From Promethearchaeota archaeon Loki_b31 (GTDB taxonomy: Archaea > Asgardarchaeota > Lokiarchaeia > Sigyniarchaeales > SOKP01), in NCBI GenBank assembly GCA_005222975.1, contig NJBI01000002.1:32001-96000 (forward strand): a DNA stretch of 64,000 nucleotides, read 5' to 3'. The notes under the pieces are model-generated. The model made no database searches. It had not been told where the DNA came from and was given only the letters and a program-made list of their open reading frames with translations. Shown here in pieces: positions 1 through 64,000 of this stretch (its first letter is position 1; each line of letters begins with the position of its first letter). A program made the position numbers and the translations under genes.

Positions 1-410
1 CATTTCAATATCTAGATTACCATATTAATGATACAGAGTACGAAGAAGATATTATTTCTAATGGAGCCGGTGCAGCTAACTTAGAGGAAAATCAAATAAC
101 ATATGAATTTTCAATGCCGGTTAAAGATACTGAAGATGAAGTTCAAGATGTTTATTTAAATTATCAGGATTTTTATGATTTTAAAATTGTGTTCGGAAAT
201 AAAACAGCGCTTTACCCAGATGATATTATGATTTCAAATATAGTATCATTATTTTTAGAATATAAACCAGGAGGTCCTGACAAACCGTTAAGCGAATTAA
301 TAATGTTTATTTCAACAATCGTTATTTTCAGCATAATTAGCGCTCTTTATATTTTTTATATATATCGAATAACTCAACTCAAGAAAGAAATCAGAAGAAT
401 AAGGAGTTAA
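1..410 (+). CDS. 5'-truncated protein with C-terminal membrane anchor
   Basis: Frame is open from nt 3 to TAA at 410, upstream of the track start at 114. Acidic/Asn-rich region, then a hydrophobic helix (LIMFISTIVIFSIISALYIFYIY) and a basic tail. Confidence 0.7.
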   Translation, partial: FQYLDYHINDTEYEEDIISNGAGAANLEENQITYEFSMPVKDTEDEVQDVYLNYQDFYDFKIVFGNKTALYPDDIMISNIVSLFLEYKPGGPDKPLSELIMFISTIVIFSIISALYIFYIYRITQLKKEIRRIRS

Positions 411-411
411 C

Positions 412-828
412 ATGTCAAAAATTAATAAAAATAGTGTTAAATCACAACCAACTAAAAAGAAGGAAAGATTAGAAGAAAAATTTGCATATCGTTCAGTTAT
501 TCTCTCTGCGATATTTGGAGGGCTATTTTTAACAATTTCAATTTTATTAAATGGAGAAATAATTACATTATTTCTGGGTGATAACCCATTTTTGTTAGCT
601 TTAGATATTACAATTAAAGTTCTCGTTATTCTAATATTTAACATTTTAATCATGATTAGTCTTGGGAATTACAAAGAATTAACGGGCAAACCAGTAGATT
701 TTAAAATAATAGGGCTGTTATTTTTCTTTTCGTTAATTCAAGCATTTAGAGATTCGTTGGTTTTCTCCTTTACTCTAGTAGGTCTATTAACTATCGTTCT
801 TTACTTGTATTTAGTTCAAGAGAGCTGA
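412..828 (+). CDS. Hypothetical membrane protein (about 4 TM)
   Basis: 138 aa with four hydrophobic segments; starts 1 nt after the upstream stop, with AGGAG just upstream. Confidence 0.75.
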   Translation: MSKINKNSVKSQPTKKKERLEEKFAYRSVILSAIFGGLFLTISILLNGEIITLFLGDNPFLLALDITIKVLVILIFNILIMISLGNYKELTGKPVDFKIIGLLFFFSLIQAFRDSLVFSFTLVGLLTIVLYLYLVQES

Positions 829-862
829 AAGTCATTATTTTTTTAACATTTTAAATTCAAAC

Positions 863-1606
863 ATGAAAAGCAATTTACTGTTTATTGGTCACAGAGGGAC
901 TAGAATCAATAACAATGAAAATACGTTAAAATCATTCGAAGCAGCGATTAAATCCGGAGCTCAGTACATTGAATTTGATGTTCGGAGATTGAACGATGGA
1001 AATTTGTTGGTCTTTCATGATGCCTTCATAGACTGGACTATAGTTGGCTCTGTGTATCTAAAAGATTTAACTTACGATGAACTGAAAAATTGTAAAACTA
1101 AAATTAGAACTGCTGAAATTCCTCTTTTATCTGAAGTGTTAGATAAACTTGCAAAAAGGACGAAGTTCATGATTGAATTAAAAGAAGAAGAAATAAAAAA
1201 TGATGTAATCAATATGGTGATTAAGAAAGGATTATTAAAAGATTGCGTTATTTGCGGAAGAAATTATGATTTATTAAAGATAATTAAAAAAGAATTTCCT
1301 AAATGTCAAGTTTGTTATAATATTACTAAAGGAAAGGGATTAAATTTAAAAGAATTTATAAAATTGGGGAATCAGAAGAATTTACATTTCATACCAGACA
1401 TGATAAGTTTAAAGTCAAATTTAATTAAAGCTAATTTTATAGACATTTGTCACGAAAACGGTATTAAAGCTCTTGCTTGGGACTTTATTAAATACGCTAA
1501 TTCTGTTAAAATGATTAAAGATTTAATTAAACTTCAAATAGATGGGATTTTATTTGATGATCATAAAAATATTAAAATTATAAAGCAGTGGTTAAAAAAA
1601 GCTTAA
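863..1606 (+). CDS. Glycerophosphodiester phosphodiesterase family protein
   Basis: IGHRG, ENT, IEFDV, HD and IELK motifs of the GDPD family. Confidence 0.9.
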   Translation: MKSNLLFIGHRGTRINNNENTLKSFEAAIKSGAQYIEFDVRRLNDGNLLVFHDAFIDWTIVGSVYLKDLTYDELKNCKTKIRTAEIPLLSEVLDKLAKRTKFMIELKEEEIKNDVINMVIKKGLLKDCVICGRNYDLLKIIKKEFPKCQVCYNITKGKGLNLKEFIKLGNQKNLHFIPDMISLKSNLIKANFIDICHENGIKALAWDFIKYANSVKMIKDLIKLQIDGILFDDHKNIKIIKQWLKKA

Positions 1607-3660
1607 CTTAATTTCGTTATTTTAGATGTTCCGGGAGGAAGTATAAGGATAATATCGTCTAAAGACAAAATTTTTACCCACTTTTTATTATCCACTTCAG
1701 AGTTATTAAGAAAGATTGATTTCAATTCCTTTGCTAACTTTCCTTTGGTTAGTCCAGATTTTGAAGGTTTAATTAGTATTGAATTGCTTGTTTTATTTTT
1801 AATGGTGCCTGATGGCTCGCAAATTACTTGCGGATATAATATTTTAACATTCGGATTAGCTCCGTCTTTGATTTCTATGAACTCTAATCGAAGAGTTAAC
1901 TCAGTTTTAGCGTCTTTAATTACATTCTTCTTTCCAGAAATCATAAAAGAGCCTTTAGGTAAATACTCGCCAGAAGGAGGTGTTTTTGAAATTTGATTCG
2001 CTAAAACATAAAAAACATCAACAACGCCCCAATTTTCTTTCCAAGCTATAGAAAAACTTGCTACGAAGTCAGCCGCCTCCTTAATTGAACTTTCGGGAAT
2101 TTCTTTATTTTCTGGATTTTTAATTACGGTTAGAGGAGAGCCCGGAAAATTTGTGTGAAAAATTAAATCGTAAGGCGTTATATATTTTTTAAATATCGTT
2201 TCGTTCGAACTCGCGTCCCTTCCGCCAATTACTAAGAAACCATCTGAAGAAATAAACCACCTAAATTTTTCATACCATTTTTTTGTTGGTTTTTTAATTA
2301 AAAAATTCACTTCTAATTCGATTGATTCTTTTTTAAGTTTTAGTTTTTCAACGTTGCTTTTTGTTTTTTCAATTGCCGGAAATGTTCCGGTTAATTTCTT
2401 TTCTGCTTTTTTACCTTTAGAATAAATTAAGTTTGCGTTTTCGCCAACCGATTTATTTAAATCCAAATATACTTCGTTATTGTTAATGTCAATTACAACT
2501 TGTTTGGTTGCGGGGATTATTTTAACAAAAAATGCTAACTCTTCTAAGCTTTCGTTTTTAGCACTTTGTAATTTAGCGTTAATTTCTTCCCAACCGTAGC
2601 CTTTAGCTTTTGCGTCTAAAATTCCATCAAATAACTTATATATGGCATTAAAATTGGCGTATATAAAATCTCCATATTCGTAATACATGTCTTTTCTTAT
2701 TTTGAGTTCTTCAAGGTATTCTTGTTGATTTCTTAATATCTTTTCCTGAGATTTTATTTTTTGATTGATTGATTGATCTTGTGGCGTTATCAAATTACTG
2801 GAATCTATTTTTGAAAAGTATTCATCAACAGCGTCATTAAAAGAATTCACTTGTTTTTTCTTATTGTTTTTGAAAAGTTCTAATTCAAAAGGGATAACGG
2901 AGATCTCTTCTTCGTCCTCATTAAAAACAATCTGTGCATTTATTTCACCAAAAAGCAATTTATTTCTTAAGTTTTTGAAAGCGTGAAATAATAAATTCAA
3001 TTCTTCTTGATTTAGATCGTTACTGTTTTTAGATTTATCAATCTTTGCCATATGACAAATTTCTTCACCATATAATCCTGAAATGTTTATATTTCGTGCT
3101 AAAATTCTTACTATTTCACCCTCAAAATTATGAATAATTTCGTTAAAGTCATTTTGATTAATAGTTAGAAAATCTATTCCCCTAGATTTTGGATATATGT
3201 ATTCTCTATTAGCTAAAATATCCCTATCTCTATATTTGCTGTAGCGTTTTGCTATTTTTACAAGGTTTTTATCGTCTAATACTATATAATTTCCCTTATT
3301 GAATAGTTCTATTATAAATTTCCAGGGTTTTCCCTCTATATTGCTTAATTCGAATATAATAATTCTATCAAAATTATGTTGATTGATTGCTAAAATTCTT
3401 CTATTCTTTAGAAGTTTTCTTAGAGACCCAATGTATTGACTTGGATATTTTGGTATTGGGTAATCGTAATTAGTAAAATTTATACGCGAATCGTTTTTAA
3501 CGATTAATATTTTTTTTTCATTTAATTTAGTCTTAATTTTTAAAATTAATATATCCTCAATTTCGTAGATATTAGTAATTTTACCTTGAGTTAGAACTAA
3601 ATCTAATTCTTTCGTAATAGCAAATACATCGAAATTTGAAAATTTAATATTTTTTTTCAT
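1603..3660 (-). CDS. rqcH: Ribosome quality control factor aRqc2/NEMF (NFACT family)
   Basis: NFACT-N (FDRII, ELFNKGN), coiled coil, WYEKFRWFISSDGFLVIGGRDA and SKTPPSGEYLPKGSFMI motifs. Confidence 0.92.
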   Translation of the reverse strand: MKKNIKFSNFDVFAITKELDLVLTQGKITNIYEIEDILILKIKTKLNEKKILIVKNDSRINFTNYDYPIPKYPSQYIGSLRKLLKNRRILAINQHNFDRIIIFELSNIEGKPWKFIIELFNKGNYIVLDDKNLVKIAKRYSKYRDRDILANREYIYPKSRGIDFLTINQNDFNEIIHNFEGEIVRILARNINISGLYGEEICHMAKIDKSKNSNDLNQEELNLLFHAFKNLRNKLLFGEINAQIVFNEDEEEISVIPFELELFKNNKKKQVNSFNDAVDEYFSKIDSSNLITPQDQSINQKIKSQEKILRNQQEYLEELKIRKDMYYEYGDFIYANFNAIYKLFDGILDAKAKGYGWEEINAKLQSAKNESLEELAFFVKIIPATKQVVIDINNNEVYLDLNKSVGENANLIYSKGKKAEKKLTGTFPAIEKTKSNVEKLKLKKESIELEVNFLIKKPTKKWYEKFRWFISSDGFLVIGGRDASSNETIFKKYITPYDLIFHTNFPGSPLTVIKNPENKEIPESSIKEAADFVASFSIAWKENWGVVDVFYVLANQISKTPPSGEYLPKGSFMISGKKNVIKDAKTELTLRLEFIEIKDGANPNVKILYPQVICEPSGTIKNKTSNSILIKPSKSGLTKGKLAKELKSIFLNNSEVDNKKWVKILSLDDIILILPPGTSKITKLS

Positions 3661-3773
3661 TGTATATTATAATGATTCTCTTTTTTTTTCTTTTATTAAA
3701 ATATCAAAAATAAATTGAACTAAATCTAATTTACAAAATTTTAATAAAAAAAATAATATTAATAATACTAATT

Positions 3774-4193
3774 ATGGGAAAAAAAGATAAACGGCCGAAA
3801 AGGGTTAATATTAAAAAAGAACGGCAAAGACTTATAAAAGAGAAAAAAAAACTACTTCCAAAGCAAGATCTTCAGGTGGATAAAAAAGCGACCAAAAAGA
3901 TTGATATTCGATTAGAAAAAGAGACAAGATTATATTGGGTAAGAGCGATTTCAGGCGCTTTAAGCGGGTTAATAGGAAGATTGTTGTTTGATTTGTATGG
4001 TTGGAGGTTGTTAATTTGGATGTTATGTTTTTGGATTATTACGCCATTTTTTGTTAGTTTTATTGTGTATAAATACGAATACGATAAAGAGGAATGGAGC
4101 TGGAAGAATATTATAAAACCAGGTATTGGAATATTTTTCTTATTATTTATGATTGTTACTGTTATTACACATACATTTTTAGCTTTTCTCTGA
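3774..4193 (+). CDS. EMC6/Rab5ip-like 3-TM membrane protein
   Basis: Basic N-tail, then LYWVRAISGALSGLIG and C-terminal GIGIFFLLFMIVTVITHT, resembling the EMC6/Rab5-interacting family pattern (by eye). Confidence 0.55.
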   Translation: MGKKDKRPKRVNIKKERQRLIKEKKKLLPKQDLQVDKKATKKIDIRLEKETRLYWVRAISGALSGLIGRLLFDLYGWRLLIWMLCFWIITPFFVSFIVYKYEYDKEEWSWKNIIKPGIGIFFLLFMIVTVITHTFLAFL

Positions 4194-4199
4194 ATCGAA

Positions 4200-4703
4200 C
4201 TATAATTGTATTGTTTGTTTTATTTTCTTCTCAATCTTCCCCTTAGAACTAAAGACAATTTCGTCCAATTTATATATCCTGTTGCAGTATATGCATTGAA
4301 TTTTCAGTGGTTTTTCTTCTAGAACCATGAATTCTGTTTCAATTGGTTCATTGGAATTAGAAATGCACGTCTTGTTCCGGCATAAAATTAATTTCTTAAT
4401 TACTTCAGGGAGGTTTACCTTTTTCTTTTCAATAACCTTATATTCTTCAATTAAAGAGATATTCGCATTTGGAGAAAGTATAGAAATTTGTTGCATTTGT
4501 TTTTTGTTAAGAAATACGCCTTCAATTTTTATAATATCTTTTCTTTGATATTTCTTAGACGAAACATTAACACCAATTGTAATAAGATTTGGAGATTCGT
4601 CAAGTCCCGTTAAACTCATAATAGTTAACGCGTATCCGGCGTCAATATGGTCAATAACAGTTCCCTTCTTTAATCTGGCTATTTTTAATTTTTCTTCCAA
4701 CAT
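4200..4703 (-). CDS. pyrI: Aspartate carbamoyltransferase regulatory chain
   Basis: GTVIDHI, KDIIKIE, C-x-N-x2-C-IS-N and C-x-YC zinc motifs. Confidence 0.95.
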   Translation of the reverse strand: MLEEKLKIARLKKGTVIDHIDAGYALTIMSLTGLDESPNLITIGVNVSSKKYQRKDIIKIEGVFLNKKQMQQISILSPNANISLIEEYKVIEKKKVNLPEVIKKLILCRNKTCISNSNEPIETEFMVLEEKPLKIQCIYCNRIYKLDEIVFSSKGKIEKKIKQTIQL

Positions 4704-4767
4704 TTTCTTAATTATTAAAAATTATTTAATTGAAAAATTTTACTAAATAAATTATTACTTTAATTTC

Positions 4768-5859
4768 TTAAATTAATATTAATATCGATATAAAAAATAA
4801 AACTGTTGACACAATAAAATTATAAGACAAGTTATCGTCAACCTCCAAATCCAAAAAATCTAAAAATCCAATAATTACAGCTCCAACTAAGGGAATTAAA
4901 ATTAAACTTACGGGTTTTAACATATACACTTGTCTTAAAAGCAATAAAGTGATAATTCCAGAGATATATGCAACACCCATACCCGCAAATAAACCCTCAT
5001 AAGTTTTTTTTGTATTTCGAATATTCTTGCGCCCAAATTTTTTTCCGACTAAATTTGCAGTCATATCAGCAAAAATTGACATCGTCATTGAAGTGCAAAT
5101 TACCAATGGACCTATAGGTTGAAACATCCCATATAAGATTATTATTGAAAAACAACCAATTCCCATGGATATATGTGGGCCCAATCTCATGTGTCGCTCT
5201 TTTTTTCTTAAAATTCGATTAACTGGCTTCAAAGGGTAGAGGTCTGGTCTTAAAATTCTAATAAAATCGGCAGATAACATACCAAGTAAAGAGACTCCAA
5301 CTAAAAAAACTACTAAATATTGAGTAAAAATCATTTTATTAACCTCTATGTTATAGATGGAAAAGAAGATCTCTGAAATGATATTAGGGAAAAATTCTAA
5401 AACATCTCTAAATATGTTTTGAACTAGAAAACCTAAAGTGAAGTAAAAAAAAACAATCCCTAAAACAACCAAATGAGTTAATTTTCTATAAAGTTCGTAT
5501 TTAAATGGAAGCACCTCAGAGAATAAGGAGAAATCTTCTTTCCAAGGTTTCTCTTTTAAATCTCTTTTAACAATTCGCTTTTCTCTATAAATCGAATAAT
5601 AAAAAAGAGGAAGAAAAAATATGATAAAGATTATCATAAAAATATCAAATGGAAAAACTATAAAATCAATATTCGAAATGTGTAAAAAGTTGATAGTAAT
5701 TAAATTGATTGTTATACTAATTATTAGTATTAGAGAGTTTACCAAATTATTAATAAAGGCCCCTCTTTCGCCTCTTTTCTTCGCTAAAAGGGCGGTATAT
5801 AATGAGATTAACCCATAAAGGTATAAGGTGCTTGTAATAATAAATGATAAAATATTCAA
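4768..5859 (-). CDS. Polyprenol/dolichol/phytol kinase-like membrane protein (CTP-dependent kinase family)
   Basis: ELYRKLTH, D-x2-A-x2-VG-x2-FG, KKTYEG and DDNL motifs; multi-TM. Confidence 0.8.
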   Translation of the reverse strand: MNILSFIITSTLYLYGLISLYTALLAKKRGERGAFINNLVNSLILIISITINLITINFLHISNIDFIVFPFDIFMIIFIIFFLPLFYYSIYREKRIVKRDLKEKPWKEDFSLFSEVLPFKYELYRKLTHLVVLGIVFFYFTLGFLVQNIFRDVLEFFPNIISEIFFSIYNIEVNKMIFTQYLVVFLVGVSLLGMLSADFIRILRPDLYPLKPVNRILRKKERHMRLGPHISMGIGCFSIIILYGMFQPIGPLVICTSMTMSIFADMTANLVGKKFGRKNIRNTKKTYEGLFAGMGVAYISGIITLLLLRQVYMLKPVSLILIPLVGAVIIGFLDFLDLEVDDNLSYNFIVSTVLFFISILILI

Positions 5860-5971
5860 AAATTAACAATCTCCTTAAGTTTTCTTATAGATATTATCTG
5901 TGAAATATTAAAATCTTTATTAAAATTGAATTGATAAACAATTAAATTAAAAAAAAAATTGAAAATTTGAC

Positions 5972-7372
5972 CTAAAAACGGGTTTCGTCAATATTGGGCA
6001 TATCCGGTGCGGTTAAAGCTTTTTGAATTTCTTCATACGGTAGCTCGTAATCTACTAAATTGCCATTCATGTATTCTTTGTATGCTAATAAGTCGAAAAA
6101 TCCATGACCACTTAGACAGAATATAATATTCTTCTTTTCGTTGTTTTCTTTAGCTAATAAGGCTTGATCTACTGTTTCTTTTACAGCGTGAGCCGCTTCA
6201 GGTGCGGGTAATATGCCCTCTGTTTTAGCAAACATTAATCCTGACGCAATAGCTTCAGTTTGATGGTGCATAACAGACGAGATTATCTTCTTACTTGATA
6301 AAATTGAAATTATCGGCGCCATACCATGGTAACGTAAGCCTCCTGAGTGAATTGGGCTAGGAATGAAATTATGTCCGAGCGTGTACATTTTTAAAATTGG
6401 AGCTTTTTTCGCAGAATCTCCGTAATCCCATCTGTACTCTCCTTTATTAACGCTTGGACAAGCTCTTGGTTCTACTCCAATGATCTCTATATCAGGGTTT
6501 TTGCCTTGCAGTTTGTCTCTAACGAAGGGTATCATTAATCCTCCTAGATTAGACCCCCCACCCATACATCCTATTAATATATCAGGTTGAATATGAATTT
6601 TGTTAAGTTGAGCTTTCACCTCTTGTCCTATTATCGTCTGATGTAATAGGACAAAATTTACAACGCTACCCAACGAATATCTTGCTTTATCACTTCTCAT
6701 ACTATGCTCTACTGCTTCAGATATAGCTATTCCTAGACTTCCGGGGTGATCTGGATCGTTTTCATAGTAATATTTTCCAGAATCCGTAAGGTTAGAGGGG
6801 CTTGCATGAACTTGTGCATTAAAAGCCCTCATTAATATATTTCTTCCAGGTTTTTGCAAAAAACTAGCTCGTACCATGTAAACCGTACAATTTAAATCGA
6901 ATAAATTGCACCCGTAGGACAAAGCTGAACCCCATTGACCAGCCCCAGTTTCAGTGATCAACTCACTTACTCCATCTCTTTTAGAATAATAGGCTTGAAC
7001 TAAAGCTGTATTTGGTTTGTGTGAACCTGTTGGAGAGACTGATTCGTTTTTAAAAAAAATTTTAATGTCATCGCCTACTATTCCAAGTTCTTTTTCTAAA
7101 CCATAGGCTCTATGAAGAGGGGTGGGGCGGTATGATTTTGCAAAAATCTCCCTTAATTCTTTCGGGATGGGGATTAATGGATCTTGAGAAATTTCTTGAA
7201 GTACACACTCTTTTGGAAATATTGCAAAAGCAAGTTCTGGAGGTGCAGGTTTTCCATCCATTGGATTTATTAAGGGCGTCATAGGAGCAGGTAAATCGGG
7301 TAAAATATTAACCCATTCCTTTGGTAACTCGTTTGGTTCGAGTAAAATTCTTGTTTTATTAAAATCTATCAT
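5972..7372 (-). CDS. trpB2: Tryptophan synthase beta chain 2 (TrpB2, PLP enzyme)
   Basis: RPTPL, SPTGSHKPN (PLP Lys), ETGAGQWG, GGGSN, IHSGGLRYHG, PAPE and SGHG motifs with the TrpB2-type N-terminus. Confidence 0.95.
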   Translation of the reverse strand: MIDFNKTRILLEPNELPKEWVNILPDLPAPMTPLINPMDGKPAPPELAFAIFPKECVLQEISQDPLIPIPKELREIFAKSYRPTPLHRAYGLEKELGIVGDDIKIFFKNESVSPTGSHKPNTALVQAYYSKRDGVSELITETGAGQWGSALSYGCNLFDLNCTVYMVRASFLQKPGRNILMRAFNAQVHASPSNLTDSGKYYYENDPDHPGSLGIAISEAVEHSMRSDKARYSLGSVVNFVLLHQTIIGQEVKAQLNKIHIQPDILIGCMGGGSNLGGLMIPFVRDKLQGKNPDIEIIGVEPRACPSVNKGEYRWDYGDSAKKAPILKMYTLGHNFIPSPIHSGGLRYHGMAPIISILSSKKIISSVMHHQTEAIASGLMFAKTEGILPAPEAAHAVKETVDQALLAKENNEKKNIIFCLSGHGFFDLLAYKEYMNGNLVDYELPYEEIQKALTAPDMPNIDETRF

Positions 7373-7455
7373 ATCATATTCCTTTTTAATATTATTTCAT
7401 CATCTATTTTATTTGATGTCTCATTTTAAGATTGGAGCCCAATTATAATAATGCC

Positions 7456-7473
7456 CAATTGCAAATGCAATTG
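7456..7473. promoter_or_regulatory. Inverted repeat CAATTGC-AAAT-GCAATTG in the trpB2 leader (hairpin or operator)
   Basis: Perfect 7-bp arms; GCCCAATT direct repeat at 7437-7444 and 7453-7460. Confidence 0.45.
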
Positions 7474-7493
7474 AAATTTAAAATTCGATGTTT

Positions 7494-7544
7494 AGAAATA
7501 AAAAGAGCACGAAGTATGGTTTAACCATTGAAAAAGCGTTTTCA
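7494..7544 (-). terminator. Candidate attenuator: small hairpins plus U-tracts after the leader ORF
   Basis: Minus strand reads TGAAAA-CGCT-TTTTCA (overlapping the leader stop), then ATGGT-TAA-ACCAT, then CTCTTTTTATTTCT. Confidence 0.4.
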
Positions 7545-7592
7545 GGAACGCCAAGGCCACTGCCAACAAAAAAGAATATCTTCAGTAACCAT
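7542..7592 (-). CDS. Trp-rich leader peptide MVTEDILFCWQWPWRS (TrpL-like)
   Basis: ATG GTT ACT GAA GAT ATT CTT TTT TGT TGG CAG TGG CCT TGG CGT TCC TGA; same strand as trpB2 and 169 nt upstream of it. TATA-like TTTATAAG at 7643-7636. Confidence 0.7.
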   Translation of the reverse strand: MVTEDILFCWQWPWRS

Positions 7593-7672
7593 AGATATAA
7601 ACCATGCTTTTATATAGTGATATTATTGTCAGAAACTTATAAAGTTAATCCTCTGTGTTAAAAATGTATCTG

Positions 7673-8080
7673 TTATTTCCCTTCAAAAATACTTGCTAAA
7701 TTTTTAGCTGCTACCCTCATTACCTTAACGGTCTTCATTAAAGTGTCAATAAGTGTTCCCGCACATACAATTACTAAACGTCCGGCATTACTAACGATAA
7801 TGTAACCATCTTCTGCCCTCACAATTATTTCACTTAGCTCCTCTTGAAATAATGTTTTGATTGTTGAGCTTCCGGTCATCAGCAAAGCGCTCGCAAGCCC
7901 ACAGAATTGATCCCCGTCTACTTTATATTGCGGAAGCGCCGAAAATGCGATCTGGTACCCTTCTACGCTTACGAGGGCAATGGCTTCTATGTCTGCGTTT
8001 GAAGTAATAAATGTAATTTGAGGGCTAATTTTTTCAATTTCTTCAGGTCCTATTCCTAAGTCGCTTCCAAATTCGATAAT
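7673..8080 (-). CDS. Roadblock/LC7 domain protein (about 135 aa; start uncertain, probably non-canonical)
   Basis: Frame is open from 8083 and encodes DIEAIALVSVEGYQIAFSAL...GLASALL...IIVRAEDGYIIVSNAG. The track ORF (7673..7885) is only the C-terminal half. Confidence 0.85.
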   Translation of the reverse strand: MIEFGSDLGIGPEEIEKISPQITFITSNADIEAIALVSVEGYQIAFSALPQYKVDGDQFCGLASALLMTGSSTIKTLFQEELSEIIVRAEDGYIIVSNAGRLVIVCAGTLIDTLMKTVKVMRVAAKNLASIFEGK

Positions 8081-8328
8081 ACATCACATTCTGGGGTAAT
8101 TTTTTAATTTATTTGAATTTAAAGATTTTACAATATTTTAATTATAATTAATATAATGTTGATACTTTTTATTTTTTTATTTTTTGTTCCTCGTACTTTT
8201 AATAGAGTTACTATTTAAATCTTTTATCTGAAGAAAATAAAATCCTTAAAAAATAATTTCTATTGCTAAAAGTTAAAATAGATCATTATTATTCTATATA
8301 AAATTAAATTTGAAAAAACAACGAAATT

Positions 8329-10635
8329 ATGATAACTACAAGAGAATCAATAAATTTTCAATTTTCTTTAATTTTTGGTTACTCTAGTCCAACAGATTTA
8401 ATAGTTGGTGATGTAATTGGGCCGGGCAAGTTAACTAAAGAAAAAGTTAACGAACTAACGCAAGATGTAATTAAATTCTTGCGTATGTATAACGCTATTC
8501 TAAGAGATTATTCAGGTTCAGAAGTTTTTAGTATTGAATTTGAGTTGTATAATTTTGACGAAAAAGATGCGATGGTTAATATTTATCCAAAATCTATGTT
8601 ATTAATTCCGGGTAAGTTTAAAGACTGTGAAAGTTTATTACTTGCTTTGAAACCGGAAACGGGCTATTTGGATCCTCATAAATCAAGGAAGTCTGTTAAC
8701 CACATTAGTAGACTATTTTTTGAAGTGGAAGAGTTTACGAGTCGGCCCGAATTGGGAACTAGTGATAAAACTCAAGTCCTTAAAAAATTTGCTACGCGTT
8801 TTAGCAAAAAACTTTATGGAGATTTAATTGAAGATAAATGGAATAAAAAATTAATTGGTTTAAGCGTTTCTCTTCCAACCGAGAAAGAAATGTTAATTAC
8901 TTATGCTGCGATAAAATCTGACACCAAATTTCTATGGAATAAAAGACCTATTGAAATGGTATTTTCAAATCATAAATATGAGCGCTTTAAATCTCCATTT
9001 ACGGGCAAATCGATAATTGATCATCTTAAATATACAATATCTGAGCCTAGTGCTAATTTTATAATAGAAAAAACCTTAAAGTTAGGGACTAATCTCCTTA
9101 AATTAGCAAATACGGGGACTATAGATGAAATACAAGATAAGTTAATCTCTTTTTTTATCGTAAAAATCAAAGAAAAACTTGAGAATGTTAAAGAATTACA
9201 TTCTGGAGATTGGGTAATTTCTAATATTGAGAGCATAATAAAAGAATTGGAGTTAAATATTGACAGTTTTTTAAAATACTCTAAAAAATTTCTAACTACG
9301 GGGGAAACTGGAGATTTGTTCGAACTTTTGGATAAATATAACAAATACATTATTAGTATTGCTGGAGATAACCTCAATATTTTTAAAGAACTTTGTCAAT
9401 TTGCAACTGAATCTATTAAGTTATCAATTAGTAGTGGAGAAAGATTTAGAGCTATAGAATTAAGCTCTGTAATCAATTATTTTGCGGAAGTTATTAAGAA
9501 TAGTTTTATGCTAATAATAGAGTCGCTTCCTCAATATCTCTCGAGACGTAGACTAAAAACCTTGACTTATTATTTTAGTGGTAATTTAAGCGAAAAATTC
9601 GATAAAGAACAGAAACCTTCGAAAACTTTAGGTCAAAACATATTAACTAAGTTTGAACAATATTTAATAAGCCAAATAGAAATAAGTCCAAGCGTATTGT
9701 CAAAAGTAAATAAATTCAATGAAGATTCTTTAACAAGAGAATTTAAAAAAATAGTAAATGGGAATATTAAATCGTTCTTTGAAGGGATTAAGTTAAATAT
9801 AAGTGATTTAATTGCCTTTGCAGAAATTCAAATGGAAAAAGACTCGAAGGTAATAAAATCACATATAGTTAAATTTGAGCGATATTCTAACGAACTAAAA
9901 TATTTATTGAATTACATTCTAAGGTACACTACGATAAATCGGTTTTTAAAAGAAGAACCAGATGTTGAAATAACAGACCCAGTAACTTTTTCGAATAGGT
10001 TTCATCGATTCTTAGAAAAGAGAGTTGGTGGGATTGATTTAGCCTGGAAAACTTATGTACTAGAATGGATAAAAGATTATGCTAAGAAATTCTTTAAAAT
10101 AGAAGAAAAAAGAAATTGGTCTTTAGATGAGACCGTATTTGATTTCATAAGATATCTTGAAGAAAGGGAATCAAAAGAGCAAGAACCAGAAAGTTTTCTC
10201 AAGTTATTAGATAAATATATTTTAACCGTCTCAGATGAGATGGAGAAAGAACATTTAATAGATTTTTATAAGCATTATGATTTTTGCATTGATATAAAGA
10301 CAGAATTTCCAAAATACATTCAAAATAATGTTGAAAAGGAAATTAATTTATTAAACATTAATCGAGAAAAAATAATTCCCGTTAAATATTTCAGCATTGA
10401 TGGGGCAGAGCCGTTCTATAATTACATAAAAGAGAGAAAACTGAAGTATTTTTCGAAGTTAATACCAAGGCCTGTATCCTTGATTTTAAAGCATGAATTA
10501 ACAAATGAAGAAAAAGAATTGTTTAATGCTGATTTATATCACACTTTTAATTTTAAATATTGGTATAAAAAAGCCAAATATGATATCGCAGATAATTTTA
10601 AGGAAGTATATCGAGAATGGATAAAAGATTTATGA
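8329..10635 (+). CDS. Large hypothetical, mostly helical protein
   Basis: 768-aa ORF, no motif recognised. Confidence 0.8.
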   Translation: MITTRESINFQFSLIFGYSSPTDLIVGDVIGPGKLTKEKVNELTQDVIKFLRMYNAILRDYSGSEVFSIEFELYNFDEKDAMVNIYPKSMLLIPGKFKDCESLLLALKPETGYLDPHKSRKSVNHISRLFFEVEEFTSRPELGTSDKTQVLKKFATRFSKKLYGDLIEDKWNKKLIGLSVSLPTEKEMLITYAAIKSDTKFLWNKRPIEMVFSNHKYERFKSPFTGKSIIDHLKYTISEPSANFIIEKTLKLGTNLLKLANTGTIDEIQDKLISFFIVKIKEKLENVKELHSGDWVISNIESIIKELELNIDSFLKYSKKFLTTGETGDLFELLDKYNKYIISIAGDNLNIFKELCQFATESIKLSISSGERFRAIELSSVINYFAEVIKNSFMLIIESLPQYLSRRRLKTLTYYFSGNLSEKFDKEQKPSKTLGQNILTKFEQYLISQIEISPSVLSKVNKFNEDSLTREFKKIVNGNIKSFFEGIKLNISDLIAFAEIQMEKDSKVIKSHIVKFERYSNELKYLLNYILRYTTINRFLKEEPDVEITDPVTFSNRFHRFLEKRVGGIDLAWKTYVLEWIKDYAKKFFKIEEKRNWSLDETVFDFIRYLEERESKEQEPESFLKLLDKYILTVSDEMEKEHLIDFYKHYDFCIDIKTEFPKYIQNNVEKEINLLNINREKIIPVKYFSIDGAEPFYNYIKERKLKYFSKLIPRPVSLILKHELTNEEKELFNADLYHTFNFKYWYKKAKYDIADNFKEVYREWIKDL

Positions 10636-13028
10636 TAAGTGGAGTAAAGCGAAAAACAACTGCTGTAGAAAGCACCTATAGATTTTTTCAGACGATTGAT
10701 CTGATAATTTCGCACTTGAAGCGAGAAGCCGATAAAAAGATAATTTTTGCATTGATTCATACGGCCCCTACATTGCGCTCATTGCTAATTGCTACGGCGG
10801 CAGTACATTTGTACCATTATATGGGTATTAAAGTGCAAGAATCGTTGGAGTCAAACAAATTTACTTTCGATTCAACTAAAGAACTAGAATTAAAAGAAAA
10901 AAAAATTTTGATAGAGGAAGTTGATTCCTTTTTAAAAACATCATTTGAATTGGAAGGAAGCATATTTAACAATATAATTGATTTAGAGAATTTGTTTTTG
11001 ACGCTATTAATTGAAGAAAGAACAGGTGATCTTCAACAAACTCAGAGAGTGAAAAAAATAAACGATATTGAAACCCAAATTGAACGCGAACTGTTAAATA
11101 TTATCTCTAAATTCCCATCCTTTTATTTTTACGATTTTATTGGAGATTTAATTGGGCTTAATGATATTATAAAAAGAGAAATCTTAGAGGAAAGCGCGGG
11201 ACTTAAAAGTACATCGATTGAGATGGAAAAAAAATTAGAAAAAGAGGATAAAGAGGATAAATATATTGAAGTATCCACATTAAATCGCTTAATCGAAAGA
11301 ATGCAAAAGCAGTTTGAGTTCAAATCATACAAGGAGTTACAAGTTCAGACAATGCCCATAAGAATGATAAAAAAAAGAATATTAGAGCATGAATTTAATA
11401 AGTTTCCAATATCAGTTCCAGGATTAAGAAATTACTTAGAAGGAAATAATTTAAAAAAGAGAATAATAAGGTCTATTGAGAGTGCTTTCAAAGAAAATAT
11501 AAATTACGAACAATTTGAAGAGAAAATCCTATCAGAATTAAAATCTGAATTAATAAAGCAATTTAAGACAAATCCAAACGATTTTATTTATTTTCTTCAA
11601 AGTTTATATGAATCTAGTTTTGAAGATATTATTTTTTTAATTAACAAAAGAGGAATTAAGGATATTTTACATTTAATTAATGTCGATTATGAGTTAGTTG
11701 AAAATGTAAAGAAAAATATGATTAGATATAACATTAAAGAGCAAGATTTAATTGCTTTAAACGATAAAAAGAAAAATTTAATTAATTTAGCAAAAAAATC
11801 ATTGTGTAATCTTAAATTTCCCTTTCTTGAAAACATAATTGCAAAATTTGGCAATTTTACAGAATTTAACCTGTTAAAAATTCTTTATAGAAATGATGTT
11901 GAACTTGAAGAGTTATGGAAAATTTTAGAGAAGACATTGGGTTTTTCAATTAATGATTTAAGAGAATTCGTAAGGAAAAAGCAAATTATCGACAAAAATT
12001 TTTTCCAAGATTTAGGTTTGAGCAATTATTCCCAAATAATTCTTCTTAATGATTTTGATAAGATTTTGAATAATTTAGTGAAAGATCTATTTTACTTTAT
12101 TTTATCTAAAATTTTAAGACAACTAAGTCGGATCATTGAATTATATGGCATAATTTCAAACGATAAAGCGCTATTTATTTCAGCGTTAAAACGTGCAGGA
12201 AAAACTATAGATATTGAAGATTGGGCTCAAATAAAATTAGAAGAATTAAGCATCGAACGATTGATAAAAAGGCAGAATGAATTAGTTGTTGTTTTTAACG
12301 CTAATAATCAAGTTTTTCTTGTAAATGGTTTTATATTATCACGTTTAACTAATACATCATTAGAGGAAAGCATTTTTGAATTGAAAAATGAAGATAGTTA
12401 TATCTACAAAGAAATTTTACCTTTAAAATTAAAAGCCGACTTAATATCCCCCATTTCATATTGTATCGCCTATGATTTAATTAAAAGATTTGAAAGTTTT
12501 GAAAAAGTAGAGAAAGAAAAAGTTGATATTGCCACAGAAGCTGAAAAGAAAATAGAGAAAGATAAGAAAATAGAAATTCGTAAAATACAAGAAGAAAACA
12601 CTCTTAATTGGATTGAACGGAAAATAACTTCTACTTTAATGGGCATAAATCGTCCTGGTTTGAACCCCCGTCAATTCTATTGGCAAAAAAAAGATACTAA
12701 AATCGCAACAGAACAGATTATAATACATAGCAGGTTAAAAGGTGGCTGCTTTAATAGGTTTTATGAATTTTATCATTTTGCTGTAGAAAAAATTAAATCT
12801 CACATGGTAAATATGAATTTACCTAATTATGACAGAATTAAATCTGATGTCTCAGCTATTATAGATAGAATTTTATCTGAAAGATTGGGTCATGCTCCAA
12901 ATTCTGTTGAAATTGATAAAATTCTTGATGGAGAGAGATACGAAATAGCTAAAGAAATTGTAAAAAAGATTGGGGTACTTTTAGACGACGCAGCTTATTT
13001 AAAATTCAAGAAAAAACCGAAGAAATAA
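10632..13028 (+). CDS. Large hypothetical helical/coiled-coil protein
   Basis: About 800-aa ORF; ATG at 10632 overlaps the upstream TGA (ATGA), so preferred over the track start 10617. Confidence 0.8.
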   Translation: MISGVKRKTTAVESTYRFFQTIDLIISHLKREADKKIIFALIHTAPTLRSLLIATAAVHLYHYMGIKVQESLESNKFTFDSTKELELKEKKILIEEVDSFLKTSFELEGSIFNNIIDLENLFLTLLIEERTGDLQQTQRVKKINDIETQIERELLNIISKFPSFYFYDFIGDLIGLNDIIKREILEESAGLKSTSIEMEKKLEKEDKEDKYIEVSTLNRLIERMQKQFEFKSYKELQVQTMPIRMIKKRILEHEFNKFPISVPGLRNYLEGNNLKKRIIRSIESAFKENINYEQFEEKILSELKSELIKQFKTNPNDFIYFLQSLYESSFEDIIFLINKRGIKDILHLINVDYELVENVKKNMIRYNIKEQDLIALNDKKKNLINLAKKSLCNLKFPFLENIIAKFGNFTEFNLLKILYRNDVELEELWKILEKTLGFSINDLREFVRKKQIIDKNFFQDLGLSNYSQIILLNDFDKILNNLVKDLFYFILSKILRQLSRIIELYGIISNDKALFISALKRAGKTIDIEDWAQIKLEELSIERLIKRQNELVVVFNANNQVFLVNGFILSRLTNTSLEESIFELKNEDSYIYKEILPLKLKADLISPISYCIAYDLIKRFESFEKVEKEKVDIATEAEKKIEKDKKIEIRKIQEENTLNWIERKITSTLMGINRPGLNPRQFYWQKKDTKIATEQIIIHSRLKGGCFNRFYEFYHFAVEKIKSHMVNMNLPNYDRIKSDVSAIIDRILSERLGHAPNSVEIDKILDGERYEIAKEIVKKIGVLLDDAAYLKFKKKPKK

Positions 13029-13130
13029 TTAAACACTTCAAAATAAAATAACAAAAATATTAAAATCATCATAATTTAGTTTATATACAAATTTTAATTT
13101 AAAACACCATTAAACGCGTATGATTAAACC

Positions 13131-13397
13131 ATGTCGTGGCTTAAAAAAGAATTGGGCTATATAAAAGATTCATTTTCTCAAGTAATTAAAGGATTTATTC
13201 TTTTTGTTTGCGCAACTTCGGGTTTAGGATGTGCTTTATTATTAAGACATCTAGGGTATAATGGGACAATAATTGCATTTACCGGAATAGTTGTAGAAGC
13301 AATTGGCTTATTTTTGAGCTACTTGTTTTTCCAAAAGCATTTTACGCTAGAAGAAGAAGATGAAGCAATGCAAAAAGGGAAGAAATCATTTAAGTAA
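13131..13397 (+). CDS. Small 2-TM membrane protein
   Basis: 88 aa, two hydrophobic helices, charged tail. Confidence 0.7.
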   Translation: MSWLKKELGYIKDSFSQVIKGFILFVCATSGLGCALLLRHLGYNGTIIAFTGIVVEAIGLFLSYLFFQKHFTLEEEDEAMQKGKKSFK

Positions 13398-13404
13398 ATT
13401 AGAA

Positions 13405-14139
13405 TTATTTTACAAAGTCTTCCCATTTCCTTTTATTAATTCGATGAGAAACCAAATAATCCTTTACTTCTGTTAATAAAATTACGGGGTCATATTCCCA
13501 AGCTTCCGTTTTATTGAAAGAAAGGCATTTAATTTGTTGTAATTCAAATTTTGACTTTATTAAAAGGCCATAAGTAGCAACTTGTGGTAATGAATTCATA
13601 AAGTTTCCTTCTGGTTTATAATCAATCACTTTTACTATGTTGTCCTCAATTTGAATAAGATCTATGTGTCCGGTAATGAAGTTATTGTTAATCTTTTTCC
13701 AGATTGGAACTTCAATTGCGACTGAATTCTTATCTTTGATTAAAATGTTCTTTAAAACAGGTTCGTGACCAGGAACTTTTCCAATTTTATTGGTTTTAAA
13801 ACTTTCAAATACATTTTGCGTGTAATTTGGTAATTTAGAATCTGAACCGAGGTATCGTATTTTTCCTTCTCGAATCAATTTTTTACTGAAACTTGTGATA
13901 AAAGCCGGTTTTAACCCTCTCATTTTAAATTGTGAGACGCGGGAAAGTCCTTGTAAATTGAACAAGTCATTGGGAATTTCTCCTTTATATATTCTCTTAA
14001 AATAGGAACCTAGCTTAATGAATTCTTCTCGATTAGGGTTTTTTTGCAAAATCTTTTCCTTATGATGGGCAATATTCCAATTAAAAGCATAAGGGATGTT
14101 CTGATGTACAAAAATCTTTTTTTTAAGCAAATTTACCAC
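13405..14139 (-). CDS. PD-(D/E)XK nuclease family protein
   Basis: EVPI...GHIDL...VIDYK...QVATY motif series. Confidence 0.85.
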   Translation of the reverse strand: MVNLLKKKIFVHQNIPYAFNWNIAHHKEKILQKNPNREEFIKLGSYFKRIYKGEIPNDLFNLQGLSRVSQFKMRGLKPAFITSFSKKLIREGKIRYLGSDSKLPNYTQNVFESFKTNKIGKVPGHEPVLKNILIKDKNSVAIEVPIWKKINNNFITGHIDLIQIEDNIVKVIDYKPEGNFMNSLPQVATYGLLIKSKFELQQIKCLSFNKTEAWEYDPVILLTEVKDYLVSHRINKRKWEDFVK

Positions 14140-14406
14140 TCAATAATATAGAATCGTATTTTTAGCGGAATTTTAAAATGTATTAACATTTAATATTAAT
14201 AGTGTTCCAAATTTAAAAGAAAATCATATTAACAAATTATTAATTTTTTGTTAGCGAGTAAGATATTTTCAGTTACGAATCGATTGCTATTAACCGTGTT
14301 TAGATTTTTACGAATTTGAAAATAAAGCTTAAATATTTATTAAAATGTCTCTAAACAAAAAATTTAAAGACGATTTTATATTTATTATTATAACTAAAAT
14401 TGAATA

Positions 14407-14481
14407 GGACCTGTAGCCAAGCCTGGATATGGCGTCGGACTTCTAATCCGAAGATCGCAGGTTCGACTCCTGCCAGGTCCG
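14407..14481 (+). tRNA. tRNA-Arg(TCT)
   Basis: Acceptor GGACCTG/CAGGTCC, anticodon arm TCGGA-CTTCTAA-TCCGA, T arm GCAGG-TTCGACT-CCTGC. No intron; CCA not encoded. Confidence 0.97.
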
Positions 14482-14678
14482 CTTCATTAATTCAAAGAAT
14501 TAACTCCTGTTTTTATATTTAAAAACATCATTGATACTAATACCATAATGTGCAAGTTTTTTATGAATCTTGTTTCTATTATACTCTTTTTGATTACTTT
14601 CTAAGATTTATTAAATCGTTCAATAGAGATTTAAAAAAGAAAGGAAAATAATTAGTGGTCTTATAAAGAGCATTGACT

Positions 14679-15836
14679 TCACATAACATGCTTAATTTTT
14701 ACATCCACCACTATCAAATCGGATTTAGGAGAAAACGGTTTAACGATCTTAGAGTTAATTATTTCTTCTATGTACCATCCCATCCTATTTAACTTAGTTA
14801 TTAAATTTTTAATTCCTTTTTCAATTGGATCTGGTTTTTCACAGAATTGATATAAATGTAAAATTCCGCCTGTTTTTTTCATCAGGAAGCATGCTATATC
14901 TACGTAATTAATAGATTGTTCCGGTAAATTCATTATTATTCTATCTAAGCGGTTTTTCAAATTAATTCCTAATTCATTGGATGAATTTATAAGGTCCATG
15001 ACATCGATGTTATAAGCAAGAATTTCTCCTTTCAGTTTATTTAATTCTATATTTTCAATGAGATATTTATATGCCGTTGGATTAATATCGAAAGAATAAA
15101 TTTTTACATGGTTGATTCTTGCTATTTGAATAGAGATTGGCCCAACACCCGCAAACATATCTACGATTAATTCATTTTTTGCAAATTTGAGTAAACTTAA
15201 CCGTTTTCGCTCAAAAACTAATCTTGGCGTGAAATATGTATTTTTTACGTTTAATTTAAAAATACAATTATTTTCTTTATGAAATGTTTCAGGGTTATTT
15301 ACGCCAAAAAGAGGTTGTAATTCTTTTAGCCTATATTTTCCTTTTACTTCGCTCTTTTTCTCGTAGACTGTTTCTACCGTCTTATTCACTTTTGCTATCG
15401 CCTTAGCAATTTTTCTCTTATATAATGAGGTTTTGTCCACACTTAACGAGTTTAATTGGTCAAATTCGATAATAGCAATTTTTCCAATAACATCATAGGA
15501 TTTTGGTATTAAATCTATAATATCTTCTGATAATTCGCCTACTAAAGCTTCTTCAAGGGAGCGAAATTTATAATTTGGATCCATTTCCCCCTTGGCGTTA
15601 ACAATTTCAAAATTTAAATCGTTTACATTGCTTTCATTTAATTTGTTAACATTTTCCTTGTTCTTTATTAAAGGAAAGAGCACATAAGCTCCACTATGTA
15701 TAACTTTTTTTCTTTTATCTATAATATTTTCATCTGAAAATTTTGTTTTAATTAATTTTAGAAATTTTTCAGCGGAATCCTTTTTAATTTTTAAAAATTT
15801 AGTGTTTTCTTTTCCAGTTCTATTCATATGTATCAT
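14679..15836 (-). CDS. trm5: tRNA (guanine-37-N1) methyltransferase Trm5 / Taw2 family
   Basis: SYDVIGKIA, YFTPRL-x2-ER, VDMFAGVGP, DINP and IIMNLP motifs. Confidence 0.88.
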   Translation of the reverse strand: MIHMNRTGKENTKFLKIKKDSAEKFLKLIKTKFSDENIIDKRKKVIHSGAYVLFPLIKNKENVNKLNESNVNDLNFEIVNAKGEMDPNYKFRSLEEALVGELSEDIIDLIPKSYDVIGKIAIIEFDQLNSLSVDKTSLYKRKIAKAIAKVNKTVETVYEKKSEVKGKYRLKELQPLFGVNNPETFHKENNCIFKLNVKNTYFTPRLVFERKRLSLLKFAKNELIVDMFAGVGPISIQIARINHVKIYSFDINPTAYKYLIENIELNKLKGEILAYNIDVMDLINSSNELGINLKNRLDRIIMNLPEQSINYVDIACFLMKKTGGILHLYQFCEKPDPIEKGIKNLITKLNRMGWYIEEIINSKIVKPFSPKSDLIVVDVKIKHVM

Positions 15837-16251
15837 TAACCTTGAAAAGTATTGAAATTTGTTTCTTGGAATTAGTTAATTTGCTAATAATATTCCTGTT
15901 CAATTCCCTTGAGGATTTTGTACAATTTATAAGGATGGTTCTATCGCATATATAATTGCTTTTTCGAAAAACCAAATCTTTTTTACTTAGCAAAGTTAAG
16001 TTTTTATTGCCATAGCCGTAAAAAGAATCGGTTGTATCATCTAATTTTATTACGACATCGATCTTTTCCCCGTTCTTTACTTTTTTCTTTAATACTGAAT
16101 TTAAATCATAACAAGATTTTGACGCTTTAATACCCAAAATACAGGTTCCCTTTTTAGTAAGGTAATCGTCCTTAGTTAACTCTATAGTTGTACTATGAGT
16201 ACATTGAATAAGGGGATGGCCAACTGCATTGATTGAGTCTAATATAATCAT
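15820..16251 (-). CDS. DUF371 family protein
   Basis: GHP-x4-H-x-TTIE-x-T-x-D-x-YLT-x2-G-x-CI and VFRKS-x4-DRT patterns. Confidence 0.85.
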   Translation of the reverse strand: MIILDSINAVGHPLIQCTHSTTIELTKDDYLTKKGTCILGIKASKSCYDLNSVLKKKVKNGEKIDVVIKLDDTTDSFYGYGNKNLTLLSKKDLVFRKSNYICDRTILINCTKSSRELNRNIISKLTNSKKQISILFKVNDTYE

Positions 16252-16254
16252 TTC

Positions 16255-17907
16255 TTATTCTTCCTTTAAAAATTGAAAAAGTTCATCTATTTGTTTAATC
16301 ACACAAGAATTTGATTCGTATATTCTATTTAAGATGCTTTTAAGCCCGTTAATTGGATGTGTGTTTGGAAATTGTGTAGATTCGTTAAATTGGTTAACAT
16401 AAAATTCTGGAATGAGAAGGACACATTTTTTATAATTGTTCGAACGAATTTTTAAAAACGCTTCTGAATTTTTTATGGAATTTTGATAGAAAACATCATT
16501 AATAGAAGAGGAATAGCACGATTCGTATTGTCCCATTGGAAACGAATCGATTAATTCATATGGAATAATCCCGAAAATTATAGAATAAAAAACCAAATGG
16601 ATTTCATTTCTTTGAATAAGTTGATTGTTATTTATTATATTTAACCAGTTACTCATGGTAGGCGAGTTTTTACCTTTTACATCCAATTCGGGTAAAATTA
16701 TTAGATATTTAGCTTCTTTAGGGGGGCGGTAATTGTTAATTATTTTTTGTTCGAAACGATAGATTAAAGGTCTATCTAAACTTTCGGTACACGCATAAAG
16801 CCTTCCATGATTTTTATATACTTTCTCGTAAATCTCAAAAAAAGGTTTATTCTTTTTTATTAGACTGGCGGCTTTCACTAAATTAGGATGAGCTCGAATC
16901 CTTTGTTCGACTAACTCCCATAGATTTCCTTCTCTTATTGCTTGTCTTATCGTTCTTAATTCGGAGAAAGATAAGTATAAGTTGTGCTTTGCGAGTAATT
17001 CAACCCTTAAATTATCTTCAAAATTTTTAATTTCCTTAGGTGTAAATTTTGAGCAAATTGGGCAATGACACGGGAATTCTTTTAATTCTTCAAGATTTTT
17101 AGTACCTGTTGATAAGGAAAAATAGCGATTTTGCTTTGCAAATAATATATATGCTGCCGAATCCATTAAATCACAACCACACGCGACCGCCAAAGAAAAA
17201 TATTGCGGCAATCCTAAACCAAACATGTGAATTGGTTTGTTGGGAGCAATATACTGTTTTACAGTCAATAACATTTGTGTGGTTAATTCAAACCTGTAAT
17301 TTAAAAACGCTTTTACTATTCCGCCGATAGCGTAGACTCCAAAATCTAATTTACTCATTTCGAGTGAGCTTTCTTTCAGCAAGTCTAAATGTTTTCCTCC
17401 GTGTATTGGACCAAACCAATAGCAATCTGAGCGTGATCTCCTTGAAATATTACCTTTTGCCCTTTGAATAGTAGTTAACACTTTTTCCTTTGCAATATCA
17501 TAGTGATCTTCTAATTGAACTGGTATATCTAATATAACAGAAAAATCAGCTCCTATACTTTCTTGAAATTTCTCAATACTATTCGCATCAATATCTAATG
17601 AATCATTATTATACATATATTGTTGAAACGCACCACTATCGGTTGCTATTATTCCATCATAATTTAAATATTCGTGAAGTCCTTTCTGTAGAACTTGAGT
17701 TCTTAAGTTTTCCTTTTTATAAATAATGTATGCGTTAGTAAAAAGACATTGCGCACCAATTTTCTTTAAATTGAGAGGGGAAATAATGTTTTTGTAAGGA
17801 TGTACTACTGGAAATAAATTAGGAGTAAGCATCTCTTTATTGTTTAATTTAATGCTACCTAAACGCGCTAATGCATCGATATCATTTATTTCAAATTTCA
17901 TATTCAA
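16255..17907 (-). CDS. tgtA: Archaeosine tRNA-guanine(15) transglycosylase
   Basis: TP-x-LFPV, TDSGAFQ, LD-x-P, HMFG, DSAAY, CHCPIC and HNL motifs. ATG at 17901 after GTGAT is the likely start. Confidence 0.93.
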   Translation of the reverse strand: MNMKFEINDIDALARLGSIKLNNKEMLTPNLFPVVHPYKNIISPLNLKKIGAQCLFTNAYIIYKKENLRTQVLQKGLHEYLNYDGIIATDSGAFQQYMYNNDSLDIDANSIEKFQESIGADFSVILDIPVQLEDHYDIAKEKVLTTIQRAKGNISRRSRSDCYWFGPIHGGKHLDLLKESSLEMSKLDFGVYAIGGIVKAFLNYRFELTTQMLLTVKQYIAPNKPIHMFGLGLPQYFSLAVACGCDLMDSAAYILFAKQNRYFSLSTGTKNLEELKEFPCHCPICSKFTPKEIKNFEDNLRVELLAKHNLYLSFSELRTIRQAIREGNLWELVEQRIRAHPNLVKAASLIKKNKPFFEIYEKVYKNHGRLYACTESLDRPLIYRFEQKIINNYRPPKEAKYLIILPELDVKGKNSPTMSNWLNIINNNQLIQRNEIHLVFYSIIFGIIPYELIDSFPMGQYESCYSSSINDVFYQNSIKNSEAFLKIRSNNYKKCVLLIPEFYVNQFNESTQFPNTHPINGLKSILNRIYESNSCVIKQIDELFQFLKEE

Positions 17908-17928
17908 TCACTTCTAGTTCAGAATTTA

Positions 17929-18522
17929 TCAATCAAAAAATTCTTGTAAACGGTTTTCTTGAAATAATTTTTCTAACCAGTCTACTTTCCCTGCGTAATA
18001 CTTTTCTATATCTTTTTCTTTTATAATATCATCCATTATCGTTTTAGTTATTGATTCAATATTTATTTTTGTGGTATTAATTTCTAATATGGGCGTATCT
18101 AATTGTTTATTCATAAAAAATTTTACGCAGTTTCCTAAAATTTCTGATTGAACATTTTCTCTAATTTTTTCTATTTTATATCCTCTTTTTTTTAACCTTA
18201 TAAATAATTCATCTGGATCACATCTCAATATTATAACCCAATCGATATATCGTTCGGGAACAATGTCTGAAAAATGGCTTTCAATTATTAAAAACTCAAA
18301 ATTTTCTTTTCTATATTTTTCTATTAACTTAATTAAAAAGGGAATTAATTTACTTCTATTTATAATAGATGTTTCTCTTTTAGTGTCATAATCTATTATT
18401 AAATTTTCTGAAATTGCTAATTCATTTAAACTAATTACTTTAAGTTTAAGATAATTAGCGATGTTATTTGAAACAGTAGTTTTTCCCGTTCCTGGGGTGC
18501 CAGAGATCACTAAAATTTTCAT
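17929..18522 (-). CDS. Adenylate kinase AK6/Fap7 family
   Basis: SGTPGTGKTT P-loop, IIESH, LRCDP, RL-x2-RGY-x3-KI-x-EN. Confidence 0.9.
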   Translation of the reverse strand: MKILVISGTPGTGKTTVSNNIANYLKLKVISLNELAISENLIIDYDTKRETSIINRSKLIPFLIKLIEKYRKENFEFLIIESHFSDIVPERYIDWVIILRCDPDELFIRLKKRGYKIEKIRENVQSEILGNCVKFFMNKQLDTPILEINTTKINIESITKTIMDDIIKEKDIEKYYAGKVDWLEKLFQENRLQEFFD

Positions 18523-18857
18523 GTTTAAATAAGTAAAATCATCGGTAAAATATAAAATACATTCACCTAATAATAAGAATATCTTAAAATTTAATTACTG
18601 CTAATAAGAATTATCCGTGTTAAAAAAGAAAGAAAAATAAATGGTGGGCTTACATAGAGCGCTAAAGTAAAATGCTCTTATAAGAAGCACCAAATTATGG
18701 ATTAATATAACCTTGACCTGGCATTACTCTCACTTTAAATATTAATTCGGTTAATTTTCTGATAAATTTAAACAAAAGATGGAAATTTTTTTCATCTTTT
18801 CATTAACTAATTTTCATCTTTTTTATTTAAACTTCGAGTATGATCTTTGAATAATAG

Positions 18858-20515
18858 CTAACTTTTTAATTCTTCCAAAACGCTTGGAACTATGATGAAA
18901 GGACACTCAAGATAGTATTTAAGTCTCATCTCCAGAGTTTCAACCGTTCGCATTCCGAACTGCGTTTGATACAGTTTGTTAATCTTTCTCATGGTCGATT
19001 CATCAACTACTTTTATCGACTTAACGTTCTTTAACGCCGGATATTTCTTAATTAGCACTTGGAAACGAAAGATTTGCTCCTCACACCTTATTAGCGTATC
19101 TACGGCACTTTTAAGCCAAGAATGACAATTTTCTGAAACAAGCCTTAATAAGAAGTTTAAAGAACATCGTTTTGCAGGGGAGAGGCGAAATTGATAATAA
19201 AATTTAGTCATGATTCTACGGATTGGGCGAAGCCACGGAAATTTTACCAGTGCTTTTCTTAACGCTTTCTTTTCGAATCGATCCATGTTTATTGGGTTCA
19301 TTAAAACCAAGTATTTTGCGTCTTGGAAACCAGATTTTAAGTCTTCTAATTCTTTGCGAAAAGAACGGATAATTGCCCTCCACGCTCGATAAACCCTTGA
19401 ATTAAAGGTTTTGAGCCCTTTCTCGGTAAGACCGTGTGCGGGAATGAACGACCCGCATTTTTCTTTTAATAGATTCGCACCTTTCCAGTGAGTCAATGAC
19501 AATTCACTCAAAAATTGGATGAAGCGAGTTTCAATCTTAGCAGGGTTGCTTAACGAAAAAAGTGAGCGGAGCTTCAAGTAGATCTGCCAAGCTTTTTTAG
19601 AATCGGCAAATTTTAATTCCCTTTGCTTGTTATTCCGTTTTTTCGCTTCAAACTCTAAAGAAAGGCGTCCTAAGGACGACAATTCCTGAATTTCATCTTG
19701 ATATTTTTCGTTTTTAAGCCTCGTTAACTCTTTTAATAAGCCCCTATTTAAAAGTTGAGGTGCGTGGAAGGCACATTTTAGAATTTGCTCTTCGTTAAAA
19801 AATTGTTTCACGCCAGCTTCAAGGCGGGCGGAAAAATCAATAGTCACGTAATTGATTGGTCCTAACCACTCTATTAATTTTTCCACGAAAAATGCCGTGT
19901 CTTCTTCGCTTTCGCTTTTAACTATGGCTCCTGCAAGGTTCTTTTTTGTAACTCGGTCGTTTGCTACGAGTATTCCTTTCTTGTCTACTTTTTTGTTCCC
20001 GTTTTGAGATCGTTTTTTTTTGTAGTCGCCGCTTTAAACGTCCCGTCAATGGAAATGAATCCCGAAAAATCTTTTGGAGGTTCTTCGTTAGAAAAATCAA
20101 CGTTTAATTCGCCCCGTTTTCCCTCTTTATCGACCCATAATTTAACTTCACTAACAGAAACTTCTACGTTATGTAACTCGTTAAGATCCTTAGTTACGCG
20201 ACGAATAGAATCTCCTTCTTTTAATATTCTTAATGTAGCGTATTTTATTACTCCGGGCATGTATGAAGTGCGAGGAGGTATGAGGGGATGCCTGATCGTG
20301 AATGTTTTCTTACAATCCTTACAAATGAATGTTACTTTCTCGTATCTTATCCGCCTACAGATCGTCGGCGTGCCAAGGTCTTGAATTGTTCGCATTTTAT
20401 ACGTTTTGCGTTTAATTTTTTCGCTACCGCAAGAGGGACATTTTTCAGGGAAGAAATCTGCGTCCGAATGCTCGCGAATTTCAACTTCTAACTTATCTTC
20501 GTGTTTTTTTTCCAT
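18858..20515 (-). mobile_element. IS-type DDE transposase (ISL3-like N-terminal Zn finger) in two ORFs joined by a -1 frameshift
   Basis: orfA 20515..19985 has CPSC...CKDC, an HTH and ISIDGTF. The -1 frame is open from the A9 and A-AAA-AAG runs into orfB 19886..18858 (VTIDF, CAFH). Element ends not resolved. Confidence 0.8.
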
Positions 20516-20818
20516 GAATAATATTTGTTTTTTGAAGATTTAAGTTTTTTGTTTCAATTGGTTGGTAGAATTGGAGGATACGGGAATTGAGATGCGTAAT
20601 AAGAAGCAAGCTATACTTTTTAGAGGAAATTTACTTGATAAGCTAAATAAGTTGAATAAAACACAAATTTTGTCGAATGAAAACACTTAAATGATTTATT
20701 AGCTATTCTTTAATAAACATACTCTATTTTTTAAAAGAATTAGCAATTGATTTTTTAATTTTAAAATCTAATTTTTATAAATTGATGTTGATTTCGTTCT
20801 TATGCTAATTATTTTGAC

Positions 20819-21511
20819 TTAAAGACCGCTCGTACTTGTAAGAAGAACCATAATATAATCGGCAACGCCTTCAATAGAATCGGAAATAGCTTCCAAAATA
20901 TCGAATATGTTTCCTATAGTAAAAATTGTAAAAAAATTTACGTTGTAGTCTGTTTCTTGAAGGCTTTTTCTTAATTTAATATTTAATAGGTCCACTTCGT
21001 GTTCGTATTGATTTATTAGCTTAGCGTACGGTCTCACATTTTTCCTTTCTTCCACTAAATCAATCACAAGCTTATCTAAATATTCAACTGCTTCTACGGT
21101 TGTTTCTATTATTTTCAAGATAATACTTACAGTCTCTTCGCTACATTGTTCCCAAAAACTTATTGGTATCGTAAGAATTCTTCGAGCAACACCAGTACTA
21201 CAATTTGCTACATCATCCAATCTTTTTACTAAATGTGATAAGTTTTGTCTTATGCTGGGGTTTAATTCTCCTTTAGAGACGTCTTTTTGGATTCTCCTTC
21301 TTAATTTATCCGCATCGTCTTCTAGAAGATCAACTTTTAGAAAATTTTTATTAGCTTTTTCGAGATTTTTGTCTTTTAATAATAAATTTAACCCAACTTC
21401 TAATTCTTTCACGCATTCTTGAACGATTTGCGCGTGTTTGATCGTTTTTTCCAAGACATTTAAAGCCGTTTCTCTTTTTAAAAATTCTATTAATGAACCC
21501 ATTTTTATCAC
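20819..21511 (-). CDS. DUF47/PhoU-like phosphate transport regulator
   Basis: E-x2-AD-x2-RR, D-x-VA, EHEVD and E-x-ISD-x2-E-x2-AD motifs; next to PiT. Confidence 0.88.
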   Translation of the reverse strand: MIKMGSLIEFLKRETALNVLEKTIKHAQIVQECVKELEVGLNLLLKDKNLEKANKNFLKVDLLEDDADKLRRRIQKDVSKGELNPSIRQNLSHLVKRLDDVANCSTGVARRILTIPISFWEQCSEETVSIILKIIETTVEAVEYLDKLVIDLVEERKNVRPYAKLINQYEHEVDLLNIKLRKSLQETDYNVNFFTIFTIGNIFDILEAISDSIEGVADYIMVLLTSTSGL

Positions 21512-21564
21512 ATTTTTTTATTTTTTTGTAATGCTCTATATTACAATATATTATATATATTTTA

Positions 21565-22596
21565 TTAGGTTAATCCAAATAAATTAAATCCAAAATAAAT
21601 AAACCCAGCAAAAGCAGCAGCTATTGGAAAAGTAAGAACCCAATATATCCCCATTTTTCCTAATCCTTTATAATCTACTTCTTTTTTTTGAGCTAAACCC
21701 ATACCAATTATACAAAATACGATGACGTGACTATGAGATATTGGTAAACTTAATAATGTAGCAACCATCAAAATTAAGGCAGTACTTAATTGAATAATTA
21801 AACCTTCGCTCGGACGAGAATCAATCATTTGCGACGCTAAGTTTCTAATTACATATCGTGCGGCAATATATATTCCAATACAAGAAGCAATCCCGCATAT
21901 AAATGCGTAGAATAAATACTGCCCCATATCCAACGAGCCATTGTCCAATAACCCATAAAGGATACCTAAGGCCTCGCCCGAATTTGCTCCCACCCATATC
22001 TCGGCAAAGATAACAGTAATTAACAATAACCATTTGAAAATCTTTTCAGAATTCTCGATCTGGTTCAAACCTTTTAATTTGGATAAATAAGTTTTAGCAA
22101 TTATTTTAAAAAGTACAAAAGTAATAATTAAACCAAACACAGGCGATATAAACCAACTAAGGACAACATTTCCCAATTTAACCCAATTAAACGATGTTTC
22201 TGGATTTACTCCTCCTTGTAAAAAAGAATACACGATTACAACTCCAACTATGCTCCCTATTAATGAGTGAGTGCTGCTTAAAGGAATTCCCGCGAAACTC
22301 CCAATTACTAACCAAATTATACTGCTTATCAAAACAGTTAACAACATAAAAGTAGTATAAGTTAAACCCTCTCCTAATAAATCAGCACCTACAGTTTTTG
22401 CTACAAACGCAAAGCTAAAGGAGAACATCCCAGCACCAACGGCTATACCCCCAATTAATAATGCAACCTTAAACTTCAAAACTCCTGCTCCTACTAACGA
22501 AGATAAAGTTTCGTCATTAGCGCCTATAGCGAATGCAAGGGAGATTGCCAAAAAAATTAAAACGATAACTAAAATTGAAGTTAGGTCGCCCGCCAT
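21565..22596 (-). CDS. Inorganic phosphate transporter (PiT family)
   Basis: IGAND, PLSSTHS, GAN and PISHSH repeats; multi-TM. Confidence 0.92.
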   Translation of the reverse strand: MAGDLTSILVIVLIFLAISLAFAIGANDETLSSLVGAGVLKFKVALLIGGIAVGAGMFSFSFAFVAKTVGADLLGEGLTYTTFMLLTVLISSIIWLVIGSFAGIPLSSTHSLIGSIVGVVIVYSFLQGGVNPETSFNWVKLGNVVLSWFISPVFGLIITFVLFKIIAKTYLSKLKGLNQIENSEKIFKWLLLITVIFAEIWVGANSGEALGILYGLLDNGSLDMGQYLFYAFICGIASCIGIYIAARYVIRNLASQMIDSRPSEGLIIQLSTALILMVATLLSLPISHSHVIVFCIIGMGLAQKKEVDYKGLGKMGIYWVLTFPIAAAFAGFIYFGFNLFGLT

Positions 22597-22617
22597 ATTA
22601 AATCGTAGTTTTATATT

Positions 22618-23280
22618 TTAATCGAAAATTAAATATTTAGTCGCTAAAAATTGAATGTACTCTGAAAAACTCTTGATGTGGTCAGCCAACATCATTACAC
22701 CTTCTATTAATTCTTTCAAGTAAAGGAAGGTCCTTGATAAATAATCCATATCATAATTATACAGCCTGTTAAGAAGTTGCCACTCTTCTATTCTCATCTT
22801 ACGCCTTTCGTTTTTGATATTTTCGCAGATATCGTGAGCTTTGATTAAATCAGAACCAATAAATTTGATTGCGTCTGTTAATTGACTTGAAATCAATTTT
22901 AATGATTTAAGTATATTCAGTATTTGGAGTTTAAACTCTTCATCAGGAAATACAACTCTATAAAGGAGCATTTTGTTAGCAGAAAATTCTCCAATATTTT
23001 TGATATCGTTAATTTTATTAAATAGTTTTAGCCTATCCGCCTTTGAAAACATTAACTTAGATTTAAATATCTTAGATTCAAAAGCTTTTTTGATTCGAAC
23101 TTCAGTGTTAGTCTCAATGACATAATTTAGGTTTTGTGTGAAATTGTCAAAATCTTCCTCGACAAGAAATTCAATACCTTCAATTAATTTCAAATTTTGT
23201 TCGTTTATGTTGTCAACAAATAAGTGCGTTAATTCATCAATACTTAATTTTTTTAGCTCTTTCTCACTTATCTCCTTCAT
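22618..23280 (-). CDS. Divergent DUF47/PhoU-like helical protein
   Basis: Helical repeat with DR-x2-L-x3-I-x-DI and LADHI; first gene of the PiT operon. Confidence 0.65.
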   Translation of the reverse strand: MKEISEKELKKLSIDELTHLFVDNINEQNLKLIEGIEFLVEEDFDNFTQNLNYVIETNTEVRIKKAFESKIFKSKLMFSKADRLKLFNKINDIKNIGEFSANKMLLYRVVFPDEEFKLQILNILKSLKLISSQLTDAIKFIGSDLIKAHDICENIKNERRKMRIEEWQLLNRLYNYDMDYLSRTFLYLKELIEGVMMLADHIKSFSEYIQFLATKYLIFD

Positions 23281-23460
23281 ACTGAATATAACCCTTGAGA
23301 ATTCTTAAATTTTTGATATATACGATATATATAATTAATAATTTCTATTGGGAATTTAATTTTACCATTTTTTTATTAATACCAAAATATATACATTGTA
23401 TGTTAGAAAACTAGTAGCCTTACTTGAAATTTAAATTAATTTTTTTATTATCACCTTAAG

Positions 23461-23706
23461 ATGCGCAATGTTCAAAAGTTCTACTTTTTTCGGTGTTATC
23501 ACTGTGGTGAATGGTTTTATAGCAATAAGATATTAAAATCAAAAAAATGTTGGAAATGTAGTCGGTCGTTTCAGTTTAAAAATTCTTTTAAAATTTCCAA
23601 GATGGTAACGCTCCAAGAAGCCATTAAAACTATCAAGAAACTAAAGATGAGTGGAGAAAAAGAATCTCTTTTTTATTATCTTAACCCAAAAGATAATTTT
23701 AAATGA
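23461..23706 (+). CDS. Small Zn-ribbon protein (DUF1922-like)
   Basis: FRCYHCG...KKCWKC. Confidence 0.65.
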   Translation: MRNVQKFYFFRCYHCGEWFYSNKILKSKKCWKCSRSFQFKNSFKISKMVTLQEAIKTIKKLKMSGEKESLFYYLNPKDNFK

Positions 23707-23811
23707 AAATTATTATAAAAAATAAAATTATTTAAACCTCTATTCTTCAATCTTTTTAAGATTCTAAATATAATATTATTAAATTTTTATTAATAATTCA
23801 TATACGGTGAT

Positions 23812-25275
23812 TTGGTGAATACTACGGAAATTAAAGACGAATTAAAGCTATTTGATAACAGTTTTATAAATCACTTAACTCAAGAAGCGGGAAACCAGAT
23901 CGATTATTGGGACATAAGAGCAACGATAAGCAATGGAACAACTATAGATTTTACGGATCAAAAAAGTACAGAAATCTCTTCCTATGAAATTACAAATTGT
24001 GGAATACGAACTTTTGTAAATGGGGGAGTAGGATTTTATGTGTTGAAAGATCTTAACAAAGATTTAATTAAAACAAGCTTTTTGAAATCGATTAAGCTAG
24101 CTAAATTAACAGAGTCTTTATCAAAACACAAGTTCAAAATCAAAGAAGTTGATCCTATTAGGAAAAACTTTAAAATTAAGAGTAAGAGAAAGCTTGCAGA
24201 TGTAGATATTGAAGAAAAGATTCTTCTCGTAAAACATCACGAAAAGCTTGCATCTACTTATTCTAAAAAGGTAAAAAATACGCATACGATTTACATGGAT
24301 GGCGTTAAAAGCTATGTTTTTATAAACTCGTTTGGTAGTAATATTTATCAAGATTTTTCATATTTACGCTTACTGAACATAGTTTATTCCCAAAAAGGGG
24401 GTGTAATCCAAAGATCGATTAATTCTGTCGGAGGTTTAGGGGGGTTCGAAATATTATCTACAGAAAAAGCAGAAAATTTAAGCGTTAAAACAGCAAAAGA
24501 ATCGATTCAATTATTAGAAGCAAAATCTCCTGTTGGAGGAAAATTTACGATTATAGCCGATCCTAAACTTGCCGGAACCTTAATTCACGAAGCACTTGGA
24601 CACGCTTGTGAAGCAGATTTGGTTTTGAGCAAAGAAAGCATATTGGAAGGAAAGATTGGTCAAGAAGTGGCTTTTGACGATATTAATGTAGTAGATGATC
24701 CCTCAATGGGACAAGGTTCTAAATTTGGATTACCATATGAGTTATTTGGGAGTTATTTTGTAGACGATGAAGGTATCCCTTCCCAAAAAACAGTACTAAT
24801 TGAAAATGGAGTGTTTAAAAATTATTTACATAACTTAGAAACCTCTTCTAGAATGAATGTACCTCCAAATGGCCATGGAAGAGCTTCATCTAGCTCTTCT
24901 AAACCTCAAGTTCGAATGGGATTTACTTATATCGAACCAAAAGACTGGAATGTCGATGAAATGATTCAAGACACAAAAAACGGAATTCTTTGTGAAGATT
25001 TTTTATACGGTTATACGAATCCGACCACAGGAAACTTCCAATTTAAGTGTAAGTTTTCCTATAAAATTAAAAATGGAGAAAAACAGGAATTGATGAGAGA
25101 TGTTGCGTTGTCAGGTATGATTTTAGAAGTTTTAAAAAAAATCTCCGCTATTGGTGATAATAATACATTCACCTTTTCATCTGGAATATGTGGTAAGGGT
25201 GGCCAGAGCGTTCATGTAAGTGATGGAGGGCCATACATTAGGATCGACAATATAACCGTAGGGGGATTGAATTAA
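23812..25275 (+). CDS. tldD: TldD family metalloprotease
   Basis: HEALGH-x2-E-x-D, DDEG, NGHGR, CGKGGQ and DGGP motifs. Confidence 0.93.
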   Translation: MVNTTEIKDELKLFDNSFINHLTQEAGNQIDYWDIRATISNGTTIDFTDQKSTEISSYEITNCGIRTFVNGGVGFYVLKDLNKDLIKTSFLKSIKLAKLTESLSKHKFKIKEVDPIRKNFKIKSKRKLADVDIEEKILLVKHHEKLASTYSKKVKNTHTIYMDGVKSYVFINSFGSNIYQDFSYLRLLNIVYSQKGGVIQRSINSVGGLGGFEILSTEKAENLSVKTAKESIQLLEAKSPVGGKFTIIADPKLAGTLIHEALGHACEADLVLSKESILEGKIGQEVAFDDINVVDDPSMGQGSKFGLPYELFGSYFVDDEGIPSQKTVLIENGVFKNYLHNLETSSRMNVPPNGHGRASSSSSKPQVRMGFTYIEPKDWNVDEMIQDTKNGILCEDFLYGYTNPTTGNFQFKCKFSYKIKNGEKQELMRDVALSGMILEVLKKISAIGDNNTFTFSSGICGKGGQSVHVSDGGPYIRIDNITVGGLN

Positions 25276-26652
25276 ATGGATAATACGATTGATATTTTTG
25301 AGCTTGCCAATTATGGGATAAAAATCGCCGAAAAAAAAGCTCCAAATTTTAAATGCGCAGAAATTTTCGTTGGCAAGAACGAATATACTAATATTGAACT
25401 CGAAGAAAATTCAATAAAATACAGTGAAATTGGAAGTGACCATGGAGTTTCGATTAGAATTTACAATAAAAGAGGTTCTCTAGGGTTTGCGTTTACAAAC
25501 AAATTAAATAAAAGAATTATTGAAAAAATTATTAAAAACGCTATAAAAATGATGAATGCAGGCACTGCCGATCCTAACTTTCAAAATTTGCCATTAAAAT
25601 ACAAAACTTATCCTAATGTTAAACAATTATACGATATCAGTATAAAAACATTAACCATCGAAGACTCAATTGAATACGTTAAAGAATTGATTAAAGTATG
25701 TAAAGACGATGACTTAGCGATTTCTCAATCTGGTGATTTCACATCTAATTGCAATATCTCCTATGTATTCAATTCAAATGATATTGAAGTGTTTGAAAAA
25801 GAAACCGAATTTTCAATTTCATCAAACATTATTGTAAAAAATAAAAGTACTGGAGAGACTTCAAATGGGTACGAATCCCAAATGAAAAGAAAACTAAAGG
25901 ATATTAACGGAATAAATACCGCGATTGAAGCTTTAAAAAACGCGAAAAGAAATCTTAATAGAATTAAAATTAAGACCAAAAAGATGCCTATAATTTTATC
26001 TCCTAAAGGGACTATTAATCTTATTTTAAACCCAATTGCTTCCGCCATAAACGCAGAACAATTTCAATATAAACGAAGTTTTCTGGTTGATAAGAGAGAA
26101 GAAGTTATTGGTTCTGAATATTTAACTCTTGAAGATAACGCATTGATAGATGGTGCTGTAGGATCTAGTAATTTCGATGGAGAGGGCGTCCCTTGCAAAA
26201 ATAAAAAAATTATTGATGAAGGAATTTTTTTGAAATCGGGCTTATTACACAACAGTTATACAGCAGGGAAGGAAGGCGTTGAAAGCACTGGAAACGCTTC
26301 TAGAAGGTCCTTTAGTTCTGTCCCTTCCATAGGTATATCAAATTTCGTTATGCAAACTGGAACTTCTTCTATAGAAGAAATGATACAAGATGTTAAAGAG
26401 GGCATATTCTTAAATTCTACCGGAGATTCTGCAAATATTGCTACAGGGGACTTTAGTGGATTAATCTCTCAAGGAAATTTAATTATAGATGGAGAAATAA
26501 AACAAGCTTTAAATGAAACTATGTTTGGAATAAATCTATTGGATTTATTTAAAAATATTGATGCCGTATCAAAAGATTATAGAATTTATGGGCCATTTAA
26601 AGCCCCGTATGTAAGGGTTAACGATGTACAAATTATAGGATCTAAAAATTAA
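25276..26652 (+). CDS. pmbA: PmbA/TldE family protein
   Basis: FDGEG, STGNA and TGDFS motifs, no HExxxH; abuts tldD. Confidence 0.9.
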   Translation: MDNTIDIFELANYGIKIAEKKAPNFKCAEIFVGKNEYTNIELEENSIKYSEIGSDHGVSIRIYNKRGSLGFAFTNKLNKRIIEKIIKNAIKMMNAGTADPNFQNLPLKYKTYPNVKQLYDISIKTLTIEDSIEYVKELIKVCKDDDLAISQSGDFTSNCNISYVFNSNDIEVFEKETEFSISSNIIVKNKSTGETSNGYESQMKRKLKDINGINTAIEALKNAKRNLNRIKIKTKKMPIILSPKGTINLILNPIASAINAEQFQYKRSFLVDKREEVIGSEYLTLEDNALIDGAVGSSNFDGEGVPCKNKKIIDEGIFLKSGLLHNSYTAGKEGVESTGNASRRSFSSVPSIGISNFVMQTGTSSIEEMIQDVKEGIFLNSTGDSANIATGDFSGLISQGNLIIDGEIKQALNETMFGINLLDLFKNIDAVSKDYRIYGPFKAPYVRVNDVQIIGSKN

Positions 26653-26691
26653 ATTATTATGATTTAGTTTATTGCTATAATTTCACGATTA

Positions 26692-27216
26692 TTAAAAAGT
26701 AATATTTAATTTTAAAAATACCACATCATAAAATCTTCTAATACCTACAGAAGGGATTTCCCATAATTCCGCAATTATAATTTGATTCATTCCGGCCTGT
26801 GAAAAGGAAACATTAAATGCACTTGAAATCCAAACCTCTCTATGATGTAAAGTAATTGTCGACGAATTTACAAATGAGGTCGCGTTTAACGAGGGTGATG
26901 AGCCTAGTACAGTATCGTTATTTCCCTTCAAAATTTCTATATGGAATGAAAAATCCCGATTTAAATAATTTCCAACAGAAATATAAAAAGTAATATTTTC
27001 ATCAACTGCAGCATTTGTAGGGTAATTTTCTGCTTTTTTGTCAGAATTCAAAATACCAAGATACCAATAACCCGGTTTAGGAGTTAATACGGCATAAATT
27101 ATAAAGCCAGATACAATAATTATACCGATAATTAAGAGAATCTTGAGAATTTTATCAAATTCTTCATAACTGTTAAGTACTTTTTTTTTTCCTTCTTTAA
27201 GATTCATTTTGAACAT
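26692..27216 (-). CDS. DUF1616-like membrane-anchored protein
   Basis: One TM, then ILN-x3-KAENYP and VGNYL. Confidence 0.7.
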   Translation of the reverse strand: MFKMNLKEGKKKVLNSYEEFDKILKILLIIGIIIVSGFIIYAVLTPKPGYWYLGILNSDKKAENYPTNAAVDENITFYISVGNYLNRDFSFHIEILKGNNDTVLGSSPSLNATSFVNSSTITLHHREVWISSAFNVSFSQAGMNQIIIAELWEIPSVGIRRFYDVVFLKLNITF

Positions 27217-28270
27217 TATCTTTAAACCAAGCTATTGTTTTCAATAACCCATCTTTTAGAGAAGTTGTAGGTTGCCAATTTAGAATTTTTTTAGCTTTTC
27301 TTAAATCAGCAGATCTTCTAACAGGATCGTCAATAGGTAAAGACTTGAATACAATTTCTGAATTAGAATTAGTCAATTCTGTTATGATTTTAGCTAATTG
27401 TAAAATAGTGTATTCTTTATCGTTACCCAAATTAATCACTTCTCCAATTGCTTCGTCTTTATAAACTGTCTTTAAAATTCCTTCAATCTCATCTACAACA
27501 TAAATGAAAGAGCGAGTTTGAGAACCATCGCCAAAAATTGTTATATCTTCGTCGCTTAACGCTTGACGAATAAAGTTTGGAACAACTCTTCCAAACTCCG
27601 GCCCAGATCTGATTCTTGGTCCCGAAGTGTTAAAGATTCTTACTACCTTCGTTCTCATTTCGTGTTGTAATTCATACGCCTTGACAAAAGCTTCTCCAGC
27701 CCTTTTAGACTCATCGTAACAACTTCTGGGACCTACAGGGTTTACATGCCCAAAATAGGTCTCAGATGTCGGAATTGCTTCATCGGGAGGATTACCATAC
27801 ACTTCCGAAGTACTTGTATAGAAAAATAACGCATTATGGGCTTTCGCAATACCTAAAGCGTTCATGGTTCCAAGAGTATTACTTTTTAGTATTGGAATTG
27901 GAAATCTTTTGAATTCAAATGGAGACGCCCTGCTAGCCATATGCATAACAATATCAATTCTCTTAATATCGCCCACGCAAATCCCGTTTGGATGATGAGT
28001 CAATCCAAAATAAATAGGTTTAGAAATATCGTGATTAATAAAACGGAAATATTCTTTTTCCATCAAATGAGAGATGTTATCGAACCTCCCTGAAGATAAA
28101 TTATCTAAACATATGCAATATGCCCCTTGTTTTACTAGAACATCGCACACCCAAGAACCTAGGAATCCTGCGCCTCCAGTTACTAAAATAGTTTTATCTT
28201 GAAATGAAATATTATCTTTTCTTAGGCGATTAATTATTTCAGTAATATCATCTTGTATCTTATAAGTCAT
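27197..28270 (-). CDS. NAD-dependent epimerase/dehydratase (UDP-glucuronate decarboxylase-like)
   Basis: TGGAGFLGS, STSEVYG, GPRSCYDESKR and GDGSQTRSF motifs. Confidence 0.92.
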   Translation of the reverse strand: MTYKIQDDITEIINRLRKDNISFQDKTILVTGGAGFLGSWVCDVLVKQGAYCICLDNLSSGRFDNISHLMEKEYFRFINHDISKPIYFGLTHHPNGICVGDIKRIDIVMHMASRASPFEFKRFPIPILKSNTLGTMNALGIAKAHNALFFYTSTSEVYGNPPDEAIPTSETYFGHVNPVGPRSCYDESKRAGEAFVKAYELQHEMRTKVVRIFNTSGPRIRSGPEFGRVVPNFIRQALSDEDITIFGDGSQTRSFIYVVDEIEGILKTVYKDEAIGEVINLGNDKEYTILQLAKIITELTNSNSEIVFKSLPIDDPVRRSADLRKAKKILNWQPTTSLKDGLLKTIAWFKDNVQNES

Positions 28271-28342
28271 TTTTACAACGCCTTTTTATCTTTATAAAAT
28301 TTTCAAAAAATTATAAATAATTAATTTCCTAATATAGTAGAA

Positions 28343-28933
28343 TTAGCGAGTTTTTTCCCCACAATATTGGCAGTATTTTAGCTCTAAGGGATAAAATTTA
28401 TTACAACTAGAACATTTTTTTAAAGAATTCTTGAGAATCTGTCGTCCAAGCATCTCGAAGACATTTTCTACATTTTCTCCCGTCTTTGAAGAAACTCCAA
28501 TTATTTCTCCTTGAAATTTGTATTTATTAAATAGTTCGTTAGCGTCTTCATGTTTGACTTCCCTTTGGTTTTCTAAATCAATCTTAGCTTCAATCATTAA
28601 TTTTGTTTTTGGAGAATTTGGAACTGAAGTAATAACCTTAACCCAATCGTGAAGATCTTTTAAGGAATCTCTATTCGTAATGTCATATAGAATAAGAGCT
28701 CCAGAAGCGCCCGAGACGTAAGAGGGTAATAAAAGACGAAACTTTTTTTCTCCAGCAAAATCCCAAATGTTGAGAAGTATCTCTGTATCGTCCACTACAA
28801 CCTTTTTTGTTTCGAAATCAACCCCTATTGTCGATAAAGTTGATTTATCAAACTTTCCAGTGGCATAGCGCCTAATGAGAGATGTTTTTCCTACATTTTT
28901 AGCACCTGCTACTATTACTTTAAATTTGATAAT
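28343..28933 (-). CDS. Rab-like small GTPase with C-terminal Zn ribbon (start uncertain, probably non-canonical)
   Basis: Upstream of the track start (28795) the frame encodes KFKVIVAGAKNVGKTS...TIGVDF. Then WDFAGE, variant G4 EAKID, SSK and a CSSC...CQYC tail. Confidence 0.88.
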   Translation of the reverse strand: MIKFKVIVAGAKNVGKTSLIRRYATGKFDKSTLSTIGVDFETKKVVVDDTEILLNIWDFAGEKKFRLLLPSYVSGASGALILYDITNRDSLKDLHDWVKVITSVPNSPKTKLMIEAKIDLENQREVKHEDANELFNKYKFQGEIIGVSSKTGENVENVFEMLGRQILKNSLKKCSSCNKFYPLELKYCQYCGEKTR

Positions 28934-29247
28934 TGTTTTTACACCAAGTTTTTTTGATTATAATCTTATTATTGTAAATATTAGAATAAAAGTATTAATC
29001 TTTAATCATAAAAATTTTATTACTAAATTTAATTGTTTGTTTTTTCAATTTTTAAAAAATTTCTCATGCAATTATGAAATTTTATTACAACCTTTTTAGT
29101 ATTATTTGCCATAAAAAGTATCCTTTTATTTCTAGAATTCAATTTTAAATAAAAAAATACTAAATTTACTTCCACGCGTGTGTTCTTTCGCTTTTACATT
29201 AAAAACTATAAGCAATATTTTAATAGAAAAAAAAATATTGTCAAATC

Positions 29248-30555
29248 ATGGAAAATCGTTCAAATAAAAAATATATTGGGACTTTATCACAGAAAGAGTT
29301 AATGAAATTATACGCAAAGCATGTGAACGCACCAAAAGTTCGCACTTTTAAAGGATTTGGGTTAGGAATCGTACCAGGAGAGAGGAAAGGAGTCAAATTT
29401 AGGACACTTGCTGGACCAAGACCCTCTGATTCACCAATGGAACTGTTTGATTGCCACACATGTGGAGGTGTTTATAATTTAGGTCATCAAAATCCAAGAA
29501 TTATTCAAGTTCTTAAGGATGCTTTAGATGGTGGGCTAGATATCGGTGATCATCTGCAATTATCAGAATGGAGAGCTATTTTGGGGAAAAAATTAGCGGA
29601 ATTAATGCCTCCAGGAATAACAAAAACCACATTTGGAGTTAGCGGTGGTGAAGCAGTTGATACTGCCATTAAGTTTTCAAGGGCATATACAAAAAGGAAA
29701 GGATGTATCTCCGCAATTGGAGGATTTCACGGACATACCGGATTTGCCTTGGCAACTGGAGACCCTGGCTTTAAAGAAAACTTTCTATGGAATCTTCCTG
29801 GTTTTGAGCAAGTACCTTTTGGCGATGGAGACGCCTTGAAAAAAACTATTTCGGATGATGTTGCGTGTGTTATTTTAGAAACTATTCCAGCAACAGGCGG
29901 AGTATTAATCGCTCCAGAAGGTTACTTTTCAGAAGTTCGGGAACTCTGCGACGAACATGGGGTTATGATGATCATTGACGAAGTTCAAACCGGACTTGGA
30001 CGAACAAGTCATTTCTGGGCGATTTATGGCGGTTTATATGAGAATGAAAAAGTTGTTCCTGATTTTATGGTTTTAGGGAAAGGTATGAGCTCTGGGATAT
30101 ATCCAATCTCTACTTGTAGTTACAAACCATTTATAGAGAAGTCAGTTTTTAAGGAGGATCCGTTCATTCATATTTCTACAACTGGTGGCTCAGATTTAGG
30201 TTGTACGATTGCGTGCGAGATGTTAGACATACAGTCCGATCCCGAATTTTTAAAACATGTAAAAGAAATGGGTAAGTTATTTGGTAAAGGTTTAGAAGAA
30301 ATAGCGGACGATAATTCTGAACTAATAAAAGAAGTGAGGGGAAGAGGGCTTATATGGGGAATGGAGTTTAATAGCGAAACATTTGGGCAATTAGCTATGC
30401 TCTCCATAATAAAAGAAGGCGTCTTACAAAATTACTGTGGTAATAGAAAAGATACTCTTATTATGATGCCACCATTAATCGTGAAAGAAGAAGAAATTGA
30501 AGAGATTATAGAGAGAATAGGTAAAGGTGTCCATAATCTTAAAAAATTAAGTTAA
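29248..30555 (+). CDS. Class III PLP aminotransferase (putrescine/ornithine aminotransferase-like)
   Basis: SGGEAV, FHG, DEVQTGLGRT, GKGMS and VRGRGL motifs. Confidence 0.92.
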   Translation: MENRSNKKYIGTLSQKELMKLYAKHVNAPKVRTFKGFGLGIVPGERKGVKFRTLAGPRPSDSPMELFDCHTCGGVYNLGHQNPRIIQVLKDALDGGLDIGDHLQLSEWRAILGKKLAELMPPGITKTTFGVSGGEAVDTAIKFSRAYTKRKGCISAIGGFHGHTGFALATGDPGFKENFLWNLPGFEQVPFGDGDALKKTISDDVACVILETIPATGGVLIAPEGYFSEVRELCDEHGVMMIIDEVQTGLGRTSHFWAIYGGLYENEKVVPDFMVLGKGMSSGIYPISTCSYKPFIEKSVFKEDPFIHISTTGGSDLGCTIACEMLDIQSDPEFLKHVKEMGKLFGKGLEEIADDNSELIKEVRGRGLIWGMEFNSETFGQLAMLSIIKEGVLQNYCGNRKDTLIMMPPLIVKEEEIEEIIERIGKGVHNLKKLS

Positions 30556-30573
30556 TAATATTTTTTTCTCAAT

Positions 30574-32922
30574 TTAGGAGTCACTATGATATTTAAATCT
30601 ACTTAATTTATAGATTTCTTGAGCGATTTTCTTTCCAATATTCTCAACTTTTAATAAATCACCAATTTCAGCGTTGAAAATATCTTGGAGGGATTTCAAT
30701 TCTCGAAGAAGGTTTCTTGCTCTAAGCGAATTTACGCCAGGAACGCCTGCAACAATATATTCTAATAAACGAGAAATTTCGATGGGTTTCTTCTCAAACC
30801 TTAGTTTTAATTCACCTTTAATACTAGATTGTTCTTTTTTCGCTAATTGAAAAAGGAAAGTAGCAGTTTCAGTGGAATCTTTTGTTTTGTATATAGAAAT
30901 TCCTAAATTCAAAATAATGGAAGTTATTGCACCGTAGAGCGCGTTTTGATTAATATTTGAATTAATAAAAGGGTCTCCTTCTAAAATTAAGATGGGTCTA
31001 ATAAAGTTATTTTTTAAATCGTTCAATTCGTTAAATAATCTTCCATCTTTAATAGAATCATTAAAATCTTGGGCAGATTTTCGTTCAATCCCAACTCTTT
31101 CCGACACTATGTAATCAGCCACAGCTAGTTGTTTTAATTTTAAATCAACTCCCATTAAAGATAGTGTTCTAACAACCGCAGAGGCTGTTTCTCTATTGTC
31201 ACAAATAATTGTAAATTTTTCAGCACCTTCAATTTTTTGGATCAACTGAATTTCATTTTGATTTTTTAAATTAGCCTTATCTCTACCTTCTTTTTCTTTT
31301 TTAACGAAATTTAAGAGACTCGATTGCCCAACAACTTTAGAGTTGGAATCAGTTTCTTTTATTTTTTTTAAACTCTGTTTCATAGTACGCTCCTTAGCTC
31401 TTTCTGCCCAATAGTACCCTTCATCACGGGTACCCTCAGCCATTAAAATAATAACTTTTCCTTCTTTTTCTCTACCAGTCCTCCCGCGACGTTGAATTGA
31501 ACGTACAGCACTCGGAACGACATCATAAAAAATAACTAAATCACATTCTGCTATATCTAATCCTTCTTCGCCAACACTCGTCGCTATTAACGTATTGTAA
31601 ATTCCCTTTTTAAAGTCGTCAAGAAGTCTTATTTGTTCCTTTTGAGTTAAACCTTTGTCAGATGTTTTACTCTGTTGTCCAACGAATTTATGTGCCGTTA
31701 TGCTTGGATCTTTTTTAAGAAATTTAACTATATTGTTAACAGAATCCCGAAAATGACAAAATACCAAAATTCTTGAATTATTATCTCCAATTATCTGATT
31801 ATGTAGAATTTCCGCTAATTTTTCTAGTTTAGGATGTACAACTCCCTTTATTTTGTTAGATTCAATTAATTTAATAACGCGTTTAATGTCAGGATCTCTT
31901 AGGAGTTCTTTTAACGATTTATTTGCTGTATTTTGTTTTATCTTTTCTATGTTTTTTTTCATGTAATCATCTAAAGCGCTCAACCCCTGAGTTTCTATTA
32001 GTTCATCCATATGAGAAAGCCTTATAGCATTTGCAGTATATTTTTTAGCCGTAAATAATTGGAACTTCTCGTCATCAGCTCTAGATGTCGAAATCCTCCC
32101 ATTAATTACTTTATCTAAAGCTAATAAATTCTTTCTTGTAACTTTAGAGATATCTGATGTATTCAATAATTCTTTTTGCTTTAACCATTTATAAATTGTT
32201 CTTAATTTTTCTGTAATAACTTTTTTAATTTCTAAAAACTCGCTTGGAAGCTTAACCTTAATCCACTCGTTATCGACTTTGTAAATATAAGGTTTAACGT
32301 CTGAATCAAGATCTGTTCTAATTTCAAGGTGATCGATAAATAAATTTTTTTTTATTTCATTAATCTTCCCTTCCGTTGATCCTGGACTTGCCGTAAGCCC
32401 TAATATTTGAGGATTTTTCGAGGATTCCATGTACTTTTTAGCAATAAAACAATATGCGTAATTCCCAACAGCACGATGACATTCATCAAAAATAATTAAA
32501 CTAACACTATTTAGTGAATAAAGATTTGAAATTACATCATTTTGGAGCACTTGTGGCGTCATAAAAGCGACCTTTAAACCATCCCATAATTCTTTCCTTT
32601 TTTCTGGTGAAGTCGTTCCTGTAATTGCTTTCAAGCTTTGAGAAGGAATAACAGTTAATCCTAAGAACGATTTATAATGTTGATTAACTAATGGTTTGGT
32701 TGGAGCTAAAAATATTACTTTTGAATTGGGTTTTTCTGTTAATCTCTGTACCGCTAACATTAAGCCTATAATAGTTTTTCCTAGCCCCGTAGGAATAACC
32801 ACTAAACAATTGGTGTTTAGGCAATTAATAAATATACTTTCTTGATAAGCTCTCCTTAAGACTGTATTTTCTTTAATTAAAGGGTGAGATATATACTGTT
32901 CTTTTTTCGATATAGAGATCAC
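30574..32922 (-). CDS. hef: Hef/FANCM-like SF2 helicase fused to ERCC4 nuclease
   Basis: PTGLGKT, DECH, TASPG and QRRGRTGR; C-terminal DNRE, ADY, ERKS-x2-D and HhH. Confidence 0.95.
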   Translation of the reverse strand: MISISKKEQYISHPLIKENTVLRRAYQESIFINCLNTNCLVVIPTGLGKTIIGLMLAVQRLTEKPNSKVIFLAPTKPLVNQHYKSFLGLTVIPSQSLKAITGTTSPEKRKELWDGLKVAFMTPQVLQNDVISNLYSLNSVSLIIFDECHRAVGNYAYCFIAKKYMESSKNPQILGLTASPGSTEGKINEIKKNLFIDHLEIRTDLDSDVKPYIYKVDNEWIKVKLPSEFLEIKKVITEKLRTIYKWLKQKELLNTSDISKVTRKNLLALDKVINGRISTSRADDEKFQLFTAKKYTANAIRLSHMDELIETQGLSALDDYMKKNIEKIKQNTANKSLKELLRDPDIKRVIKLIESNKIKGVVHPKLEKLAEILHNQIIGDNNSRILVFCHFRDSVNNIVKFLKKDPSITAHKFVGQQSKTSDKGLTQKEQIRLLDDFKKGIYNTLIATSVGEEGLDIAECDLVIFYDVVPSAVRSIQRRGRTGREKEGKVIILMAEGTRDEGYYWAERAKERTMKQSLKKIKETDSNSKVVGQSSLLNFVKKEKEGRDKANLKNQNEIQLIQKIEGAEKFTIICDNRETASAVVRTLSLMGVDLKLKQLAVADYIVSERVGIERKSAQDFNDSIKDGRLFNELNDLKNNFIRPILILEGDPFINSNINQNALYGAITSIILNLGISIYKTKDSTETATFLFQLAKKEQSSIKGELKLRFEKKPIEISRLLEYIVAGVPGVNSLRARNLLRELKSLQDIFNAEIGDLLKVENIGKKIAQEIYKLSRFKYHSDS

Positions 32923-33077
32923 CAGAAAATATCGTTCTAAAAGGCTTTTTAAAGTTATGTTTTTAATATATGTTTTAAAGTTATAGAGTCTATAGAATCT
33001 CTTAAATTATATTAATACCTTTTTAATAATTAGATATTAAATTTATTTTAAAAAATTTAAATTTCTCAATAAAATTT

Positions 33078-33214
33078 GCGCGAGTGGTTTAGCCGTATAA
33101 CGACACGCTCACACCGTGTAAATCTTCGCTGATTTACAGCGTAAATCTCGACGGTCGGGGGTTCAAAAATTTGGAAATCTCTTTCAAATTGAATAATTCC
33201 CCCCTTGCGCACCA
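33078..33214 (+). tRNA. tRNA-Val(CAC) with two non-canonical introns (33121-33152 at 44/45; 33167-33196 at 58/59), CCA encoded
   Basis: Acceptor GCGCGAG/CTTGCGC-A-CCA; anticodon arm ACACG-CTCACAC-CGTGT. Removing both inserts restores variable loop AGGTC and T arm GGGGG-TTCAATT-CCCCC. Confidence 0.85.
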
Positions 33215-33311
33215 TACTTAAGCGAGGGAAAAATTTAAACTTACTTAATTTACGATAAAAACCAAAAAAGTTTTATTTTATATTACATTTCAAAATTTAA
33301 TTACTATTTCT

Positions 33312-33626
33312 TTGGTTTATGTTATGTCTTCTTTTTTAGAGTCTCGTGAATTGAGAAAGTTGTATAAAGAAGTTCGAAAAGATATTAAGGTCGGTTTTAT
33401 TTTTCTTTCCAGATATGAAAAAGCGCGCATCATTGGTGCAAGAGCACTGCAAATTTCATACGGGGCTCCTATATTAATAGATAAGCCTAAGAATTTAATA
33501 GACCCAATTAAGATAGCATTACTTGAATTAAAATCTAAAATTTTACCCTTAACAATTCGAAGGGAATATCCTTCAGGAGTATATCAAGATATTCCTATTA
33601 ATAAATTAATTCTTAAAAAAGATTAA
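33312..33626 (+). CDS. rpoK: RNA polymerase subunit K (Rpo6)
   Basis: [22 protein letters not shown]...LPLTIRR. ATG at 33324 is an alternative start. Confidence 0.95.
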
Positions 33627-33683
33627 TGCATTTTAGATATTCATATGTAAAAAATGTTTTAGTCGCTCCATTATCCTTTAATT

Positions 33684-34145
33684 TTATTGAATTCTGTATT
33701 TCCCTCTTTCTGTAAGAATATATACAATATTTCCTTCGACTTGCTCTGTTTCTAAATAACCCTTAGAAATTAAAACTTCTAGAATTTTTTCTAAATCTGC
33801 TTTTTTAAATGGTTCAATACCCAACTGTATTTTACTTTGATTAACAACAATCGCGATGCGTGTAAGAAACATTCTTTTACTTATAAACGATTCAAGAACT
33901 GTAAGCTCATCGTTAGAAAGGCGTTCAAATTGATCGTGTTCTAAAATTTGGTCTTTAAGAGTTTTGGCAAGCTCTATTGTATCTTGACTTACTTCTTGTT
34001 TCTTTACTTCAACATGTTTTAATTGCACCAAATCTTTTGCAACTGGTGATTTTTTATTTTGAGCCATTTGCTCTAAGTAATTACGAATTTTTTCTTTATC
34101 CCCTACTTCTCTTTTCGAATTCTTATCTTCATTTTTATTCTCCAT
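33684..34145 (-). CDS. Hypothetical protein with C-terminal winged helix
   Basis: LEKILEVLISKGYLE...YILTERG wHTH-like ending. Confidence 0.7.
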   Translation of the reverse strand: MENKNEDKNSKREVGDKEKIRNYLEQMAQNKKSPVAKDLVQLKHVEVKKQEVSQDTIELAKTLKDQILEHDQFERLSNDELTVLESFISKRMFLTRIAIVVNQSKIQLGIEPFKKADLEKILEVLISKGYLETEQVEGNIVYILTERGKYRIQ

Positions 34146-34190
34146 AATAATACGATAAGGAATTTAATTATAAAAACTTATATTCAATTA

Positions 34191-34757
34191 ATGAAAAAAG
34201 TTTTAAAGTTAAAAACTGGAGAAACTATTACCATTAGACACGTCAAAGAATCAGATATTGACGGAATTTGGAATAATTTCAATAGTGTTGTTGATGAAGG
34301 GTTATATCTTCCAGTTTTTTTCCCGGTAAGATCTGAATTCGAAAAAAAATCGTGGTATAATAATATTAAAAAAGAAAGAGAAATATGTATTGTAGCTACT
34401 CACCCAAAATTAAAAAAGCCATACAATATCCTTGGTCAATGTGAAATCTCAAATCTTGAATGGGATGCTGCCACTCACGTAGGTAAATTAGGTATAATTG
34501 TACAAACAAAATTTAGAGATTTAGGTATTGGATTTAATTTAATTGACGAAGCGATTCGAGAATCTAAAAATCTAAATAATAAAGAAAAAATTATCTTAAG
34601 TTGTTTTTCTAATAACAAAAGAGCTCTATACCTTTATAAAAAAATGGGTTTTCAAATATTAGGTATAAGAAAGAAACAATTTTATATGGATTCTAAGTAT
34701 TACGACGAAATTCTATTGGATTTGTGGATAGATGATTATTTAGCCAACAACCCTTAA
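34191..34757 (+). CDS. GNAT family N-acetyltransferase
   Basis: V-x3-FR-x2-GIG and N-x2-A-x2-LYKKMGF motifs. Confidence 0.9.
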   Translation: MKKVLKLKTGETITIRHVKESDIDGIWNNFNSVVDEGLYLPVFFPVRSEFEKKSWYNNIKKEREICIVATHPKLKKPYNILGQCEISNLEWDAATHVGKLGIIVQTKFRDLGIGFNLIDEAIRESKNLNNKEKIILSCFSNNKRALYLYKKMGFQILGIRKKQFYMDSKYYDEILLDLWIDDYLANNP

Positions 34758-34784
34758 ATTCTTTAGAATTCGAAAGGGATTTCT

Positions 34785-36224
34785 TTACGGAAATCGAGTT
34801 CTCTTTTGATAGATTTCCCAACTCTCGGGAGTTAACGGATTTTCGTTTAGAAAAATAAAGTTCAAATTTTTTAAATTAGCAACATAACTCATATTAAATT
34901 CTTTGATGTGATTATTTTCTAAAAAAAGTATAATTAGACCTTTTAGATTACTAATTCCTTCCAATCCTTTAATACGATTTTTATCAATAAACAACTCTTG
35001 GAGATTTGTAAGATTGTCTAATCCACCAAGCGATAGAATTTTATTGTTAGAAATCTCTAATTTATTTAAATCTACTAGATTTTCTAAACCCTCAATTCGC
35101 TCAATATAATTATTGGATAAATTTAAAACTTTTAAGCTTAGCAAGTGCTTTAACCCCTGAATATGAGTGATCTTATTATTGTTTATATGTAAAGTAACTA
35201 AATTCTCGAGTTTTTCTAAACCAGAAATTGTTTCTATTTGATTAAAAGACAAAAAAAGGTTTCTTAAATTACCTAAATTATCGAGATTTTTTAGTTTTAA
35301 AATAGCGTTATAGCTAAGATTTAACAGTGCTAAATCGCATAAATTATCTAAATTTTCAATTTCTGTAATTAAGTTCCGATCCAACGATAATTTTTTTAAA
35401 TTACCTAAATCCAGATTTTCAATCTTCTTTATTTTATTTGAAGATAAAGAGATTTCCTGGAGATTATTCAGACCGTTTAAATTTTCAATCTTTTTAATTT
35501 GATTCTGTGATAAATTTAAAGTTTTTAATTGTGTTAAATGGCTAAGGCCATGAATGTTATGAATGTTATTTCTTTGGAGTTGTAAATGCTCTAATTTAAC
35601 AAGCTTATTAAAAGCCTGAATTTCAGAAATATCATTCAACTTACCACCCTCACAATTTAACAAGATAATTAATCCCTCCCTTAACGTTACATTGTATCCA
35701 CAAGAATTTACATAATAGTCGTAAAGAATTAAATTAAAGCAAACTTCTAAAATTGCACGCGGAATGGGTGTATCGTAATTAGAATTAAATATTTCTTCGG
35801 CAAACTCATAATTTTTTTTCTTAAAATTTAATTTAATAGCTTTCTTCAAATAATCTTTAATGATTTTACGAGCTTTTTTTGTGTCAATCAAGTTTAATAT
35901 TTCTACAGCAAAGAATTTTTGATCCATATTATTTACATCATTTAGCGTAAACTCTAAAAGAGATACGAACTTTTTATGATAAAAATAGTTGTTTCGTAAG
36001 ATGTTCCCTGAAAAACCTCTGATTTCAAAGCTCTCATCTGAAAGAAATAATTGTTCAAAAAATTTAAACTCCTTTCCCTCATCCAATGAAGAATAGAGGT
36101 TTAACGCGGTTTCCCTTATACTGATCTTATCTGAATTTACAATCCACTCTTTTAATATATCTCTTGCTGTTTTTTTACCAATTTGTTCCAAATTTTTTTT
36201 AATGTAATCAGGATTTAAATCCAT
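34785..36224 (-). CDS. Leucine-rich repeat protein (SDS22-like repeats) with helical N-terminal domain
   Basis: About 12 repeats of L-x2-L-x-L-x2-N-x-I-x2-IE-x-L. Confidence 0.92.
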   Translation of the reverse strand: MDLNPDYIKKNLEQIGKKTARDILKEWIVNSDKISIRETALNLYSSLDEGKEFKFFEQLFLSDESFEIRGFSGNILRNNYFYHKKFVSLLEFTLNDVNNMDQKFFAVEILNLIDTKKARKIIKDYLKKAIKLNFKKKNYEFAEEIFNSNYDTPIPRAILEVCFNLILYDYYVNSCGYNVTLREGLIILLNCEGGKLNDISEIQAFNKLVKLEHLQLQRNNIHNIHGLSHLTQLKTLNLSQNQIKKIENLNGLNNLQEISLSSNKIKKIENLDLGNLKKLSLDRNLITEIENLDNLCDLALLNLSYNAILKLKNLDNLGNLRNLFLSFNQIETISGLEKLENLVTLHINNNKITHIQGLKHLLSLKVLNLSNNYIERIEGLENLVDLNKLEISNNKILSLGGLDNLTNLQELFIDKNRIKGLEGISNLKGLIILFLENNHIKEFNMSYVANLKNLNFIFLNENPLTPESWEIYQKRTRFP

Positions 36225-36677
36225 CTTTAAACGATTAAAATATATGTTTGAAATCTTCTATTAAAGAATCGTATTGCTTATTTAAAATATATTCTTCAAT
36301 TTCAGATATATACAAATTTTTCTTTTTTAATTACTTAAATTCATTTGTATACACAAATAGATTTTATTGGGATTTCAAAAGTTATGATTTGTTATACCAA
36401 ATAAAAAAAAGAAAAAATTAAATTAAAAAATTATTTTGTGATTTTTCCATATTAATAGGAATATAACCTTATTTTTTTTAAAGAAATACCCCCCAAATAT
36501 CTCAATTTTTTTGTAATAAAAAATATTTATATATATCTAATTTATTATTATGATAATTTGAATTTGTTATAATTTGTCGATATTATTATACTCTAAAAAA
36601 TAATATTGATAAATGTATAAAAAATTTTGAATAAAATTAACAAGCCAAAATAAATAAAAATTAAAAAGCTGAATATT

Positions 36678-37823
36678 ATGGCAGAAGAAGAAAGTTTTTT
36701 AAACGCGAAAGCCTTAGTCGTTGATAACGGTACCGGGATTTCAAAAAATGGTTTCGCTGGTGAAGACCAACCTCGTTCTGTATTTCCAACTCTTATTGGC
36801 TATCCTAAGTATGAATCGATAATGACTGATGTCGAACATTACACTCGAGAATATTACATTGGAGAGGAAGCTATGCAACTTAAAGGTGTTTTAAAGTTGA
36901 TGTTTCCTGTAGAACACGGTATTATCGAAGATTGGACTGCTATGGAAAAGATTTGGCATTACACGTTTTACACCGACTTACGAATCGATCCTAGCGAACA
37001 TCCAGTTCTTTTAACTGAAGCTCCATTAAACCCAAGACCAAATAGAGAAAAAATGGCTGAAATAATGTTTGAAACATTCAACGTTCCAGCCCTTTACGTT
37101 GCGATGCAAGCGGTTCTATCTCTTTACGCCTCTGGTCGTACTACGGGATGCGTAATAGATATTGGAGACGGAGTCTCTCACGTCGTACCTATTTTCGAAG
37201 GTTTCGCTTTAAGTCATGCTATCCAAAGAATCGATCTTGCTGGCCGTGATATCACAACATACCTACAAAGATTACTCCGTCAAAAAGGGTATTCCTTTAC
37301 AACTTCTGCAGAGAAAGAAATCGTCAGAGATATCAAAGAAAAACTCTGCTATGTAGCAATCGATCCAGAGAAAGAAATGATGCTTTCAAAGAAAGTTGCT
37401 GGAATGGAAAAAAGCTACATGCTTCCTGACGGAGAAACTATAAATGTAGGTGTCGAAAGATTTTTAGCACCTGAATGCTTCTTCAATCCATCAGTAATCG
37501 GGAAAGAATTAGAACCTCTCGATGATGTTATTGTCGGTGCTATTTCAGAATGTGATGTCGACCTTCGTAGAGACCTTTATGGTAATATTGTGCTTTCTGG
37601 TGGCTCAACAATGTTCCCTGGAATCAAAGAAAGATTAACCAAGGAAATTAAGGAACAGATTCCAGAGTCCGTTGATGTTAAAATCATTGCCCCTCCAGAG
37701 CGTATGTATTCCGTATGGATTGGTGGTTCAATTTTGAGCTCTCTAAAAACGTTTCACCGAATGTGGGTTACGCGTAGAGAATACAAAGAGATGGGCCCCC
37801 AAGTAATTCACCGCTGCTTTTAA
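36678..37823 (+). CDS. Actin (lokiactin)
   Basis: [60 protein letters not shown] and C-terminal HRCF. Confidence 0.97.
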
Positions 37824-37875
37824 GCCCTTTCGGGCAACCTCCTAATTTTTTTGAATTTTTTATTTTTCTTTTTTA
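37824..37875 (+). terminator. Probable actin terminator
   Basis: GCCC-TTTC-GGGC hairpin immediately after the stop, then several T-tracts. Confidence 0.55.
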
Positions 37876-37996
37876 TTATTTTTTTAATTCCTTAAATTAA
37901 ATACGAAAAAAAAAGGTAAATGCAATTTTACAGTTTCTCGTAGTTTAATATATTTGAGATTTAATCAGATTTATGGTGATCTTTCTAAATTACGAA

Positions 37997-38356
37997 TTAA
38001 ATTTTTTCGATATTTGCTCCATAACTCTTACAGTAATTGTTACTTAAAAGATTCTCTTTACTACAATTCTTGTCAAATTTCAGTTCTATATTTTGGTTGG
38101 ATAATCCAGACATATTCTTTATTTCATTTAATTTTTTCAAAAAATTCGGATCTTGTTCACGAATTAGTTTCATAGGTTTAGCTCCGATGTATTGAGCCCA
38201 TTTTTTCGTAATCATTTGTGGCGTTAGCCATTGCATCCCATAACCGAATGATAAACTTACATTCATGGTAATATAGGTGGTTGATTCGTTGGGATCGAAA
38301 CCTATAGTCATAAAGTAGGTTTCACCATAGGATCCCATAGAGATATCCTTTTTCAC
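37997..38356 (-). pseudogene. Probable gene remnant with degenerate C-terminal Zn ribbon
   Basis: Frame extends about 25 codons upstream with no start codon; tail FDKNC...YCKSYG has lost two of four Zn-ribbon Cys. Confidence 0.45.
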
Positions 38357-38473
38357 ATTTATTGTATAGAATAGATTAAATTGAATAAATTCTTCACCTA
38401 CATCCCAGCAATCTGCTAATGATTTATAGAGTTAGGAAAAAAAGATTACTTCTAATTCTTTGATTTATTGCAT

Positions 38474-39475
38474 TTAACTTTCGATACTTTGTCTCGATTT
38501 TGATTTAATTATCGAAATCTTATTCGTCATCAGAAGCATACCTAATACAGCATTAAGTATCAGAAATCCTAAAGAAATAAACAAGAATAGAAAAAACATA
38601 CTTGATAGGAAGAGAAACAAGAATATAGTATAAAAAGGGAACAATAAAACACTAACAATTAGCATTTCAAAGATAAAAGTTTTATTAAATTCTTTTTTGT
38701 TTTCCTTTTTTTGGTCTTTTTCTTTTTTACTTTTGATCTCGTTCTTTTCCTCATCCGAAAGAAAAAAATAATTTCTTTCCCTCAAATGTTTATCTCCATT
38801 AAAATAGAATAATAAATTTAAACCAAAAAGAATACATATTTCCACCGTCAAAACCCAAAGATGATTTTTTTCTGTAAAATCCTTTAAGAATTCGAGACCT
38901 CCGAAGTTTCCATTTACCTTAACTGCTATAAATAAAAGATCTCCTAAGTAAAGAACTCCCCAAAAAATTACTACTAAAATCATTAAGCAAATGGCAACAC
39001 CTGGGCCTTTTAAAGGAAATCTTTTAAATTTGTGTGAATATTCTTTAATTTGAAGGAATCCTGCTAACCAATACATAGATGTCCATATGGCGATAAAAGA
39101 TAGAATTATAATTATGGTTATTAATACTGCCTCAAGGAAGGTCGGTTGATAATAAGAAATAACTCTCACATTCAATTCATGTTCATATGCAAAATTTAAT
39201 AATCCTAAAAATGGGGAAAGTATAAGAATTATAAAATTAACAATAAAAACTCTTATTGTTTCAAAGAACGATTGCTTCATTTTTATATTTATCAACAAGG
39301 CTCTTTTTTCATGATCTTTCCAATACAGGGCAGTTTCAGGTTTATCGGATACTATATTGATAAGTAAAAATGAGGTTCCAAGAAAAGTTAACATCTTAAC
39401 ATAGGTCATAATGGAAAAAAAGAGATTTGAATATGCCCAATAAGAAACTACTACAGTTAGAATAAATGTTATCAC
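38474..39475 (-). CDS. Hypothetical multi-pass membrane protein
   Basis: At least 333 aa, about 8 TM. Frame stays open upstream of the GTG with no canonical start. Confidence 0.7.
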   Translation of the reverse strand: MITFILTVVVSYWAYSNLFFSIMTYVKMLTFLGTSFLLINIVSDKPETALYWKDHEKRALLINIKMKQSFFETIRVFIVNFIILILSPFLGLLNFAYEHELNVRVISYYQPTFLEAVLITIIIILSFIAIWTSMYWLAGFLQIKEYSHKFKRFPLKGPGVAICLMILVVIFWGVLYLGDLLFIAVKVNGNFGGLEFLKDFTEKNHLWVLTVEICILFGLNLLFYFNGDKHLRERNYFFLSDEEKNEIKSKKEKDQKKENKKEFNKTFIFEMLIVSVLLFPFYTIFLFLFLSSMFFLFLFISLGFLILNAVLGMLLMTNKISIIKSKSRQSIES

Positions 39476-39650
39476 TATTGCATATCCAAACTTTAGAACT
39501 ATACCTTTTTTATTGACACTAATGTTATTTTTTATCTCAATATAGTAATCTTGAGTTTTTTTAGAATTGTTGTTTATAATTATCCTATCCTTTATGATTA
39601 TTTTAAGATTAATTCGTAATAAAATTATAGAAAAAAAAAAGTGTATTATT

Positions 39651-39967
39651 TTAACCTACAATGCCATCAGAATCCAGTATATCAAAAGAACAAGCTAATC
39701 CTAATGCAATAAATGACACTGCCATAATACTATATTTTACAGCTACAATAGTACCTGCTGTATATAACAACTCAATTAGTGTGAGTGTAAGCCCTACCCC
39801 AAATAATATAATCATTAAAATTTGTTGAACTAAATCTTCCGTAAAGTAAACAGCGCCTATTGAAGTTAGTATTAGATTGAAAAATCCCGTTATAGCAACT
39901 AACAGTGATCCTATAGTAATAGTACCCTCCGCAGCAAGGGCGAAAAGATAAAGAAATTCCGCCCCAC
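39651..39967 (-). pseudogene. 3' fragment of a membrane protein gene (not in ORF track)
   Basis: Open hydrophobic frame GGAEFLYLFALAAEGTITIGSLLVAITGFFNLIL...DSDGIVG* with no 5' start. Confidence 0.5.
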
Positions 39968-40234
39968 CTAATTGATATCCTTTGGGAACAAATGTGCAAA
40001 TCTGCTGGTTTTAAATTCACCGTTGAAAAGTTAGAAAAAGGAACCCAGATAAAAGTATTATATTGTCCTTTAGTGGATACCGCAAAGGAATTGGAAGCAA
40101 CTGATTGGGGGTATCATTTCTATTGTTTATCCGATTATAGTATTGTGAAAGGATTCAATTCAAATATTGGATTTAGAAGAACAAAGACTTTAATGGAAGG
40201 CTGTGTTTGTTGCGATCATTTCTATTTTAAATAA
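39968..40234 (+). pseudogene. 3' fragment of an L-2-amino-thiazoline-4-carboxylic acid hydrolase-like gene
   Basis: YCP, YCLSD and RTKTLMEG-x2-CCDH motifs; about half the usual length, N-terminus missing. Confidence 0.6.
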
Positions 40235-40402
40235 TTACAGAAATAGGAATTTATAATTATTTTTAACCAAATATTTACTAACTATAAATCGGATATTTTA
40301 GATTCAAAAAAATATAAGTAGATAATAAATTTGATGTTGATTTAAATTAAAATGTATTAAGAAAAAAACGAGATCTAAAAACATTTTAATTATAATATTA
40401 TT

Positions 40403-41398
40403 GTGTATTGGAGCGTAAATTTCATGCCTGAAAGTAGCGTTATTTTAAACGATCTTAACAAGGTTTTTATACCTTGTCGAACGGTATTAGAGATGGAAGC
40501 ATTAACATCTTTGTTTTTAGAATATTATAACTACGATCTGATCAAAGAGGTTCCCAAAAGTCAACCATCCAGCCAAAAAATTATAGGAATTTTTCGAATT
40601 TTAGAATGCCAACCTCTTGAGAGGATTATTGAATATTTTATCGAGGTAGTTGTGCATAAACTCAAACCAATCGTGATGTATGCAAGGGACCATCAAGATC
40701 GATTTAGAATGGGAAATGTAGTGGCTTACACTAAAACGCGCGTGTGTCTCTATCTAGCGCTGCATAGATTAAAGTTAAAATTTTTGATCATCAATCATTT
40801 TATGAAGGAATTTAAAGAGAATAAATTTAAATTGAATTTACCGGAAGAACAAGAGAGTTTAGGCGCTCACGCGTTTATGGCTTCTTTCTATAAGAACTAC
40901 ACTCATAAGAATAAAATGAATCTGAGATTAATGCTTTCAACGAAAAGAGTTTCAGAGAGAGTTAGTAAATTAATAGATCTTAAGGACATTGTAACTAACG
41001 AGGATATTATTTACGCAATAACTTTTAAAAAGTTTTTAGATGACAAGAATCGAATTAAATTTATTATGAGAGAAATTAAGGCTTCACTATTCGTATGCAA
41101 AGTCATGTTCGCACAAATGGATGTTCTTAACCCTTTTACCGTTGGTAAAGAAACTATGATCGATGCTGAAGAAATTATGTTAAGCCAAGATTTTATACCA
41201 GTACTAATACCCGCGATTTCAAATTGTTATTTAGGGAATAATCCGGCTCAACTTGAAGATTTATTTCGAGCTTATGAATTTATGATGAAAAGAGTATTGG
41301 AAGGACTTAATTATGGCATAGAAATAGCTTCAGGAGGCCAAATAATTCTCGATTTAGATGATACAATATACAATTCAGGAAATATCTTCGATATTTAA
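40403..41398 (+). CDS. Hypothetical protein
   Basis: 331-aa ORF (ATG at 40424 likely); no motif recognised. Confidence 0.75.
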   Translation: MYWSVNFMPESSVILNDLNKVFIPCRTVLEMEALTSLFLEYYNYDLIKEVPKSQPSSQKIIGIFRILECQPLERIIEYFIEVVVHKLKPIVMYARDHQDRFRMGNVVAYTKTRVCLYLALHRLKLKFLIINHFMKEFKENKFKLNLPEEQESLGAHAFMASFYKNYTHKNKMNLRLMLSTKRVSERVSKLIDLKDIVTNEDIIYAITFKKFLDDKNRIKFIMREIKASLFVCKVMFAQMDVLNPFTVGKETMIDAEEIMLSQDFIPVLIPAISNCYLGNNPAQLEDLFRAYEFMMKRVLEGLNYGIEIASGGQIILDLDDTIYNSGNIFDI

Positions 41399-41468
41399 GT
41401 AATATGCTGAAACTTACGCGATAGAAGAAGATAATAAAAAGTAAAAAATTGAATTTAATTCATATAAA

Positions 41469-42581
41469 TTATTGTCGCTCTTTTAAAGCCTTTGCATATC
41501 TCTCGTATTTCCTTTTGCCAAAACCTATTACTTTAGCTAACATTTCTGACTTTTTGACGGATGTGTTAAATTCGTTTGGCTCTTTAATATAACCTTCTTT
41601 TAAAGCATTATTGTAAATTTCTTCGCCAATTTTAGTTCTTATCACCGTCGTAGTGAATCCATCTTGCGACCCTAAACCCCCAAATGATATGTCTGCATAA
41701 ACATTGGAAAAATCTCTGCAAGCGTAGCAAGCTGCTCTAGTAATACCTCCCAATTCATTAAAACCTATGTGGATGGATTTCTGATTTTGAAGATTTAATA
41801 TAAGGTCTTCTTTGATATTCATTTTTTCAACTTCGCTAAACGAGAAGTTAAATTTTTCTTCCAATTCTTTTCGTCCTTCAGTACTGAAAGAAAAATTTAA
41901 ATTGCAAAATAGCCCTAAAGTATATTTTATTATGTGTGCTGGCAAAATACTCAATTCTTGCATTTTCCTAATAGACATAATTTGGCAAGGGGTACCAACG
42001 ACTGCAATGCTCATCATATCCGAGCTAACGACTTTTTTTAATTTAGCTATTGTAGGAATGAAAGTATTATAGTTTTCTAAACCAACAACGCCTTGAGATA
42101 AATCAAAATGAGATCCTGCGGCTTCAATTAATTCTTCTTTAGTTGTCGCAAAGAAGGGTACTCGGTTAAACGGTCCTTCCTTTTTAGAAACTATTGCCCC
42201 ATTTATTAAATTACGATCTAATAAATAACTGAGAATGGCAGTGACCGCACCTCCATCAGTCGCGTTCTTTAAAATTTCTTCCGAATTAGCTTTATTCGAA
42301 GTAATTTTCAACCAATTACCTATGGATACTTTATAATCGTATCTTTCATTTAACTCCTTATCTAACACATGAGTTTGGGGGCAAATTAAATAACAGATAC
42401 CACATTTTAAACAATTATCTTTATTATAATATCTTGGAGGGCCAGATTCAGACATCTCGATTGCTTTTATCTCGTGTGCTGAGCAAAAACTCACACATCC
42501 TCCACATTCTCCACAAATTCCAAGTTCGTGAACATCTTTTATTAAATCATCAAAAGATTTTGGTAAAACTTCGTCAACCAT
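41469..42581 (-). CDS. FrhB/FdhB-family F420-interacting subunit with 2x[4Fe-4S]
   Basis: CGECGGCVSFC, CLKCGICYLICP, DGGAVT, VGTPCQ, GLFC and CYAC-x-DF-x4-ADISFG. Confidence 0.9.
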   Translation of the reverse strand: MVDEVLPKSFDDLIKDVHELGICGECGGCVSFCSAHEIKAIEMSESGPPRYYNKDNCLKCGICYLICPQTHVLDKELNERYDYKVSIGNWLKITSNKANSEEILKNATDGGAVTAILSYLLDRNLINGAIVSKKEGPFNRVPFFATTKEELIEAAGSHFDLSQGVVGLENYNTFIPTIAKLKKVVSSDMMSIAVVGTPCQIMSIRKMQELSILPAHIIKYTLGLFCNLNFSFSTEGRKELEEKFNFSFSEVEKMNIKEDLILNLQNQKSIHIGFNELGGITRAACYACRDFSNVYADISFGGLGSQDGFTTTVIRTKIGEEIYNNALKEGYIKEPNEFNTSVKKSEMLAKVIGFGKRKYERYAKALKERQ

Positions 42582-42629
42582 TTTTTAACCTACCTTTTTT
42601 TTATTTTTATTTGAAATTTATTTAATTTT

Positions 42630-43475
42630 TTAATATTCGGTTGGCAATTTTTTAAGCTCTGCCAAAGAAAAAACGGGACCATCGATACAGACATATTTAT
42701 TGCCAATATTGCATCTCCCACATTTTCCAACTCCACACTTCATCCTCATTTCTAATGAATTTAGTATCTGTTCGTCATTAAATTTTAATTCTTCTAGAAC
42801 TGCTATCGTCGTCTTAATCATGATTGGGGGGCCACACACTACAGCTATAGCGTTATCCGAAGAAGGGGCTACTTCCTTTACAATAGGGGCTACGAAACCT
42901 ACTTTTTCTTTCCACCCTTCCTCTTCGCGATCAATCGTTAAAACCACTTCAATATCGTCGTGTTTTTTCCATTCTTCTAAAACATTGCGGTATAAAACTT
43001 CACCGGAGTCGCGATTTCCATAAATCACCGTGATCTTCTTGTAATCTTTTCTGTGCTTCTCGTTTAGCAAATAAATAACGAGGGACCTTAAAGTTGAAAA
43101 CGCGAACCCCCCACCAATAACCACAATATCCTTACCCTTCATTTCTTCAATAGGCCATCCGTTTCCAAAAGGACCTCTTACGCCTACAACATCTCCAATA
43201 TTGCAGTTGTGAAATTCCGATGTTACGGTTCCCATCTTTTTTATAGTAAATTTAATCGAGCCTTCTTCAGTAGGAGATGAAGCAACTCCTATAGGTGCTT
43301 CACCCTTTCCTATTAAACTTATTTCAGCGAATTGTCCAGGAATATAATTGAATTTATTATAATCTTCTTCTTTTTTAAATTCTAATTCAAGAGTTTTAAT
43401 GTCATTAACTTTGTTTTCAGAAACAATATTTTTTATAGTGGTTAACGTTGGGATATAAAGATTAGGCACTTGCAT
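42630..43475 (-). CDS. flxA: FlxA/AsrB-like FAD/NAD(P)-binding [2Fe-2S] subunit
   Basis: PGQF, RGPFGNGW, CGPPIM and MKCGVGKCGRC-x7-CIDGPVF. Confidence 0.85.
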   Translation of the reverse strand: MQVPNLYIPTLTTIKNIVSENKVNDIKTLELEFKKEEDYNKFNYIPGQFAEISLIGKGEAPIGVASSPTEEGSIKFTIKKMGTVTSEFHNCNIGDVVGVRGPFGNGWPIEEMKGKDIVVIGGGFAFSTLRSLVIYLLNEKHRKDYKKITVIYGNRDSGEVLYRNVLEEWKKHDDIEVVLTIDREEEGWKEKVGFVAPIVKEVAPSSDNAIAVVCGPPIMIKTTIAVLEELKFNDEQILNSLEMRMKCGVGKCGRCNIGNKYVCIDGPVFSLAELKKLPTEY

Positions 43476-44523
43476 TCTCCTCCTCTTTTGGTTTTATATT
43501 ATTTATTTTATTAATTATTGTTCTGAGATCGTTATTAACTGGGCATACTTGGATACATCGTCCACATCCCACACATCCAATTATATCGTAATTCAAGGGG
43601 TAATAACTAAATTTGTGTAATATACGATTTCGGCATCGCTCAATATTACTATTGCGGGGATTGTGACCGCTCGTATGAAGGGTATAAAGGCAGAATTGGC
43701 AAGTATCCCAGATTCTTATTCGTCTGCCACGATTCTCGTATTGAGCATTCTCATCGATAACATCAAAACAAGTGCATGTAGGGCATAAAAATGAACACGA
43801 TCCACACCCTAAACAATTTTCGCTAACCTCTTCCCAAATTGCGTTGCCAAAATTACTTTCTAAAATCTCACTCGTGTTAGTTAGATCTAATTTTGTGGTT
43901 ATTAAATCTTCTGCCTTCTTTGCTAATTCTTGTGCTTTTTTTATGTCTGCTTTAGAAGCTTTTAGAAGCCATGACAATTGTTGAATTAAGTTATTACCTT
44001 TATCACTTATACCTTCTACTAAATATTTATCGCCTAAATCTACTAAAAAGATATCCATATCATCTTTTTGGAAGGGATGTCCTTCTATCGACGTACAAAA
44101 ACATGTGCTTCTTGGAGAATTACAACCAATTCCTATTATTAAGCTATTTTCTCTTTTTTTTAAGAATATCTCATCTTGGAAATCCCCAAAAGCAAAGAAT
44201 TTTTCTAATAGATCAAAACTATGAGCATCGCACGGTCTTATACCGAAAAGAATATTTTTTTCGTCTAAATCTTTTCTATCTTCAATTTCTATAACATTTT
44301 TACCATCTGTTTTAAATTCAAAAAGAACTTCCATCTGTGGAAACAAAATTTCTTTTGGCGGAATTTTAGAATTGAAATAATTTAATTCAATTTCTTCTGG
44401 GTTTGAAATTTTTCTATAAGCAATATAACCTTTTTCTTTGACGGGAGCAAAGAAATTATATTCTCCTGATAACTCATTATATAACTTTGCGACCTGATCT
44501 TTCATTAAAATCATTACTTCCAT
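43462..44523 (-). CDS. flxB: FlxB/AsrA-like 4Fe-4S dicluster subunit
   Basis: GIRPCD, CFC, CLGCGSCSFLCPTCTCF and CVGCGRCIQVCP. Confidence 0.85.
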   Translation of the reverse strand: MEVMILMKDQVAKLYNELSGEYNFFAPVKEKGYIAYRKISNPEEIELNYFNSKIPPKEILFPQMEVLFEFKTDGKNVIEIEDRKDLDEKNILFGIRPCDAHSFDLLEKFFAFGDFQDEIFLKKRENSLIIGIGCNSPRSTCFCTSIEGHPFQKDDMDIFLVDLGDKYLVEGISDKGNNLIQQLSWLLKASKADIKKAQELAKKAEDLITTKLDLTNTSEILESNFGNAIWEEVSENCLGCGSCSFLCPTCTCFDVIDENAQYENRGRRIRIWDTCQFCLYTLHTSGHNPRNSNIERCRNRILHKFSYYPLNYDIIGCVGCGRCIQVCPVNNDLRTIINKINNIKPKEEENASA

Positions 44524-44539
44524 TTTCTTACCACCTATA

Positions 44540-45553
44540 TTAATCCTCTTCCATCATAAATTCTTCTTTATCATTTATATTAAACGACATCATTGGAGGT
44601 ACCGTTTCTTTATCAATACCTGAAGTAAAGTTATATCTTTCTTTTACAATTTTCTCTAATTTTCTTGTTATTAAATTCAAATCAATACCCATGGGGCAAA
44701 CGCTACTACAAGCGCCACAAGCAACACATCTACCCGCTAAGTGCATAGCTCGATTAAAATGAAAAGCAAAAATATCTGTAAAATCAGTTGTTTTTCCAAA
44801 CCAAATGGGTTTATTTTGGTCCACGAAACACAGATTGCAATAACACATCGGACACACTTCTCTACACGCATAGCATCTCGTACATGCGCTTAAAGTATCT
44901 TTAATATACGCCCATTTTTCTTCAGAAGTTTTGGATTCAAAATCAGAAATATCGTTAAAATCATCTTCAATAACGGGATTTTCTAAGCATTCTCCTACAC
45001 ATGAACCATCCACGTTAGGAGGGGATTTGACTTTACAAACTTTACATAATTCATTCATATATTCGTCGAAAGGAAATGTTTCTTCAAAATCTCTTCCCTT
45101 TACGATAATATTATTACCCAAAATAGAGATTTCTAATATTTCTCTTTCTCCAATTTCCTTCTCAATTCTTTTTCTATTTATTATTCCATTACAGGAAATT
45201 CCTATCATTTTAATATTTTCAAAATTAATTTGATTCTCGACGGCTAAGTGAATTAATGCTCTTCCAACGCAACCTTTTGCGACAATACCAACTTTCAATT
45301 TTTGACCCTCTTCGTCGTACAGTGTAGGAATTCTAGGAGCTAAATAATTAGCTAAATTTACATAACATAAATTATTCCACAACAATTTATCCACATCTTC
45401 TTCATTCGTAATGAAAACTGGAGAAGAGCTTAAGGGGACCGTTCCCTTTGTATAACCGATAATTACATCAACTTCCTTTTCTCTAAGCAACTTCCTTGCT
45501 AATTCTTTAATCTTATTTTCAATGTCTTGGTTTTCTGATTCAATATCCCCCAC
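44540..45553 (-). CDS. flxC: FlxC-like 4Fe-4S subunit
   Basis: CTRCYACREVCPMCYC-x2-C and HLAGRCVACGACSSVCP. GTG at 45553 follows SD GGTGAT (track start 45577). Confidence 0.8.
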   Translation of the reverse strand: MGDIESENQDIENKIKELARKLLREKEVDVIIGYTKGTVPLSSSPVFITNEEDVDKLLWNNLCYVNLANYLAPRIPTLYDEEGQKLKVGIVAKGCVGRALIHLAVENQINFENIKMIGISCNGIINRKRIEKEIGEREILEISILGNNIIVKGRDFEETFPFDEYMNELCKVCKVKSPPNVDGSCVGECLENPVIEDDFNDISDFESKTSEEKWAYIKDTLSACTRCYACREVCPMCYCNLCFVDQNKPIWFGKTTDFTDIFAFHFNRAMHLAGRCVACGACSSVCPMGIDLNLITRKLEKIVKERYNFTSGIDKETVPPMMSFNINDKEEFMMEED

Positions 45554-45560
45554 TTTTTTA

Positions 45561-46022
45561 TCACCATTTTTTCTCAAATTTTTTATTTGGTCCCAGTTTT
45601 TTAACCAATTTGGTGGTTTTTCTTATCAAAACAGCAAAACGTTCACCTTCAGCAGCAGAAGCCCACATAAAATTAACTCTATCTGGTTCAATTCCGAAGA
45701 ATTCTAATAGATCCTTTAAAATTCCAAACCTTCTTCTAGCTACTAAATTTCCTGTTATATAATGGCAATCTCCGGGATGGCATCCAGAAACCAGAACTCC
45801 ATCCCATCCATCTAATAATGCTTTTACTATAAAATAAGGATTTATTCTACCTGAACATGGAACTCTAACTACTCTAATATTTGGAGGGTATTGAATTCTA
45901 CTCACTCCTGCTAGATCTGCTCCAGCATAGGAACACCAATTGCATAAAAATGCTAATATCTTAGGTTCCCATTCATCATTACTATTTTTTATTTGTTCTG
46001 TTTCACTCGTAATTTCGTTCAT
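45561..46022 (-). CDS. mvhD: MvhD/FlxD [2Fe-2S] subunit
   Basis: CNWCSYAGAD, CSGR and GCHPGDCHY. Confidence 0.93.
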   Translation of the reverse strand: MNEITSETEQIKNSNDEWEPKILAFLCNWCSYAGADLAGVSRIQYPPNIRVVRVPCSGRINPYFIVKALLDGWDGVLVSGCHPGDCHYITGNLVARRRFGILKDLLEFFGIEPDRVNFMWASAAEGERFAVLIRKTTKLVKKLGPNKKFEKKW

Positions 46023-46026
46023 TTTA

Positions 46027-49000
46027 TTAATTCCTCCCAGTTATCATTGCAAATATTTGTTCACCTGTGAAACCGCGAATGTCAATGGCAGCACACCTGC
46101 AGTTACCTGCACACGCCCCACATCCTTTACAGAGTATCTGGTTTATATATGCAACTCTACCGAAATGCCTATCATCGATTAATTCAATAGCATTATAGGC
46201 GCAATTCTCAATACACATCCCACACCCAGTACAACGAGCCATGTCAATCTCTCCGATTTTACCTTCAACCTCGATCTCATCTTTAGAGAGAATTGTACAA
46301 GCCCTTGCAACAGCTGCGTTAGCTTGAGCAATAGAATCCTCAATTGTCTTTGGACAATGTGCTAATCCTGCCACAAATACGCCTTCTGTAGCGAAATCTA
46401 CTGGACGTAATTTAACATGGGCTTCTAAAAAGAAATTATCGTTGTTTAAAGGAACTTTTAGCATTTTTGCTAACTCCTCGTTATCCTCGCGTTTTGCTAT
46501 AATACCCGCACTCAAAACTAAAAGGTCGGATTCAATTGTAATTTCTCCCATCTTCTGAGTCTTTAATTTAACTTTTAATACTGAACCTTCTGAAATTATT
46601 TCTGGAGGATCATTTTCTTCGTATTTAATGAATATTACTCCATTTTCTCGCGCTTTTCGATAATACTTTTCTTTAAACCCATATGTTCTTATATCTCTAA
46701 ATAAAACTACAACTTCAACATTTGGATTTTTCTGTTTTGCCAAAAGAGCGTTCTTTATCGCTTCAGCACAACACATTTTACTGCAATAGGGATGGTCGTC
46801 GTTTCTAGAACCAACACACTGGATCATAACTACTGATTTTTTATCGTTAATATCATTAGAGGTGTTTAATAATTTTTCAAATTCCGATTGTAGAATTACT
46901 TTGTTATTCTGACCGTATGAATACTCTGTAGGTTGATATTCACTGGCTCCTGTAGCTACAATCACCACTCCATGCTCAAACTCTGTTTTCTCTTTATTTG
47001 AACCGTGGATAACTGTAGTCTTAAAATTTCCAATATAACCATCAATAATTTCAATTTCTGCTTGAGTAAAAACACGGATTAATTTGTTTGAATTGATTTT
47101 TTCAATTAAATCTGATATAAATTCTTGAACATTGCCACCTTCAAGCGTGGTATATATATGTCGAGCAAATCCCCCCAATTCTTTTTGTTTTTCAACCAAA
47201 AACGTCTCATATCCTTGCGTTGCAAAATTAAGTGCAGCAACCATTCCGCTAATTCCCCCTCCTACAATTAAAGTTTTTTGCGTTACTGGTAATTTTATCC
47301 GTTCGATAGCCTCAATATTTCTTGCTTTATTTACAGCCATCCTCACGAGGTCCTTCGCCTTTTCGGTTGCTTTTTCCCACTCGTTCATGTGAACCCAAGA
47401 ACATTGATCTCTGATATTTGCCATTTGAAATAAATATCTATTTAAACCCGCTTCTCTAATTGTTTCTTGAAACAACGGTTCGTGAGTTCTTGGCGTACAA
47501 GAAGCAACAACGACGCGGTTAAGGTGATATTCCTTTATTACATCTTTTATTATCGTTTGAGTATCTGCGGAACATGTATATAAATTATTATCTGCTAAAA
47601 CTACATTTGGAAGATTACTTGCATATTTGGTAACTTCTGGTACATCTAAAAAGCCCCCTATGTTAATTCCACAGTAACAGATAAACACACCAATTCTGGG
47701 CGGTTGACCTCTTACAAATATCTCCGGAGGAAGCGTTTTTTCTGTTATTAATGTACCTTTCTTTTCGTGTAAAAGTTGATTAACGCAACCAGCAGCAGCA
47801 CTAGCTTGCGTAACTGTATCTGGAATGTCTTTAGGAGAAGAAAAAGCTCCACATGCAAATATTCCAGGTTTTGATGTTTGTACGGGGTTAAAAATATCTG
47901 TTATAGCAAAATCATATTCATTTAATTCTACGCCGAACTTCTCCGCAAGAAATTTAGCGTCGTTAGGAGGATTTAAACCAACGGCAAGGACTACCATGTG
48001 ATAATCCTCTTCTACTATTGTACCATCTTCCGTTTCATATTTAATTCTTAAGTCTTTCGTTTCTGGTACTTCGGTTATTGAAGATACACGGCTTCTAATA
48101 TAGCGAACTCCATATTGTTCTTGTGCCCGAATAATATATTTATCAAAATCTTTACCATATGCCCTTACATCCATGCTAAAAATCGTTGGCTGTATTTGAT
48201 GCATGTGTTCATGGGCAATTACTGCTTCTTTCGCAGTATACATACAACATACTGACGAACAATAGGGCTTTCCTTTACCTGTATAATCACGAGAGCCTAT
48301 ACATTGGAGGAATGCTACTTTTTCTGGGACATCTCCGTCCGAGGGTCGTAATACTCTCCCCGCGTAAGGACCACTAGCACTCAAAATTCTTTCAAACTCT
48401 ATACTCGTAACTACGTTCTTATACTTTCCATACCCATAAAGGTTACCTTCTGATGGAATGTATTCGTCAAACCCAGGAGCCAATATTATTGCACCAACAT
48501 TAATTTCGGCTTCCTCGTCTTTTCTATCGTATTCTATGGCTTTTGCTTTGCAGACTCCTTGACATATTCCGCAACCAATACAATAATTTTTATCAATAGC
48601 AAATACGAGAGGTACTGCTTGAGGATATTTAACTGATGTTGCTGCATATTTCGCTAAACCTTCATTAAAGACATCAATCGCTTCAACAGGACACTCACGA
48701 CCACATACTCCACAACCAGTGCACTTTTCAGGGTTTATATATAACGATTTTTTTAGTACTTTTATTGTAAAATTTCCAGCTTCTCCTATAACATCTTGAA
48801 TTTCACAATTAATACTCAAATCTATGTTCTGGTGTCGCCCAGTTTCAACTAACTTAGGACTTACAATACACATCGCACAATCGTTCGTAGGAAATGTTTT
48901 ATCCAACTGTGCCATTACGCCACCAATGCTCGTCGTGGATTCAATCAAATAAACTTTGTATCCCGAATCTGCTAAGTCTAATGCCGCTTGCGAACCTCCA

Positions 49001-49041
49001 ATTCCCGCACCTACAACCATTACTGCCCCAATCTTTTCCAT
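46027..49041 (-). CDS. hdrA: Long heterodisulfide reductase subunit A (two FAD modules)
   Basis: GGVMAQLDKTFPTNDC, QCIGSR, YCSSVCC, CTPRTHE, FLEAHVKLRP and ferredoxin motifs; 1004 aa. Confidence 0.93.
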   Translation of the reverse strand: MEKIGAVMVVGAGIGGSQAALDLADSGYKVYLIESTTSIGGVMAQLDKTFPTNDCAMCIVSPKLVETGRHQNIDLSINCEIQDVIGEAGNFTIKVLKKSLYINPEKCTGCGVCGRECPVEAIDVFNEGLAKYAATSVKYPQAVPLVFAIDKNYCIGCGICQGVCKAKAIEYDRKDEEAEINVGAIILAPGFDEYIPSEGNLYGYGKYKNVVTSIEFERILSASGPYAGRVLRPSDGDVPEKVAFLQCIGSRDYTGKGKPYCSSVCCMYTAKEAVIAHEHMHQIQPTIFSMDVRAYGKDFDKYIIRAQEQYGVRYIRSRVSSITEVPETKDLRIKYETEDGTIVEEDYHMVVLAVGLNPPNDAKFLAEKFGVELNEYDFAITDIFNPVQTSKPGIFACGAFSSPKDIPDTVTQASAAAGCVNQLLHEKKGTLITEKTLPPEIFVRGQPPRIGVFICYCGINIGGFLDVPEVTKYASNLPNVVLADNNLYTCSADTQTIIKDVIKEYHLNRVVVASCTPRTHEPLFQETIREAGLNRYLFQMANIRDQCSWVHMNEWEKATEKAKDLVRMAVNKARNIEAIERIKLPVTQKTLIVGGGISGMVAALNFATQGYETFLVEKQKELGGFARHIYTTLEGGNVQEFISDLIEKINSNKLIRVFTQAEIEIIDGYIGNFKTTVIHGSNKEKTEFEHGVVIVATGASEYQPTEYSYGQNNKVILQSEFEKLLNTSNDINDKKSVVMIQCVGSRNDDHPYCSKMCCAEAIKNALLAKQKNPNVEVVVLFRDIRTYGFKEKYYRKARENGVIFIKYEENDPPEIISEGSVLKVKLKTQKMGEITIESDLLVLSAGIIAKREDNEELAKMLKVPLNNDNFFLEAHVKLRPVDFATEGVFVAGLAHCPKTIEDSIAQANAAVARACTILSKDEIEVEGKIGEIDMARCTGCGMCIENCAYNAIELIDDRHFGRVAYINQILCKGCGACAGNCRCAAIDIRGFTGEQIFAMITGRN

Positions 49042-49045
49042 AATC

Positions 49046-49816
49046 TTATCTCCCCCATAACCTCATAAATATTGGTGTATTTCCTTTAATCTCTTGAAAG
49101 TCAACTTGACCGCGAGTTTTTAAAGTTAGTACATGCTCTAAAATTATACTCGGATCAATCTTTAACTCAACCGCTAAATCTTTTACAGAATTCGAATCTT
49201 TTTCTAAAGCAAGTAAAACTCGGTGCCGCTCAAATTCATCTGTTATCGCTTTATCCATTAAAATGTTAAAGCTCTGCTCAATGATTTGTTCCCCATAGAC
49301 ATTTTCACTTTCAAGTAGGGTTTTCTCTCTTCCTACTAATGCTCGCATCCTATTACTACCCGCGGCCAATTTTATTGCTTTAAGTTTATCGAGTATATCT
49401 TCGTCGGGATTCTCCCCACTTAGGGGTGAAGGACCTAATTCTTTAATGTGCTTAATGAATTCGGTTACAACTTCACCAAATCTAGTACCTTCCGAAGCAG
49501 AAACCCAATCTAATCTCACTCTTTTATCAAAGTTAATAAATTTAAGAAATTGTTGGGTCATATCAAATTTGGTTATTGCTTCGTAATTTCCTTCAAGATA
49601 ATGGCAATCTCCGGGATGACATCCCATTACAAATACTCCATCGATTCCTAATTCAAAAGCGTGAAAAATAAATTTAGGGTCAACTCGACCGCTACACATG
49701 ACTCTAATTACTCGCATATTCGTAGGGTATTGAATTCTGCTAACACCTGCTAAATCGGCACCAGCATAGGAGCACCAATTACATAAAAAACCTAAAATTT
49801 TTGGTTCAAAACTCAT
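49046..49816 (-). CDS. mvhD: MvhD-type [2Fe-2S] subunit with C-terminal winged-helix extension
   Basis: MvhD motifs plus about 120 extra aa ending SVKDLAVELKIDPSIILEHVLTLKTRGQV. Confidence 0.88.
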   Translation of the reverse strand: MSFEPKILGFLCNWCSYAGADLAGVSRIQYPTNMRVIRVMCSGRVDPKFIFHAFELGIDGVFVMGCHPGDCHYLEGNYEAITKFDMTQQFLKFINFDKRVRLDWVSASEGTRFGEVVTEFIKHIKELGPSPLSGENPDEDILDKLKAIKLAAGSNRMRALVGREKTLLESENVYGEQIIEQSFNILMDKAITDEFERHRVLLALEKDSNSVKDLAVELKIDPSIILEHVLTLKTRGQVDFQEIKGNTPIFMRLWGR

Positions 49817-49821
49817 CTTTA

Positions 49822-51510
49822 TTAACCTCCAAAAGCTTCAATTTCAGAAAAAATTTGATCATCTGTAAAATGTCTTATCACAATTGCTTGACTCGTACAT
49901 GTTGCACCACACACTCCGCATCCTTTACATAATGCTTCTATAATTTCAATCTCATCCTTTTCATTTTTGATAATTGCATTAAAAGGACAGACTTTGATAC
50001 ATATTTCGCAACCAGTACACAGACTTTTATTATATTCGGGTAAACTTGATGTTGCTCCTTCTACTTCGAGCGATTCATGAGACAAAACTCTGCTTGCCCT
50101 TGCCGCAGCAGCATATCCTTGAGTAATAGCTTCTGTTATATCTACGGGCCATTTAGCTGAACCACCAATATAGATTCCATCTGTGGCAAAGTCGTTAGGA
50201 CGTAGTTTTACGTGTGCCTCCAAAAAGAATTTGTTAGTTTCTAAAGGGACCTTTAACATTTGAGCAAGTTCTTTGTTATCGTTATTCGCAACTAACGGCG
50301 TTGATAACACAAGTAAATCATATGGAAGGATCAGTTCTTCCCCCATATATTCGTTAAATACTTTTACATGGTCTTCTTCTACAGTTGGTACTTTATCAAG
50401 ACTATATTTAATAAAGAGCACGCCTTGTTCCCGTGCATCTCTATAGTATTTCTCGTAATCTGTTCCAGGAGTATATAAATCTCTAAATAAGATCGTAATA
50501 TTTGCTTCAGGATTTTTTTCTTTAATAATTAAAGCATTTTTTAAAGCCGTCATGCAACAAACGCTTGAACAGTATGGGCGTTCGTCAATTCGAGAACCTA
50601 CGCACTGTATCATTACAAAATTATTTGCTTTTACATCGTTATTTATAAATTTATGCTCTAATTCAAATTGCGTGATTCTTGTTTTACCGTCGTACCCATA
50701 TAAATTGTTAGGCGTAAAAAGTGAAGAACCTACAGCAACTATTATAGCACCTACGGACAATTCAATATTTTTTCCATTTTGTTCTACTTCTACCTCGAAA
50801 TTACCTACAAATCCATCAATATTTTTAACTATGGTTGATGTTAAAACTTGCAAATTTTGAGCATTTTGAATGTTATTTTTAATTTTATCTAAAAAATCTG
50901 AAGCGTCTAATTGATGAGGAAAGAGTTTATGTAGCGAATTTAACCTTCCTCCTAATTTATCTTCCTTCTCAATTAAGTAGGTTTGAAATCCTTGTCTGCT
51001 TAAATTCAGAGCCGCACTCATACCAGCGACACCTCCACCAATTACTAAAGCGGACGGGTTAACACTTACCATGATTATATCGAGTGCTTCAAGCTTTACA
51101 GCTTTAGCAGTTCCCATCCTAATTAAATCTTGAGCTTTCTTATAAGCTTCCTCGGGCTGCTTTTGATGTACCCAAGTACATTGATCACGAATATTAACAA
51201 AGTTAAAGAGATATTTGTTTAAACCCGCTTCGGAAACACAATCTCGGAATAAGGGTTCGTGAGTTCTTGGCGTACAAGATGCTACAACAACGCGATTTAA
51301 ATTGCGTTCTTCGATTGCCGCCTTAATACTCGCTAAACCGTTTTCTGAACAAGTATATAGGTTATCCTCTGCATAGGTAACATTTGGAAGACTTTTTGCT
51401 TCTTCAGCTAAAGTCTTACAGTCTATCAAACCACCTATATTTGAACCACAATGACATACAAATACTCCCACCCTTACATCTTCAATATCTTTCTTTTCTT
51501 CTTCTGACAT
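49822..51510 (-). CDS. hdrA: HdrA-like subunit (C-terminal half of a split long HdrA)
   Basis: VGVFVCHCG, CTPRTHE, QCVGSR and FLEAHVKLRP; collinear with residues ~445-1004 of the 1004-aa paralog. Confidence 0.9.
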   Translation of the reverse strand: MSEEEKKDIEDVRVGVFVCHCGSNIGGLIDCKTLAEEAKSLPNVTYAEDNLYTCSENGLASIKAAIEERNLNRVVVASCTPRTHEPLFRDCVSEAGLNKYLFNFVNIRDQCTWVHQKQPEEAYKKAQDLIRMGTAKAVKLEALDIIMVSVNPSALVIGGGVAGMSAALNLSRQGFQTYLIEKEDKLGGRLNSLHKLFPHQLDASDFLDKIKNNIQNAQNLQVLTSTIVKNIDGFVGNFEVEVEQNGKNIELSVGAIIVAVGSSLFTPNNLYGYDGKTRITQFELEHKFINNDVKANNFVMIQCVGSRIDERPYCSSVCCMTALKNALIIKEKNPEANITILFRDLYTPGTDYEKYYRDAREQGVLFIKYSLDKVPTVEEDHVKVFNEYMGEELILPYDLLVLSTPLVANNDNKELAQMLKVPLETNKFFLEAHVKLRPNDFATDGIYIGGSAKWPVDITEAITQGYAAAARASRVLSHESLEVEGATSSLPEYNKSLCTGCEICIKVCPFNAIIKNEKDEIEIIEALCKGCGVCGATCTSQAIVIRHFTDDQIFSEIEAFGG

Positions 51511-51514
51511 TTTT

Positions 51515-52837
51515 TTAACCTCCTCTAATTACTTCTGCTGCCCTTGCTGCCGCACCGCTCGCCTCAGAAACCGAGCGTGGTATATCCATTGGCTCATGCA
51601 CGCATCCGCATGTGAAGATACCTCCCTTACTGGTTTCTGTTGAGTCAAAAGGAGGAGTTTTAACAAATCTATACTCGTTTAATTCAATACCTAAAACTTC
51701 TGACATTTTCTCAATTCCTTCTGGTGGGATAATACACGTGGCTAAAACTGCTAAGTCTACTTTTAATTCTTTTATCTCTCCATTGTCCAAATCTTCATAC
51801 ACTATAATCGGATTTTCTTTATTATCAACGGTAATTTGAGCAATTTTACTCTTAATATATTTAATACTATAATCATTTTCGCCCCTTTGAATAAAAGATT
51901 GAAAGCCTTTACCCCCTGCTCTCATATCTATATAAAAGACATACGACTCCAATTCATTATTATGCTCGTAAGCTATCATAGCTTCTTTAGTTGTATACAT
52001 ACAACAAATCGACGAGCAATACTGTCTACTTCTATCGTTTCGTGAACCGATACATTGTAAATAAGCTATTTTTTTTGGTTTTTCTCCATCAGATAGTCTT
52101 TTTATGTGCCCATCTTGAGGTCCAGAAGCGCTTAACAATCTTTCGAATTCTAAGGCGGTAACGACATTCCTGTACTTTTGATAACCGTAATTTCTTAAAA
52201 CCTCATTATCAATATCTTCGATCAAATTATACCCCGTAGCAACGATAATAGAACCAACATTATTCAATTTAATTTGTTGATCTTGTTGCTCAAAATCAAT
52301 TGCTTCCTTCTCACAAACTTTCTCACAAATTCTACAAGCGTTCTTTGTAAACCATAAGCAATTATCCTTATCAATCGTCATTATAGCAGGAACTCCTTGC
52401 AAGTAATACATATAAATAGCTCTCCTTTTTCTTAGCTGACGATCGAATTCATCTATTACCCTCATTGGGCATTTTTCAGCGCAAACACCGCAATTTATAC
52501 ACTCATCTTCTTTAACGTAGCGTGCACGTTTTAAAATATCGACCGAAAAATTACCGCTCTCACCCTCCACTTTCTGAACTTCTGAATACGAATAGAGCGT
52601 AATGTTTGGATGTCTATAACATTCTGATAATTTAGGGGCTAATATGCAAATCGAACAATCGTTGGTAGGAAATGTTTTATCTAATTGGGCCATTCTGCCC
52701 CCGATATTTGGAGCTTTTTCTACCATATCTACATGTATTCCCATATCCGCTAAATCTAATGCTGCTTGAATTCCTGCGATCCCACCACCGATAACTAAGA
52801 CACTCTTTGAGTTTTTTTCCAAATTTACTTCACTCAT
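51515..52837 (-). CDS. hdrA: HdrA-like subunit (N-terminal half of a split long HdrA)
   Basis: GGGIAG, GGRMAQLDKTFPTNDC, 2x[4Fe-4S] and YCSSICC; collinear with residues ~1-430 of the 1004-aa paralog. Confidence 0.9.
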   Translation of the reverse strand: MSEVNLEKNSKSVLVIGGGIAGIQAALDLADMGIHVDMVEKAPNIGGRMAQLDKTFPTNDCSICILAPKLSECYRHPNITLYSYSEVQKVEGESGNFSVDILKRARYVKEDECINCGVCAEKCPMRVIDEFDRQLRKRRAIYMYYLQGVPAIMTIDKDNCLWFTKNACRICEKVCEKEAIDFEQQDQQIKLNNVGSIIVATGYNLIEDIDNEVLRNYGYQKYRNVVTALEFERLLSASGPQDGHIKRLSDGEKPKKIAYLQCIGSRNDRSRQYCSSICCMYTTKEAMIAYEHNNELESYVFYIDMRAGGKGFQSFIQRGENDYSIKYIKSKIAQITVDNKENPIIVYEDLDNGEIKELKVDLAVLATCIIPPEGIEKMSEVLGIELNEYRFVKTPPFDSTETSKGGIFTCGCVHEPMDIPRSVSEASGAAARAAEVIRGG

Positions 52838-52861
52838 TATTAATTTTAATTTTAATAAAGT

Positions 52862-53737
52862 TTAAACATTAAACCCTATACTTTCGAATAATTCCTTTGG
52901 TTTAATTCGATGAAAGTTAAATCCTAATTCTTCCGGTTTAAACCCAAATGATAAAGCCATCAACTCAGACAAATAAAAAACAGGTATGTTGTATTCAGTA
53001 TTATTTCTCTTGTTAAGTTCTCTCTGATTAAACTCAAATTGTTGATAACAAGCAGGACATACTACAACAACACAGTTAGCGCCAGCTTCATTAATTGCTT
53101 TCAATTTGTTGTCTATCATTTGCAGAGATAAATCCCTATCCGACTTATCAAGAGGATTTCCACAACACTCCATTTTTAGCTCATATTCTATGGATTCCGC
53201 TCCCAATGTCTTAACGATTTCATCTAAAGTTACTGGTTCAAATGGGTCGTCCCATTTAATAAACTCTGAAGGCCTTAAATAGTGACAACCGTAATGAATG
53301 GCGACCTTAAAACCTTCCAAGGGTTTTTCTATGTTTTCTTTAACTTTTTCTAGATTTTCATAAAGAACTTGAGCAAAATGTTTTACTTCTGTTTTGCCCT
53401 CATATGTCTTTCCAATCCTTTTTAAGTATTTGTTAACTTTTTGCTTAGCGTCTCTATCCTTATTTATAAAATAATTTACGCCTTTTAATGTTTCAACGCA
53501 TCCTGAGCAAAAAGATATGACTCCTCCATTGTTATTGCACAAACTTAAATTCCTTGCACCCAAAGCTAACCATGTTTCGTGGTCAATTAGTTCAATTCCA
53601 GTAGGATCAGGACAACAACTAAATCCGTCAACATCTCGTAATTCAATACCAAGTTTTTCAAAAACTTTTCTTGAAGATACCTCTAAATAAGGTAATCTTG
53701 CCGGAATAACGCAACCCAAAAATAAATCGTACGCCAT
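52862..53737 (-). CDS. hdrB: Heterodisulfide reductase subunit B
   Basis: Two CCG-type domains: FLGC...SCCP...CSGC and YGCH...ECCG...CPAC. Confidence 0.93.
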   Translation of the reverse strand: MAYDLFLGCVIPARLPYLEVSSRKVFEKLGIELRDVDGFSCCPDPTGIELIDHETWLALGARNLSLCNNNGGVISFCSGCVETLKGVNYFINKDRDAKQKVNKYLKRIGKTYEGKTEVKHFAQVLYENLEKVKENIEKPLEGFKVAIHYGCHYLRPSEFIKWDDPFEPVTLDEIVKTLGAESIEYELKMECCGNPLDKSDRDLSLQMIDNKLKAINEAGANCVVVVCPACYQQFEFNQRELNKRNNTEYNIPVFYLSELMALSFGFKPEELGFNFHRIKPKELFESIGFNV

Positions 53738-53738
53738 T

Positions 53739-54236
53739 TTATTCGCGCCCCCTCAAGATATTTTTTTCAAAATTAGTCTCTCTCATTAGAGTTTTAATCT
53801 CTTCCGCTGACGCGATTTTGATCTCTGGAAGACCTAATTTTTTACGCCTAGCAACGATCGAATTTGAATAAGGAATGGCAACTCCAGTATCAAATACCGC
53901 TTTACCCTGGGAGTAAAACGCTTCGGGATATTTCTGCTCTTCAAAACACAAGTTTTTTATTAAAGTAAATATCTCCGTTAATTCTACCTTTTGAGGGCAC
54001 AACTCAACGCATTTTTGACAAGTCGAACACAACCAGGGGTTAGGATCTTGACTCTCAACTAATTTATCCTTTAATCCTAATATTGCCTCTTCAATTATTT
54101 TTCTAGGATTATACTTCCCATTTGTAAGTAAAGCTACAGGACACCCACCAGAACACGTTGAACATTGATAACAATAACTTAATGAAGCGTTATGCTTGAG
54201 TACTTCGTTTCTAAAATTATAATTTACGACACTCAT
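53739..54236 (-). CDS. hdrC: Heterodisulfide reductase subunit C
   Basis: CYQCSTCSGGCP and WLCSTCQKCVELCP. Confidence 0.93.
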   Translation of the reverse strand: MSVVNYNFRNEVLKHNASLSYCYQCSTCSGGCPVALLTNGKYNPRKIIEEAILGLKDKLVESQDPNPWLCSTCQKCVELCPQKVELTEIFTLIKNLCFEEQKYPEAFYSQGKAVFDTGVAIPYSNSIVARRKKLGLPEIKIASAEEIKTLMRETNFEKNILRGRE

Positions 54237-54420
54237 GTCAAAACCTCTTTTTCTAACCTTTTGTGATTTTTAATGGTATAACTAATTTAAATTTTACAAA
54301 AAGGAAATATAAGTTCAATTAATTTATTACATTTCAGCACAATTAGATAAATTATAATGGAAAATCGACATTTCCATTCTAACTTGTTTAGATAACTATT
54401 GAATTTGATTCTATTTTTAA

Positions 54421-54699
54421 TTACTCGAGATGCTTTTGAAGATCTATGTAAATTGGTATCTCTTCGCCCTTCTTCTTAATTACAACTCTTAAAAGCCCAT
54501 CCTCTATAGATGTTTCAATTGGTCTTAACTCTTCTTCGGACGCTTTTGGAGCGATATCCCCTTCAGGACGCTTCGTTTTAGTCTTTAAACAAGTGTGTTG
54601 CTCGTTATAGAGAAGACAGTGTGAACAACAAAAGCCTTCCGGCATATATCCCACTATTGAACACTTATCGTAATTGTCGCAATTACAGTTGTTACACAT
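54421..54699 (-). CDS. 8-Cys microprotein, paralog 3
   Basis: MCNNCNC...CSIVGY-x-P-x2-FCC-x2-C...C; SD GAGGT upstream. Confidence 0.85.
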   Translation of the reverse strand: MCNNCNCDNYDKCSIVGYMPEGFCCSHCLLYNEQHTCLKTKTKRPEGDIAPKASEEELRPIETSIEDGLLRVVIKKKGEEIPIYIDLQKHLE

Positions 54700-54711
54700 A
54701 AGCGTTTACCT

Positions 54712-54942
54712 CTATTTGCCTATGATAGTGGTTATCTTTTCCTTTTTTGCTTCTTCCTGAGTTTCAACTCGAATATGTTGAGAATTTGAGTCAAAAACCT
54801 TTGCTTTCATTCTAATATAATTTTCGCACGAATGTCTATTTTCGTACCCTACACAAATTTCGCAACAAAACGCAATCGGTTGGTACCCAACAATCGAACA
54901 TCGATCGTAAGCATCTTGACTACAATTACAGCTATTACACAT
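54712..54942 (-). CDS. 8-Cys microprotein, paralog 2
   Basis: Same motif; GAGAGGG upstream. Confidence 0.85.
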   Translation of the reverse strand: MCNSCNCSQDAYDRCSIVGYQPIAFCCEICVGYENRHSCENYIRMKAKVFDSNSQHIRVETQEEAKKEKITTIIGK

Positions 54943-54962
54943 ATTTAATTCCCTCTCGATTT

Positions 54963-55139
54963 TTAGTGAATAATTATCTGTGTTGGCAGGTTATTCCTGC
55001 TAAACTCAACTTCTCTTAGTGTCTGAAAGCATTTTTCCCGGTCTTCGTAAAAAACACATTTAGGACAACAAAAACCTAATGGAAAATACCCGACAATGGA
55101 ACATTTCTCGTAGTTTTCGCAATCGCAGTTATTACACAT
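54963..55139 (-). CDS. 8-Cys microprotein, paralog 1 (58 aa, not in ORF track)
   Basis: MCNNCDCENYEKCSIVGYFPLGFCCPKCVFYEDREKCFQTLREVEFSRNNLPTQIIIH, translated by hand. Confidence 0.85.
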   Translation of the reverse strand: MCNNCDCENYEKCSIVGYFPLGFCCPKCVFYEDREKCFQTLREVEFSRNNLPTQIIIH

Positions 55140-55195
55140 TTTTATTCACTTTTATTATTTTTTTATTGTGAATTAATTCCCACAATTTTTTTTAC

Positions 55196-55752
55196 TATGA
55201 TCATAATTAGATAAATTAGTATTTAAATGTGACTTTTTCCAACTTTTCGACTAGACTTTTTATCGATAATTATGATTTTGTTTGTTTAGAGCAATGATTC
55301 TGATCAGAATCTACGCATCCAATAACGAACCAATTTTAACTGATCCAAATCACTAATTAATATAGAATATTATTATTCAAAGGTTCAAAATGTAAAAAAA
55401 GTTCAAAAAAAGCCAAACATATGATGCTTTTCGAAAAATAATCGCTATAAAATGGTAAAAATCATGAATTCCCTTGGACACGAGTGTAACCAATGAACCT
55501 AATAATGTTGAATATAACGAGTAGAAAGCGTGTTTTGATAGTTTTTAAAAATTAAAATAATTTAAACCTAAAAAAATAACATGTTCGAGTTTAGGAAGAT
55601 ATTATTTTTATCACATCAATGATCGATAAAGGCAAGGAATTCAAGTGATTTATGTAAGGATTCAACATTTTATGAACTTATTTAAGATAAGGTTTCAGAA
55701 AAAATTTCGAAAAACGATAAAAATTAATAATTGATCATTGATAATTGATCAT
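55196..55752. promoter_or_regulatory. Cluster of TGATCA-centred candidate operators in divergent promoter region
   Basis: TATGATCATA (55196-55205), perfect palindrome GATTCTGATCAGAATC (55296-55311), direct repeat ATAATTGATCAT (55727-55738, 55741-55752). Confidence 0.45.
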
Positions 55753-55807
55753 AAGAACATTATAATTTTGTAAAGATATTAATAATAATACAAGTGAGTT
55801 AATTGAA

Positions 55808-56227
55808 ATGGATGTTATAGACATTAAGATTTTAGAAGAATTAAAAATGGATAGTAGAATGTCGTTTAATGAAATCAGTAAACGTATTATGAAAACAGAA
55901 GCAACCGTTAGAAGAAGAGTGAAAAAATTGAGAGAAGATGGAATTATCAAGCGGTTTACAATAGATTATGTAATTGATACAAAACCTAAAACTTCCGCAA
56001 CTATAAAAATAGAGCCTGATTTCAAAGATATTAAGCGAATTTTGAATGAATTAAAAGAAATTGAGGAAATAACGGCTATTTGGAGGTTATCTGGAGATTG
56101 TGGACTTCTTATGAAAGTAGATATTGCCTCTATCGAGAAGTTTAATCCCCTTATAGAAGACAAGATCTCTCAGGTTTCAGGAATAAAAATAGTAGAAACC
56201 TGTTTTATAACTGATATTATCAAATAA
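55808..56227 (+). CDS. Lrp/AsnC family transcriptional regulator
   Basis: D-x2-D-x-KIL-x2-L-x2-DSR HTH, TVRRRVKKL-x3-GII, C-terminal RAM domain (SGD-x2-LL). Confidence 0.93.
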   Translation: MDVIDIKILEELKMDSRMSFNEISKRIMKTEATVRRRVKKLREDGIIKRFTIDYVIDTKPKTSATIKIEPDFKDIKRILNELKEIEEITAIWRLSGDCGLLMKVDIASIEKFNPLIEDKISQVSGIKIVETCFITDIIK

Positions 56228-56455
56228 CAAAAAAATTCTTTTTACTAATTACTAATCTTTTTTTAATCTAAATCTAAACGAAAAATTAACTTAGTTTTTA
56301 CCTGAAAAATGGGGAAAAAGGCAAAAAGATATTAAAGTTCTAAAACATTAAGCCTAAAAAAATTAATAATTTTCCACAGTCACTTTTTTTTAATTATTTT
56401 GGGACGATATAACGAACATAAGAAAATAATATTTTCCTTTAAAAATTATTAAAAG

Positions 56456-56641
56456 ATGATAAATATAATGATTAACGAGGTAATTATTAACCCAAAAAGT
56501 TGCATTTTGTCGTGCCCATTTTCACACGCGTGCAACCTTCCCAAAGTTGAAAGTTTATGCAATTTTCCAGATTATAAACTTTGCCATGATTACGATTCCA
56601 AACTAAAAAGATTAAAAGCCTCAACCAAAATCTTGCACTAA
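56456..56641 (+). CDS. Small Cys-rich hypothetical protein
   Basis: C-x3-CPF-x3-C-x8-C-x7-C; alternative ATG at 56468. Confidence 0.6.
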   Translation: MINIMINEVIINPKSCILSCPFSHACNLPKVESLCNFPDYKLCHDYDSKLKRLKASTKILH

Positions 56642-56804
56642 TTAAAATCTAAACCCCTGAAACTGAGAATTTTATAATGTTTTTTAAAAATCAGGTAAAT
56701 TCAAGGCTTAGTTTAAGCATAAATGGTCTAAATTAATATATATCTACTTTTAAAACTAACGAAATGCAAATACTAAGTAGTTAAAACCTAAGAAAAGAAA
56801 AATA

Positions 56805-57095
56805 TTATAACTCTTTCTCTATTAAAATCTCGTTCAAAACGATATCGAGCTCAATGTCGGAGTCTCTTATCTTTTTAACGACTTTCCTTAAACCATAATC
56901 GTTTAACATTAGTTCAATAATGTTTTTATATAACCCGACTATGTTTTCCTTGCCCGCTTCGTAAAAAATTTGATCATCTTTATCAGCAAGGCCAATGCTT
57001 AGGATATCGTATAATCCCTTAATGGACTCCTTAATATCGTGGAAATTCTTCTCGGCTTTTTCTACACTACCATTCGTAAAATTTGTTTGAGGCAT
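56805..57095 (-). CDS. Hypothetical small helical protein
   Basis: ATG at 57095 (MPQTNF...) follows SD-like GTGAT; the track start 57182 probably overcalls. Confidence 0.65.
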   Translation of the reverse strand: MPQTNFTNGSVEKAEKNFHDIKESIKGLYDILSIGLADKDDQIFYEAGKENIVGLYKNIIELMLNDYGLRKVVKKIRDSDIELDIVLNEILIEKEL

Positions 57096-57583
57096 TTTTT
57101 TAATCACTATGTTACAATAATAAATCTGAATATTTAAATGATTATTATTTTCGACTATTTCGTGTAAGTTCACGATCAGCAAATGTAAGGGATTCTTATG
57201 GTGTTGACGAATATCATAAACAAAAATAATAAAATAACAGATAAGAAAATGTCGAAAATAGTAATAAAAAAAACTTTAGGTGTGATGATAATCAAAAATA
57301 TATTAAGTCGATCGACGAATCTCGTCATAAAGATCTTTTTTGATCGAACTTTTCTGAAAAATGAAGAAAAAGTCAATTTTTAGAACATTATTTTTTTAAA
57401 AAACAATAGATAAATAAGCTAATACTTAACATAGTTCTCTCTTTTAGAACCCAAAATATATAAAAAAAAAACTTTATTGAGATTTTTCTTCCAATTTTAT
57501 ATTAGAAGTGATATAAAGGCTGATAACACAACTTATTATTTTTATATCGAGTGATTTCGAAATTAATAAAAATGTTAAAAAAC

Positions 57584-58771
57584 TTATACATATTCGATTG
57601 TTGCCGGGGGTTTGGGAGTGATGTCAAAATATATATTTTTTGTATCAGGGATTTCAAACAATTTATATTTTATTTCTTCGATTAAATCGAGTGGTAAATT
57701 TGTAACGCTTGCCGTCCTTGCGTCGATGGAATTGATAGATCGGATGAGAACGTCGTAAATTCCTTCGTGACTTTCGTAAAGCTCGTAAAGTATCCTGGCA
57801 TAACCTTTTATTTGTGAAGAAAAATGTACTAATTTTTCAAAATCCCATTCACCTTTAATCGATAAAGGAACTTCGTAAGTTCTTTGGCCGTTAATGATTC
57901 CGGTGACTTTTCTTAATAGCACATCCGTGGTTGTCGCTGCAAACGCTTGAAATGGTTCCTGCTCTCCCTTATCGTTAATTACCATAGGTTTACCAAATTT
58001 TTCAGTATAATAATCGTCAACAGTTGATTCAACAATATCGTGGACTTTTTTTTCAAATTTCAAATTTTCTGAAGTGACTGGACCAATAATACGAGCCGAG
58101 AGCGCTGGACCTGGAAAAGCTTTTCGATAAACTAATTCGTTAGGCATTTTAAAATACTCGAGAATTTTTCTTACTTCCGGTTTCGTAAGACTTGCTACAG
58201 GTTGTATCGTTGCTTCTACGTCGTATTCAATATCCAAATTGTGTTGACTTTTAACGAAACCTCGAATATTTTTATTTTTTAAAGAAACTTCTTCCTTTAA
58301 AGACATGGTTTCTTTTAGATCTGAGATTTTAACGCCAAAACTTTCTTCAATATCTGGTAAAATGGTACCATCAGATAGTAGGTCGCATTTTTCTTCTTTA
58401 ATGACTTTGCTAATTGTATCTGAGTAAGCGTCTTTGAATAATTTTCTTTTTACTTCGGCATCCTCTTCTCCATAAATTTTAGGAAGAAATTTTTCCCTGA
58501 TATCTACCACCATAACTTCTGGAAATAGCTTTTTAATATTTTCTCTTTCTTCGACCCCCCTAATTATTCGCATAAGTCCATGATCGATAAAGACCGGAAT
58601 TGTATTGATATTTGCTTCTTTAAGCAAAAGGTAGGTCGCAGAACTGTCGATCCCTCCAGAAAGGGCACAAAAAACTTTTTTATCCTTCGCATGCTTCTGT
58701 AAAAATGTTATTGCAGCCTTAACAAACTTTTCGGGTTCGCGGGGCGGATTTATTAATCGATGATTTAGCAT
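57584..58771 (-). CDS. guaA: GMP synthase ATP pyrophosphatase subunit B
   Basis: ALSGGIDSS, DHGLMR, GTILPD, KSQHN, FPGPAL and DITPKPPATIEY. Confidence 0.9.
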   Translation of the reverse strand: MLNHRLINPPREPEKFVKAAITFLQKHAKDKKVFCALSGGIDSSATYLLLKEANINTIPVFIDHGLMRIIRGVEERENIKKLFPEVMVVDIREKFLPKIYGEEDAEVKRKLFKDAYSDTISKVIKEEKCDLLSDGTILPDIEESFGVKISDLKETMSLKEEVSLKNKNIRGFVKSQHNLDIEYDVEATIQPVASLTKPEVRKILEYFKMPNELVYRKAFPGPALSARIIGPVTSENLKFEKKVHDIVESTVDDYYTEKFGKPMVINDKGEQEPFQAFAATTTDVLLRKVTGIINGQRTYEVPLSIKGEWDFEKLVHFSSQIKGYARILYELYESHEGIYDVLIRSINSIDARTASVTNLPLDLIEEIKYKLFEIPDTKNIYFDITPKPPATIEYV

Positions 58772-58909
58772 AAAATAAATAAAGTTAATTCATAAAAAAA
58801 GCCTAATTATTAATTGGTTATGATTTGCCTAATTTTTTATAGAAGTTATTTGATGTAATATTTGATTCATTTATATTCAATTTCTAAAGAAAATTAAAGG
58901 TATAGCGAT

Positions 58910-59182
58910 TTGTCTGATACAATTTCCCCCGAATTAAGAGAAAAAATCGATTTGGTTGTCGAAAAAGCAATAGTAAGGCTAATTGAAAAAGCTTCAAAAG
59001 ATCAATCGTTAGAGGCGTTAATAAAAACTCTAATAGTTGAAAAAGTAATGAGTAGACTTAAACCATTAATGAATAGGTACATAGCGAAAAAAATAGCTAG
59101 AAAAGCAGTTGAAAGAATAGTCGATAGAATGTGGGATAGACACAGAGATAGATTAATGGCAAAAATTAGAGCGTTGAAATAA
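58910..59182 (+). CDS. Small basic helical hypothetical protein
   Basis: 90 aa, TTG start with AGGT upstream. Confidence 0.65.
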   Translation: MSDTISPELREKIDLVVEKAIVRLIEKASKDQSLEALIKTLIVEKVMSRLKPLMNRYIAKKIARKAVERIVDRMWDRHRDRLMAKIRALK

Positions 59183-59210
59183 TTTTCAATTAACTTCCTT
59201 TTTCAAAGAC

Positions 59211-59672
59211 CTAACGAGTTCTTTGATTTTTTTCAATATATCGCTGGTGATATTCTTCCGCTATAAAAAATTCTGAGACGGGTTTAATCTCCGTAACTAT
59301 TTGTTTTTTATACTTTCCAGCCTTTTCAAGCATTGATTTTGCCAGGAGGGCGGTTTTTTTCTGTTCTTCGTTATGATAAAATATGACAGATCTATATTGA
59401 GTGCCAATATCCCATCCTTGTCGATTAAGGCTCGTTGGATCGTGGATGTTCCAAAAAATGTTTATCAATTCTTCGTACGACACAATAGAAGGATCGTAAC
59501 CAATTTCAACTACTTCTGCGTGCCCAGTTTCGCTCGAGCACACGTCTTTATAGGTCGGATTTTTCAAAGTTCCGCCGCTATAACCTACTCTTGTTGAAAC
59601 AACGCCATTAATCTTTCGAAATTTTTCTTCTATACCCCAAAAACACCCTGCTCCAAATGTTGCTTTCTCCAT
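59211..59672 (-). CDS. msrA: Peptide methionine sulfoxide reductase A
   Basis: GAGCFWG, GHAEVV, HDPT, GTQYRS and AEEYHQ; start at MEKAT (59672). Confidence 0.96.
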   Translation of the reverse strand: MEKATFGAGCFWGIEEKFRKINGVVSTRVGYSGGTLKNPTYKDVCSSETGHAEVVEIGYDPSIVSYEELINIFWNIHDPTSLNRQGWDIGTQYRSVIFYHNEEQKKTALLAKSMLEKAGKYKKQIVTEIKPVSEFFIAEEYHQRYIEKNQRTR

Positions 59673-59806
59673 AGTTCTATTTAGGATTAAAAAGAGGTTA
59701 TTAAAAAACAATTGGATAATTTCTTATAAACAAAAATGATTGAACGCAAATATTTTTAAAATAGATATAGATAAAAGAAAAAATTTTGAAAAAATTAATT
59801 TAAGAA

Positions 59807-61447
59807 TTACTTTTTTTGAGCTTCTAAATCTTTTAATTCGCGATGAAGTACTTTTCCCACTATTGTTTTTGGAATTTCATCAATAAATTGTACAAAACGC
59901 GGATATTTATCGCCTGCCATATTTTCTTTTGCCCAATTAATGATGTCTTGTTCGCTGATTCCCTTGTCCTTATATTCTTCCTTCAATACGATATATGCTT
60001 TAATGTTTTCGTTTCCCTTGTCATCAATTATTCCAATAACTCCGCATTCTTGAATGGCTTCGTGATAATATAAGAGATCTTCTACTTCAGTGGGGTAAAC
60101 TGAATGTCCTTTATATTTGATCAAGTTCTTTAACCTATCTTTTATGACAAAATATCCGTCTTCATCCATTAAAGCTAAATCTCCCGTCCATAACCAACCG
60201 TCTTTAATCGTATTTTTAGTTTCCTCTTCACGTTTATAGTACCCCCTCATCATTTGCGGTCCTCTTACTACTATTTCCCCTACCTCTCCGACTCCTAGCG
60301 TGTTGCCTTCAGCGTCACATATTTTTACATCGGTATTAGGAAATGGCATTCCGATCGTGCCCGGTTTCAATTTGCCTTCGAATGGGTTTGCGGTAACGGC
60401 TGGAGACATTTCTGTTAAGCCGTATGCTTCTCGAAGCTTTGATCCTGTTAGTTCTTCAAATGTTTTTCTTACATCATCTGGAAGTGGTCCTGCTGAGCTC
60501 AAGCAATACTTTATGCTAGACAAGTCATGATTTTGAATTCCTTCATAAATATTTAAATTGTTATAAATAGCAGCAACTCCTGGAAAGACGGTAACTTTAG
60601 TCGCTTCGATGACTTCGATAATTTCGTGAGCCTCTCTGGGGTTAAATACGCACGCTAATTTCCACCCGTTATGGATGCTCATATTCATCATAAACCCCAT
60701 GTATATATGGTAAAAGGGTAAAGCTGCGAGTAAAACCTCTTTTCCTAATTCTTTTTCAACAAACCATACTTCAGCTTGAAAAATGTTTGCAGCAATACTT
60801 CCGTGTGTAAGCATTGCTCCTTTAGGGAATCCCGTTGTCCCACCAGTATATTGTAGCTGAGCTAAATCGTCTCGAGTGATCTCGACTACAGGCGGGTTTC
60901 GTAGAGTTTCTCTTATTAAATCTTCAAAAGATGGTTCCCCTTCCATTGAAAATTCAGGTGGAGCCATAGGATCTGGACTTAGATAAGGGCCTAAATTGCT
61001 ATAAAATTTATGTATTACTCCAGTATCGTTAATTATAGGATCAACCAATCCCATAAAGCCCTCCCAACCAATATATACCTTTGCGTCGCTATCGATTAGC
61101 TGTCGTTTTATCTCTAATTTCTTATACAAAGGTGAGATTGGCGTAACTACGCCCCCTATTTTCAAAATACCAAAATAGTAGGCAATGAATGCGGGGTTAT
61201 TAGTAAATTGGATTGCAACGCAGTCACCTTTCTTTATGCCAAGCTCGGTTAATTTAGTCGCAACTCGGTAAACAATGTCAAGCAACATCGTATATGTGAG
61301 TTCGAACCCCATGAAATATGTTACAATGTTATTTGGGTAAGTTTTCACAGAATCTTCTAGAAAATCAATTAAAGTTTTATTTGGGATGTCAACTTCTTTT
61401 GGAACACCCTCTGGCCAATGTTTGTAATAAATTTTTTGATCTGACAT
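59807..61447 (-). CDS. Long-chain fatty acid--CoA ligase
   Basis: YTGGTTGFPKG, EAYGLTE, TGD and PKT-x-VGK. Confidence 0.92.
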   Translation of the reverse strand: MSDQKIYYKHWPEGVPKEVDIPNKTLIDFLEDSVKTYPNNIVTYFMGFELTYTMLLDIVYRVATKLTELGIKKGDCVAIQFTNNPAFIAYYFGILKIGGVVTPISPLYKKLEIKRQLIDSDAKVYIGWEGFMGLVDPIINDTGVIHKFYSNLGPYLSPDPMAPPEFSMEGEPSFEDLIRETLRNPPVVEITRDDLAQLQYTGGTTGFPKGAMLTHGSIAANIFQAEVWFVEKELGKEVLLAALPFYHIYMGFMMNMSIHNGWKLACVFNPREAHEIIEVIEATKVTVFPGVAAIYNNLNIYEGIQNHDLSSIKYCLSSAGPLPDDVRKTFEELTGSKLREAYGLTEMSPAVTANPFEGKLKPGTIGMPFPNTDVKICDAEGNTLGVGEVGEIVVRGPQMMRGYYKREEETKNTIKDGWLWTGDLALMDEDGYFVIKDRLKNLIKYKGHSVYPTEVEDLLYYHEAIQECGVIGIIDDKGNENIKAYIVLKEEYKDKGISEQDIINWAKENMAGDKYPRFVQFIDEIPKTIVGKVLHRELKDLEAQKK

Positions 61448-61633
61448 AATTTTATTTTTATATAAGATGTTATTTATTGTTTTTGTTCTGAATATAAGTT
61501 AAAACTATACTTAAGTATGGAAGAATTTTTAACCTAGATATTAAGATATTCAGATAAAATTTTTAATGATTAATCCTTTAAAGGATTATTAATATAATTC
61601 GAAGAAAAACTATGTTATATTATTGTTAATGAG

Positions 61634-62179
61634 GTGTTCAAAATCGACCGAGATGGTGCTTTTAAGTTATGCATTTTTGGTGACGGAGGCGTAGGTAAAA
61701 CTACTCTTATTCAAAGATATCTTACTAAAGTATTCGATGAAGATTTAAAAATGACGATTGGTGCAGATTTCTCTATTAAAACATTCGAAATTGAAGGGAA
61801 AAAAGTTGTCGTTCGAATATGGGATTTTGCTGGAGAGGAACGCTTCAGAGTTCTTTTACCTAGTTTTGCGAAAGGCGCTGATGGGGGGATCTTTATGTAT
61901 GATATTTCAAGATACACAAGTATAAAGAACTTAGACGATTGGCTCTCAATATTTGAAAGAAATGTGAGAGATAAACAAATAAAAATACCAATAGTTATGG
62001 TTGGAGGAAAGTTGGATCTTGAGGATAAACGATCTGTTGAAACAGCTGAAGCTATTGAGTTGTCGAACATCCACAATTTACAAGGTATTTATGAGTGTTC
62101 TTCTAAAACAGGAGTTAATGTGGAAGATATATTCGAATTTATCACGCGTAAAATGATGGAAAATGCTGGTATGCTTTAA
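61634..62179 (+). CDS. Rab-like small GTPase
   Basis: GDGGVGKT, TIGADF, WDFAGE, GKLD and SSK. Confidence 0.93.
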   Translation: MFKIDRDGAFKLCIFGDGGVGKTTLIQRYLTKVFDEDLKMTIGADFSIKTFEIEGKKVVVRIWDFAGEERFRVLLPSFAKGADGGIFMYDISRYTSIKNLDDWLSIFERNVRDKQIKIPIVMVGGKLDLEDKRSVETAEAIELSNIHNLQGIYECSSKTGVNVEDIFEFITRKMMENAGML

Positions 62180-62254
62180 TTTTTCTATTTTTTATAGGGA
62201 ATAAATCCAATCCTTTATATTATAAACTAACTATATTAAAATGAATTTTTCGGG

Positions 62255-63067
62255 TTGAGTAGAAGCATAGAGTGGAAATCCGATTTTGTTACTAATAACG
62301 GAAATAAGTTTCATTATTATAGAACAGGAGGGGACAAACCTCCTGTATTACTTCTTCATGGCGTTATGGATAATGGATTGTGTTGGACACCTCTTGGTCG
62401 TGTTTTAGCTAGTGACTATGATGTGATTTTACCAGATGCTAGAGGTCATGGATTGACTCATATATCTGATGAAACATGGACTTACGAAGCAATGGCAGAT
62501 GATGTTGCTCTACTAATTAAAGACCTTAATGTAGATAAAATACAATTAGTTGGTCATTCTATGGGGGCTGATACGGCTGCTTTAGTAGCAGCGAAATATC
62601 CCGATCTTATTAAAAAGATTGTTCTTGAAGATCCCGGCTTTAGTATGAGTGAAATATCATCGATTAAAAAATCTTCCTTTAAACTTGCGATGAAATTAAT
62701 ATTACCTCGATTTTTAAATAGTACATATGAAGAACTATTAAAGAAAGGGCATAAGCAAACCCCATTATGGTCTGACGAAGATTTAAAACCCTGGGCAGAG
62801 TCAAAAATTCAATTTAGGGAGAAAGATCCTAATTTAATATTTAAAATGTTTAAAAATGAATATAAATGGGAGGAAATAATTAAAAAAATCTCTTGTCCAA
62901 TTCTACTCATCACCGCGGATAAAGGGTTAACCTCAGACAAGTTAGCCCAGAAAGTAATGGATGTGAGTAAAGCCGGAAAATGGGTGAAAATCGAAGGCGC
63001 AAGTCATAGCATTCGGAGAGAGCAATTTAAACAGTATGTTCAAAATATTAAAGAATTTTTAGGCTAA
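62255..63067 (+). CDS. Alpha/beta hydrolase
   Basis: LLHG, DARGHG, GHSMG nucleophile elbow, C-terminal His (GASH). Confidence 0.92.
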   Translation: MSRSIEWKSDFVTNNGNKFHYYRTGGDKPPVLLLHGVMDNGLCWTPLGRVLASDYDVILPDARGHGLTHISDETWTYEAMADDVALLIKDLNVDKIQLVGHSMGADTAALVAAKYPDLIKKIVLEDPGFSMSEISSIKKSSFKLAMKLILPRFLNSTYEELLKKGHKQTPLWSDEDLKPWAESKIQFREKDPNLIFKMFKNEYKWEEIIKKISCPILLITADKGLTSDKLAQKVMDVSKAGKWVKIEGASHSIRREQFKQYVQNIKEFLG

Positions 63068-63142
63068 CTTTTTTTAAATAATGGATTGAGGGATAAGATC
63101 AATTAAATTCAAATTATCTAATTAGAAATATTTATCGTCTTA

Positions 63143-63679
63143 CTATGCAGAAGTTCTCTTGATAACTTTAACTAAACCTTTCTTCCGTAGTTTACTTAGC
63201 ATTTTTTCGACTTTATCAAGGGGTTTTTGCGAAATCTCAGCGCATTCTTCTACTGAATTCATTCCATCACACACTTTTAACAATTTGAACTCATCTAATG
63301 ATAACATTCCTAATTGAACGCTCATTGGCGAAACTTCTTTAACTACAATAGGGATCCTTACTTCTCCACCTACTTCGATGGTCCCAGCTCCAACTTCACT
63401 CATACTCGGAGAATCTCCAAAAAACGATTTCACACCCGTTATGTCGTAATTGTCATTTATATAAAGATAAATCGTGTGTTCCTGACCTGAATAATCATCT
63501 GTATCTTCTAGATCGGGGTAAAGATTTATGTGTTTATGTTCTTTAGTATATATACCCATTTTTAATCCGGATTTAATTTCTTCCTTATTTGCCCTAATAT
63601 TGACCATTTCGGAGCATATATCACACCAAGCCCAAGCTTCTATAAGGCTGAAGTATTTCATTACTTTATTCTCTGGCAT
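63143..63679 (-). CDS. Hypothetical protein with CxxC N-domain and C-terminal winged helix
   Basis: WCDIC...HKH...HT; C-terminal LLKVCDG-x-NSVEE...LSKLRKKGLV. Confidence 0.7.
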   Translation of the reverse strand: MPENKVMKYFSLIEAWAWCDICSEMVNIRANKEEIKSGLKMGIYTKEHKHINLYPDLEDTDDYSGQEHTIYLYINDNYDITGVKSFFGDSPSMSEVGAGTIEVGGEVRIPIVVKEVSPMSVQLGMLSLDEFKLLKVCDGMNSVEECAEISQKPLDKVEKMLSKLRKKGLVKVIKRTSA

Positions 63680-63865
63680 CGCGTTTTTCCAAAAAAGTAA
63701 ATTTTGTATAAAATAAACTTGATTATAATTATTATGTAGTGAATTAATATAAATATTGATTATGAATAATTCCTTGGAAATTTAGGTAATAATTATTTTC
63801 TAAAATCGAAAATAATTAAAGTTAAAGGATATTTTACTATCCATTATAGTTTACTAAGATTAACG

Positions 63866-64000
63866 ATGTCAAGTTTTAAAAAAAAAATGTGTTTCTCGTG
63901 TGGACGACCGATTGCGCCTTATGAAGGTGCAGTTCATTTTCCTTGTCCCCAATGCGGGGATGTAACTATTTGGAGATGCGAACGATGTAGAGCTATGGGG
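63866..64000 (+). CDS. Zn-ribbon protein DUF1610/HVO_2753-like (3'-truncated by window; not in ORF track)
   Basis: MSSFKKKMCFSCGRPIAPYEGAVHFPCPQCGDVTIWRCERCRAMG. Confidence 0.85.
   Translation, partial: MSSFKKKMCFSCGRPIAPYEGAVHFPCPQCGDVTIWRCERCRAMG

Follow-up and report, generated by a model that had tools for sequence, protein, structure and literature searches.

A putative ribosome-read tryptophan leader ahead of trpB2 in a Loki-type archaeon

The genome of Promethearchaeota archaeon Loki_b31 carries a short tryptophan-rich reading frame in front of trpB2, which raises the question of whether this frame gauges tryptophan and how its signal could reach the gene. In the window (the whole stretch of 64,000 nt that was analysed), a first-pass annotation had reported a 16-codon ORF with a cluster of Trp codons 169 nt before trpB2, a TATA-like box and a U-tract at 7507-7494, and had proposed a translated leader gauging Trp-tRNA for trpB2. 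Ribosome-mediated attenuation is a textbook bacterial mechanism. Archaeal trp control has been described for the DNA-binding regulators TrpY (Methanothermobacter) and Tar/TK0271 (Thermococcus), at transcription initiation (PMC6737238). No archaeal leader-peptide attenuator was found in the literature searched, outside which most subscription papers lay.

The leader ORF, its promoter and trpB2

The reported ORF, TATA-like box and U-tract were all recovered from the sequence (Table 1). The Trp codons of the leader ORF are codons 10, 12 and 14 (7565-7563, 7559-7557 and 7553-7551), and its stop codon lies 169 nt from the trpB2 ATG (7372). The regions upstream of 2,220 genes in the genome contain 6,644 uORFs of 6-40 codons; two of them possess three Trp codons within six, and the trpB2 leader is the only such uORF started by ATG. 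The Trp cluster is therefore not a chance occurrence.

The TTATAA columns of the TATA box are kept across 30 orthologues, and a loose TATA pattern was found 50-65 nt 5' of the start codon in 58 of 67 leaders. Based on standard archaeal spacing, transcription is predicted to start near 7613-7611, just 5' of the helix named P1. A leaderless start from a nearer TATA-like run (~7616-7608) was rejected, because this run is not conserved and the transcript must include the covarying arm of P1 that lies 5' of the AUG. This 5' arm of P1 begins with an ATG opening a 7-codon out-of-frame ORF (7605-7582, minus strand) with three Tyr codons; an ATG at the head of this arm is common in relatives. The gene upstream of the leader (8089-7673, minus strand) encodes a Roadblock/LC7 protein. 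Its frame is open from 8083, no standard start was found for the N-terminal half, and the domain match starts at residue 26 of the open frame.

Table 1. Features of the leader and of trpB2 in the window
Feature	Coordinates	Strand	Description
BRE-like element and TATA box	7636..7650	-	TATA TTTATAAG at 7643-7636
P1a 5' arm	7598..7605	-	Upstream of the AUG; pairs with 7523-7516
Leader ORF	7542..7592	-	ATG at 7592, TGA ending at 7542; 16 codons, MVTEDILFCWQWPWRS
P2 helix	7555..7590	-	7590-7583 with 7562-7555; spans the first coding bases and the second Trp codon
P3 hairpin	7535..7552	-	5' arm contains the last Trp codon; loop contains the stop codon
P1b 3' strand (CAU/CAA)	7525..7530	-	Predicted to pair with the start codon; from conservation
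P1a 3' arm	7516..7523	-	Closes the junction; from folding and covariation
U-rich, G-poor linker with U4+ tracts	7458..7513	-	Includes 7507-7494; candidate aCPSF1 loading/termination zone
P4 hairpin	7416..7457	-	3-nt bulge, internal loop, 5-nt loop; ends ~30 nt 5' of the Shine-Dalgarno
Shine-Dalgarno-like AAGGA of trpB2	7380..7384	-	From sequence
trpB2, stand-alone tryptophan synthase beta	5972..7372	-	466 aa; TIGR01415, 575.7 bits, above cut-off

The naming of the downstream gene as trpB2 likewise held, given its above-cut-off match to TIGR01415. With indole and a serine donor as substrates, TrpB2 builds Trp on its own. The genome is 92% complete, and no Trp-making gene other than trpB2 was found in it; searches for trpA, trpE and trpC were negative, and the trpE family was present in none of the 39 genomes of the genus searched. 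Two beta-eliminating lyases are encoded on contigs C63 (12867-14243) and C61 (72744-74357), of which the C63 lyase scores best as tyrosine phenol-lyase/tryptophanase-like, a possible source of indole for TrpB2. Neither trpS nor the two tryptophanase/tyrosine phenol-lyase-like genes of the genome possess a Trp leader. Close relatives of the TrpB2 protein are encoded in Promethearchaeota MAGs, which places the host among the Loki-type Asgard archaea. A protein 100% identical to TrpB2 is encoded on JAGMEL010000010.1, a 1.8 kb contig of a WOR-3 bacterial MAG, where it is most likely a binning contaminant.

Conservation of the reading frame and the RNA fold

Trp-rich uORFs in orthologous leaders, the check proposed with the first-pass annotation, are present and in frame. 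They were found before trpB2 at 30 of 30 same-genus loci (74-100% protein identity), about 197-229 nt upstream of the gene and with an ATT start in one case, and at 18 of 20 trpB2 loci in further families of the order and class, single-contig genomes among them, vs 2 of 20 in the reverse-strand control; the genomes compared are related and these counts are not independent. The two loci lacking a Trp uORF, L044 and L046, both belong to family f6. Among the loci with a Trp uORF is the trpB2 leader of a Loki-type archaeon in culture. In other Asgard classes the Trp uORF was detected at 12 of 40 loci vs 3 of 40 on the reverse strand, and is thus patchier outside the class, with part of the signal at background.

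A covariance model of the leader matches 93 of 141 genomes of the class and 92 of 117 other genomes of the family, mostly with one match each. This family model barely reaches other families, in which the folds are unrelated and only the Trp uORF is shared. A W-[P/A/R]-W motif recurs in distant leaders. Forty of the matches were read: twenty-seven precede trpB2, eight precede a trpD-trpC-trpF-trpB-trpA-trpE-trpG operon and one precedes trpA-trpE-trpG, while the remaining four correspond to a decayed copy, a Phe-rich copy and two weak false matches. A related leader is also present before five stand-alone trpE genes, and operon-internal trpE genes have no leader of that kind. What the element tracks is therefore the first position of trp transcription units, and not one particular gene.

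The Phe-rich copy (L122:3040-3169, minus strand; genome G106, contig C17) has the same RNA fold (E 1e-10) and a uORF with six Phe and two Trp codons. The ORFs that follow it are not trp genes (71 aa with no family; 347 aa with a CxxCxxCC domain), and this copy may be a Phe/Trp variant separated from its gene or may result from misassembly. In the decayed copy (L127:230-351, plus strand; genome G088, contig C96) the first Trp codon is TAG, P4 is broken and no trpB2 lies downstream; the same genome keeps an intact leader and trpB2 elsewhere (L126). The RNA models R1 and R2 gave no second significant copy in the Loki_b31 genome.

A combined sequence and structure alignment was made of 67 leaders. 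In all 67, the P3 Trp codon stands 36, 39 or 42 nt from the start codon, always a multiple of three, and the start codon is ATG or GTG in 66. Indels of 3 and 6 nt occur inside the frame, and indels of 1-2 nt just outside that stretch. TGG was counted 244 times in frame in the leaders of the family, vs 7 and 5 times in the other two frames. Leaders have 2-6 Trp codons; those of the family are 15-24 codons long, and those of other families reach about 35. Within the family the W-x-W-P-W-R motif varies fairly little; the non-Trp residues drift, and no third-position excess of changes was detected in codons 2-5. The Trp codons are separated by Gln, Pro and Arg codons whose nucleotide sequence is fixed (CAG in 49 of 50 cases vs 18.5% genome-wide), which points to RNA pairing. 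In L010-L015, a 2-nt deletion after the last Trp codon shifts the stop seven codons downstream, into the P1 3' strand, so the position of the stop is not fixed. Read from the alignment, this is the pattern of an attenuator leader, where just the RNA fold and the cognate codons count, rather than that of an arrest peptide.

The first 103 nt from the predicted start site fold as a three-way junction, P1-P2-P3 (MFE z = -3.84; 0 of 200 shuffles as stable), with the second and last Trp codons and the stop falling inside the conserved helices P2 and P3. P3 is the best supported helix, paired in 91-94% of cells and with several compensatory changes. P2 is paired in 74-76% of cells. RNAalifold unaided finds P3 alone, which marks P1 and P2 as the weaker helices. 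In P1a, one pair changes from G-C to A-U in 9 of 31 training sequences and in 12 of 36 further leaders; the alignment of these 36 was fitted to the model, and the kinship of the sequences inflates covariation counts. P1b consists of a U-A pair (31 of 31 and 36 of 36) and a G-C or G-U pair (30 of 31 and 36 of 36), and being invariant it has no covariation support. In P1b the AUG is predicted to pair with a nearly invariant CAU 3' of the stop, which would bury the start codon.

The first-pass annotation had missed the three-way junction and the hairpin P4. Its TGAAAA/TTTTCA and ATGGT/ACCAT hairpins are present as sequence and were discarded as a conserved switch, since 31 orthologues showed only two double-change pairs, a number reached in 463 of 500 shuffles. 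The AACCATA arm had been paired with TATGGTT at the leader start; its conserved partner is instead 7605-7598, 5' of the start codon.

The U-rich linker, P4 and the possible output

Across 61 leaders the linker is about 55 nt long, with 50% U and 6.7% G, a mean of 2.54 U4 tracts per 55 nt, and at least two such tracts in 87% of leaders. The U4 background, taken from this one genome, is 1.40 and 40% at the 3' ends of convergent genes and 1.06 and 28% in 5' regions. The linker is richer in U4 tracts than real gene 3' ends of this genome. aCPSF1 needs no more than two U4 tracts to bind, this being its minimal site, and in vivo a Loki aCPSF1 recognizes U4 tracts in a Methanococcus terminator reporter (PMC8716108). 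The aCPSF1 gene is present in the genome (TIGR03675, 879 bits).

P4 shows double changes at 8 of 13 pairs, which was reached in 1 of 500 shuffles, and possesses invariant loop and stem bases. It gave one match per genome, beside the leader, before trpB2 and trpD operons alike. The segment 7436-7420 (minus strand) inside P4 includes a nearly invariant CCAA. Several other readings of P4 are less favoured. In this genome the segment can be drawn as a tRNA-Trp anticodon-arm mimic (5-bp stem, 7-nt loop), perhaps a switch or a TrpRS site, but covariation favours the other register. A second promoter or a DNA palindrome is less likely, as changes on the sense strand favour G-U over A-C pairs. A second tiny ORF from the ATG inside P4 is not conserved, and the long-range pairing of the leader 3' strand with the P4 CCAA has a probability near 0.

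From the conserved leader ORF, the start-hiding fold, the aCPSF1-like U-rich stretch and the aCPSF1 gene, we infer leader translation, stalling, the direction of control, a termination output and aCPSF1 as its effector. The conservation of the frame and its tie to trp genes indicate that the ribosome very probably senses Trp at the leader. The combination of these four elements favours a Rho-like design, and on balance we lean towards the whole mechanism, a ribosome-read Trp attenuator with factor-dependent aCPSF1/FttA termination as output. Transcription would begin just 5' of P1, and a ribosome would initiate at the leader AUG. With ample Trp-tRNA, the ribosome would pass the UGG codons, stop and depart, and the vacated leader would fold into the P1-P2-P3 junction, burying the AUG and blocking reloading. 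aCPSF1/FttA could then bind and cut the ribosome-free linker, ending transcription before trpB2, and P4 may serve as a hairpin that causes pausing or binds a protein. Under Trp-tRNA shortage, the ribosome would stall on UGG and the junction could not fully form. The nascent RNA would stay ribosome-bound, possibly Spt5-coupled, aCPSF1 would be kept off, and trpB2 would be made, giving Trp from indole.

To follow the fold through these states, 61 leaders were folded free or with a ribosome-sized block at the first Trp codon, the last Trp codon or the stop. The median probability of P1 was 0.74 in the free state, 0.40-0.52 with a stalled ribosome and 0.09 with the ribosome at the stop; these modelled values would also fit P1 as a read-through form, formed during stalling and lost with the ribosome at the stop. 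Pairing of the linker did not change across the four states (mean unpaired 0.49-0.50). Protection of RNA 40-95 nt from the stalled ribosome would thus rest on the coupling argument, and direct evidence for archaeal transcription-translation coupling has been called scarce in a 2025 review (PMC13681488). In Streptomyces ilvB, altering similar regulatory codons was without effect (PMC1262725), which counts against a codon-sensing model.

Two alternatives keep the Trp leader and change its output. The position of the ribosome could set translation or stability of the trpB2 mRNA instead of the release of RNA polymerase, for example through a P4-binding protein, or by cutting of the linker, after which P4 would protect the 5' end so created. 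That P4 covaries, has invariant bases and accompanies the leader would suit such a role, and aCPSF1 is a nuclease, so cleavage need not equal termination. Nevertheless, P4 ends about 30 nt 5' of the Shine-Dalgarno here and lies farther from it in trpD operons, pairing of the leader 3' strand with P4 is near 0 in all ribosome states, and no helix sequestering the Shine-Dalgarno was found; we regard this output as unlikely. Next in rank, and unlikely as well, is a classical hairpin attenuator, with a ribosome that toggles antiterminator and terminator and factor-free release at a hairpin followed by a U-run. Candidate terminators are P3 with the U5 at 7534-7530, which a terminator scan flagged as terminator-like, or the whole P1 helix with the U-tract; two partners are possible for the 3' arm 7523-7516, and in the folding runs P1 varies with ribosome position. 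However, the U-run after P3 is not conserved, P3 with U5 was flagged in this genome alone, the alternative hairpin has only 2-4 bp and no covariation, the U tracts of the linker are not covered by a helix in any of the four states, and no Rfam attenuator matched. The caution of the first-pass annotation against a classical 2:3/3:4 switch was thus well placed, as no conserved terminator/antiterminator pair was found, and among its three options the U-tract/FttA route is the best supported, the linker having features of an aCPSF1 site.

The same annotation had considered TnaC-like arrest as plausible, in which the nascent peptide would bind free Trp or indole in the exit tunnel and stall at the stop. 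The constancy of W-x-W-P-W-R in the family and the W-[P/A/R]-W of distant leaders are what an arrest peptide would lead one to expect. Against it, the number and spacing of the Trp codons, the length and the stop position all vary, codons 2-5 have no third-position excess, and the codons between the Trps are fixed as nucleotides. In addition, the targets here are biosynthetic, whereas TnaC induces a catabolic gene, and the arrest reading is accordingly disfavoured as very improbable. We give just as little credence to an untranslated element, with UGGCNN repeats forming a TRAP-like protein site or a ligand-binding RNA and the ORF being incidental. The repeats are indeed periodic over six bases, and both the multi-stem junction and the nucleotide-level conservation would agree with such an RNA. 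Yet the start codon is kept in 66 of 67 leaders and the frame in all 67 despite 3- and 6-nt indels, no TRAP family was found in the 92%-complete genome, other families with unrelated folds retain only the Trp uORF, and the candidate Leu and Ile leaders obey the same logic.

Leucine and isoleucine leaders and comparison with known systems

Cognate-codon leaders at other amino-acid genes, a search also proposed with the first-pass annotation, were looked for at two genes of this genome, with a Leu-rich uORF before leuS and an Ile-rich one before ileS. The leuS uORF (contig C78, 229-241 nt upstream; leuS 16962-19862, plus strand) has 28 codons with nine Leu in the last twelve, and ranks fifth in the genome-wide ranking of amino-acid clusters. 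The ileS uORF (contig C38; ileS match 6120-8570, plus strand) has 24 codons with seven Ile in the last twelve. By their sequences, both are candidate leucine and isoleucine leaders of this genome.

Similar to bacterial trpL (E. coli trp; Rfam Trp_leader; actinobacterial leaders, PMC1262725), the trpB2 leader is a short ORF with a UGG cluster near its end, before trp genes, with Trp codons within competing helices and selection on the cognate codons only, and it is accompanied by candidate leaders for other amino acids at aminoacyl-tRNA synthetase genes. Unlike trpL, it belongs to an archaeal host with a TATA promoter, has no match in sequence or fold, lacks a conserved GC-rich terminator with poly-U, shows no evident antiterminator, and possesses an AUG-burying three-way junction, a long U-rich linker and a downstream hairpin. 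The Rfam leader families, including T-box, gave no matches at E up to 5. Since neither a conserved intrinsic terminator nor an Rfam match was found, we do not file the element as a classical attenuator, even though its sensor is trpL-like.

A leader ORF followed by an unstructured pyrimidine-rich stretch is also found in E. coli tna, with TnaC and Rho, and in the proposed Rho-dependent mycobacterial cys leaders (PMC1262725). These systems share with the trpB2 leader the lack of an intrinsic terminator and, as we would read our locus, a termination factor gated by ribosome position. The factor here would be the nuclease aCPSF1/FttA and not Rho. In contrast to TnaC, the signal appears to be Trp-tRNA shortage rather than peptide-bound free Trp, with the direction of control opposite to that of tna. 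TrpY and Tar/TK0271 share pathway and signal with the trpB2 leader, but act at initiation. Xie and Reeve reportedly suggested in 2005 that trpY, through its one Trp codon at position 2, might sense charged tRNA; that codon sits in a regulator gene, whereas the trpB2 leader is a leader peptide in a structured RNA.

There is about an even chance that Loki-type Asgards run a set of attenuators (Trp, Leu, Ile) in which a stalled ribosome blocks aCPSF1/FttA in a U-rich linker. The leader module (230 nt) bears on whether archaeal transcription and translation are functionally coupled, which is an open question (PMC13681488). If this set exists, transcription-translation coupling would have its first demonstrated natural use in archaeal gene regulation, and a CPSF73-family nuclease, homologue of the eukaryotic 3'-cleavage nuclease, would play the role of Rho. 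The leader would likewise place uORF-based sensing of amino acids in the archaeal lineage nearest to eukaryotes.
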